DNA of 64,000 nucleotides from Octopus vulgaris (taxonomy: Eukaryota). Each line of letters begins with the position of its first letter. Within the stretch, counting starts at the first letter, position 1. The notes beneath the pieces were generated by a model, which saw nothing but the letters and a program-made list of their open reading frames with translations, did not search any database and was not told the DNA's origin. The position numbers were made by a program, and so were the translations under genes. The stretch covers positions 75,640,001-75,704,000 of the forward strand of contig OX597816.1 of the NCBI GenBank assembly GCA_951406725.2, read 5' to 3'. Of the stretch, positions 1 to 64,000 are shown piece by piece.

Positions 1-97
1 ACACAGTACTTGTACCACGTCACCGCGTTGTTGTTTTTCTTGCTTGTTCTTTTTTTGATTGACTATATATGCATATGCACGCACACACAAACGCACG

Positions 98-146
<49 letters not shown>

Positions 147-755
147 ACACACACGTATATATAAAAATCATTGATTTTCCGATAATCTATGATCCAGCAC
201 CTCCTTTAATCTGGATAACTTACTTGAAAATCCCGTGGCTGCCAGTCCATTCCTTTTATATATATATATATAGCTTAAAGTTATCCTTACATCAAACCAT
301 AACAAATCAAGATAAACTATACCTGCTAAAAACATCAAGAAAAAAAGAAAGAAAAATAAGTGGAATGTGGTGTATCGGTACGTAAGCAGTATGATGTCTA
401 ATGCATTGATTGCTCTTCTATTTATGGTATTAAGAAGCAAAGGGAAAAAATATTGAATTTTATACAAACAGTTATTCAAAAAAAGTAAATGATTATAGAC
501 AAGGGGCACGGAGATCTTGCATTTTATACTTTTCCTTCTTCTCATTCCACTTTTTTGCATCAACCTTATTCGCGTTTTGCTTCTCGTGTTTTTTCCTCAT
601 ATTTTCTCATAGTTCTCATTGGTTTTCAAAAAGGTATCACGGTATGCATTGAACCTGAAAGATTGCTTGACATGTTCCTGTTATTATATATAAGGCTGCC
701 AAATTATTGTATCTCTATAGTATGAAACTGTTAGTAGTTCCTTTTTAAATTCTAT

Positions 756-816
<61 letters not shown>

Positions 817-1811
817 TACACATAATGTATATCGGGCTCGTTTACTGTAATAAATATTTTGGTATGTATAGTCAAGCTTCCATTTTCTTTTTATATCAAA
901 TAGATTTAACTATGAGATATCTTGAAATATCAGCATAGAGATATGAATAATTTTTGTCAATACCCTTTGAGTTCTCTAACACTTTTTTTTTAAACACTTA
1001 CATTCTTTACATGTATTCATAAGAACTATTTTTTCATCGTTAGTGTACAAACATATTTGTAAGTTGTCCTTAAAACATTTTTTTATTGATGATTGTGAAA
1101 TTCGTGTCAGCATTGTAACAACTTTTTTTTACATTCTGTTCGGTTGTATCTAAAACAGACGTAATTTCATTTTATTATTTCTCACATAATTTGACATGTT
1201 TTAAGATTCGTATTCAGTTAGAGCTTTGCCTCAGAGGATGATAAACATATTTAATTCAACTTGCTAATCTCGAGGTTACCAAAAACTTGCATGTATGTTA
1301 AACACTAATCTTTGTTTCAATATCTATGTCAATATTTTTTGTGTTTAGATTAAAGCTTGTGATATTTTCGTATGCACACGTACATACATACATACATGCA
1401 TACATACATGCACACACCGACACGTGCGCGCACATACACACTCTCATACGAACGTGGAATGTGCTCAATACGTTTTGTTGATTATATAGATTATTGTAAC
1501 CGATTATTGTTTATCTCGCGACTCTTTAACAACTCTTTAACGTACACATTTGAAGAGGCCCTAAAAAAGAGGCCGTGAGTAAGCTATATACGCGCGCGCG
1601 CGTGCGTGTGTGTGTGTGTGTGTATAATATATAGGTAAGTCAGAAATATAAAAAAATCTGGAAATAGCAATAAAGCTCAGACGTACACAGATTGGCGCTC
1701 AGTGGAAGTTTTAGATGGGAAAATACGAGTGGAAATGACGCTCCAAGCATGGTTCCTCGTCAAGAGACAAAAAAAGTCGAGAGAGGAAGAAAAGAAGGAA
1801 GTAGCAGATAT

Positions 1812-1923
<112 letters not shown>

Positions 1924-1924
1924 C

Positions 1925-2545
1925 ATTTTTATTTTACTTGCTTCAGCCTGTAAGCCGTGGGCATGCTGGGGCACAACCCTTGGGGTTGTTAGAGTTTTAC
2001 TGATTCTCCTTCTTTAGTTGGCATTTGGTGAATGAAAGAGTTCGAAGTTGTGCTTCTTGTCACGAATTGGGCTCATCTAGGACTCTAGAGAGCAGAAGGC
2101 CCAGTTGAATTTTGAAGTACATTTATACCATGTAAGTCCCTTCACTCTTTCAGTTGGATATCGAAAATCGTGGGACCTTATACTATTGCTGTATCTCATC
2201 TTAAATCTGGATCGCGATGGTATTTTTGGTACTATGCGATGGGGCCCTGTTTTGGATTATATAGCTTTCAGTCCTTCCAGGATCTCCCAGATATATATTA
2301 CTGTATATTTTACCCATCTTCGACGTAACAAGTAGAGAATTAACTTTTTCAGTCTTTCCCAGTAGTCGATATGTTGCATTGAGGCAGTCATCTTCGTGTT
2401 GCAGCATTTGATTACTTCAAGCTCCGCCATTAATTTTAGTTGGGAGCAATAATCTAGACACCCGAGGACAACTGTCCTCCGCAGGGCCATCATGGTTTCT
2501 TGCCTTCGAGTTCTGAAATTTCTTAGAATCCATCTGACCAACCGC
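1925..2545 (-). mobile_element. CR1/L2-group LINE, decayed 3' fragment (RT C-terminus + 3' tail)
   Basis: Minus-strand translation WILRNFRTRRQETMMALRRTVVLGCLDYCSQL...YWERLKKLILYLLRRR...IYIWEILEGL aligns by eye with the better-preserved copy at 52330-53262; tail reads TGCCCCAGCATGCCCACGGCTTACAGGCTGAAGCAAGTAAAA. Confidence 0.8.
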
Positions 2546-2561
2546 ACGCACACACACGCAT

Positions 2562-2618
<57 letters not shown>

Positions 2619-4262
2619 TAAGCACACGTACACGTGCACACTGTACGCGCATACACATACACACAAAGTTTTTACTTTGTTTTACAACAACAGACATTAC
2701 TCAGTACACACTTGGTGTTAGAAGTGTTCACAATTTGGTATATGTTTATTCAAATGTAAGATACACAAGGATTATGATTCGAACCAGAGTTTCGTTCAAA
2801 AGGCCAGTTTCACTAAACTGTAGTTCGGGAATATAATCACTGTTTGTTTTGTGTATAAATAAAAATGTCTCAGATTCTACGTACTTCTTATGCAAGATGA
2901 TATCGATCATTTTCATGCTTTTGTACAAACACACACACATACGCGCGCGCGCGCACACACCAGTTTGTCAGTTTGTAATGGTGATTTAACCAGCTTCAGC
3001 ATATAGTTTATATATTTCCTTGTATACCATTAAAATGAAATATGGTTTTAATAAAAATAACTAAAAATATAAATGTAATGTAAATGTAATTGTTTAGTAG
3101 AAAAGTAAAATTTTCGATGCTTCGGGCGCAAGCTCTCTCTCAAGATATGACAAATAAAGGAACAATGGAAGCAAAATCTATGTGTTGTTATACAGAAATC
3201 ATAGTAAATCATAGTCATCATTGAAGAAGGAAGCGGGGAAGTGGTTTCTGAACAGAGAGGAGTGGAGATAGATGGTGAGCAGAAACCTCAGGCTAGCAAA
3301 AAAATTATTAGTAGCGGCAGAGTCGTTGTGTCATGTGTTTGTTAGTCATTGTCTTCTTATGTGTGGGTGCTGCAGTATGTATGAGTAGCGTGGGTGTTTG
3401 TACATCTGTATGCACCGAACTAAGTAAAACCTATGTATCACTATTTCAATTCAACTGCTTATTCCTCGCTACTACCTTTTTATCTTCAGAATACGTCAAC
3501 ACCCTTATTTCTGATTCGCCAGGATACTTCGGGAGTGAAGACTTAATTTCAAATTAAGCAAATCTTTCCTTACGGAAGCAATATGTTTTTAAATTTGTTT
3601 AATTTATCCCATCTCATCTCATCTTTAGGCATACAGAAATACACACACACTCTTTACCTTCGATCACCAGTCTCTATAATTCGGAAACCACATTGCTATT
3701 TCCCCTCTTCGTCCATTATTAGTTTGACTCATGTATGTCAAAAGGTCTAAACATTTGAGCTACATTTATTTATATATATTTTTCTTACAACTATTTTACC
3801 TCGGGATTAATTGTAGATGACAACCCATAACGTATTCCTCCGATTCTGTTTTGTTACCTTAATCACTAATGAGTTGGATATATATATATACACAAACACA
3901 AAGATACATACACAAAGGTATGTGTATGTGTATGTATCTGTTACATATTTCTGAAGAATACTTACTGTTTAACTTTCAAAAGCGAAGTTTTTTTCTTGAG
4001 AGAGAAAATATCTTAAAGAGTAACCAAGCATTCTTTTAGTTCCAATGACACAATAACAGTTTATGAGTTGAAAACGAACTGTATCAACAGGTAAATGCCA
4101 GCCATTTTGCATCATTTTCCACATCACATACCTCTTCAGTTTCGAAAATCACCCCTTCACTAATCTAACGAAATAACCTAATCTGAATTTGACGCTTATA
4201 ATCTGAATTGAGTTTGAATATTTGCCGAAACCACAAAACCGTCAATTAAGATGTGAGGCACG

Positions 4263-4322
4263 TTCAGAGCGAATAAAAGGCCATGCGTCTTTCAGAGCGA
4301 ATAAAAGGCCATGCGTCTTTCA
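4263..4322. repeat. 28-bp perfect tandem duplication
   Basis: TTCAGAGCGAATAAAAGGCCATGCGTCT occurs twice, followed by a partial TTCA. Confidence 0.95.
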
Positions 4323-4595
4323 TTTGGATCCTGTGGTATTTATCAGAGGAATGATCAAATCGAGAACAGCTATTTATTAATGATACAATTTAGTCCGGCC
4401 AAAGTTAGAATTTGTTGACCGGAAAAGCAACATAATAGTAAAGAATGTCATTACATACGCCTACTTTATATTGTAAGACTGGGTTTCTTGATTGTCTCTT
4501 CTTATTTACGTTTCCACTGGCCCGGCAGCTTCATGTTTAAATCCTTTCGCTTTATGAAGTTGTTAACATGACCAGTGCATGCCTTTTCTATAAAT

Positions 4596-4670
<75 letters not shown>

Positions 4671-4734
4671 GACACACACAGACACACACAGACACACACA
4701 GGCACACACAGGCACACACATATATATATATGAG

Positions 4735-4940
4735 TCGCCATGATAGATCGGTAGCCACTACACACATTTTTTTCTCTCCTTGTTTCTCTCCTTGTATTTT
4801 TTCTGCGTCCCTTTCTGTAGAAGAGCGTAGGCTCGAAACGCAAACGACTTTTTCAATTCCTGAGCGTTATACTAATACATCTGTTTGTTTTCTACACCAC
4901 CTGTCTTCGTCTTTTGTTTTTTTTTTGTCCCCCCCCCCTA
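4735..4940 (+). mobile_element. Short PLE-tail-like dispersed repeat with variant HHR (family copy 1 of 3)
   Basis: Similar to 26376-26570 (+) and 50980-51132 (-); contains CTGTAGA-A-GAGC-GTAG-GCTC-GAAA-CG at 4811-4846 and ends in (TA)n. Confidence 0.7.
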
Positions 4941-5067
4941 TATATATATATATATATATATACATACATACATATACGTATACATATACATATACATACA
5001 TACATACATACATACATACATGCATACACACACGCACACACACACACACATACATATGTATAGTAAA

Positions 5068-5255
5068 TCCCCAAAAGAACAAACACAAAAAACAACAACG
5101 CGAGTACGTGCTACATATAATGTACTAGCAGACGCTCAGGAAAGGAAAGAAAGATGGTTTAACGTTTCGAGAAGACGCTCTTCTTCGAAAACAGGAAATT
5201 TCAATAGAAGGGAAGACGGAGGAAGAAAATCGCCAACGATTCACATGTGGTTACA
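5068..5255 (-). mobile_element. PLE-tail-like repeat with degenerate HHR
   Basis: Reverse complement contains TCGAAGA-A-GAGC-GTCT-TCTC-GAAA-CG-TT-AAAC, followed by a T-rich tail into a microsatellite. Confidence 0.5.
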
Positions 5256-5367
5256 TTATATATACATATATACATACGCACACATACACAACTCCACATA
5301 CACACATACATATATTCGTGCAAAAGCACATATATAGTCATTGACATTAATGTTACTATTATCGCTA

Positions 5368-5582
5368 GGGTGGTGAGCTGGCAGAATCGTTAGCACACTG
5401 GACATATGTTTAGTGACATTTCATCCGTCTTTATGTCCTGAGTTCAAATTTCGCCGAGGTCGACTTTGCCTTTCATCTTTTCAGAGTCGAGAAAATGAGT
5501 ACTAGTTAAGAGCTGGGGTCGATGTAATCGACTTAGCCCCTCTCTCAAAATTGCTGGCCTTGTGCTAAAATTTGAAACCAAG
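5368..5582 (+). mobile_element. tRNA-head SINE family B
   Basis: A-box-like GAGCTGGCAGAATCG, B-box GAGTTCAAATT, central GTCGACTTTGCCTTTCATC..GTCGA..AAATGAGTAC; many copies in the window. Confidence 0.85.
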
Positions 5583-6025
5583 ATTACTATTATCACTAAA
5601 ATAATAAGTGACAGCAATATTTCGCTAAAATATGTACTAGCAGTATACTGAAGTTAGTTTATTAATTTATCATGCCTTCCCAAGCTTATGGATTTGTGCT
5701 TATGTTAGAAAAGATTATTATAACTGCTAGCAGAAAGACCGCTCCCAGGTGGTTTTCTGCTAGCCCCTTTATAATATTCTCATATTTGATTCCCATTTCT
5801 AATAATTTCTATATTTTACGTCTAATTATTTCTTTATGTAATAGTGCTCACTTGCATAGGAAATATTGCTTTCATTATTTTTTCAGTCATAATCTCTCTT
5901 TTTTAAACAAACATCACGGTAGTTCAACAACGAGGGGGAAGTAGTTTGTCAAGTTTTATCTTCTCCTCAGAGCAACATAGGGATTTCAATTCAGCACCCC
6001 ATTTGTAAGCTTTGCAGTGTGTGTG

Positions 6026-6076
<51 letters not shown>

Positions 6077-6149
6077 ACATTGCAAACAATGAATGAAATA
6101 AACAAGAAATAAAAAAATCGTATAAATAAAAGGGCATTACTACACATGT

Positions 6150-6600
6150 ATACGCTCCCGACTTTGTTGCCTCATAACATACAGAAAAATGGATACTTTT
6201 TAACTAAATTTTCTAAAAATACCGCTTAGATGTTGTGACCTCAGAATATGTAGGGATTTATGGGAAAGAATTTTTGCGAGGGGGTGGAGAGAGGAGTTTC
6301 AGAAAATTCCCTCGATCTGACTTTTTCCCTCATAACTTTCAGAAAGATGGGTATTTTTAATGGAAATTTATACAAATTCCTTTCAAACGGTATAGATTAC
6401 GATTTATAAAGAAATTTGTGGGGAAAATTTTTCGGAGATTTTCCCCATTTTTTTAAAAAACCACAACCTTCGAAATGATGGGGTAGTGGGGGCATCTCTG
6501 TATGAAAAAGTTTTGAAAACTCCCTTTTTTTACACCCCTCCCTCATCATCCCACTTTGGACCTATTTTGGCCAATTTTTTTGCACTTCAAAACCATGGGA
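6150..6600. repeat. Unclassified repeat with ~158-bp internal imperfect tandem unit
   Basis: CCTCATAAC(A/T)T(A/T)CAGAAA(A/G)ATGG(A/G)TA(C/T)TTTTAA recurs at about 6170 and 6328. Confidence 0.45.
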
Positions 6601-6929
6601 AGAGCATTTTCGGTAAAAAAAAATAAAAAAAAGGTTAAGTGGGAGAAGTGATTTAAGGGCGATTTGGCTGTTGTTTCTAGCACATCCAAAGACAACCCTC
6701 CTCGTTTCTTTACCACTCTCGCATGTATTAATGTTTTTCAATATTTTCCCCCCATAAATACATTTATATGCTATAAAAAAGAAAATGTGAGAAATTATGA
6801 ATTTTTTGCAACCCCACTCCCTGCCCCGATTGTTTCTCTTTAGAAATTAAAATACTGGAGAGCCTGAGAAGGTCATTGCTGGAATTTATTCACAGTGATT
6901 TAAAAAAAAATAATACAGTAATGTACTTG

Positions 6930-7147
6930 CATAGCAAGTGACTTGATCTGAGATCATGTGCTGAAACAAAAACAATTGCAGCATGGAAGGTGTTTGTAAA
7001 CCATTCAAGAACACACAAATACCGTTAGATTCACTTCAACATTAAAACTTTATTTGTGTCAAAACATGTTCGTTGCTTTGAAACCGCGACCTGTTCATTG
7101 ATAAAACTTCACAAAAGGGATGCAGCACGAAGTTTTGTCAGTGAACA
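6930..7147 (+). repeat. Unclassified dispersed repeat with terminal hairpin (second copy ~48135-48350)
   Basis: AAGT.A.TTGATCTGAGA.C.TGTG.TGAAAC.AAAAC.ATTGCAGCATGGAAG is shared with 48143-48197; 19-bp stem at 7092-7147. Confidence 0.6.
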
Positions 7148-7860
7148 ATAAACACACACACACAGACGCACACACATGACATACACACACGCATACACAC
7201 ACATTCATTGCCTTTCGTTTGTGTGTATGTGTATCTACGTGTGCACGAGTGTGTATTAGTGTGTGTGTGTGTGCTACTGTTGAAGTTGTGTTTGGAAACT
7301 GGGAATAAGGTGCGAGTTTCGAGTACTTGTCGGTAACATTTTGTTTTTTTCTCATCGTCTTTTAATTGTAATTACCCAGCCTTTTAGGCTCTTCTCACAG
7401 CTATCCCGCGTTCAAAAATTATACAGGTAATTTATAAAATTTTCATTCAATAAATAATATTTTTATATTACGTATACATTAATAGCGAATTAAAACTTAA
7501 AAGAGAAAGTGAGAGGCTTTGGAAATGAAAATTGAATACTCCGCAGTGAATGCAATGAATATTTAAATTTGTGATGAATTGGACGCAGTGAATATTTAAG
7601 TTTGCGAGAAATTGGAGTTAAAAAATTTAATAAACTTGAGAAATCGAAATTATAGGAAATTTCTTAGAACATGAATTTATGAAAATATTTCCAGACTGTC
7701 AACCCTTTAATAATTGCTTTCTTTTAGTACTTTTCGTAATTGTTACATACCTAATTAATACGTAGCTTTCTCCATTGTAGTATAGATTATTATTGGTATT
7801 ATTGTAAATACCACCGGTGCCGAGTTTGCCTTTCATCTTTACTTTGCTTAATAAGTGAAA

Positions 7861-7927
7861 GTTAAGTAACTATGTTAAGTATCTATGTTAAGTATCTGTG
7901 TTAAGTATCTATGCTAAGTTAAGTATT
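7861..7927. repeat. 13-bp minisatellite (GTTAAGTATCTAT)n
   Basis: About five imperfect tandem copies are visible. Confidence 0.85.
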
Positions 7928-8684
7928 TTAATAAATAAAACTTAAGTATCTATGCTTGAAATCATTTAGCAGGAAAGTGGTGTATTAGTATAATCGTTAG
8001 AATGCAGGACAAAATACTCTGCAATATTTGTTCCTATTGTGTACGTTTTGAGTTCAAACACCAGTGGTCAACTTTATTGGAAACAATCTAATCATTTTAA
8101 ACAACACGGATGAAATGTTTAGATGGTTCCTTGTCGCTAACAAAATGCTCTCAAAGGAAAGATAAAGAAGTATATAATTTTAAAATTATGTCAATGGCAG
8201 TATGTTTGTGCATAGACACACACGCACATACACGCGCATATTTATTCAAGCGTATATTTAGGTATGTGTATGTATGCGAGCACGTATACTTGAGCTTGCA
8301 TGTATTTATGTATCTATGTATGTATGTGCGTATGAATATATACATACAGTAGAAAGAAAGAATGAAGAAACAAACAACTGTTATCAATATAACTACTTAA
8401 TGTATGTGTGAAGTTGAAACTCTAGAAGCTGCGATATTCGTCCAGGAAAATCCTTTTATAGACGTATTGTATTAAAAAACACAATATACTTCAGAGTAGG
8501 TGAAGCGAAATCACTCCAGAAGTGTTAGCGAGACCGTCAGGTATGTATTTCGCCGTTGTTGCAGCTTCTTAGTATACATAATCGAATCATCTTGTCTGAG
8601 GTATATAGGAATAGTAGTGTATACACTAAACGCTGATAGGCAATAACATCGCATTAGGATTTAATCGGTGTCTACTTACACACA

Positions 8685-8726
<42 letters not shown>

Positions 8727-9519
8727 CAAATGTCAAGGTATATCGAACGAATGAGGAAGAGAGCATTGAATACGCTTGTAGAGAATATGGTTTATTAAAA
8801 CTTTAATCTCGCGGCTTAGTTATCAAACTCCTGCAATCGCCAGGCGAGAACCGTTACAGCTGGCTGCCCAATTATATGCGGTCTTTTGTGTGTGTATGTT
8901 GATTGATTTGTTTTTTGCGTCTTGGTTTTCTATTATTTTCGTGTCTATTGATTAGCGGTTGGCACTTAAGATTTAACTTCACTGAATTTTTCGGTTACTG
9001 AGTGCTTAAGTATTTATATTCGTTCTATTATTTTTTAATCATTTTTTATTATTTTAAAAATTATTTCTGAGTTTATGAAAATATTTGCTTACATAATTAT
9101 ACGTTAGTGAATTCATCTGATAATCTTATCAAAGCTATTTATTGTTTATAATCGATGTGTGTGTGTATGTGTATGTGCTGTGAAATCTACTTCATTCATT
9201 AGAAATAGTTTATAAGAAGAAATTTGTTTTTTTCTTTTGTATTTTATTTCATGGGTGCTGATATTAGGTTTTTATGGTTGAGTGACTTTTGTTCGTGGTT
9301 AGATTTGTTAATACCGTCATGTTTATTTACGTGTGTCTATGAGGGTGTTCGATTTTTGTTTCGATGAAAATTAAAAAGTTTCATGACTTGTTTTCGTGTT
9401 TATTTTGTAATTTCATGTGATCTCATCTATTAATTATTTATGCTTCTTTGAGTTTCTTGAAGAGTTTGTGTGTGTATGTGTGTGTATTTGTGTGTGTGCT
9501 ATATATCTTATGTTTTATC

Positions 9520-9895
9520 TTTTCTCTTACTTCTTTCAGTCATTGGACTGTGGCCATGCTGGAGCGCTTAAAGAATTTTAGTCGAATTAATCGATCCCAG
9601 GACTTATTCTTCGTAAGCCTGATACTTACTCTATCGTTAACTTTTGTCGAACCGCTAGTTTACGGGGACGTAAACACACCAATATTGGTTATCAAGAGAT
9701 GGTGGGGAGGGGGAAGGAGGTAATCGCAGACACAAAGACATACGCAGAAATATACGGGTTTCTTTCAGTTTCCGTCTACTAAATCCATTCATAAGGCTTC
9801 GGTCGACACCGAGGCTATAGTAGAAGACACTTACCCAAGGTGCCACGCTGTGGGACTGAATCCGGAACCATGTGGTTGGGAAGCAAGCTTCTTTA
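9520..9895 (-). mobile_element. tRNA-head CORE-like SINE family A
   Basis: Reverse complement CCACATGGTTCCGGATTCAGTCCCACAGCGTGGCACCTTGGGTAAGTGTCTTCTACTATAGCCTCGG... with tail GCTCCAGCATGGCCACAGTCCAATGACTGAAAG; matches 13534-13983. Confidence 0.85.
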
Positions 9896-10119
9896 TTTCA
9901 TAAGTTGGCTATGGAAGCCGTACATAGATGGACAAACAAGGACAAACAGACATAGAGGGTGAAGAAGTTGCTTATTACGAATGAAAGAGTTTCGAATGAT
10001 AAAATATAAATGTCATGCTGTTAAAAACTATATCTTTTTTTCCTTTTAAAAATTTCAATATAAACTTAATGATCATTGCAAATTTTGCAGTGTGTGACTG
10101 AAGGAAAGGCATCCAACCG

Positions 10120-10415
10120 CCAGGTTCGAACCTTTACTTTTCCTTCTGGCCCCACTTGCCTGGTTCCAGTCACTCGCAGCTTGTTCACTACTTGCTTCCA
10201 TCTTTTCACAAACATATCCTGTGACAGGTATCTCTTCTCCAGCCTGATCTTGCTATCGCGGTGGTAACTAAAGAAGTTAACCAACCCTTGGCCGGAGACG
10301 AATGTACCCGCCACTATACCTCTTACACGCGTCTTTCATGCTGTTTCTTTCAGTATGGTTACTACGCAGAAAAAACACAAGCCTTCCTTTCCTTGCTAAG
10401 GTACACTATTTGGTA
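10120..10415 (-). mobile_element. L1/Tx1-like LINE ORF2 C-terminal fragment
   Basis: Translation ..ILKETA*KTRVRG..GQGLVNFFSYHRDSKIRLEKRYLSQDMFVKRWKQV fits the K..W..R...F...IR.E.....F..RW pattern of L1/Tx1 ORF2 ends. Confidence 0.5.
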
Positions 10416-10419
10416 AACT

Positions 10420-10830
10420 ATACTGCTTACCAGGGGCAGGTTGGTTCATGACAACAGTTTTCTTGAGACTGACTGTCAACCTAAGGCAGTGCAAGCATCG
10501 GAGACTGCATTCAAAATGTGTTGCATATCAATCTCTGTGTGCGCTACTAGATCACAATCATCTGCATACAAAAGGTCTCTTATGATAGAGGTAAATACCT
10601 TTGTTTTTGCAGCAAAGCACCTGATATTAAATATGCTGCCAGAGATTCGTTAATGGATGTAAACACCATATCTGTAGTTTCTGTCAGGTCACTTTTGAGT
10701 GCTACTGGTAACATGTAACCCAGTACAACCTGTTCAGTGGTCGGGCCGCCGGCGACTAACCCAGCAACACCACCAAGCTTGCTTGGTGAGGAGGGTGTTT
10801 ATTGGACACCCTGCGGGATGAAAAACAGAA
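10420..10830 (-). mobile_element. RTE-clade LINE fragment: RT core piece joined to a GC-richer putative 5' UTR
   Basis: Translation GVYIH*RISGSIFNIRCFAAKTKVFTSIIRDLLYADDCDLVAHTEIDMQHILNAVSDACTALG/LTVSLKKTVVM contains the YADD catalytic motif in an RTE/BovB-like context. Confidence 0.8.
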
Positions 10831-10891
10831 CATACATACATACATACATACATACATACATACATACATACATACATACATGCATATATAC

Positions 10892-11232
10892 ATTGTGGAG
10901 ACCCTCTTCGGTCACGAATGACCATGAGATTGCATCTGTAAAGTTACCCTCTGAGGTACAAGTCCGGGCAGGTTGTTTGTGGAAGGCCAGCAGTCGCCCA
11001 TGCATACCAGCCTCCCCTCTCCACGCCACCGATGTCATCCAAGGAAAAGGCAAAGGCCGATACAACTTGGCACCAGTGACGTCGCAACTCATTTCTACAG
11101 CTGAGTGAACTGGAGCAACGTGAAATAAAGTGTCTTGCTCAAGAAGACAACACGCAGCCCGGTCCGGGATTCGAACGCACAACCTCACGGTCGTAAGCTC
11201 GACGCTCTAACCACTGAGCCATGCGCCTTCAC
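10892..11232 (-). mobile_element. tRNA-head SINE family C
   Basis: Reverse complement GGCGCATGGCTCAGTGGTTAGAGCG (A box)...GTTCGAATCCCGG (B box), then GTGTTGTCTTCTTGAGCAAGACACTTTATTTCAC central domain. Confidence 0.85.
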
Positions 11233-12030
11233 TATATATACATACACACACACACACACATATACACACACATGGACAAACATGGAAAATACTAGAGTAG
11301 ACAGACAAAAGAAAAAAAAAGAAGAAAACTTTTCGTGGGATGAACAATCTGAACAGAGAGAGATGTTGGTGTGTGTTGTCACAGGCTGACAGAAAGGAAT
11401 GTTGGATACCGGCAGAAGCAGGTGGCATGAAAATGAGAAAAAGAAAGGAACAGGGAGAGAAGGGAGGGGTCCAAGATAGACCGAAAGAAAGATAGATAGG
11501 ACGAGGGCATATATATATATACACACACGTTATATAGATGAACGTGAGCATTTGCGAAGAAAACAAAGAGAAAACCCAAACCGCTATCTTATGTATATGA
11601 AAAATGACACAGTATTAAAAAAAAAACACTCACACACACATACACACATACGGATGCATGCACTTATGTATAAACACACACACATGCAGACATACACACA
11701 CTCACATATCTCGAACGAATCCCAACGCTGGAACATAAGTTCAAAAGAAATGGAAATAGAGAGACGAGTCATCGAAGGGATTGCAACAATGCGATGAAAT
11801 AATTATTTGAGAAAAATAGAAATGACAACACTATCAATACTGAACATTTGAACGATTAAATGTTTGAAGAAAGTGTTTAACATATGAGTCTGAAAAACTA
11901 GTCAAAAACGGCTGATCGATAAATTGGTTAACGGAGTAACTAACCCATAACCTAATTTTAACAATAAAGGACGAAACCAGTGCGTGTGTTTATTATTACC
12001 GGCATAATGCCCCTCCCAGAATTCAATAGT

Positions 12031-12083
<53 letters not shown>

Positions 12084-12089
<6 letters not shown>

Positions 12090-12200
12090 GGAATGGTCAT
12101 TTTGCCAGTTTAGCCAATAAATGACCATTCCTAAATACAACATCTGTTTCAACACACGATTTTTTTTGCAAGAATCTTGCAAAACAAATATATAAATGTG

Positions 12201-12205
<5 letters not shown>
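12084..12205 (+). mobile_element. Hairpin-capped micro-insertion in (TA)n
   Basis: Perfect 19-bp arms TATTTAGGAATGGTCATTT (12084-12102) / AAATGACCATTCCTAAATA (12119-12137), short AT-rich tail, flanked by (TA)n on both sides. Confidence 0.6.
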
Positions 12206-12266
<61 letters not shown>

Positions 12267-13533
12267 ATATATATATATATGTATATGCATGTGTGTGTGT
12301 GTGCATCTGTGTGTGCATATGTGCGTGAGTATGTGTGTTGGTATGTGCGTGTGTGTGTAAATGCTCTCCTTGCAGAATGATGCTGGGGTGTAAAACAAAT
12401 TCAATCGATTTTATATGATTCCATTGTTGAAATTTTGCTGTAGAAAATTTAACAAACGAAAACAACTAATTTAGTTGAAAGATAAGATCTTTGCTCTCAG
12501 ATTCTTTGAAATCTTGCATTCTTTGAAGAGAATTTGTCTAAATTTCAAACGCAAGATGAAAAGAAAGATTATTGATGAAATATGAAATAAAAAAAAGAGA
12601 AAAGGAAAATAAAATTAAGTTTTAAATTCAAAAATTTTTCTCTTTGGTTTGGTGCCACAAATTCTAGAGATGCTATGCAGCCGATTTAATCGACTTACAT
12701 GCTCGTTTTTATTTTACTGAGCCTGGTGTTTTGTCGATTGGTACTTATTCGTCATGCGAGTGAATTTGCTTTAGTAATCAGACTCATTTTTGCCAAGATA
12801 CATCTAGCTTGATATGTTAATACCCACTTCTGAATGCTTGCAAGTAAACGTCGATCAGATAACCCTGATAGAAGGACAGTTTTTTTTTTTGTAGCTGACA
12901 ATCAAGTTTCTTCCTGATGCTTGCGTATCCGGAAGTTTTAATGTTATACTTTCATGGATATCACCAATGATGCTCAATGCTTTATACTTGTTTATGCACT
13001 TATACACGTGTGTATGTATGTATGTATGTATGTATGTATGTATGTATGTATGTATGTATGTATGTATGTATGCTTTCCAGCATTTTCACCAATGGTAACA
13101 AAACTCTTTCATTGCAATTTAAACATCAGCAAGATAGCCTTGTATGTAAGCTTGTATATATAATGCGTGTATGCACGTTAGTATGTATGTATGTATACAT
13201 ACATATGCATGTATGTGTATGCGTATAAATGTGTACATGCATATGGGTGCAAGAATGAATGTTATTGCATATGTACATCTTATTACATGCCGAACTCCTT
13301 GAGTGTATATATGCCGTTGATAAATTTCCGTCTAAGTAGACGTGTTCACAGTGGAAATTAAAAGTTGATCAAACCAGTTAAGCGTTTATATCTAAAGTGG
13401 GAAAGGAAAAAAAATTGTTATAAAACAGCAGCATGTCACTCTTCATGGCCAGTGATATATACTTGATAACGTAACCGTCATGGGATTGTTCTTGTCGGTC
13501 TTAGATTAGTATTTTCAAAAGTATATTATATAA

Positions 13534-13733
13534 CTCTTTTACTCTTTTACTTGTTTCAGTCATTTGACTGTAGCCATGCTGGAGCACCGCCATTAGTCGA
13601 ACAAATCGACCGCAGGACTCATTCTTTGTAAGCCTAGTACTTATTCTATCGGTCTCTTTTGCCGAACCGCTAAGTTACGGGGACGTAAACACACCAGCAT
13701 CGGTTGTCAAGCGATGTTGGGGGGACAAACACA

Positions 13734-13817
<84 letters not shown>

Positions 13818-13983
13818 CATATATACGACGAGCTTCTTTCAGTTTCCGTCTACCAATTCCACTCACAAGGCTTTGGTCGGCCCGAGGCTATAGTAGAAGA
13901 CACTTGCCCAAGGTGCCACGCAGTGGGACTGAACCCGGAACCATGTGGTTCATAAGCAAGCTACTTACCACACAGCCACTCCT
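13534..13983 (-). mobile_element. SINE family A, near full length, with internal (TA)/(TG) microsatellite
   Basis: Head AGGAGTGGCTGTGTGGTAAG...GGGTTCAGTCCC, CORE-like CCTTGGGCAAGTG, internal microsatellite, tail GGCGGTGCTCCAGCATGG..CAGTCAAATGACTGAAACAAGTAAAAGAGTAAAAGAG. Confidence 0.9.
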
Positions 13984-14689
13984 AAAATATATAGCCGTCA
14001 ATTTACAGTTTATACTTACATAGACACATCCATACAAGCTTGCTTGTATGCATTCGTAAATACATGTATACATGCATAAATGCATACAAACATGCGTAGC
14101 TTGTCAGTACTCTCGATTGTCTTCTCATTACAGCCGCTGTCACTCCTGCTCTCAGAACGTAGTGTTAGTGGATATGGAGACTATGAATCTCATTTTTAAT
14201 ACGCAGAAAGATTGAAGCTGTTAGACCAAGTATTAACCACATCAGAAAGAAATATGATCTCATTGCCTAATATTCTACATACATTGAAAACGAATTTGCT
14301 GATTCCTATCCTGAAGTTTTTGTGCCATGAACATGAAATTAAATATAAACGGCTTGACAATATAACCTTTATATTTAGATGAGAATTACAAGTATCTTGC
14401 ACAGGATGGCTATGTCAGGTACAATGACCATTTATAGAAAAATGTACGCTCACACACACACACACGCACACACACACATACACACGCACACACACACACG
14501 CACACACTCACTCACGCACACACACACACACACACGCACGCACACAGCTTTGTTTCTTTTGCAATCTTGCCACCAAACAGGTGGCTGGTCAAAATAAATC
14601 GAGAAGTTTATTTTTGTTTGAGACAAGTGAATGTTGTTCATTTTATTTTACTTAATTAAAACTGCGACGTGTGTACAATAGAAAATATT

Positions 14690-15095
14690 GATTTCAAATT
14701 TTGACACAAGGCTAGCAATATCGAGTGTAGAGGTAAGTCAATTACATCAACGCCAGTACTCAACTGATACTTATTTTATCGACCCTGAAAGGATGAAAGG
14801 CAAAATGGACCTCGGCAAAATTTTGAACTCAGAACGCAAAGACGGACGAAATGCCGCTTGCCTAGAGTAGAAAAGAATATGGCGGTGGGCTGGCAGAATT
14901 TTAGTTTGCCGGGTGAAATGCTTAGCGGCATTTCGTCCGTCTTTGCGTTCTGAGTTCAAAATTTTTGGGGTGTGGGTACAGTGATTAGATCGACCCCAGT
15001 ACGCAGTTGGTACTTAATTTATTGACCCCGAAAGGATGAAAGGCAAAGTCGACCTCGGCGGAATTTGAACTCAGAACGTATAGAGACGAAATACT
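14690..15095. mobile_element. Two tandem SINE-B copies with an internal micro-inversion
   Basis: Minus-strand bodies at 14690-14858 and 14966-15095; plus-strand tail+head at 14859-14923; 42-bp perfect inverted repeat 14817-14858 / 14924-14965. Confidence 0.8.
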
Positions 15096-15299
15096 GCATG
15101 GCACGAGTACACACACTAATACAAGCATTAGTAAAAATGTGAGCATACGCACACTCGAGGTTAGGCGCACTCATGATTACAAAGCGAGTCAGATATTTAG
15201 TAGGTGTTTAGAAGAACGGGGAGGTTTAAAGTAAATTTAAGTCATCCATACCTTAAAGTAAAATAAAATAAAATTACACTAAGTTAACGGTTACTCAAA

Positions 15300-15972
15300 A
15301 TTCAGTCTCACTGCATTGTGCGAAAGTACATTCATATGCGTGTAGGCATCTCGATAGTCTTTCAGAAATTCTATTAAGTATCTTTTCGTTAGTCCACAGA
15401 ATAGACAGGGATTCCTCGGAGCACAGACGGCATCTCTTGGAAATTGCATTGTATAGTTTTGCATGTCTAACTATGGACCAAGTAATGAAGTATTTCGTAT
15501 TCGCCTTCTTCAGTCGTCATATAAAATCTGCCAAAGATGTCGAATGTCTCTTATTGATTGACCTAAAGCTGGCAACATGATTACGATAACGATTCTTAAA
15601 TGAATCAGCCTTCTGTCCAATGTAAACATAGGGCTCTCCCCCTGTGTGCACGGTACATTTAAATACAACATTTGTACTCATACAGAGATTCGTCAAAGGA
15701 TATTTTGATTTATCTCTGCAGGAGCATTTATCGTTTTTATTTGTATATAAAACAACCCTGACTCCATTTACCTGCGTTGTTATCGTGCTAGCTGTAACAT
15801 GAGTATTTCTACTACTACAAATTGGTCGAAGTTGATGATTATCAATGCGGTTTACATCTCCTTGGTTGGCATTCAGATATAAATGCTTCATAGATCCAGT
15901 AGGTGGGTTATTGAAACTTTGTTGTATTTTGCTATTGTTTATGCGATGCATAAGCTGCTCCAAATTAGCAGA

Positions 15973-15975
<3 letters not shown>
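15300..15975 (-). pseudogene. Penelope-like element (Naiad-type) linker + GIY-YIG endonuclease, decayed
   Basis: [15 protein letters not shown] (CxCx5Cx5C with one C>Y), [61 protein letters not shown]; contains a stop and frameshift. Confidence 0.85.
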
Positions 15976-16033
<58 letters not shown>

Positions 16034-16166
16034 AATATATGTATATGTGTATATGATGTGTGTGTATATACGTGTATGAGTGTATATATGTGTATATTCA
16101 TGTGTGTATGTATATGTATGTATGTGTGTATATATATATATGCGTATATGTATATATATAAAATTA

Positions 16167-16230
<64 letters not shown>

Positions 16231-16259
16231 CATATATACATATGTATTTATATGTATAT

Positions 16260-17730
16260 CTTTAAGTTTTGTTATCTTTATATAATAATGTAGAAGTTGG
16301 AAAATTAATTTTTTAGAATATTTTGAATCTTTAGAGTAAATCTTCTATTTACTCTAAAATACATCATTATAGTAGTAATTTAATATTAATTACAAATTAC
16401 AATTAAGATATCTTCATTATACTAAATAATTACATGTACAAATACATTAATTTAATTTGTTAAGTGATGATAAAAATAGTAATAACAAGAATGAATAGTT
16501 TTATTTGTGCGAAAGTACATTCATATGCGTGTACTTAATAACCACAATAAGAATTCTTATAGTGTTGTATAGTTTGTAGCTTGTATTCTCATGGCAACAA
16601 TCTAATTTTGTTTCTTCTTCTGAATTAATAAAATTTGGATATATACAGTTTATAGTCCTTTATCTAAAAAATATAATCATAATATTGATTATATTTATCT
16701 TGGACCGGTACACAATCCTTATATTTTTGTTTATCTTACTTTATCGTATTTACTGAGTTCTCCCTTCCATAATATACGTATATAGGGATATTTGCTTGTT
16801 AGTTACTGTGAATAATCCTTATTTAAATAACTTTAAATTTGGTTACTTCTGAAAAACTAGGAATATTTTGATATCCATTTGTATTGCTTAATTCTATATC
16901 TATGGGGTAATACAGGTTGTAGTTATTGTAGCTCTAAGTTTCTCTTCATAATTTTTGCAGAATTCTCCCTCTGATAAACTACGTAAATAAAGAACATTTT
17001 TTTTAGATACTCTAAAACAATTTTTGTATCAATAACTTTAAATAAAAGAGAAGAGTTGTTATATATTGCTAATATAATACTATACTGTCAGTTATATTTA
17101 TCCACACGTTCTATTACCGTCACTACATTAAGTAAAACCCTGATACTTAATTTATATACTTATATATTGTTGTTGTTGTATGTTATTAAAATAGTCAAAG
17201 ATTGTCTTCAACCTCAACGAATTTGGATTAATATTATTTAAGATATATAGAACTATATTTCGATAGTTGTAGATTATACTTACTTAATTATTTTGTCCGT
17301 TATAATTTTCTTTTTAAATTGTAATTATTATGTATCCGAAAAGTTAACGCTCATACTCCTTAACGTAGGCATTTGCATTAATTCTTTTACAATCCAGCCA
17401 TCCTTTCACACAGAATTTCGTCTGTCTTTTAGATCAAAGCTCTGAAGAGACTTATATAAATGGAAATGAATTGTTTATAAATCAAATAATGTATATAAGT
17501 CGAAACAAATTGTTGGCTCTTTGGGTTTTTTAATAATTTTTATGTTTATATTCATAGTATATTATGTTATATCATAATATAAAAAAATGATTTGATTGTC
17601 AATTGAATCTCTCTATTTAATTTATTCTTTGTAATTTGCGTTATACCCCTATTTAAGTGGTATTCAACTGACTTACCAGTGAATTGGATGTTTTACACAC
17701 CCCTTTGAAGGAATTTCTTTCCTTAGTTTG

Positions 17731-17735
<5 letters not shown>
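16260..17735 (+). mobile_element. Very AT-rich non-coding PLE-like segment ending HHR - tail - (TA)n
   Basis: Bounded by (TA)n tracts; HHR at 17435-17523 lies ~210 nt before the 3' (TA)n; same layout as 29652-30660. Confidence 0.55.
17435..17523 (+). ncRNA. Type I hammerhead ribozyme motif
   Basis: CTGAAGA - 10-bp stem II GACTTATATA/TATATAAGTC - GAAA - CAAATTG - TT - stem I (CAAAGCT/GGCTCTTTG, bulged). Confidence 0.7.
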
Positions 17736-17815
<80 letters not shown>

Positions 17816-17817
<2 letters not shown>

Positions 17818-18086
17818 TGCAGGAGTGGCTGTGTGGTAAGTAGCTTACTTACTAGTCACATGGCTCTGGGTTCAGTCCCGCTGTGTGGAACCTTGGGCAA
17901 GTATAACCTCGGGCCGACCGAACCCTTGCGAGTGGATTTGATAGACGGAAACTGAAAGAAGCCCGTCGTATACATGTGTGTGTGTGACTGTGTTTATTCC
18001 CATTATAATCCTACTATAACCTCAGCCCAACCAAAGCTTTGTGAGCGGATTTGGTAGACGAAAACTGAAAGAAATCCTTTGTGTGT

Positions 18087-18127
<41 letters not shown>

Positions 18128-18210
18128 GAATAAGTCCTGGGGTTGATTCGAGGCGGTGCTCCAGCATAGCCGCAGTCAAATGACTGAAACAAATAAAAGT
18201 GTAAAGAGCA
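17816..18210 (+). mobile_element. SINE family A with internal partial duplication
   Basis: Head GGTGCAGGAGTGGCTGTGTGGTAAG; the CTATAACCTC...GTAGACG segment is repeated at ~18010-18075; tail GGCGGTGCTCCAGCATAGCCGCAGTCAAATGACTGAAAC. Confidence 0.85.
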
Positions 18211-18302
18211 TACATATTTATATATATATATGGTTGATAGCTATCAACACCTTTTCTTCGTAAATTTCCTGAAGATGGGATACTAACGCTGAAATACATA
18301 TG

Positions 18303-18335
<33 letters not shown>

Positions 18336-18603
18336 CTGTGTGTGTGTATGTGTGTATAATGCACAACTTTTGCAGTTGCACAAACTAGGTCACTGCATAT
18401 ATTTTACGTAAAACTTATTTTCGTTAAATAACAATTAGTTTTCTCGAATGAAATATAAAAGTGAAATAAAACTGTTTAAACATACTATAACTTATCCTCA
18501 ATTAAATTCAACATTCCATAATTCATAAGAAATTAACATGGTTGTAATTTTGTTCAATTATTTCAAGCAAAAGTTTCACGAGAAAATCTTTTTCTTGTTT
18601 TAT

Positions 18604-18689
<86 letters not shown>

Positions 18690-18822
18690 GAACAATAGGA
18701 ATGTTTAATCACACAAATTAATCTGGAAGTATTTCATTATAATATATAACATCTTTTAGCCTTTCTTGAAAGTTATTTCCAATTCGTACGCTTGCTGTTC
18801 TGTTCCAAAAAAGAAAAAAAGA

Positions 18823-18857
<35 letters not shown>

Positions 18858-19049
18858 TAATAAAAATACTATCACGTTCTCTCTTTACAAAACTTAGGCA
18901 GAAGATTGGTAAATTAAATATAATCGTATAAAAATGTCAACTGCAATAGATTTTTGGTGGAACTGAAAAACTAATGAGTCCATTAGTGGAAGAAGCTCTG
19001 TTAGATTCAAAATTGACAAACTCTTCCAATAATGATGATGATGATGATG

Positions 19050-19122
<73 letters not shown>

Positions 19123-19353
19123 TATTCGGCTGGTAATGAAAGAATAAATAAATGGAAATTTAAAAGCATGTTATTACTCCTAATAAATAATAAAACAATA
19201 CAGAGAAACTCACACACATGCACACACACATACACACACCCTCAACATTTAATTATATTTTCTTTCTCAATATCTGTCGTTCTTTTTGTTTGTCCGTATA
19301 CATAAATACATACATACGCACTCACACACACACATACACATATTTATACACGC

Positions 19354-19414
<61 letters not shown>

Positions 19415-19418
<4 letters not shown>

Positions 19419-20120
19419 GCAATTAAGGACAACTACTTAATAATTACTTAATATTTTTAAATGTCTTACTTTGAAAAATTGCATTCGGTTGGATTAGTAA
19501 TATTTTTGGTAGAAATGACTAATTGTCCCTCTTAGCGTTTGGCACGTATGTATAATGCCTTCTGGCATGTATATAATGCCCTCTATATATAAATTAATAT
19601 GTTCAATAAGAAATAATTATTTTCGAAATTTTTTCTCTTATGAGGTTCTTACGCTATCTACCTGACAATTTCTTGTTAAGTTTTCCTTATTAAGTAGTTG
19701 TCCTTAATTGCTAAATTTTTATTCCGAAAAAACTTTTCCTCTCCCGAAATGCAATTCGTAAAAGTTTGCCATTTGACAGGATGTAATATATGTAAACTCA
19801 CCCATGTGCTTCGTTGAATGTTGAACAGTTAGCTGATCAACTTAAGCGGGGCAGGGTCGTTGTTTATTTATAATGCATTCAGGCCTGCTGATGAGTACGT
19901 AAGTATGAAATCACTGTGATACAGGTCTATATATTTTTAAATGTCTTACTTTGAAAAATTGCATTCGGTTGGATTAGTAATATTTTTGGTAGAAATGACT
20001 AATTGTCCCTCTTAGCGTTTGGCACGTATGTATAATGCCTTCTGGCATGTATATAATGCCCTCTATATATAAATTAATATGTTCAATAAGAAATAATTAT
20101 TTTCGAAATTTTTTCTCTTA
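19415..20120 (+). mobile_element. Non-coding retrozyme-like / mini-PLE element (480-bp period) in (TA)n
   Basis: Identical 190-bp direct repeats 19451-19640 and 19931-20120; HHR 19882-19928; 29-bp 5' inverted piece 19415-19443 is the reverse complement of 19687-19715. Confidence 0.85.
19882..19928 (+). ncRNA. Type I hammerhead ribozyme motif (canonical core)
   Basis: GGCCTG - CTGATGA - GTAC GTAA GTAT - GAAA - TCAC T GTGA - TA - CAGGTC; predicted cleavage 3' of 19921. Confidence 0.85.
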
Positions 20121-20123
20121 CAC

Positions 20124-20159
<36 letters not shown>

Positions 20160-20639
20160 GTCTACACACACACACACACACTTATTAATGCGCGGTCATA
20201 CACACATAAATCAATGCTTACACACATACAAACGCATATGTCAGTACGAATTTGGTATTTTTTTTTTGTGATAATTGATTCCAAAGAGCGTTGAAATTCA
20301 TAATTTTTAGAATTATTTTGTCGACAATAGGTTTTTCAAAATATAGTGTCAGTTAAGGTGGCTGAAGATTTATCAACGTATTGAACAAAAGATTATATGA
20401 AATTTTAAAGCTTTATAAAATTTAATATGTATACAATTTGAGATATACGTTCTTGGTCCCAGAGGAAAATATTTTGTCGAATTTCTGGAACTTATCGTTA
20501 AGTTACTTCTGAGGTAGTTTCAGCTTGAAAAACAACAAAAAAAGTATACTCTACAAAATCTGTTCTGTTCTTTCATTTGTAAACTCAAACGTGTGTATAT
20601 ATGCACACAAAAACACACACACGCATATGTATTCATGTG

Positions 20640-20714
<75 letters not shown>

Positions 20715-20782
20715 TGTATATATATATATGATATACATACATACATACACACACACACGCATATGTATTCATGTGTTATATA

Positions 20783-20834
<52 letters not shown>

Positions 20835-21329
20835 TATATGTATATATATATATGATATACATACATACACACACACACTCACACATTTGTGTGTGTGTAT
20901 GTCTGTGCGTGTGTGTGTGCGTGTGTAATAGCGTGAAATATAGCGAAGTAGATAAGATTATTTAAGAAAGCTTACTCGCATAAAAATATAGAAGAGTAAG
21001 TACAAGCAAAATAAAAATAAACCATATACATACACACATATGCACGCACATACATACACGCGCGCGCCCACATTTATATGTATATGTATGTACTTTATAT
21101 TTCAATATTTCGGATGTGAAAATCCTTTATCAAGTAAATGAAGGATGATCTAGCTCCCTTTCCACATAACTAAGCAGCTATTTTACCAATACTTTGAAAG
21201 GTTGTACTTTGCACAGACTAGTAGTGATAAATCAGTAACTTTTAAGTTCCACCAATATTCCTAGTTTTTGTTTTTGATGGGTGAATTTCTCAAGGTGTTG
21301 TTTATTTTGTCTGAACAGCTGTAGCCCAA

Positions 21330-22100
21330 CGATGAGTGAAAAATTTGGGAGTGTTGGGGCATTGAGATTTTGGTGGGCGAGGGAAATAACGTAATATGCC
21401 TAAAAGGTTGGTTATAATCACACCCATAACTGTTTCTGATTTGTTAGCAGGCTAGTACATGTTTAGCCAGGGATAGTTAGCATACGACAAATTGAGTTCC
21501 GACTAATCGGCTGATATGAAGTACCGTTGGTAGTGGGAAGCGTTGTAGTTGCAGTGAAACTGTGGTTGGATGACTCGGTTGGTGCAGAAACAATTATGAT
21601 CTGGCTGAAATCAGGTTTTGAGGTGAGAAAAAGATGAAGAGCATTTGGAATGTGCCTATATATATAAAGAGGACGAATCAGGTTGATGTAGAGGGTTGTA
21701 GATCTCAAAAGAATCGGTCTCTAATTCGACAGCATCGATGTGGGACGAGCATGAGAGAGAGCAAACAAAAGTTGTGAGCATTGACACCACTGAGGATAAT
21801 GATTTAAAAGAGAAGTAAAGTGACATATATGTCCTGGATTTTGGAAGAGATATGGTCAAACAGCTGCAAGTGATTTGAGGAGTTTAGAGTGCAGTAGAAG
21901 AAGCAAATGTATTTGAAGTGAGGGAAGGAGACTTTGAGACGGAGCAATTGGAAGTTGTTATTGCTGGTATCCAGATAAGCGAAGTGCGCGACAAAGATAG
22001 TGAAGTCTATGTTTGTACAGAGACCAAATTTTGGAGTGGAGTTTGAATAAACAGTGTAGCCTGGTTAGAAGAGAGGATTATAGGTAGGCGTCGAGAAGTT
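21330..22100 (-). pseudogene. Decayed apurinic-like endonuclease (APE) domain of a Jockey/CR1-group LINE
   Basis: Fragments PGYTVY..., ICFFYCTLNS..LFDHISSKI, IILSGVNAHN (GDFNAH-like), LHLFLTSKPD..IIVSAPTESSNH (LDL..SDH-like). Confidence 0.6.
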
Positions 22101-22561
22101 TGTTTCTAGGAGAGGAATAGGCGGTGAGGTTTGCGTATTAGTAGGTGAATGAGAGGCATCAGTTATGGGTTTTAACATCACAGAGAAGTGCTACGGGTGA
22201 CGATACACTGAAAGAAGACGGGAACCTCGTTGTGGAAGCCTGGTTTGCGTGCTTGCAATCGAGAGAGATCCTTTGAAAACTCTCATGTCCCAGTGGTGGT
22301 GTTAAATAAAGCGAATGGATGTGTCTACCACTCAGAAAAAAAGGGGGAAAAGTTATTTCTTATATTTACAGGAAAAAGTGTTAGTAGATTTAGTTGGTCA
22401 TAGTATATGATTAGTAACTTTATCAATCGCAAAGACAACTTCGACTGTGGCGGGATTTGAACTCAGTGTATATAGATAATCATTAATAAGGAAACTAATC
22501 GTTAAATAATGAAGCTAATAATATAAATTAATAGATGATGACCACTGGATACTGAGTTAGT

Positions 22562-22616
<55 letters not shown>

Positions 22617-22894
22617 CTTAACAAAAGGTCAGGTTTTCTTGGAGGAAGTTTATTGGCATTTAAAAGGAGTATCAAAGTATGTACATTTAAGTATTTCAAA
22701 GAGATGATAATGAATTAAAAAAAAAAAGACCAAAGTAACACTTAAAGGAAATAGCATCCCAGAATTGAAGCCTATTCAGTCTCTATTTAAGCAGTAAATG
22801 TTCTCGTGAGCAGAATTTCTATTTGGTTACGCTGTGTGTCGAGCGCAATGAAAGGGTTAGATCAATTTATATATGTGAGTCTGCATAACTCATT

Positions 22895-22954
<60 letters not shown>

Positions 22955-25040
22955 AAATACGTCTGTATAAAATGAGACGGAATGGAATAGCTAAGCGAAT
23001 GAGAAGTGAATGCTGCGTGAAGTTTAACAATGGTATTTATTAATTACATCAGCCCGTAGATACTATTAAATTTCCTTACGCATTAGTTATTTTTTTTTTG
23101 TAGTGCAATGTAACGTGAAGTCTTAGCATGCAATTTTAGAAAGAAATTTATTACTTGACTTTTCTTTGGTGTGGGCCGAGAGTAAAACAATAATACCTCT
23201 AAATTTTGTCACCTTTAAACTTTAAAAATGTATTGTGACACACGTATCCTTTGGCGGGAAGCAAAGCCAAAGGACGGCTTTTATATATGTTAGTACTCGC
23301 TTTCATTTAGCCAATCTATAAATGTGAAATAGCTGACTCTATGACAAGATAATTCTTACAAGACTGTTGAGAATCTAATTAAGCAGAAATTTATCTGCTA
23401 TATCAATTGACTTAACTGACAAATGCACCAAATTAATTAATTACAACTGGCAATTGATAATTTATATTAAATACTGTAATCTTTTAAAATAACCACTCAT
23501 CTTTCACATTTGAAGGTTCTCAACTGACAAATACATTATACTCTATCATGTTTACTGTATTCATCGTTGTATATCATTATATTATATTTGATTATCTCCT
23601 TCGTAATATGGATTAGGCCAAAATGCTATCGTTAATGATGGCGGCGAGTCACTTTAAACGCATTTATATCAGAACCACGAAAAGCTTCGATTGCCTGAAG
23701 TATATCTTGAGGCACGGCAGCTTGTTCTAAACTACGCTTTAGAAGCTGCTTCTAAACAGTACATGAAAACGTACAGTTGAAAGGATATACAAGCGTGAAA
23801 AATGAGAAAGGGAGGAAAACGTAGAGGAGAGGAAAAGAGAGAAAATAGAGAAAGAGAAGCAAAGGAAGTGTGACATGCAGAAAAAGAGCGAGCGACGTAT
23901 TTCAAATAAAAAATAAATTCAGATATTAGAATCAATAGAAAGTAATGAGATGTATCAATGAAAGTAATAAGATGTACTTTCCTGCTAATGAGATGTATCA
24001 ATGAAAGTACTTCCCTACAAACAAATTAAAAAAGAAAATACATAATTTTTTATATGCACATCATGTAGACAATATGCTAAGCTATACAGGATATAAACAA
24101 CAACACTGCAGAATGACACTCAACTTTGACGGAAGAGGACTAATAAGACTGGAACATACACTGTATTACCTCCCGTCTCACCAAAATGACTGTTTTAAAA
24201 TTTTTATTGTTCATTACATTATGTTGACGCTAACTTAATATATCCTGCATATTATGTTATGAACACAATGTACTCTGTTGATGTTGTTTTACTTTGAGTC
24301 AACTCTGATCAAATAGACCTATGATCAAAGACTTCTAGCCATTGCCGTCCAACTATTTCTATATCTAGGACTACATTGTTCAATAAGTCATTCGGTTTTC
24401 AAGACAACAAACTATAATTTGAATAGTAGCTATTTCCAGCAGGATAAGTGGTCTATGTTAGGAAGTCTGTTGTTGTTTTCACTGTTCTTGCCATTTAACT
24501 ATAGTTGAACCTAGTTAAAGCATGTCTATTCTCAGTAACATTCCAGTCAAAACCTCCCACTCTTTTTAAGAATATCTAACACTACCTCTGGAATATCACT
24601 TTCTCAACTACTCACGGTATAAACGCAAAGTTTCTGTCTGTAATAAAATACTTCGATACAAACGATTCAGTTGGTCACAGTATATGATCCAAAACGATAA
24701 CACTAAAATATATACCCTCGTACACACTGTATACATTATACAATAATGAATGAAACGATGATTTCTTTGACTATTTGAAAGACGAGCATTATAGCAGAGA
24801 TCTATGGTCGAAAGAATCAACAAATGAAGCTCGGTAAGATTTGAACTGAGAGTGCAGAGGAACAAGATTTTAGCCAATTTGTTTGTCGAATGCTTATGTA
24901 TGTATGTATGTATGTATGTATGTATGTATGTATGTACGTATGTATGTATGTATGTATGTATGTATGTATGTATGTATGTATGTATGTATGTATGTATGTA
25001 TGTATGTATGTATGTATGTATGTATGAATGTATGTATATA

Positions 25041-25905
25041 TGTCATTATTCAGTTTGTTTTTCAAAATGTCTTGCCAATAGAGAAAGAGCCGGTTTCTAA
25101 CCTAGATTCAAGGCTCCTTCACTGGAATTTCAACAACATCAACAGGATATTTTTCTATGTATACGTGCAGATTTGTATTTTTTGTTTTATGTATGTTCTC
25201 TCATGCATATATGTGCATATCTAGACATGATCATATATATATTTAAATGATAACTTCTGGCAAATTTTACAGATTTTTTACAGTTCCAGTAATGGCTTGA
25301 ATCTGTAGTCTTCGAATCAGCTTTCTCCTTTCCCGGTTATAGGAACCTAATTACTCAAGATTGGTATTTAGGCAATGTGTTACATATCCCAGTGCCCCAA
25401 TAATTACAGCTCTAAACCTGAATTTGTAATCTGGACAGACTAACTGCAGATTTCTCAATAGTTCAGCATAAGTATTCTCTTTTTCACTGTTCTTCAGCTT
25501 TATGCTAACATCCTACTTGGCAACTGATTTCCACTAATGCATGCAGGTTCTCTATCCTAAATCAGGCCTGTTGTGCTTACATTTTATTGAGGTTTTCACT
25601 AGGACATTCCACCAGTACTCCTTTTTATTTTGAGTGGCTATGGCTTCTACCGTACTGTGGGTAGTTATTTCTTTGTCCTCGGGGTTATCCTTCCGACGGA
25701 TTTTATGATATAGATTCCTAGCTGCAACATCGTCTCATTGGTAGATAATATCGCGATGACATTTTCAGACAACTGCTTATGATGTAGGTGATATCTACAG
25801 TGTTATCTCTATAAAGTCTGCATCGGTTGTCACATTTTACTGATTTTCCAGTATCTCTGTCACTTTTGTGCATGAGGTATTTGGTTGATATTTCCTGTTC
25901 CTGGA
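25041..25905 (-). mobile_element. R4/Dong-clade LINE 3' fragment (CCHC + restriction-like endonuclease + 3' UTR)
   Basis: IQEQEISTKY..CDNRCRL..DITYIISSC..YYL.R..WWNV..KHNRPD..EKENTYAELL..VIIGALG; the 3' UTR runs directly into (TACA)n. Confidence 0.85.
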
Positions 25906-26045
25906 TTACAAACGCATACCCTTCAAAGTGGGAGGTAGTAAACCGGTTGTTGGTTCATGATAGACTGCTTTGATGATCAATGTTACGTTCATCTGATTGT
26001 CAGTCTGCCTGCTTGTCTGCCTGTTCGTTTGTCTGTATGTATGTA

Positions 26046-26361
<316 letters not shown>

Positions 26362-26375
26362 GTATATATATACAT

Positions 26376-26564
26376 TCGCCATGATGGATCGCTAGCCACA
26401 ATGCATTCTTTATTTTCTCTTCTTGTTTCTTTCTGTGTTCCTTTTTGTGGAAGAGCGTAGGCTCGAAACGTTAAAGACTTTTTCACTTCCCTAGCGTTAA
26501 GCTAATACATGTGTTTGTTGTCTACACCATCTGTCTTTGTCTTTTGTTTTGTTGTGAATTCTCT

Positions 26565-26570
<6 letters not shown>
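26376..26570 (+). mobile_element. PLE-tail-like repeat with variant HHR (copy 2)
   Basis: CTTT-TTGTGGA-A-GAGC-GTAG-GCTC-GAAA-CG-TT-AAAG at 26441-26476; similar to 4735-4940. Confidence 0.7.
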
Positions 26571-26610
<40 letters not shown>

Positions 26611-26616
26611 GCGCAC

Positions 26617-26706
<90 letters not shown>

Positions 26707-26769
26707 GTGTGTGTGTGTATGCACAAAGGATAATGGCGACTAAAATCCTTCGGTATGCCGTTGAGAATT

Positions 26770-27200
26770 AAGGAGAAAGCTGAGATTTGTAAAACTATGG
26801 GCCTCAATATCCCACGCATGAAATCCCTACGTATGAAATCCAAGTTTCATTGTGGCCTTTACAGGACGATGGGCTCATAATTTCTTGAAACATGAACAAG
26901 CATCACTTTGATAATTTCAGAAAATACCTAACCAAAATTTCCGAAGAGTTAAATCTAAAAATCACAGTTGACACTAATCTAAATATTGTCAACTTTCTAG
27001 TCATCTCTTTACATTTAGACATCACCAGTTTGTATTTATTTAGAAAAGCCAAATAGGAAACTATTGTATATCAACATAGAATACCACCATCTCACTTTCT
27101 AACACCGAGAACTTAAAACAATTACTTTAATGCGCTTGTCGTGAACGACGAAGCTTGAGTCAATTCCGCAAATATTTATTACAATGATGAGCTAATAGTG
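26770..27200 (+). pseudogene. Penelope-like (Naiad-type) reverse transcriptase fragment, decayed
   Basis: GLY(R)DDGL catalytic motif (1-nt deletion) at ~26853, then FDNFRKYLTKISEELNLKITVDTNLNIVNFL..L.L....FRKAN. Confidence 0.75.
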
Positions 27201-27329
27201 AGTGATTTAAAAGTATTTGAAGACGTGTTACAAAAAGGACCTAACATAAGCAACCCATATCTTCTCAAACCCAGCAAACACAGTCACATGATTTATCTCA
27301 TTTCAGTCTCGCAGTTCATAGAGGACGAG

Positions 27330-27427
<98 letters not shown>

Positions 27428-28097
27428 TGTATGTCTGTATGTGAGAGAGAAAGAAAGAGAAAGAGAGACAGAAAGAGGGTAGAGAGACAGAAACATATAT
27501 AGAGAGAGAGAGAAAGAAAGAAAAAGAGAGAGAAGGAGAGAGAGAGAGAGTGAAAAAGAGAGGGAGAAAAAGCAGAAAGAGAGACAGTGATAGAAAGAAA
27601 GAGAGAGAAAGTGAGAAAGAGGTAGAGGGACAGAGTGAAAGAGATAAATAGATAGACAGACAGAGGGAGAGAGAAAATGAGAAAAAGAGGGAGAATAGAG
27701 AATGAGAAAAGAGGGAGAATATTTGAGTGTGTGGTGTGGTATGTGTGTGTGTATGTATGTGTGTGGTTAAATGCTGATATCTATTTGAGTTGATTTTAAC
27801 TATTAGCCTTCCTTGATTGGATAAAATACAAGTAAATTAGTAGGATGTCTATTTAATCACTTGGGACCTTTACTTCAAAATCTGTGGCTATGTTAAAAAA
27901 ATCTTTCTTAAAATCACAAAAAGTACTACGGTAAATAAAATAAAGAGGCAAGTAATTCTCTATCAGAATTTCTGTTTATTTTTCTTTGATTCATTTCTTA
28001 ATCGTTTAGGCATTAATGTCTAAATTTAACTAAGTTTTCTGAGCGGTTTACAAACAAAATTGATGGATTTTCTCAGTTGATCCAAACATCAGATAAT

Positions 28098-28221
28098 ACC
28101 ACCACCACCACCACCACCACCAACGCCACCGCCACCGCCGCCGCCACCACCACCACCACCACCACCACTAGCAGCAGCAGCACTACCAGCAGCAGCACCA
28201 CCACCGCCGCCGAAGCCGCCA

Positions 28222-28254
<33 letters not shown>

Positions 28255-28258
28255 CTGC
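28098..28258. repeat. (ACC/GCC/AGC)n compound trinucleotide repeat
   Basis: Seen directly in sequence. Confidence 0.95.
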
Positions 28259-28960
28259 CTTGATCAAATTATTTGTTTCTGTGATGTTTCTTCTGAAGTA
28301 TTTCAGAATTTCATTGGACATTTTTCGTTTCTTGGTTCAATTTCCATCGATCAACCTTTTTAAAGTTGCAAATAATGTCGCTATCGTTCTCCTCTAGTAT
28401 TGTCTTTATTCTGCCGTAGATTGCCTTTTGTTCATCTGTCATGTCGCCATTAGTTTTATTGTCTTCTTTCAGATCATCTATATGTCTTTCATCAAGTAAA
28501 TTACCACTGCTCATTTCCTGTGCTATGAGATTACTGTTATTAGTAAGAACCGTATTTTCATTGTTATCTCTGCTGCTATTTTCCAATGCCCGTCTTTTGA
28601 TAGCTTCGAGCTCTACTTCTGTGAACCAACAATTTTTTTCTTATTGTTCTAGCTTGATCACATAATCTCTGTTCCATGAGTTGAACCAATCCCTTTTCTT
28701 TCTTATGATCATACATACGTTGTCGGTAGCTCCTAATTTGAGCACCATTTTCATCAGGTAGTAACACTGCATGACCACAGCATTAATTTGTTTGCTCCAT
28801 CTACACCGTGTGTGGTGATCTCTTTCTGGATATCGACAGGCTGGAGCCGGACCAGAATCTCTGAGCCTACCGGGTGTAACACTGTCACCATCATTGGTTT
28901 CAGTTTCATTACCACCGTTATTCACAATATTTTGTTTTTTTATTGACACTCATATGAGGT
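28255..28960 (-). pseudogene. R4/Dong-clade LINE N-terminal ORF region, frameshifted
   Basis: RWSKQINAVVMQCYYL / SYRQRMY..LMEQRLCDQARTIRKK / WFTEVELEAIK ... NITETNNLIKA, the characteristic Dong/R4 N-terminal pattern. Confidence 0.75.
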
Positions 28961-29651
28961 AGCGATTATCAGGTCGCGCAATTAGCAGTGTTTTTATAAG
29001 TGACATTATCACTAGATGTATCATTATGAGCCCATAAGGAGACTCCACCCATTTCCTTTCATTATTATTATTATCATCACTGATATCACTGGTATTATTG
29101 TTTTTGTGTGTAGTAGTAGCAGTGGTAGCAGCAACAGAAACAGTAGCAGGGATGGGGTAGTGGCAAGGGTGGTAGTTGGGCATCAGATTCCTGTGCTATC
29201 ATAATAGTAGTAGTTGTAGTATAATTTTAGTATTAGTAGTTTTTAGTATCAGCAGCTGCAGAATATTATCATTATTTTAATTTTTTCATTATCACCTTCA
29301 CCACCACTACCATTGTTGTTGGGCATCAGATTGGTGAATAGATCATATGCTACAGGTCTATAAATAGATTCCGCAGATGGTGGAGGGGTCAGCCATAGAG
29401 ACAAAAGAATCTTCGCACCCCTTCGGTTCAGCAGAGGTCAAATGTGTTTACTACTACCAGTGGCCATTGACCGCGCTGTCTTGATAAGAAGCAATTCAAC
29501 CTGTTGTAGTCCATCGTCCTTTGGTTTTGTTATGGTTTCGTTTTTACGTTCATTGACATGTGTTGATATTTCTTTCGTATTCATAATTATTACTGATGTG
29601 TAAGCGAGAGACCGAGAAGAGACAGCAATGTGCATATATATATATATATAT

Positions 29652-30660
29652 AATTTAGATAGAAACCTCTATTAAACAATTCAATGATGAAAGATGTTAT
29701 TCACACCATATAGAAAACATATACTATAAAAACCTTATTCTAAAAATCAATAACGTTCAATAAATAGTAAATAGTAGTAAAAAGACTACGCGCGTTTCGT
29801 GGCTATATTTTCAAATAGATAATAATAATAAAATCAATTCGATTTAAAATTAAATCGATCTAAAATAATTTCTATTTAAAAATATAGTCACTCATCAGGT
29901 CTAAAATGATAAATAATAAAAACATAATAATAGAATAAATGTACTTATCTTAACTTATACTAATTATCAAATAAATATATAAAAATACATGTATTAACTA
30001 TAAATAATCGAAAAGCGTTTAACAATATTTCTTAAAATAAAAATATAACTTATCGAAGGATTTTCGTTAACTAAAAATTTAAACGTAACACGTAGAACTT
30101 AGCGTTTATAAGAAATATATCGCGTAAATAGAATTTATTGAAGAAATTGATAGAAATAAGTATTTAAGCTATTAAAATTATAAATGTATTTTAGCTGTGA
30201 GGAACAAGGAAAAAATTAACTTTAATTTTCAGGAAAATTTGTAAAGTCTAAATAATTGAAATACTAAATACGTAAAATACATAATATAATAAACATAAAT
30301 TAAGCTAAAATTCTATATTTAATCTATTTTCATTAATTATTTAATATATTTTACAAACATCTAGTTTTCAACTTATTCTAATTATGTAATATAGATTATA
30401 TAATCCCGTGCTAATTTATACTCAGTTTACTACTACAAATTATAACTACAACAATTAGTATCATAAAACAGGGTTTATATATATACACATATTAGCCAAA
30501 CTTATTATATAAATAATTTAGTTTATGTCTACATTTAATTTTTCGTTCGACTAGGAAATTAATCAATTTTATTTTATTAGTTAATAATATCTCCTTAAAT
30601 TCGTTCGTACATAATACCTGTTCAATATGATTTTGCCTTACAAACTATCTCCCAATTCAA
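29652..30660 (-). mobile_element. Very AT-rich non-coding PLE-like segment ending HHR - tail - (TA)n
   Basis: HHR at 29783-29902, ~130-nt tail, then (TA)n at 29633-29652. Confidence 0.6.
29783..29902 (-). ncRNA. Type I hammerhead ribozyme motif with extended stem II
   Basis: AGAC - CTGATGA - GTGACTATATTTT...AAAATATAGCCAC - GAAA - CGCGCG - TA - GTCT; palindromic stem III typical of PLE minimal HHRs. Confidence 0.85.
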
Positions 30661-30763
30661 ATCAGCCAGCTTTTTATGCCTCTTCCTCCTGCTGCTGCTG
30701 CTGCCCCTCCTCCTCCCTTTTCACTCCTCCTCCTCCTCCTCCTCCTCCTCCTCCTCCTTCTTA

Positions 30764-30882
30764 AGGCAGCGAGCTGGCAGAATCGTTAGCACGCTGGACA
30801 ATATGCTTAGTGGTATTTCGCCCGTTGCTACGTTCTGAGTTCAAATTCCGCCGAGATCGACTTTGCTTTTCATCTTTTCAGA
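30764..30882 (+). mobile_element. SINE family B (3' truncated)
   Basis: GGCAGCGAGCTGGCAGAATCGTTAGCAC...GAGTTCAAATTCCGCCGAGATCGACTTTGC. Confidence 0.85.
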
Positions 30883-30939
30883 AAGGATTGTTATTATAAT
30901 AATAATATTAATAATAATAATTATTATTATAATTCACAT

Positions 30940-31108
30940 GATATGGCACTCTTCTATTTATTTGTGTTGAACTTCTGAATGAGTTACCTCGGTCCTATAT
31001 AGACTTAGCAAAAAATGAAGTAGACTGACATGTAATTTTTGAACCTGTGGAAGGCACGCTAGATGCCGAAATACTGTTCAACGAATTTCTCAGGATATGG
31101 CACTCTTC

Positions 31109-31116
<8 letters not shown>
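30940..31116 (+). mobile_element. 154-bp-period mini element with variant HHR between (TAA)/(TTA) repeats
   Basis: 23-bp direct repeat GATATGGCACTCTTCTATTTATT at 30940-30962 and 31094-31116; TTGAAC-CTGTGGA-A-GGCA..TGCC-GAAA-TACT-GTTCAA at 31039-31081. Confidence 0.6.
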
Positions 31117-31178
<62 letters not shown>

Positions 31179-31390
31179 GGTAGCGTGCTGGCAGAATCGT
31201 TGGTTCGTTGGACAAAATGCTTAACGGCATTTCGCTCGTCGCTATGTTTTTGAGTTCAAATTCTGCAGAGGTCGGCTTTGCCTTTCATCCTTTCGGGGTC
31301 GACAAAATAAGCACGAATCAAGTACTGCGGTCGATGTATTCAATTAACGTCCTTCCCCCAAATTTCAGGCCTTTTGCTAAAATAAAGAAA
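31179..31390 (+). mobile_element. SINE family B
   Basis: GCTGGCAGAATCGTT...GAGTTCAAATT...GCCTTTCATCCTTTCGGGGTCGAC. Confidence 0.85.
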
Positions 31391-31963
31391 GCTTATTATT
31401 ATGATTGGTATTGTTACTGTTCTTATTAAGTTTGTCTTTCACCTATCAGAATCTGTCTCTATTTTCACTCTCTTACTTTAGATTTATTAGTTAATTGCTC
31501 AGTTGACTCTTGTGCTCCTGATTTATTTATTTATCTCTCTAACACTTTCTTTCTCTTTCTTACTTTCATTACATACCGCTTCTCGCGCAATATACTGTTT
31601 TCTTTATCTGTTTTTGTGTCTGTCTATCCGTCAATGAATCACACTCTGGTTTTCTCACACACCATTCACCTTCTCTCCCATAACTTTTTTACCACTTCTA
31701 TTAATGTCCGATCTTATCCTTTTCCTTTGTCGTTATCTCTTCAGTTATTTCAGCGTTTAATCTTATGTTATTTCGAAAGAGCGCGCGCGCACACACATAC
31801 AGAGAACACACACGCAAACACAAACATGCACGCACGCCCACACACGCATACTTAATCACACACAAAGGTGTACTGAGGGTGAATATATCTTGGTGTATTC
31901 TCACACTTCTGCACAAGCATGTGCATGTATGTATGGTATGTAATATGTATGTATGTATGCATG

Positions 31964-32020
<57 letters not shown>

Positions 32021-32303
32021 CATATATATACATATTTATATGCATGTGTGTGTATGTGCGTATGTATGTCTGTGTGTACCTGTCTATCTATCTGCTTTGT
32101 ATGCATGCATACATTCATTCATTCACTCACTCATTCATTCATTCATTCATACATATATGCATATATATACGTGCAGACATACATACTCTCGCACATACTT
32201 CACAGCATAATCACATGACTAGTTAACTATTTCCTTTTCCTCTTTTTTATCTCATCCACATTCTCACTTTCATTTATATATATATATTTATATAAAGTAT
32301 GAG

Positions 32304-32381
<78 letters not shown>

Positions 32382-32949
32382 AAGAGAGAGAGTGAGGGAG
32401 ACAGAAAGATAGGTGTATAATAGATATACGAAAACATACCAAGACTGTACAAACTTGCTCATTCGTGTATACATTCTATCTCTCTCCTTCACGCACACAG
32501 ACTCATAAATTTGTCTTTTTCTTTCACTCGTTCACCTTGATGAATGCCTGACATTAGGCATCCAAGAGATTTGCAAATAAATTTAAAAGCTGATACATAA
32601 GTGCCAGTGATGAAAAGGAGTCTGGACTATGAGGAATGTTTAAAGTAAAAGTTTAGAATAGAAATTTAAGTATATCAAAAGAAGTAAGATAAAATAGTCC
32701 GTCGTGAGGACTAGGTAAAACAATTTTCGTTTCAGACAGGATCTTTTGTTGGCGCTGCAAATTAATGTATTTGAGATATGCAAAATTATTATAAAAAATT
32801 AAAACAAAACAAACGTATTCAAAGATTACAACCAAATGAATGAGTTATTATGTTTTGAGCGAAGATCATCCCTGTCAATATATGAAAGAAGAAAGAAAAG
32901 TTAACGGAAAAGTTTTGTGCTCATTACTAAAAAATCATGGTTTATTGTT

Positions 32950-33520
32950 GAAGACGTGGACCTCAGGATAAATTAGCATAGAGTCCCATCAAAGTAACGA
33001 TGGTCATTCCAATAAACTGCCTTAAATCCTGGAAAAGAAGCTGTTAAATATGAGGATGAGTTCGATGAGGCAGAGAAGAGTATGGGTACTGGATCCGAGT
33101 ATTGTACGACGGTTCAGAAGAATTCTATAATCGCGAAGTGTGACGGTATAGAGGGATTTCATATCCATGGTAAAAAGTAATTGGAAGAAGCGGGAATAAA
33201 GACAAGCGGTAGAAAACGTAGATGACAAGTACCAAAAGGTTGGTCAAGGTTTTTAGAGATGTGGTGGAATAGTTGCTGGTCGAGACGATGGGGCAACCAG
33301 TAATGTTGGTTTCATAGATCTTGAAGGAGAAGCAGATGACGCAATTTGTGGGGTGCAAACGATGAGTATTGGCAATGTAAAGAAGGAGAGAGGAGGAGAT
33401 AAGTTGGTGCACTGCAATAGAGACAAATTGTTATTTTTGAAGATTAGCTCGTTAGGTAATTTAAAGTAGAAAGCAGGGCTGCTGAGTTGACAAAATAAGT
33501 GCTTCAGCTCTATAGAAGTT
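32950..33520 (-). pseudogene. Penelope-like RT fragment (non-Naiad), heavily decayed
   Basis: GCPIVS (GRPIVS-like), LLFTMDMKSLYT, LLCLIELILIFNSF, G(M)T(I)VTLMGLYANL across frames. Confidence 0.7.
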
Positions 33521-34039
33521 GGTGAATGACCACACACGTGTGTATATATACATGCGTATATACATATATGCATACATGTGTGTGCGTGCAAGTTAGTGTA
33601 TACGTGTGTGGGTGTGTATATATGTGTGTGTGCACGCATGTTTTGCGATATGTATGAGTGTGTGTGTCTGATGTTCTAAGAACAGCAATATTTGTTATAG
33701 TGATGACGTTAGCACGTTGTTGGTTAATCATGGTGGCGGTGGTGGTTGTACGCAACAGCTGTAAGGAGTTAACGATAAAGAATTTTGTTAATTGTAAATT
33801 AAGAAAAACAAACAAAAAATAGAAAAAAAACCCCTAAGTGTAAATATTTGTCGTCTGCTAAAATGATATGCTAAAATGATGAAACGAAATTGAAGACAAT
33901 TTATTACAGATACGGTATCTAAGTCATTTTATTTTCTATTATTCAAATTTCTATTATGCATTTGGTTTAGCCCGAGTATAAATTTAGTAAAGTGAACGTG
34001 CATTTGCATGCTGATTTAATTTCTACCAACACTAACTTC

Positions 34040-34660
34040 AAATACATTATTTACATTTGACGATATTTGTCCTCATCTTGTCTGTTGTTATCACAAGTTT
34101 CGGCTGATATACTTTCCAGCCTTCACCAGGTGCCTTGGGGAAATTTCGAACCCGGTTCGACGTTATTATTCAGATCACTACCTGTGATCGAACTCGGAAT
34201 CTTAGGGTTAATAGCCCGCGCTCTTATCCACAACGCCATATGCTCGTGCGCAATTATGGAGTGAATTTTAGGGCTTATAAATCTAATATTTTCCTATCCT
34301 TCCTTAATATGCTACTCATCTGTACTCCGTCTGCTTAAGAAGTTATTATGTCCTAGCATATGTGCTGCTTCTTTTAGTTTTCGTATTTTCCGGTGGTGTT
34401 CTCTGTCTATTATTTTAACTTCATCCCACAGGGGTAGGTGGTCTCCATTTTTCTATATATGATCAGCTATTCTTGATTTATCAATATCTCCTCGTGTCAC
34501 AGCTTTGCGATTTTCTCTACCCTTATTTTGAGGGGGGTGGCATGTTTCGCCTTTGTATAACCTACACACAGTCTTTGGTCATATTCTCTTCTATTACTCG
34601 AAGGAGATATTTGCGAAGTGTTGTGGTACTCTTGACTACTGACCTGATATGAGTAGCATA
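34040..34660 (-). mobile_element. Penelope/Poseidon-type PLE 3' end: GIY-YIG remnant + tRNA-like segment + HHR
   Basis: LYKGETCHPLKIRVE.NRKAVTRGDIDKSRIADHI*KNGDHLPLWDEVKIIDREHHRKIRKLKEA; tRNA-like segment 34174-34245; HHR 34092-34132. Confidence 0.8.
34092..34132 (-). ncRNA. Degenerate type I hammerhead motif
   Basis: CAC-CTGGTGA-A-GGCTG..CAGCC-GAAA-C-TT-GTG (core A>G, 1-nt loss in stem III). Confidence 0.6.
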
Positions 34661-35150
34661 TGTAAATAGTTTATATAAAATTCAAATGATACTGCATGGG
34701 AGTGGGGCCCATGCAGCCATTTCATTTTTCCTTTTTATATAACATCTCATTTTCATTCGTTTTATGTTTTTGTCCCCACTGTGGTGTTGTGTCTGTCTTT
34801 GTAGTGTCCCCTCAGTGTTATGGCCCTAGTGCCAAAATAAAGAAACATTGGCGGAGGTTTGCGTTCTCTGAGTGCTCTTGTTTCTTGATGTAATGGTAAA
34901 ATAAAAGACAGCAACTCTTCGGCTGGAAGAAGTAATAAGTGCATAACAAAGCATACTGATTTCAAAGTTGTTTTCTCTTAAGTCCACACATTCAGTACTC
35001 GCCATGTTTACATTATGTCATTACAAGAAATAAATGCTATAGAAAATAACAACAAAAAATCATAGAAATTATGTATTTCGTGGTTTTCTATAAACTTCCA
35101 TCCATTTTATAATATTCTAAATAACTGTGGAAATATCATAGGTATCACTA

Positions 35151-35545
35151 TTAGATTGTCAAGAAAGTTCTTGCGGTTTTTAACCTTTTAATTCAGATGC
35201 ACATATCTCAGCTCAAACAAAACTTTATTAATCGAAACAAACACCATCAGAATCAACACATTTTTGCCAATGCGAAACAAGTTTATTTCTGTCAGTAGTG
35301 TGGTGGCGATGAAGTCGCTGAAGGCGTGTTTGGCATCTTCTTGGTTTTTGAAGCATTTCTCACGCACGAAGTTGTCGAGATGCTTGAAAAAGTGGAAGTC
35401 GGTGGGCGAGAGGTCTGGTGACTATGGCGGATGAGGCAGAGTTACGTAGCCCAATTCGTTCAAATTCTGCAGGGTCAGTTGTGCGACGTGTGGCCGAGCG
35501 TTGTCGTGAAGAAGAATTGGCCCTTTTCTATTGACCAATGCTGGC
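35151..35545 (-). mobile_element. Mariner transposon 3' fragment (Hsmar1/cecropia-like transposase C-terminus + TIR)
   Basis: PALVNRKGPILLHDNARPHVAQLTLQNLNELGYVTLPHPP*SPDLSPTDFHFFKHLDNF...WQKCVDSDG; TIR TTAGATTGTCAAGAAAGTTCTTGCGGTTTT preceded by TA. Confidence 0.92.
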
Positions 35546-36092
35546 TAAAATGGTCGCTAAAATATATGCCAGTCATGTATTAGGATTGATTTACTCTGCT
35601 AGTGATGTGTACCATTATACGATAGGCTAGTATATTATAGTAGAGCCAGTATCCCCATCTAACCATGGGGCCACGACATGTTAAATGACACAGCAGTTGG
35701 AGTATACTGTCGTCGCATCAACATTATCAATGTGTAATAGCATACAATTAATGCCAACACAACACGCACATTTCATCATTCATTTACACGTACACTCTCT
35801 AAAATGCGGACCCAATATCCATTTTCATAACGTGAAAGACGAAAAAAAGAGGAGTCTGTACGTACATACACATGCATTTACACATACTTACACATCTATA
35901 TACACTTCTTTTACTCCCTATTATTAAGGTGCACTATTTAATGGTTTATATAATTTTCGCTTTGATATAAAGGTTACACTGAAATAAAAATAAATACGCT
36001 AATCAAGTTCCAGTATATTCTCTATAAAGTTTCCTCCTCTTCCTCCTCCTCACCTTCTCCTCCTCCATCTCAACACACACACGCACACACAC

Positions 36093-36144
<52 letters not shown>

Positions 36145-36867
36145 GTATGTATGTATGCATATCGCTTGTAAAGAGATTGTCTTCAATATTGTGTCGACGG
36201 CGGTATTATACAAAGAAAATTTATTCCCCTTTTCTTTAGCTTTTCAAATAGAATCATGTAACAGCCGCATTCTTTGGAGGTAAAACCCTATTTTCCTTAA
36301 AATTATTCATTCATGTTTGAACACTCTTTGATATAAAGTTAAAATACAAAAATATTGGACATTTTAGGCAGTATTAAATATTTACACACCACTTGTTTAG
36401 CTGAAGGTAGGATTAATTTCAAAGAGAAACTTTGAAGTAAGAACTAAAAATATAATAGAATACATTTATAACTTTCAATTATGATTCGCTATAACCGTAA
36501 TTATTAGATGAATGCATGTTTTTTTTTTGTTTTTATTCCCTGAAAAGCACTGAAGTTACCAAGTATTTGCAATTTGATAAGAATGTTCCCTTAAGCTTCT
36601 GCGTACTTTAGAAATGTAATTGTTATATATATATTTTAATAGAGAACTACAAAATAAAAAATGTTTTTGGAATTAAAAATATAAATAAATGCAATTAACA
36701 ATATACGAGATTTGACTTTGAAAAACTAAGATTTTATAGTATGAGCAAATAGGAAAAAAACAACAACAAAGTAAAGAATCTTAATGATAGTACTAATGAT
36801 AATTATGATAATAATAATAAAGGCAATAATAAAAGTGTGAATAAGGCATTAATAATTTTTTTTATAG

Positions 36868-36911
36868 ATGCTGATATCAAATCTGCGGCAGATGGTTTGT
36901 TGTGTTTTAGG
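36868..36911 (+). other. Putative 44-nt coding exon of an unidentified host gene
   Basis: T-rich acceptor TTTTTTTTATAG, open frame xADIKSAADGLLCFR, donor AGG/GTAAGA, in non-repetitive sequence. Confidence 0.3.
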
Positions 36912-38084
36912 GTAAGACACTTAATTCTTCATGACTTCAAGGAAACCCTTTAGATTCTAGTTAATTATAACAGTTGTTTTGCTTTTAATTCTGTAACGAG
37001 AAAGAATCTTCACTTGTGATTGCAGGTTCGATTTTCGGTTAAAATCTTTTACTTCACATGCCTGTACAGGCAATTTTAAGCGATAAATGATTTCCTGGAG
37101 AAGGATGGTCTCTGTTTTCTTGACATATCTTTGACATGTAAGACATTGCAGGAACTTTGTAACTCATTGAGGTTCGTAAAGTAATTGCCTTAAGAATCGT
37201 CTGCGAACATTTGAAAGACAGTCGATCTAGGGAGAGTTTTTAAACTCAGAATACACCAGGAAAGTTATGAACATTGGCCAATAAACTGAAAACTGAAGCT
37301 TTATACATACATACACTGTATGTAATTTACTCTGATAATTTAACCCTTTGCTACTGTCGCCGTTATAACTGCAGTAAATAAATGTGTAAACATTTGAACA
37401 ACAACTCTAATTTTCATTAATTGTGATATAAAGAAATGCAATGAAAATGATTACTAAAGTGTTTTTGGTTTACTATGAGCTTACTGCTCGCTCAGTAACA
37501 TAACAACGAGTCATTGAAGGAACCTCTATGTCATTTTCCTATGTGGTAGAAATAGCAATCCGATTCCATCAGGTTGTTTCCATTGCTCTCTTATCTAAGC
37601 ACAGGAATGTCGGACCTATTAATCTTAAATTTTGTGACCTTGCTCTGAAATGAAACCAAAGCAAAATATCTCTGAAATGTGTTTTACGTTGACACGAATC
37701 CACCTTTAGAACGTTTTTCTGGTTTTAGATTTCCTGTTCTATCACATTCTGGTGGGATGGCGAAAAATGTCTTTGAAGATGAACACTTTGAAACTAAAGA
37801 ATTGTAATTTAGGCATTTTATCTAATACATTAAAAGCTAAAGGTTATTCTTTGAACTTTTCATTTAAGGACTGGAATGATAATATTTTTCTTCAGACTTT
37901 GGTCGATGAAAGTAAAATTTAAACAATAAAAAGGAACTGTTAGAAACTATCAAAGGCAAACAAATTCTTTTGATACAACAAAGAAGAATTATTAGAGAGG
38001 ATCAAATTGAATTAAGATAAGGCAGCATGATGTATGAACCATATATATCTTTTGTTCTACCTATTCACATCAGCTTATATATCT

Positions 38085-38441
38085 TTTTATCTTTACCTGT
38101 TTGAGTCATTAAACTGCAGCCATGCTGGGGCACCGTCTTGAAGGGCTGAGTCGAACAAACCAACCCCAATCCTAATCCTAACCCAACCGTAATCTCAGTA
38201 CTTATTTTTTAAAAATCTTGGTGCTTAATGAAGCAGTTTCTTTTTCCCGAAGCGCTCAGTTAGGAAGTCGTAGACAAACCAACACCAATTGTCGAGGCTT
38301 CTTTCGGTTTCCGTCTACTAAATCCATTCACAAGGGTTTCGCCGGTCGGGGGCTATAGTTGAAGGCACTTGCTAAAGGTGCTACGCGGTGGGATTGAACC
38401 TAAAACCAATTAGTTGGGAAGCTTCTCAACCACACAGCCAC
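38085..38441 (-). mobile_element. SINE family A, diverged
   Basis: Head TGGCTGTGTGGTTGAGAAGCTTCCCAAC..GGTTCAATCCCACCGCG and tail GGTGCCCCAGCATGGCTGCAG. Confidence 0.75.
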
Positions 38442-38955
38442 ATTGATTTACAGTTTTCGATTTTGATAAACTTCATTATATGACCAACAAAATACCAAAC
38501 TGGGACAACTATGAGTAAGTTCTTAGGTTTGGGAACAACGCTGTGCCAGTGATGCGTTTCGAACTAGAGATACGTCGACCACTAGTCGGATACTATGTAC
38601 TACGAAACTGCGAGTGCTGAGCACTAGTCGATTAAGCATACTAATCAATACTTGACTGATTCTTATTTCATCAGTCACCGGAAGGATGACGGATAAAATC
38701 GACTCCAGCTGATTTTGAACTTAGAACATGAAGTAATATTAGTAAACGACACGAGATATTTTGTGCAATGCTCTGCTGATATTGACCACGAAATATATCG
38801 TATACAATATTGACGTCGTCATTGTTAACGTCACCTATTTGTTGTTGTTTAGCCCTGATAAGCTCTGACTAAACAGACCTCTTACTAAATATGTTACAGC
38901 TGTGGCAATTCCGTCTTGTTTTCAGGAATAGTGTATTTAGTGTCGTTAATTTTCT

Positions 38956-39541
38956 TTTCTACTCTAGGCACAAGGCTCGAAATTTTTGGGGAGGAGACCA
39001 GTCGATTAGATCGACCCCAGTATGCAACTGGTACTTAATTTATCGACCCCAAAAGGATGAAAGGTTAAGTCGACTATGGCGAAATTTGAACTCAGAACGT
39101 AAAGACAGACGAAATACCTATTTCTTTACTGCCCACAAGGGGCTACACACAGAGGGGACAAACAAGGACAGACAAACGGATTAAGTCGATCACATCGACC
39201 CCAGTGCGTAACTGGTGCTTATTTAATCGACCCCGAAAGGATGAAAGGCAAAGTCGACCTCGACGGAATTTGAACTTAGAACGTAGCGGCAGACGAAATA
39301 CCGCTAAGCATTTCGCCCAGCGTGCTAACGTTTCTTATTTCTTTACTACCCACAAGGGGCTACACACAGAGTGGAAAAATAAGGACTGACAAACGGATTA
39401 AGTCGATTATATCGACTCCAGTGCGTAACTGGTACTTATTTAAATCGACCCCGAAAGGATGAAAGGCAAAGTCAACCTCGGCGGAATTTGAACCCAGAAC
39501 GTAGCGGCAGACGGTGCTAACGTTTCTGCCAGCTCGACTCC
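38956..39541 (-). mobile_element. Trimeric SINE-B inserted as one unit, 19-bp TSD
   Basis: Three tandem B-box/central-domain units; TTAGTGTCGTTAATTTTCT duplicated at 38937-38955 and 39542-39560. Confidence 0.9.
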
Positions 39542-39941
39542 TTAGTGTCGTTAATTTTCTGAAGCCAGAAAGGCGCGATTTTAGGGAAGATTTTATGCTA
39601 TTTCTAGTATAGATGTTCTCTCATTGTCCGAACTGTTTTTTCCAGTGTCTTGACTTTAAATGTAAGGCAAGTAATTGATCTGATACGATATATATAATTC
39701 TGTGTTGAGCCGTAGACAGTGACCGTTGTTGGCTACAGTTGAACTTTGTCAAATATGTCTTCTTCAGCTTAGAATCAAAAGATAGTATCGTTATCATCAA
39801 TCAAATAAGAAAGTTAGAGACATATCAAATATTTCATGGGCGTATAGAATACCTACCGCTCGCTATTAAAAAGCAGAAAAAAAGAAAAAGTATATAACAA
39901 TATAAATATAAATTAAAAACAGTGCGCTGACATACATAAAG

Positions 39942-40003
<62 letters not shown>

Positions 40004-40795
40004 GCTAGCTAGCTATCACTTTTTCTCTCTCTCTCTGTATATATATGTATATGTGCATACACACATACGTATGTGTATATATGTGCATGTGTTTTAATGT
40101 GTATATGTTTGTAAGCGTGTGCGCGAGAGTTTATATAACCACAAGAATATAAAGAACATTGAAATGTTACTGAACGCTAGCTTATAAATGAAGGCATCTT
40201 TGTTCACTTCTCTTCTTTTATTTTTACTGTGCACTTATGGTTTCATCCATAAGTTTTATCCAACTCCATATTTATAAGACAGATGCAAACGTCCGTTCTC
40301 TCAATAAATATTTTCGGGGACAGACAAAGAGAGACGAGCAGGTTAGTTTCAATTCTATGCTGGGGTTCGTCAGCAACGAACACGTTGTTTAACTCTACAG
40401 AGAGACACTGTTTTTAAGCTCTCTATTTCTTAAGGCCTAAATAAACAGGATAGACCGATTTGCATATATGATGCATTTTTAGTAGCTAGTTCGAGTAACA
40501 GTGTGTTAACTATATTTTACTTCATTACTATACTGTACGACAGTGCATTTTTTTCTTTTTAGCAAAAACCGTTCAAATAAGACAGATAAATAGATGTATT
40601 GCTCTCAATAGCCTACTCGTAGCTTTAGTAAGCATTTTGCTTACTGTCTACTCGTCCCAGTGTTTATGACGGTGATCTTTAAATAGTTTATTAAGGTAGA
40701 TATTCAGTTGTATTTTTGTTTCAATGTCACTAAAAACAGGCGAGATATTGTCAATTATCACAATCTGCACCTACAGGCACCCGGTAACAATAGTG

Positions 40796-40863
<68 letters not shown>

Positions 40864-40936
40864 GGTCTATTTGTGTCAATGTACGTAAGCATAAAACTAG
40901 AGACTACACTGAATATTACTGTATGAAAGCTAATTA

Positions 40937-41690
40937 TGTACTGGGTAAATTTTTACTCGTGTCTGACTTAACGACAAAGGTTTGTTTTATACATTTATAA
41001 AAGTTAAACATGCTTGAAATCTTGACATAAGTATATTTTGAAGTGTAAAAATACGCAATTATTTCGTGTTACTATATAAACATTTTAACGTTATTTAACA
41101 TGTTACAACATAATTTTCAAATAGCGGTCGAAATGCGATACCTATTTTTAATGTACATTTAATCGTGGGCATGATCTTTAATGTATCTTTACTCTCCAGT
41201 CTGGAATCATCTTTTCTGTGCAGCTGCACAGTTATTTATATTCCTTGGTAAAGTCGACTGCTTTCAACTTTCAACTTATTTCGTAATTCCTCTTATATTT
41301 AAAGAGGGAAATGACGGAGTCGTATAGCATGACTGGATTCTAATAATGTTAATCTGGAGAATGCTTGAAACAAAGTGACAACATGCACCTCCTTATGCGA
41401 CTCTCATTAAACAACGAGTTTCTGTGAAAACTATGATTAGCTCTCATGACGTCTATTGGCTAGCATACCGAACCACCACAGACCATCTTTTATCTGAACG
41501 TGATCTATTGGCAAAGTTCACTTGCGAAGTGGTGCAAACAGAACGTAGCTTCTTCAAGCGGACTTTTTTCTTGAAAAATATGCACTTTATCGTTGTGAAA
41601 TCATGTCACATATCACATTTATATTATAAATATGCAAAACAAGCCTTCGTTGTTAAATTAGAGGTTAAAAATTTACCTTTACCCAGTACA
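40937..41690. mobile_element. Non-autonomous DNA transposon (MITE-like), TA-flanked
   Basis: Termini TGTACTGGGTAAA / TTTACCCAGTACA with imperfect inverted homology extending ~65 bp; TA on both sides. Confidence 0.75.
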
Positions 41691-42499
41691 TAAGATTTTT
41701 TTATCAATAGTTAGTTAAAACTATTTTTATTGCTCTACTTTTATAATTTCATTATAATAGTGTGAGTCAAGATGCTTCAGTAGGAAACATCTTGTGTCAG
41801 TTGTTTGTGAAACAGGTGTTGGGTCATCGTCATAATCAACCATGCTAACAGTTTACCGTACATCAAAAGATTTAAAGTTCATGTCTTATAGTTGTAGTAT
41901 AAGACGACTTCCTGTTTGGGGGAGATATTTTTAAGGTTAAATAGTCAATTTATACGTCGATGTAATACGCCGATAATAGTATAAATATAGTCTTAGTATA
42001 ACTATTGAAGAATGTTAGAATTGAACATGCTATGAGGTGTGTGTGAGTATGTGTGTATGTGTGTGTGTGTGTGTGAGAGAGAGAGGTAGGGAGAGAAAAA
42101 GAGAGGAGAGAGAGGTAAGGAGAGTAAAGGTAAAAGAAAGCAAGAGAGAGGGGAGTAAAGAAGAGAAGAGAAGAAACAAAAACTGCAATGTCAGAAAACA
42201 AAGCATCAAAAGAGTAATGTTTATATAAAACACCATTAGCGGTAGCGGTGGAGGTGGCGGCTTCTATGCTAAAAATAGCAAGAACTGCATCAATAATAGT
42301 TATATCAGCTCTTGCTATGGAGATGACATATTTCTCAACCTGAACGATATAGTTATAGAGAGCGAGAATTATACATACATACATACATACATACATACAT
42401 ACATACATACATACATACATACATACATACATACACACATTGTCAGTTAATTGTCCGTAAGTCAGAAATAAAAGCACACTTAAGATAATTAATAAGATG

Positions 42500-42760
42500 G
42501 ATGTTTTGTGTTTATTTCTATTTTGCCCCAACTTGCTCTCACCTTTTCTCTCTTGCATTCACACTTATGCATATATGTGTAAATATATATACACACACAC
42601 GTATGTATATATGTGTATTTATATACATATATGTTTTGTGTTTATTTCTATTTTCCCCCAACTTGCTCTCACCTTTTCTCTCTTGCATTCACACTTATGC
42701 ATATATGTGTATATATATATACACACATACGTATGTATATATGTGTATATATATATTCAT
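42500..42760. repeat. ~131-bp tandem duplication
   Basis: ATGTTTTGTGTTTATTTCTATTTT(G/C)CCCCAACTTGCTCTCACCTTTTCTCTCTTGCATTCACACTTATGC at 42500 and 42631. Confidence 0.9.
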
Positions 42761-43043
42761 ATATGCATATATATATATATATATATATGTACATATGTAT
42801 GAATATATATATAGACACACATACATATACATTATATATGTGCATTCATATACACATAGATACATACATATATACATAATACACACGCACACTCATTTAT
42901 ATATGTACATATACACAGACATATATTTAAATGCATACACACACACATATATATATATACATACACCCAAAAATATCTTTATACACACACATACATATAT
43001 GCGTGTGTATAGAATAGAGAGGAATGAAAGAAAGAAGGAAAGA

Positions 43044-43089
<46 letters not shown>

Positions 43090-43512
43090 GAGAGAGAGAG
43101 AGGAAAAGAGAGAGAAGGAATAAGAGGGAGAAAGTGAAAGAATGGGAGAAGAAAAAAAGAGATAAGCACAATAATACAAAATAAATTTATCGCGTCCTTA
43201 CAAAACATTGATTCACTTTACACGAGGTAGTTGCAGTGTTATTTGTACCATTAGACTGGAGCACATAATAACACCTACCATCCACACAACACAACCCCCT
43301 TCCTCACATCTACTGTCCATACAGCGTACCATTCACAATACCATCGTCTACACATTCAGCTGTGAACCTTCGCTTTCTGTTCATTCAATGAAATTATCCA
43401 CCATGCGGCATTCCTGTTTGTTTGCATGACACTAGACCCCATGATATTTAAATGTAAGCGCACGCAGGCACATACACGCTAACACTTACACAAGTTGATA
43501 TGCTACACACTA

Positions 43513-43578
<66 letters not shown>

Positions 43579-43648
43579 TACATATATATATTTATGTACA
43601 TACACACACACACACATATGTATATATATACATATGCATACATGCATT

Positions 43649-43710
<62 letters not shown>

Positions 43711-43940
43711 TATACATATGCAAACATGCATATATATATATATATATATATATTTATGCCCGTACATATATGTATACCTGCACATATATGTATGCCTGTA
43801 TACATATGTGTGCGCTTGTGTCTATGTATGTGTATATATATGTTTTTTATATGTATTTTTGTATATATATGCGTGTGCGTATATATATATTTATATATAT
43901 ATATATGGCCGCGGCCTTCGGCTAAAACATTTATTTAAGG

Positions 43941-43999
<59 letters not shown>

Positions 44000-44526
44000 A
44001 ATAAATATATATATATATGCATAATACACACATATGACAAATACGAAAGCCTACACGTAACCATAACTCTGTTGGCAGACGTATAGATAGATGGACAGAA
44101 GCGATAAAGCATGAACAACATAAAAGTCCTCGAATTTTCCAGACGATTAGTTAAATTATTCTGGAACAGGTTAAAGGTGACGACAGTATTGCCACAACGC
44201 GATACATTTACTTTTTTATTTCCATAAATATACTTGTTGAAGAATTTTCCTTCATAGTAGACGCATATCCCACAATATAGGTTAAGACAACGATGTTTTG
44301 TGAAAACATTTGTTGACCTTAAATAAATGGTTTCAAATATATGCATGCATTAGTGATCAGTTGACACTCAGCTGAAAATATGATACAAATAGTTTTAAAG
44401 AATAAAAGAATGGCAGTATCCTAGTATGGCCACAGAATCAATGTTGAGATAGGTAAACTAGTTGGAGAGTGTGTATGCATATGCATACATACATATATAT
44501 TATATATGTTTGAATGTATGTTTGTA

Positions 44527-44558
<32 letters not shown>

Positions 44559-46340
44559 GGATCAGTCAAGTAATCATGGTACAACTCGGCTAATCTCTAG
44601 CATAAACACACCTAGTTTAACAAATACAGATGATTCAATAATTGATCAATAAAATTTATTTATCAATGCATAAAATATTGTTCATCCTATATCGAAATTA
44701 TACAGGAAATTTCTATGAAATTATATTTGTCATACATTTCCATTTCAAAAGGCACAAACATTGTTTGTAATGCAGTAATGAGTTCTGTAAAGAAAGGGGA
44801 AGGGAAAGCTAGTCGAGTTCTACAACTGTTCAAAAGAATATCTCGTGCCTGTTATGTAAGATGCACTGGATATGCTTTTGAAACAGATGTAGTACTTCAA
44901 TCCCCTTTATTTGCATGTATGCATACATACATACATACATAAATACATATATACATACATACATACACACACACACACATAAGTATGTGTGTGTCTTCGT
45001 GTGTATGTATGTATGTTTGTATTTATGTATGTGTATGTGTGTGTAGTGTGTACGTATGTGTGTGTAATGTGTGCGCGTGTGTGAATCAGTAGGATTTGAC
45101 TAAAATTTACGTCTTTAGAAGCGAACATTTTAACCGTAAAATAATGCTTATACCATATAAAATACTCAGAGTATTGTCTTCTTGAGACAATCCCCTTCCC
45201 TCTCCAAAAATCCCACGAAGTTATATGGAATAGTAGTTTCTGTTGGCTAGTTATAAAGATGTAATAGGATTTAGGGACGTTTCTTACTTTTGTCTAATAT
45301 TATTGTTGTCCAGTCTGAATTAGTATCCCTATGGACGAAGGCATTCCAGCCGCGGACACCATTTTAAAAGTATATCTAGGGATATAGTGACCAATGTGCC
45401 ATTCCGTCATGTAACACCTTATAGGTGTAATTTGAGGGAATTTCGGCTCCTATTTCTGGCATATCGCGCGATCATGTAGAGGCTTCTTTATCAGATCGAT
45501 TAATAAAACAACAATGCATGTTGTGACATCGATGTGTTTCAAAGAAAAAAAAAACTGAATTTAAGAGAGACATGTCATAGCTGGTTTAACAAGAAATTTA
45601 GCTTTTACTCTGAGGTACTTAACAGAAAAGGCACTCGATAAAGATTATGGAAATGTTCTTTAAATCATAATGGGGGTTATTAGCCTATTGTTCTTGCTGT
45701 TTAGGCCCAAGCCTCCATGTAGCTGATCTTTGATTATAGGGTTCAAGCTATGACTATCCAGATATTTTCAGACATAATATTTATGTTTACATTATCTACT
45801 ACTTCCTTCCATTTTTAAGACGGTCGTATGAGATTTGAGGGAGATTGGCTATCAATACTAGCAGGTCCAATTACCACGTAGACGCTCCCATGTAATTTCA
45901 ATTGTGTGCAGCCAACTCCAGTGATATGTGAAAGACTATATAAATTGAAATGGTTTAACTGAAAATCGAACTGGTATCGCATACTCATTTTATTGAGAAT
46001 CCCACCGCATTTTCACGCTAAAGTTATACGGACTATTCAATTTCTTATGTTTGTCATGTTGTGATCGCTTTGTAGTCAAACAGCATTTTGATCAGGTGAT
46101 TTATTTTCTAAACTGAAACTTGCGGCAACAAGGAGGAATTTGTTTAACATCTTTCCAAATCTTTTTATGCAACCAAATGAAGTAATTTAAAAAGCCCACT
46201 TTTTAAAATTTCTCTCTTAATTATTTTAAACTCAGGTTATACTAAAATCTAAATTATCAACCTGCTGTATTGAAATTTCATGTCAGCTCTCCATAGAAAA
46301 AAAACAACAAAAAACAAAAACAAAAACCAAAAACAAAGCA

Positions 46341-46455
46341 ACAAGAAGAAGAAGAAGAAGGAGAAGAAGAAGAAGAAGAAGAAGAAGAAGAAGAAGAAGA
46401 AGAAGAAGAAGAAGAAGAAGAAGAAGAAGAAGAAGAAGAAGAAGAAGAAGAAGAA
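46341..46455. repeat. (AAG)n microsatellite (a second tract lies at 59053-59210)
   Basis: Seen directly in sequence. Confidence 0.95.
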
Positions 46456-47219
46456 CGATTTGGGAGGGCAAACTATAATTAAGAATGAAGTATTGTGACA
46501 TTGTCTGAAAAATTCTACTGTTGCGTTCTAAAATAAAATATCTCATCTAAAGTAAAATAAGAATGTGTTAACAAACCCTCAAAATATGGTTCTTTTCTGT
46601 TCTTTTCTCGAGGAAGATAACAAAGGAGAATTGTTTATTCGTAATATTTATTTCTAATCCTTTCTAGATTGTTATCTTGTATCCCTGGGAAAGACACTTA
46701 TCATTTTATGAACCAGACTTTATGTCTACTGTATAAAAAAGTTTAGAGACAAAATGATCGAATGTTTAAATCATTGGGCTCTCAAATTATTCTTTTTTAA
46801 TTTCGTATCTTTAAGCAGTGATCCGTCAGATCAATAAAGGATATTTCATTAAATATATTCAGTCCTTGGCTCATTGCATCACTGCGTTTATTTTTTACAC
46901 TTTGAGAAATTAAACTGAAGAACATTATTTGGGAGTCCTTATGATTAAGCACTCGACTCTTAATTATCTTAACAAAACCTAACTCTTTAACAATAACTTT
47001 ATTATTTTTGTGTGGGATTCTCTGAATTATCTATTCGTTGAATAATTTTATTTTACGCTAATGTACAATCCCTCTCTGTCTCTGTCTATCTGTCTCTCTC
47101 ACACACACAGTTATGGTATATTCTGTGAAGAAAGCAGTAGAGTACAATATAAAGTACGCCCACCTTCAGATTTTACCTTGTGCTATCCAGTAGTAGTATT
47201 ATACGTACTTTCAGGTTGT

Positions 47220-47640
47220 GTGTGAATGGATAAGTGAAAACATTTGGAGTCAACAAGAAGGAGTACAGTTGGACATTTATTTTTCAATCACTACAACTGT
47301 TTCTATGCAACGTAGTTCTCCAGGCGTCTAGGTACTTGATAATGCAACCGCTTCCCTGCGTTATGATATCTAGCTGTGTTTCCTCAGGTGATATGTAAAT
47401 ATTGTCTCTGTAAGTTCAAATCTTCAGCTTCAAAAACATCCTCTCTGTCTGTCGTGGCCTGAATTTATTAGTCGTCACTGAGTTTATCAAGATGGGATTT
47501 TTGCTGAGGGACCGTTGACAAACTTCTTTGAATGTGTAAATGTGGTGGGATGGAGATTCTGTTAGTGTTAAAGCGGTTGTCGTTTTAAACGGATTGGCAT
47601 TTGGTTTCTTTGTGCTCTTGATTTTTCTTCCTGGTTGATA
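47220..47640 (-). mobile_element. PLE 3' end with HHR
   Basis: HHR TCAC-CTGAGGA-(long stem II, decayed)-GAAA-CAGTTG-TA-GTGA at 47288-47391; upstream sequence resembles a decayed GIY-YIG C-terminus (RKIK..IRLKR.PLN). Confidence 0.55.
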
Positions 47641-47812
47641 ATACATACATAAAACAAAACAAAAAAATCGGCACATATACGTACATACATACATACATAA
47701 AAAATACCCTGTTATTGATGTTGAAATTCCATTGAAGGAGCCTTGGATCTAGGTTAGAAACCGGTGCTTTCTCTATTGACAAGAAATCTTGAAATAAAAC
47801 TGAACAGTGACA
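47641..47812 (+). mobile_element. R4/Dong 3' UTR, second copy
   Basis: GTTGAAATTCCA.TGAAGGAGCCTTG.ATCTAGGTTAGAAACCGG..CTTTCTCTATTG.CAAGA matches the reverse complement of 25041-25200; also ends in (CATA)n. Confidence 0.85.
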
Positions 47813-47839
47813 TACATACATACATACATACATACATTC

Positions 47840-47892
<53 letters not shown>

Positions 47893-47902
47893 CATGTATG
47901 TA

Positions 47903-48076
47903 TGTTACTCAGAGTTTCATGTGACCGTTCATCAGATAGTTGCGATGATACTAAATAAAAAATTGCGTGGGTACATATAATATGATATAATATAATATAA
48001 TGTCATATATACTCGCAGTTTTTTATTCAGCATCATCGTTACTGTCTGACGAACGGTCATATGAAACTGTAACAGT
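47903..48076. ncRNA. Palindromic element carrying two outward-facing hammerhead motifs
   Basis: ~70-bp imperfect inverted arms; plus arm ACTGT-CTGACGA-ACGGTCATAT-GAAA-CTG-TA-ACAGT (48041-48076); minus arm CTGATGA-ACGGTCACAT-GAAA-CTCTGAG-TA-ACA (47903-47940). Confidence 0.7.
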
Positions 48077-48615
48077 TTATATATATATACACACACACGC
48101 ACGCACACACACACAAACACATACGGAGGTGTAATTGTCAGGTAAGTAATTTGATCTGAGACCGTGTGTTGAAACTAAAACGATTGCAGCATGGAAGACA
48201 CAGTAGATATATTAACCAATGAGCCATTCAAAAACACAGAAGGACTGTTCCTTTCTGTTAAACAGTCATTATTTGTTATGTGGTGTCAAAATATTCGTCT
48301 TTTGAACTGCGACCTGGTCAACGTTGTCAGTAACAGGTCAACGAAAATTTTGACACCATCCCCAAAATAGTAAGTTGAAATGAAGTTAAAAGTCTTGAGT
48401 GTTTCTGAATGTCTAGCATGTGTCTTCAACACTGTGATGTGTGTGAGTGTGTGTGCGTGCGTGCGTATGCGTGTGTGTGTATGCGTGTGTGTGTGTATGT
48501 ATGTATATATGTATGTATGTATGCATACATGTATGTATGTATGTATGTATGTATGTATGTATGTATGTATGTATGTATGTATGTATGTATGTATGTTTGT
48601 ATGTATGTATGTATG

Positions 48616-48674
<59 letters not shown>

Positions 48675-49932
48675 ACGCATATGTGTATATGTAGTAGACT
48701 GACTGCTTTAGCAGGATTTTTTGCGATTAGAATATTGGTTTTTGCGACGAATTTAGCTACTTGAATCATATTTATTTTCAAGATATTTTGCGGTAACTAT
48801 CAAGTAATTGAATAAATTGCAATGATTTCATGTTTTCTTATTGATAGACGATCTCATTTATCTTAACTATTTCTAATTTTAGAGCAATACCTATGTCTTG
48901 CAAAATTGTAACTGGGGCAAAATGAGTAATTTCTTATTTCTCATCATTCTTTCCCTACCTGTTTGAAGCCATTACATTATAAGTATTGCATCATCATTTT
49001 GTACTGTTGCATCATCTTTGAGAGTAAAAATTGGTCAGCATAGTTCTTATTGTTGAAGTTGAGAGAGTTTGAAACACAGTCAGGCGACAGGTATTTTTTC
49101 AAGTAATTTTTCTCAACTTTGATCCGAGTGTAATTGAAATTGCTAATAAAATATCTTGATAATTTTTTGTCTTTTGTAATCAATATTCTTTTCTCTGTTG
49201 GATTCCAAGTCAATTTTTCGCCATACTAATGTCTAATTTGATAATTTTCAATTATCAGAAAATTATTTCTAAATCAAGGCAGAATGAATAATGCCTAATT
49301 TCGATAATTTCTTCTCTCGAAATGCACGGTGCATAGATATATCCGGAAGAGAACCATTTCAGCAGATCTTGAAGAAACTAAAGAGAATATCTTATGCTGG
49401 GTTTTTAGATTTAGTCAAGTTTTGTTAATTTCATATAATTTGTCCACGATCCTCTTTCATTTAACCTAGATATTTAAAAAAGCTTTTGTGGAATTTCTGA
49501 TCTTTCTGGTGTATAAAGATGGATATTAATCTGTATGAAACTTCTTCAAATGTTATTCTGGTGAATTGAAGAAGCAAATTTACCTTATCTTGTCTTAATC
49601 ATTCCCCCCCCCCACCCCATCTAAATTTGTTTTTTTATATGCTCAAACAGAACGGATATAATTTTTCTGAAATAGTGTTCTGAATATGCTATAGTGCTTT
49701 TCAATCGTTTGGGAAGGTCATTTGCTTAGCTGGTATAGTTTTCGTAAAGTAGTGAACATTTATGAAAAATAATTTCTTTTCAAAGTCAAACATGTACCCC
49801 ACCCCATATCAAATTTTAAGAATGTGACGGTTGATGAAATTTCATTACATATGACTGATATGATTCCGTCTGTAACTCCCTTCACTCTCTCTGCCTTAAT
49901 CCCTCTCTGAATCACACACACACACAAATATA

Positions 49933-50003
<71 letters not shown>

Positions 50004-50049
50004 ATGTGCTCAAATATATGTATTTATATATACACGTGTTTATGTATAC

Positions 50050-50133
<84 letters not shown>

Positions 50134-50136
<3 letters not shown>

Positions 50137-50300
50137 CGCAGGAGTGGCTGTGTGGTAAGTAGCTTGTTTACCAACCACATGGTTCCGGGTTCAGTCCCAC
50201 TGCGTGGCACCTTGGGCAAGTGTCTTCTACTATAGCCTCGGGCCGACCAAAGCCTTGTGAGTGGATTTGGTAGACGGAAACTGAAAGAAGCCTGTCGTAT
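50134..50300 (+). mobile_element. SINE family A, 5' half
   Basis: GGCGCAGGAGTGGCTGTGTGGTAAG...GGGTTCAGTCCCACTGCGTGGCACCTTGGGCAAGTG..., ending in its internal (TA)n. Confidence 0.9.
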
Positions 50301-50317
50301 ATATGTATATATATATG

Positions 50318-50409
<92 letters not shown>

Positions 50410-50657
50410 CAAAATTGATATAAACACCAATTTGCAATGCTTCACCAAAAAGGAGAATTGTAATTGTCACAAATGTGACTAGGGTGTTAGGAAACACCTA
50501 CATTTCTTTACTTAATGTTTTGTTATTTTGGGTATATCTTGTTTTTGGTATTTCTTGCTTTTGGGTATTTATTGTAAGGTGGGGGTTATTAGTCAGGCAT
50601 GTCGTGGTTTTGTTAATAGAGAAAATCGTTTATCTGGTGCTTTGATGTTCACTTTGG

Positions 50658-50719
50658 ATAAAGGTTGTATGTCTATATGTTTGTCACTATAAAGGTTGTA
50701 TGTCTATATGTTTGTCATT
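50658..50719. repeat. 31-bp tandem duplication
   Basis: ATAAAGGTTGTATGTCTATATGTTTGTCA(C/T)T occurs twice. Confidence 0.9.
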
Positions 50720-50920
50720 GGTGTAACAATTTGGTGTTCTCTAGGTGTAACGATTTGGTTAGTAAAAAAGGATTTTAGCCTTTGTGTTTTATGAAGTTGG
50801 CTTGATGCTTGTTTATGAAATTTTTTCACATTCTGTCCTGGACATATGGTAAAATGCGGCTGATATATATATTCCTGTATAAAAATAGGAACAAAAATGA
50901 AATCTAATCTAATATTTATG

Positions 50921-50979
<59 letters not shown>

Positions 50980-50983
<4 letters not shown>

Positions 50984-51132
50984 GAATTTACAAAAACAAA
51001 ACAAAAGACGAAGGCGGGTGTGCAAACAACAAATACATATATTACTTTAACGCTCGGGAAATGAGAAAGTCTTTTACGTTTCTAGCCTACGCTCTTCGAC
51101 AGAAAGGAACACAGAAACAAACGGAGAGAAAA
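50980..51132 (-). mobile_element. PLE-tail-like repeat with variant HHR (copy 3)
   Basis: Reverse complement CTTT-CTGTCGA-A-GAGC-GTAG-GCTA-GAAA-CG-TA-AAAG at 51071-51106; embedded in (TA)n. Confidence 0.7.
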
Positions 51133-51133
51133 T

Positions 51134-51214
<81 letters not shown>

Positions 51215-51569
51215 TTATGTAATTATTTCTATAGAAGCACACAACTATTTTCATATGCAAAAGCTAAATTTGTTTGCCTACTTTCAGCTCTGTTATGGCA
51301 GGTTTATCGAAACCAGCTATTTGTTGGTTTTGAATATTCATATTGGAAACATATTTATAGTTTACATGATGCTTTACAGACATTATCAGGTAATAGAATA
51401 AGTGTTCGAGACTTCAAATAAATCTTATTGATGACTGTCTAAACCATTAATCTTAACTTTATTTCGCTTTTGGACACTCATCTAGGATTTCTAAAGTATG
51501 ATGAAGTTGTTGAAATGTTTATTATAGATGGACAAAATATTCCTGCACCCCCGCTTTGTCCCGTACGCC

Positions 51570-51653
<84 letters not shown>

Positions 51654-51662
51654 CTCTCTCTG

Positions 51663-51711
<49 letters not shown>

Positions 51712-51891
51712 GCCTGCCTGCCTGCCTGCCTGTCTGTCTGTATAAGCACACACACATATACATACACACACACACACACACATATGTATATATATACATG
51801 ATTATACATTATATGTGCATAAATACGTGATGCATATTAGATATAATCGTATGTACATTGTTGAGTGCTTATATCTATAAATATGGATGTA

Positions 51892-51942
<51 letters not shown>

Positions 51943-52201
51943 TTAGATACAGATGTGATATAGATATATACTCGTTTAATACATAAGTATACATATATTG
52001 ATGTAACCATGATGTTATTGTGATATGATGAGTTAGCTCTCTTTATTTGTATCAATTTGTGAATATACAATTTTATTGTATAATGCCGAGCATACATATT
52101 AATGTAAATATCTATGTATAATCTTGCATATCGAAATTAATAGAAGTAAATGAAAAACGTTACGAGACAGCTCGAATCATTAATGTTTTGAGAGTGACAT
52201 G

Positions 52202-52242
<41 letters not shown>

Positions 52243-52245
52243 CTT

Positions 52246-52290
<45 letters not shown>

Positions 52291-52329
52291 CACACACACA
52301 CATATATATACATATATATATACATACAG

Positions 52330-53260
52330 AACCCCAGCGATGTTGCATATCTGCAGCAGGAATTGGTCTCAATTTACAGACGGGCTGAGGATAATAATAT
52401 GCAGTTCAATGCTGAAAATTTCCAAACCCTGCACTACCAGTGTCCAAAACTGAATATGCAACTTACAGGGTACACTGGTCCACAAGGAATTACAATCCCA
52501 GAGCCTAAATCAGTGAGGGACCTGGGTATCGACATGAGTGATGATACCTCTTTCCAAGAGCACATTACCAGTATGGCGACAAAGTGCAGACGACTGGCTG
52601 GTTGGATCCTGAGAATATTCAGAATCAGAGATAAGGAAACCATGATTGTCCTCTGGAGGACATTCATTCTCAGCCGTCTGGATTACTGCTCACAGCTATG
52701 GTCACCCAACAGTGTAAAATTAACAGCAGACCTTGAAGCAATCCAGCGAAGCTTCACAAAGACCATCTCTTTGCAACAGCTCATCTACTGAGAAAGGCTG
52801 AAACAGCTAAGACTCTACTCCCTGGAGCGAAAGCAGGAGAGTTATGCGGTAATATACATCTGGAAGATCCCGGATAGAATTGTGCCAAATTTTGGTATTG
52901 ACAGCTACACCAATGCCCGAACGGGTCGACACTGCACGGTGCCAAAGTCCCAGCAATGCCAAATCACTTCAGGACCAGTTACTGCAGCAGCCTAGATTTC
53001 AGGGGCACACAGCTTTTTAATATTCTCCCAAAAAGCCTGAGGGACCTGCACAAAGTAGATGTAGGCGTTTTTAAATCAAGGCTGGACCTCTTCCTGTCGA
53101 GAGTCCCAGACGAACCTACCTCACAGCAAGAGGTGCAAATGAGGGTAGCTACATCAAACTCCATTCTTCACCAAGTGCCACATATTAGAGGAGGATCTCA
53201 GTAATAATAGTGTAGCAAAACGGCGGTGCCCCAGCATGATCACAGCTCTGAGCTGAAATT

Positions 53261-53262
<2 letters not shown>
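52330..53262 (+). mobile_element. CR1/L2-group LINE, 5'-truncated (RT C-terminus + 3' tail)
   Basis: NNMQFNAENFQTLHY..VRDLGIDMSDDTSFQEHI..LWRTFILSRLDYCSQLWSP..LEAIQRSFTK..Y*ERLKQLRLYSLER..IWKI..LFNILPK..FKSRLDLFLSRVPDEP; stops and frameshifts present. Confidence 0.9.
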
Positions 53263-53297
<35 letters not shown>

Positions 53298-53362
53298 CAC
53301 TTATTACCTCCCCTTATCTGGAACTCTCTCCTTCACTCTTCTCAACGTAAACATAACGATGT

Positions 53363-53402
53363 AAGAAATTTGAAAAGCTGAACGCGAAACCGGTCATTTC
53401 TT
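53363..53402 (+). ncRNA. Degenerate type I hammerhead motif upstream of ORF
   Basis: AAGAAAT - TTGAAAA (CTGANGA-derived) - GC TGAAC GC - GAAA - CCGG - TC - ATTTCTT (7-bp stem I). Confidence 0.5.
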
Positions 53403-53592
53403 CAAAAACTATGTCATTGTATGCAAAAAAATTTATAACATTCTTCAGACATAATGACTCAAATATATATTTTTTAACCTTTTAAAACAAGTCTTCTGTA
53501 GTTTTTTCACTTTTTACTATTTTCTATATATTCAACCACGTTCTTTCACACACCAACTTTCTCACCTATATATTAAACACGTGAGACCGAAA

Positions 53593-54360
53593 ATGCTACA
53601 GAAGACTAATACCTCGGATAAAGCTACAAATGAGGACATACTTAAAGAACTTAAAAGTATTAAAGCACAGCTCATTACCTTAAACAACAAAATCGAGGAC
53701 TCAAACCTACTCGCCCGGGAAAGTAAAAACAGTGAAGATACAACTCGCTATACTGACCAGGTTAGTAAGGATTTACAACTGTTATACACAACACTAAATT
53801 CAATTTTCATCAACAAATCCGACAATAAACAACACACACCAAATGAAACACACCAGGACATCATACGCACTCAAATTAACCCAGCAAAAAGAAAAATAGG
53901 AAACATTTGGAATACAAACCTGCACAATAGAAAACTCGCCTTCTGGAACATGATAAAAAATTCCAACAAAGCAGATATATACGAGGGATGGATGAACTCA
54001 ACACCAATTGTCCTCCCACGCAAATTCCAGATAAAAATAATTCCTAACGAGCCTGACGGACAGAGAACTATTAGGGAAAAGTCAGCTCTATCCAATTTAA
54101 GGTCAGAAATAGAACTATTAAAACTTAGGGCCTCCACAAATGAGGAAAAATTTAAAAGCATCGACGAGGAGATGCACAATATAATACAAAAACATACCGA
54201 GGGACAACCCCTCGAAAATACATTAAATCATTGGAAAGATACCTGTGAAAAAGAAGAGAGAAATTCTCTCCTGCGCTGGGAAAAAAGCAACGATTTCTTC
54301 AAAAATGAATTAGGTACAAATAATCCCTTCCTTAAGAAAATTACAAAAAATAAAAAATAA
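53593..54360 (+). CDS. Uncharacterised helical/coiled-coil protein ORF (probably retroelement-borne); frame stays open ~77 codons past one TAA
   Basis: The only long non-microsatellite ORF; heptad-rich segments (LKELKSIKAQLITLNNKI; LRSEIELLKLR); intronless; after TAA 54358-54360 the same frame continues as an N/R/Q/P/T-rich tail to ~54590. Confidence 0.6.
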   Translation: MLQKTNTSDKATNEDILKELKSIKAQLITLNNKIEDSNLLARESKNSEDTTRYTDQVSKDLQLLYTTLNSIFINKSDNKQHTPNETHQDIIRTQINPAKRKIGNIWNTNLHNRKLAFWNMIKNSNKADIYEGWMNSTPIVLPRKFQIKIIPNEPDGQRTIREKSALSNLRSEIELLKLRASTNEEKFKSIDEEMHNIIQKHTEGQPLENTLNHWKDTCEKEERNSLLRWEKSNDFFKNELGTNNPFLKKITKNKK

Positions 54361-54589
54361 AAACCAAGCAACCCACGAACAACCTCCAACTATTCTCCAT
54401 ACACTAGAAACAGAAATCACCCACAACCAACATTTTCAAACCACGCAAGACTTAACAGGGAACAAGCTGACAGACAACGCGTCTATGAAATAGATTACAC
54501 CAAAAACAGAACACACCAACAATATCCTAATACCAGACCCAACCACCATACAGCACAAAACGACACTAGAATAAGAAATACACCACACA

Positions 54590-54672
<83 letters not shown>

Positions 54673-54673
54673 C

Positions 54674-54813
54674 TAGAGATAGAAGTCCCCATGCAATTCA
54701 TCAAATCCAAATTGCATGGGGACTTCTATCTCTAAATAACATATATTTCCCTTATCGAGAATAATTCAATTTATTTGAATTCCTGTGATGCCGGAATTTT
54801 TATTCCCTAATAA

Positions 54814-54818
<5 letters not shown>
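54674..54818 (+). mobile_element. Hairpin-capped micro-insertion in (TA)n
   Basis: Perfect 25-bp arms TAGAGATAGAAGTCCCCATGCAATT (54674-54698) / 54710-54734, 11-nt loop, ~85-nt tail, then (TA)n. Confidence 0.65.
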
Positions 54819-54862
<44 letters not shown>

Positions 54863-54998
54863 TACCAATGACGACATACATGTGTGATTATATATAGTTA
54901 TTTATATAGGCAGAAACATACGCGCACGCGTGCACACACACAAATAAATGCACACATATATAGTCAAATATATATATATGAGAATGTATATATACATA

Positions 54999-56241
54999 CA
55001 GGGGTTGGACAAAACAATGGAAACACCTCAAAATTTCAAACAAATTTATTTTAATACGGGGTAGGACCGCCTTTGGCAGTAATTACAGCTTGAATTCTAT
55101 GAGGTATGGACTCCTACAAAGTTTGAATTGTTTCCAAAGGAATTTTTGTCCATTCTTCAGCTAAAACCGTCTCCAGTTCTTGTAGTGATGATGGAGGATA
55201 TCGACTCCTTACTTGTTTTTCTAAAATGTACCACAAATGTTCAATAATATTGAGATCTTGGCACTGTGGTGCCAGATAAGATGTTCAACTTCACTAGAAT
55301 GTTCCTCGTGCCATTCAGTAACAACTTTAGCTGTGTGAATTGGTGCATTATCATCCTGAAAGATTGCGTTTCCCTCTGGAAACAGTTACGCAACCATAGG
55401 ATGAATTTGATCATATAAAATGCTTAAATAGTCTTGACTATTAATTCTGCCATGAAGGGAAACCATTGGGCCGGCGGATTTCCAAGATATAGCCCCCTAG
55501 ATTACAGATCCTCCTCCATGTTTAACAGTTGGAAGAAGGCAGTCTAGGTCAAATGCTTCTTTTGGCTGTCTCCACACGTATACTCGGCCGGTGGTCGGAA
55601 ATAAGATAAAGGATGACTCGTTCGAGAAAATAACCAATTCTGTAGGTTTTTACTCCTCTAAACGCTTTGCGACGTTTGTTTTTGAAAGTAGTGGTTTTCT
55701 GATTGCAAACCCTCCCGTGAAATCCGGATTTGTGCAGCTCCCGGTGAACAGTTTTTGTGCGAACTAGATTCCCGAGGTGGTCATTAAGCTCTGCAGTAAT
55801 TTTGGGAGCTGTACTTTTGTGATCCTTTCTAACAATTCGCGTAAGAGTCCGAAGGTCCCTATTTGAAAGTTTTGTTTTCTTCGGGAGTTTCGTTTCGACG
55901 AGGAAGTTTTTCCCTCTTTCTCAAAGGCTATCATTACTTTCGAGACAGTACTTCTCGATACACCAAACGTTTCGGCTGTTTTTGTTATGCTTGCACCTGC
56001 CATACGAGCACCAACAATTTGGTCTTTTTGAAAGTCCGATAGATCTGTCATTTTAATGAATTTTAATTACCTTTTTCTAATGATATCTGAAAAGAAACAG
56101 CAATTTTAGCAAAACACATTAAGCAACACTAATAATACATAAAAAAAAAACAAAAATAAACAAGCTTTTGACGGTTTTATAGATATTTCAAAATTATAAT
56201 GCTATAATGCTAGGTGTTTCCATTATTTTGCCCAACCCCTG
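54999..56241 (-). mobile_element. Full-length Tc1-family DNA transposon (1243 bp), TA TSD
   Basis: 30-bp TIRs CAGGGGTTGGACAAAACAATGGAAACACCT / AGGTGTTTCCATTATTTTGCCCAACCCCTG; TA on both flanks. Confidence 0.95.
55051..56051 (-). pseudogene. Tc1 DD34E transposase pseudogene
   Basis: MTDLSDFQKDQIVGAR..GVSRSTVSKV (HTH), RKPLLS, VIFSNES, TVKHGGGSV, IFQDDNAPIH, DLNIIEHLW, KGGPTPY*; multiple stops and frameshifts. Confidence 0.93.
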
Positions 56242-57032
56242 TATGTATATACAGGCATGAACTCACATACATATACATATATTGACGTGAGGTTTTTTAT
56301 GTATAAATATCGATAGGTTTTAGCAAACTTTGACTGAAGATGCTCTCATAGACAGTTAGGGAATGGTGTGCATTTTCACAAGGATATGTAGTAGTTTTGA
56401 ATTCAAAATTTGGTCAGTCGTCGTAAATAATCTACCTGCAATTGTTTGCTGTCATGAGATCTCATATGAACTAGCAGATCCAGGCTCAGATAAACATACA
56501 TTACTGCAGATATTACAAACATGTTCCAATTGAAAAGTGTCTGGGATTGGGGTCAAGTTCTGTTTTTGAAGCTCTCGTTTCGAGATAGAGTATCTGATTT
56601 TCCGTTTTCCAAATATTTTACAACCACCATAGATTATTTCTCTCCAGACCGATCAATTCTCCGTTAAGTGTTATAAGTACCACACGCACGAAATCCTCGA
56701 CATTTGATTAACTCTTATAACTTTCTGACCATTAAAAATATAACGAAAATATATAATTCATGTATTCAATGCTGCTTCTGCGGTTTGCTCGACCTAGTCT
56801 ACACATGTATTCACATACATACGGATATGTACATGCATACACATAATGAAGTCTATATATTATACGCATATATAAAAATATATAATATATATAACATCTA
56901 TTTTTAGTCTATGTATATATATGTATGTATTTATATGTTTATCGATAAGCATAAATATATGTATATGCACATATGTGTATATGCATATATATCTATGTAC
57001 ATATATATGTATGGTCATATGCACATGTATAT

Positions 57033-57115
<83 letters not shown>

Positions 57116-57428
57116 ATGTACATATTACGTTCACGCACACACATATTTATATCTAAACTCACATATGTATACACACATTGTTCGAATGTGTTGAGTATTT
57201 CAGATATTCAATATCTTAATAATTGCAGTTGAATTTTGTTTAGATGAAAATCACATGTGAAGTTTAGATTTATCGTTAGTTCCTTGCGTGTGCGCCACCC
57301 CTTCTCCAAAGATCATTGCACAAAATATTTTTATATATACCTTGACAGCTAGTGTTATTTGTCTGCAGAAATAGTGTTCATAATCTATAACCTTGGGAAC
57401 ACGTCTAAAAGAATGGAGAAAAACGTTC

Positions 57429-57595
57429 TGGTGCAGGCGTAGCTGTGTGGTAAGAAGTTTTCTTTTCAACCACAAGGCTGCGGGTTCAGTCCCACTGCGT
57501 GGCACATTGGGCAAGTGTCATCAACTACATAGCCCCAGGCCGAGCAAAACCTTGTGAGTAGATTAGGTAGACAGAAACTGTAAGAAGCTCGTAGT
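57429..57595 (+). mobile_element. SINE family A, 5' half
   Basis: GGTGCAGGCGTAGCTGTGTGGTAAG...GGGTTCAGTCCCACTGCGTGGCACATTGGGCAAGTG. Confidence 0.85.
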
Positions 57596-57611
57596 ATATA
57601 TATATATATAT

Positions 57612-57975
57612 AAATTAACAGAATGAGATAAAAATCCAAGGCTGTGAAAGACTTCAGCACATTTATAAAGAGAAGGTCTTACAGCTGTTTCCGGGATATT
57701 TTATATATCCCTTCATCGGAGACGGTGTGAGAAGATGGTTAAACAACAGTTATTCTAAGTAAGATATGAAATTGAGAGTGAAATGGAGGAATGAAAATAG
57801 ACGTGGGATATGCAGGAATATTGTATCTGCAGTTCCATTATTTAGGCAGAATGGTATACATATAAGATTCCTGTACCTTGTGTGTAAGTTCCAATACTAT
57901 TTAAAATTGGTCTTTCCAAGCATAGAGTTTGTAAACGGTGTTATTGAATCGAGGGTTTATCCTATTTTAAAATTA
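57612..57975 (-). mobile_element. PLE 3' end with HHR, inserted in the (TA)n of the preceding SINE
   Basis: HHR GTCT-CCGATGA-A-GGGATAT ATAAA ATATCCC-G-GAAA-CAGCTG-TA-AGAC at 57676-57723; (TA)n on both sides. Confidence 0.75.
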
Positions 57976-58580
57976 TATATATATATATGTATATGTATGC
58001 ATATGTACATGTATATGTGCATATACAAGTATATATATATTTATCATATCACAATATTGGTCGGAGTCCATGAAATTTTGGTATTAAGAAATCTTTGGTT
58101 AGAAAGTTTAGTAGTGAATGTTTATTCGAAAAGAACGAAAATACTATAAAAAAATGCTGAAATCGCTCAACCATCTTCATTTTTTATATTTTTCTTTCAT
58201 GAATACGTGTCAATCAACCTTGCAGTTGTTCTTTTCAGTTTAATTTATATGATTCAGGTGACTTCTGTTTAGATTCGTTTATGAACAGATTATCATTTCT
58301 TTAAATAGTGTTTGTCAGTTGTCTTTTACTTTCCATGAGCATTTTATAGCAGATTTCTAGATTCCTTCGTCTGATAAACAATTAGTCTACCAGCGGATAT
58401 TAGCATATTTCCGTGGAATGATTGCGGAAGTTGTAACGAAAAAAAAAAAGACATTAATTATATGATTTAAAATGATGAAATGGTTAAGTTGCTGCGAGAC
58501 CAATGCCTTCTGCAGGAAGAATGTACAGTTAAGCTGCGGCTAACAAACTTAATGTTAATATATCTAATAAATATATGTAA

Positions 58581-58958
58581 GGTGGAGAGATGGTAGAAAG
58601 CTTAGAGGTATTTTGTCGACTTTGCCTTTCATCCTTTCGGGGTCGATAAAATAAGAATCAGTTGAACACTGGGGTCAATGAAATCGATTAACCTCTCTTC
58701 CGAAATTGCTGGCCCTGTGCCAAAATTTGAAAGCAATGAATATTAGGCGGCAAGCTGGTAGAACCGTTTGCATGCTGGGCAAAATGCTTAGCGGTATTTC
58801 GTCCATCATTGCGTTCTGAGTTCAGATCCTACCGAGGTCGACCGTGCTTTTTATCGTTTCGGCGTCTATAAAATAAGTACCAGTTGAACACTGGTATCGA
58901 TATAATCGATTTTACCCCAAACTCGAAATTTCTGGCCTTCTACCTAAATTTGAAACCA
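58581..58958 (+). mobile_element. Two tandem SINE-B copies
   Basis: 58581-58735 (internally deleted) and 58746-58958, both with GTCGA..TGC.TTT.ATC.TTTCGG.GTC.ATAAAATAAG and ..AAATTTGAAA tail. Confidence 0.85.
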
Positions 58959-59087
58959 AATATCTCAAACCAATAAATAATAAACCCATAATGAAAAGAA
59001 AAAAAACCCCGTTTAAGTTAATAACTTTTGTAGAGAATCGCTACCGACTCCAAAGAAGAAGAAGAAGAAGAAGGAGGAGGAGGAGAA

Positions 59088-59119
<32 letters not shown>

Positions 59120-59589
59120 AGAATAAGAAGAAGAAGATGATGAAGAAGAAGAAGAAGAAGAAGAAGAAAAAGAAGAAGAAGAGAAAGAAAAAGAAGAAAC
59201 AAAGGAAGGAGACTAAGGTGAAAACTGAATTCGAAATTAACAAATAAATGGAAATATGCGGTGGTGAATATGCTTTTATCATATTAGATCCTCTCACTAT
59301 GTTAAGTATGTTAACCCTTATTTTACTATGTGTTCTGGGGAGTATACAAGGGCAAGAATCTGTATTGTATTTAGTGAAGTACGCGTATGTCGTGGAACGA
59401 TAGTATCGAGGTAAACAGAGACTGACATATATATGTTAGACGTAGGAAAAGGATAACTAATGGGTGCAGCAAGTACAGAAGGATTGTGAATATATAAACA
59501 TATGCATGCACGCGCGCGCGCGCACCCACCCGCACACATACAAATATACATCTCTCTCTATATATATAGAGAGAAGATATACACGTCCA

Positions 59590-59676
59590 TCCGACCCTCC
59601 ATCCATCCATCCATCCATTCATCCATCCATTCATCTATCTCTCTCTCTCTCTTTCTATCCATCTATCCATCCATCC

Positions 59677-59775
<99 letters not shown>

Positions 59776-59865
59776 CATCTCTTTCTATCTATCTATCTAT
59801 CTCTCTGTCTCTCTGTCTCTCTGTCTCTCTGTCTCTCTCTCGTTCTCCCTCTCTCTCTCTATCTA

Positions 59866-59896
<31 letters not shown>

Positions 59897-59918
59897 CTCT
59901 CTCTCTCTCTCGTTCTCC

Positions 59919-59982
<64 letters not shown>

Positions 59983-60056
59983 CTGTCTCTGTCTGCCTGT
60001 CTCTCTCATTCTCTCTCTCTCTCTCTCCCTCTCTCTCTCTCTGTATCTATCTATCT
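59590..60056. repeat. Compound (TCCA)/(TCTA)/(TC)n microsatellite
   Basis: Seen directly; one of dozens of microsatellite tracts in the window. Confidence 0.95.
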
Positions 60057-60327
60057 ACATGTAATTGCAAACAGAATAAACAGGAAACACACCCAGTCAG
60101 GCATATTAGGATAAAATACATTTCTTTACCCGGAGCAAAATTATGTTTCTATGGGATAAACTCATGTAAACCTATACACACTTTTACACGCTTCATCAGC
60201 CGGCGCTAGAAAAAGAAATATCTCTTAGAATAGACTTGTCCATACATACACATACACATAAATACACACAGACACGCAAAACATATATATATATATCATA
60301 TATATATATATACAATATGGTGTATAT

Positions 60328-60369
<42 letters not shown>

Positions 60370-60521
60370 CATACGCGTACACACATGCTTCCCCCCATAA
60401 AGCAAATTCGAAATTTCATGTTTTGGAGAAACATCTCCTAGAATAGATTTTCTACATCAAGCGCGTGGCAATTCACACGCACACGCGCGCGTGCACACAT
60501 ACACATACGCATATAGTTGTG

Positions 60522-60567
<46 letters not shown>

Positions 60568-60656
60568 CATACATGTATAAATGCATATATGTATACAAAT
60601 ACATACACACACGCACATATATATGTATATGTATACATGTACACATACACACGCAA

Positions 60657-60693
<37 letters not shown>

Positions 60694-60956
60694 CAGATAC
60701 AGTTTTACATACATGTACATGCATATGTAAACATACACACGTGCGCACGCACACACATATCGCACACACGCATATATATATATATATACACACCCACATT
60801 AAATCACGGTATATCTAAAACTTCGTTGAGGACACTGAGAAAGTATTTTTGTAGCAAGTCTTCGTAAAATCTCAATAGATATGCTTGGGACTCGAGCGAT
60901 TATATATATTATATGTAATTTCAAATGGCTTAAAATAAAAACTTGTCTTGTCATAC

Positions 60957-61135
60957 CTGTTACTAAAAATGCAGGCATACATATATTTTCATCGAGTGAA
61001 AAAATTTGCTCCGAAATACAACCATACATTTTTTGAGACTGACAGCCAAAGCTACGTATGCCTAAGTTAGTCGGCTCATAGACACTGTACAATATTTTGA
61101 TGGATTTTGATCCTTGCATCTTTATAATAAATTAC
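60957..61135 (-). other. Putative 179-nt exon containing a start codon
   Basis: Acceptor TGTTTTTTCTTTCAG, AAAGATG at 61119 with an upstream in-frame stop, 54 open codons MQGSKSIKILYSVYEPTNLG...MPAFLVT(G), donor CAG/GTATGA. Confidence 0.35.
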
Positions 61136-61516
61136 CTGAAAGAAAAAACAACATTGGAAGGACTTGATTATCTCTCAGGACCCACCTAAGATTGAACACT
61201 AGTGCAATAGTATCTTCACCAGTATCTTAACCAATTGCCGATGTTTTAACGAATTAGGTCTGTGCTTCCTATCTTGAGCAGCAACTACTTACCAGTTAGC
61301 CCTAATCAACGGCAGCCGTTTCAGTGACGGGTTTTGACAAATTTTGTAGCATTTGAAGTAGGTCAAAGGCATAATTCTAAAAATTTCAAAAGGTGCTTCA
61401 ATTCAGTTTGCTCTATTAATCGCCAAACTGTTTAATGATATTTGGTCTTCGAATTCACTGCCCTATGGCCACTGGCTTTCCCACAGTATGCACAGCATAC
61501 ATCTATCTATCTAGAA

Positions 61517-61860
61517 GAGTGGTTCACAACCATTTTGTTTTATCTGTGGGTGACTTTGATCCCTATTCTGCCCTGATAGATATCCATAGCCATTGGATGT
61601 TTATAAACTAGTTTTATAGATGCTTCTCTCAAAATTCTATTATGTTTTTCACGCATTATCTTGTGTAGCCTTAACTATATATAATGACACAGAAAGAAAT
61701 CGAGCTGTTCTTTGCAATAAATACATTCAAAGCAAACTTTTTCCATGGACTCGATGGAAATACTACTGTAGAGCTCCAATTTATTATTTTGCTTGTGTGG
61801 ATTCCCCAAAATCTTGTAGGAACTCACAAGGGTCGTATGGACGCCTGTTGAGAATAATTG
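61517..61860. mobile_element. hAT (Charlie-like) MITE
   Basis: Decayed TIRs GAGTGGTTCACAAC / GTTGAGAATAATTG; 8-bp TSD ATCTAGAA / ATCTAGAT matching the NTCTAGAN Charlie preference. Confidence 0.75.
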
Positions 61861-62319
61861 ATCTAGATGGTAAAACCTTGACATTTTCCTTAAAACATGG
61901 TTTGACACATTTATGGCCACTTTTTGAAAACATACGAGTTTGCGTTAAAACGTATTGGGACATTTGGAAAACAGTGAAAATGTACATGACTCTTAACCAC
62001 TGTGCGTGACTATGCTGCGAATCACACTGGATTCATTTGCTGATTTCACTTCATCAGTTACATACAGAACTGTATGAATATTTAGTGAGGTAAAGACCAA
62101 CGAAAAATACCTGCTTGGGTTAATCCAGCCATAATCTTCACTGAGACACTTGAGATGATATAAATAGTTTCAGAAATTGCCCTTTGTAACTATGGAGTTC
62201 AGTAGAAAGGAAGTTTGATTATAATACACGAATTATCTTCACAGCTTTGATTTTTCTGATATATAATTCTGTACATGGAAATGTAAATACTAGTAATATT
62301 GCAATCTAAATCATCCTGT

Positions 62320-62760
62320 AAATATATTTTGGCCACATGGAGAGGATAGATGAAGAGCGGATGGTAAGGAAGGTGATGAAGGCAGAAGTGGTAGGCAGCA
62401 GAACTAGAGGCAGACCTCGGTTTGTGTGGATGGATGGAGGGAGGAAAGCTTTGGTGGTTAGAGGTGTTGGAGTGAGAGAGGCAAGAGAGTTTATAAATGA
62501 TAGGAAAGCTTGGAGAATGTTTGTGGACGGATGAGTGAATTTGATGTTGCTCAAGGGGTACGGAACCAGCATGATGCGGCGTGAGTAAACCAGCATATGC
62601 TGTCTGGCCCCGCTGCTGATATTGGGGATTGCATTCTATGCCTTGACTCGAGCATAAAACAGGGCTCGCCTCCTTGATTTGGGAAAAGAATGGAATGCCT
62701 GGTATGTGTCTTGTTCTGGCTACCCCTCATAAAAATGGGCAATAGGCCACACAATTGTGT
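62320..62760 (+). mobile_element. RTE-clade LINE 3' end
   Basis: FGHMERIDEERMVRKVMKAEVVGSRTRGRPRFVWMDG...DRKAWR*, the typical RTE ORF C-terminus, then 3' UTR. Confidence 0.85.
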
Positions 62761-64000
62761 AAATGGAAGCTGGTTCTGGTTCAAACTTGTTGCATTAAAA
62801 TCACGACAATATTATATGAATATAATATGTTTTATTAAGGATTTTTCATATTTTAATTACTCCTTTATGTTTAGTTGGCAGCAATAACGTTCTCTAAGCT
62901 CAATATTTCACGACGTTTTCGGTCTCATCATTGAAATGATATGATAGCTTTATTCGCGAGTTATTAATGCACTTTTCATTAGATGGTAAAGTATAATAGA
63001 AAAACTGTTATAACTGGTCAAAGCGTCAGCACCGAAATGATCATATTTGGTTCCTATTTTGGAAATAATAAAGTTTCCACAGTTAATCCCCTTTTTTGGG
63101 GGGTATTCCATAAAGGATTATAACATTGTCAACTAATATTTAACCGTAATATTATTCGTTTCTATGGGACCTTGTAAATGTTTATAACACATACACACAT
63201 ATTTACATGCGTACATACATATGCATGTATGAATGTATGCATGTGTGTATGTATGTATGTATGTATGTATGTATGTATGTATGTATGTATGTATGTATGT
63301 ATGTGTGAGTGTGTGCGTCTGTGTGTGTGTGCGTGCGTGTGTGCATGCACGCGTGAGTGTGCGCGTGCGAGAGGTGTATGCTATCGGTTAGTTAAACGAC
63401 TGGAAAGCTAACGTTGAATAGTAAGCCGACTATTTTGTGAAGTTAGTTGGGTTTAGAAATATCCTAAGTTCTAAGAGTGAATAGCAGTGACAAGACAAGC
63501 AATCTTCAGATGGAAAATACTTAACTGCTTTATGTTAGTGTATAAATAATGAAGAAAAGTAATCAATTAATCAGGTAATGGAACTCAGTATTCAATATGG
63601 TCTCGTTTTTTTTTTGTAAAAGACTACTGGGAGGTGCGTTTTTGTAGTTAAATTTAGTTTGTGTCTGGTGGAATGAGAGCTTGGTAGTCGGCATTCGTGT
63701 CGGACATCCGTCGGTCAATGCATTTGTACGTGTGACGCCCTAGGTCATCGTAGACAACGACTGACAACATTATTATTGCATGTATGTGCAGGATTGGTCA
63801 AGATTTTGGGAAGAAGACTAGCAGTTGCTCGTACATCCAAGTATCCACTCTTCCCGCTACTGATTGAGAGATAGGAAAAGGCTGCCGACTTCAACCGATA
63901 GAGTACCTATGTCATCGCAGACCTTGCAGCCAGGACATGAAGAACTGGGATAGAGACCACATGGCATTTCGCCCGATCCTTTTACTGATCTACCAACACC

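Follow-up and report, generated by a model that had tools for sequence, protein, structure and literature searches.

The window analysed here is a stretch of 64,000 nucleotides from the Octopus vulgaris genome (contig OX597816.1, positions 75,640,001 to 75,704,000) and contains, between simple repeats, a short insertion made of 1.4 copies of a 480-bp unit with a hammerhead motif (Table 1). The sequence-only reading of this DNA had described the repeated portions as identical, and they form an exact direct repeat of 190 bp (19451-19640 and 19931-20120) with a period of 480. It had also described a 5' inversion of 29 bp; the inversion is present and measures 30 bp, 19414-19443 being the reverse complement of 19687-19716. 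One arm of the copy (the B arm) is 30 nt long and the other 670 nt, the latter starting off-site at unit position 190. As for the (TA)n flanks that had been claimed, a long (TA)n tract lies on the left side and a different simple sequence on the right.

Table 1. Features of the insertion and its flanks (window coordinates).
Feature	Position	Strand	Remarks
(TA)29.5 microsatellite	19357..19415	.	left flank, likely target
Inverted arm, 30 bp, unit 237-266	19414..19443	-	3' end = fixed end B of the family
Junction filler, 7 nt, between the two arms	19444..19450	.	resembles inverted-arm end
One full 480-bp unit	19451..19930	+	non-coding
Site A, unit ~134-146	19584..19596	+	fixed 3' end zone; putative RT start site; read through here
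Site B, unit ~263-266	19713..19716	+	second fixed 3' end zone; putative RT start; ~120 nt downstream of A
Type I hammerhead motif	19882..19927	+	predicted cut after 19921 (unit 471); stem III palindromic
Partial second unit, unit 1-190	19931..20120	+	identical to 19451-19640; end non-canonical, 44 nt past A
Site A, second occurrence	20064-20076	+	read through in window copy
Right flank CAC(AT)5 then (TG)13	20121..20158	.	sequence

Six-frame translation of the unit (GC 32.7%) gives no coding frame, in agreement with the earlier statement that an RT/EN ORF is absent; the RT plus GIY-YIG open reading frame of an autonomous PLE is lacking. A circle of one monomer is predicted to fold at -122 kcal/mol (z -5.7 against 40 shuffles). 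Among the 39 open reading frames of the window a single one has a Pfam match, to a Tc3-type transposase (a fragment at 55552-55920, minus strand), and no host gene context for the insertion was found in these frames by Pfam. Elsewhere in the window, 26862-27071 (plus strand) weakly matches a second PLE-like RT fragment. Amid simple repeats at 47895-48085 lies a different small PLE-like element, with two degenerate motifs of minimal hammerhead type in inverted orientation, CTGATGA on the minus strand near 47935 and CTGACGA on the plus strand at 48046.

The hammerhead proposed from the sequence, with an AUA site and a cut after 19921, could be traced with its core and all three stems. Stem I pairs GGCCTG (19882-19887) with CAGGTC (19922-19927), the core consists of CTGATGA (19888-19894) and of GAAA after stem II, stem II (GTAC-GTAA-GTAT) opens with a G.U pair where G-C is usual, and stem III (ATCAC-T-GTGAT) is a palindrome with a 1-nt centre. 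An Rfam search of the window at E<=1 returned 47 matches, nearly all on microsatellites, and did not list the hammerhead family. Stem I reads GACTTG...CAAGTC in subfamily copies and GTTGCA...TGTAAC in a sister family (see below), stem II carries matching changes, double changes affect 5/14 consensus pairs (four sequences compared) and the arms of stem III are invariant across the sequences compared. The predicted hammerhead is supported by this covariation in stems I and II across subfamilies. According to folding predictions stem III alone does not form a hairpin, its self-duplex has an energy of -10.1 kcal/mol, and the MFE fold of the monomer lacks stem III (pair probability about 0.02), which counts against the explanation favoured below. 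In the available text of PMC7229834, amphibian hammerheads with a weak palindromic stem III are described to cut well only as dimers, and Li et al. report, in the available part of their preprint, cleavage in just one of nine predicted retrozyme dimers (bioRxiv 10.64898/2026.07.22.740005). These authors call retrozymes 'active' when at least two consecutive units occur, an arrangement present at many other loci and not in the window copy. The latter cannot yield a circle or a doubly cut monomer because it has only one hammerhead. A long-range stem is also predicted between window positions 19746-19782 and 19476-19488 (CCGAAATGCA pairs with TGCATTCGG) in both the 480-nt and the sister families; it divides the domain of sites A and B from that of the hammerhead.

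The genome contains 337 exact matches to the 38-mer hammerhead pattern and 568 to the 29-mer that follows the cut (reversed controls, 0 in both cases). In the genome-wide BLAST of the 480-mer that had been proposed as a check, the unit is multicopy and its matches are dispersed tandem arrays (210 matches; 39 of 1007 candidates scored), and the best family copies are 94-100% identical. The claim of a young insertion is supported. A single-copy locus and an assembly duplication are excluded by the hundreds of dispersed copies. Eighty loci were mapped: the 39 best full-length matches, selected for matches starting at the first base of the window copy, plus 21 places with the hammerhead pattern and 20 with the post-cut pattern, each taken from the first 100 matches to its pattern. 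The longest array is an arm of 15,071 nt with 31.3 near-identical units, which ends at B opposite an inverted A arm within a 15.6-kb insert (C1:64639650-64655250; L159, L160) that has (TA)n on both flanks. The sister family has a 495-nt unit about 70% alike with a long stem II (2150 first-look candidates; copies at L098:7030-7350, minus strand, and L109-L138). One short frame of the 480-bp unit recalls the Neptune linker in its CxxxxCxxC pattern; it was discarded, as the sister family has not kept it. With a type I hammerhead in each unit, dispersed dimers to multimers, no coding capacity and a GC content below 45%, the 480-bp repeat qualifies by its sequence as a metazoan non-LTR retrozyme, a class of element that is already known.

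The 3' ends of the family lie in zone A (unit ~134-150) or zone B (~263-272), about 120 nt apart, and (TA)n is joined to nearly all A and B ends. Both outer ends could be classed in 48 of the 80 loci by a motif caller that was tuned on the same 80 loci and is blind to pairing: all 48 are A+B, with no A+A and no B+B. The remaining loci comprise 29 with one end classed, two with both ends on one strand and one with none. Read by eye, 51/59 two-armed inserts are A+B and eight, including the window copy, have one odd end. The window copy goes against the pairing rule, its left arm ending at B and its right arm at 190; this odd end and that of L013 (at 84) both close with CTCTTA, which is like site A, in these two cases only. 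A search for a PLE sharing the 190-bp end had been suggested; it would be misdirected, because this end is no terminus of the family and the real termini lie at ~134-150 and ~263-272. The homologous two ends are in use in the sister family (12/30 loci read).

This A/B pattern is the 'tail' pattern of Penelope elements. PLE inserts show, in the available text of PMC8557442, an inverted 5'-truncated copy, a tail of 30-40 bp at one end and a bias towards (TA)n. The accessible portion of PMC11167929 shows that the genomic tail of the PAc element is delimited by two RT start sites, both internal; the same portion states that the PLE nicks AT-rich DNA on both strands in vitro, that the protein is a predicted dimer, and that hammerhead cleavage is dispensable in vitro, uncut RNA being the main RT substrate. 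The octopus insertions share the inverted, 5'-truncated copy and the tail on a single side, and their targets are microsatellites or AT-rich DNA. Against this likeness, the retrozyme tail of ~120 nt exceeds both the 30-40 nt of PLEs and the ~28-40 nt of the local Neptune-type elements.

At the other end of the arms, the window copy starts at 19451, 9 nt downstream of the position that corresponds to the cut, and its 5' end had been taken to mark the cleavage site. The position is right for this copy and is not a feature of the family. Mapping of the breakpoints relative to the hammerhead across the 80 loci, another of the checks suggested earlier, revealed no enrichment at the cut: among 134 5' breakpoints read by hand (the window copy and two tangled loci, L093 and L147, left out), 8 lie in the 22-nt window around it (unit 469-10; 6.1 expected, P=0.27) and one lies within 3 nt. 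Richer 22-nt windows exist (up to 12/99 5' ends), arms longer than one unit predominate (60/98 arms, counted in 57 of the first 60 loci) and 239 cut junctions are intact inside the 80 loci. The idea of a 5' end at the cut was accordingly rejected. A template consisting of a linear monomer cut by the hammerhead, from which the RT runs off at the 5' end or jumps to the monomer 3' end, would place arm ends at the cut, as in the window copy, and 6/65 ends of the first locus set do fall in the cut window against 3.0 expected (a figure obtained by subtraction). Such a mild excess is what selecting full-length matches from the first base of the window copy would give, and the two pattern-chosen sets have 2/69; together with the pooled counts and the intact junctions, these figures make a cut linear template improbable.

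Haplotypes carry information on the template. Divergence, in substitutions per site, is 0.0032 inside an arm (230 pairs), 0.0036 when the opposite arms of an insertion are compared (190 pairs) and 0.0124 across insertions (32,361 pairs), with L093 and the pairs inside the 31-unit array left out. At sites covered by at least three units per insertion (35 insertions), 77 variants occur in all units, 95 in one and 8 in some. Eighteen variants, as scored, are private to one insertion each, where every covering unit carries them. Because variants are fixed per insertion, lineages pass through one unit and then re-multimerise. One haplotype is common to the units and both arms of an insertion, which is expected if a single monomer is copied by a rolling circle. 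One-haplotype arrays could also come from homogeneous mother arrays or from later expansion, and period-2 recurrences of single-unit variants at L082 and within the 31-unit array, which speak against this expectation, suggest some later duplication there.

The same data bear on a second kind of template, an uncut linear multimer transcript used by a PLE that primes twice, at A and B, with arrays inherited or grown by unequal exchange and circles, if any, as a by-product. The dominance of uncut RNA as substrate of the PAc element (in the available part of PMC11167929), the weak stem III of the monomer, the 8 mixed sites and the period-2 recurrences agree with it. It is nevertheless unlikely, since the 18 fixed variants need a bottleneck of one unit followed by re-multimerisation, the haplotype is common to both inverted arms, and truncated copying alone would be expected to shorten arrays in every generation.

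Signals in public sequencing runs are compatible with the existence of multimeric or circular RNA. In run X4, which is only guessed to be RNA, a contig of 512 nt returns to its start (a loop of 482 nt plus an overlap of 30 nt) with a depth of ~1098, other listed X4 pieces having <=24. The loop carries 7 substitutions and a TG insert that are those of the units of array L091, the only locus among 60 that matches the seven diagnostic states tested. A plentiful circle or a tandem transcript of a single array would account for it, and the contig is also compatible with tandem DNA. Runs X1, X12 and X13 contain only low-depth pieces of the unit. In run X12, record 10 on window 19466-19606 has seven A>G changes in 146 nt, and no genomic piece of 266 carries more than one of them; the changes look like A-to-I editing of inverted arms, in one contig with a depth under 5 and another organism label. 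A viroid-like RNA that replicates from RNA to RNA and integrates occasionally could account for the highly self-paired circle (the z value given above) and for the dominance of one haplotype in X4. The X4 haplotype, however, is that of genomic array L091, and no minus-strand ribozyme motif occurs within the 480-bp unit; an origin of this kind is the least probable of all those considered. The term 'replicon' used in the sequence-only reading is unnecessary, the sole abundant loop seen being that of a genomic array.

Coding elements that might supply the enzyme occur in the same genome. There are at least three young Neptune-type families (L061-L068, L201-L209 and L106), with RT, CxxC linker and GIY-YIG and with intact RT/EN frames of 775-781 aa (781-aa and 775-aa frames), family C being partial; the Neptune-type label was assigned by the linker described in the available text of PMC8557442. 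Families A and B have an upstream ORF. The 3' region of these elements contains hammerhead variants, with a TTGATAA core in family A and CCGAAGA in family C. Family A has two end sites, separated by 40 nt and joined to (TA)n, and its inverted copy L066 uses one of each; in family C, the two ends seen in L106 are spaced by about 28 nt. The search for a partner used PF01541 and one protein query, and 150 of 6136 GIY-YIG candidates were scored. BLAST found no sequence common to the unit and a coding PLE in Neptune-type families A, B and C and several single copies, and unit-like matches near some loci (L038/L104, L098 and L105; 69-85%) proved to be separate insertions of related repeats instead of joined 3' ends. 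A PLE as the partner enzyme of the 480-nt retrozyme is an inference, because no Neptune-type locus compared shares sequence with the unit.

Alternatively, a coding PLE might have left the copies as its 5'-truncated ends, or pseudo-LTRs, or the repeat might be an assembly duplication; the latter is excluded as stated above. The inverted arms, the tail and the (TA)n targeting are PLE features (PMC8557442, available text), and a model in the available part of bioRxiv 10.64898/2026.07.22.740005 would allow the unit to descend from a PLE by ORF loss. Only 170 non-coding nt lie, however, between B and the next hammerhead, and PLE-like coding matches were found in 6/80 loci, five of them at least 348 bp away. 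The sixth (L145), considered as a coding body joined to the unit, is really a 776-bp fold-back of the flank. None of the 80 loci is joined to a PLE frame, which speaks against the suggestion that the copies are simple 5'-truncated ends of a coding PLE and leaves this origin very improbable. The flanks of L145 (3193-3968) and L014 contain inverted duplications of flanking DNA (a 776-bp palindrome and about 36 bp, respectively), as if one primed arm had copied the target and not the RNA.

Overall, the insertion is best read as that of a non-autonomous hammerhead retrozyme, likely mobilised by a Neptune-type RT/GIY-YIG endonuclease that copied a probably circular monomer RNA (probability roughly 0.65). 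The sequence-only reading had considered it a cDNA of a hammerhead-processed multimeric or circular RNA moved by a PLE into (TA)n; the (TA)n target and the PLE-like anatomy stand, and the argument from a 5' end at the cut does not. A template that is multimeric or circular is most likely. In the scheme favoured here, transcripts of an array with at least two hammerheads would be cleaved into 480-nt monomers, probably by double hammerheads that form through the palindromic stem III, after which a host ligase would close the circle. A PLE protein dimer would nick both strands of (TA)n and prime internally at A and B, one site per strand. The outcome is visible in the anatomy: the two arms lie tail to tail, with one 3' end at A and the other at B, and their scattered 5' breakpoints are connected through microhomology or short fillers. 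An arm may go on around the circle and cross the religated cut site, producing head-to-tail arrays of one haplotype with up to 31 units. That the insertions are the footprints of such rolling-circle target-primed reverse transcription, with a PLE dimer, one RNA circle, A/B priming and >15 kb of cDNA per event, is a proposition to which we give even odds.

The family resembles known systems in different respects (comparisons are with the available parts of the papers cited). Metazoan non-LTR retrozymes likewise consist of tandem units of low GC content that lack coding sequence and each carry a canonical type I hammerhead (PMC7229834); they occur as dimers to large multimers, and coexisting PLEs are proposed as their mobilising partner. 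Those of amphibians share the weak palindromic stem III (PMC7229834). The unit of 480 nt compares with 170-400 nt for those tested in 2020 (PMC7229834) and lies within the 51-972 bp of bioRxiv 10.64898/2026.07.22.740005. In the available text of both sources PLE mobilisation is proposed from co-occurrence and pLTR homology and insertion ends are undescribed, whereas the evidence from the 480-nt family is anatomical, with two fixed, strictly paired ends and no pLTR homology to the Neptune-type loci compared. Neptune-clade PLEs and the Poseidon element PAc also have an inverted 5'-truncated copy with a tail at one end (PMC11167929; PMC8557442), two internal RT starts downstream of the hammerhead and AT-rich or (TA)n targets. 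They differ in possessing an RT/EN frame, in lacking head-to-tail arrays of up to 31 units, in their shorter tail (30-40 nt vs ~120) and in having a minimal and not a full hammerhead. For PAc in vitro the start site is equal for both strands (PMC11167929), whereas the classed genomic inserts of the octopus are A+B throughout. Chlamys MRC1-type elements are, like the 480-nt family, non-coding PLE parasites with multicopy head-to-tail insertions, but they have 3' sequence in common with autonomous partners and their clade lacks canonical hammerheads (PMC8557442).

No paper on an octopus or cephalopod retrozyme was found, though paper supplements or the 2014 PLE-hammerhead paper may list the family, and none on paired retrozyme insertion ends was found by title or abstract start. 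What appears to be new is that A+B pairing is strict and that arrays have a single haplotype; together these features connect a retrozyme with PLE twin priming, probably on a circular template.

The question addressed is how animal retrozymes return into DNA, their partnership with PLEs having been proposed so far from co-occurrence and pseudo-LTR likeness. A young family records the re-insertion step in its ends, with two fixed starts used once each per insertion, and intact Neptune-type frames occur in the same genome together with an array that is a candidate for expression. The published in vitro system allows a direct test of rolling-circle copying by a PLE; such copying, if true, would give the proposed life cycle of retrozymes the form of a defined reaction in which the template, the start sites and candidate enzymes are named, and would explain the appearance of ready-made minisatellite arrays at dispersed sites.
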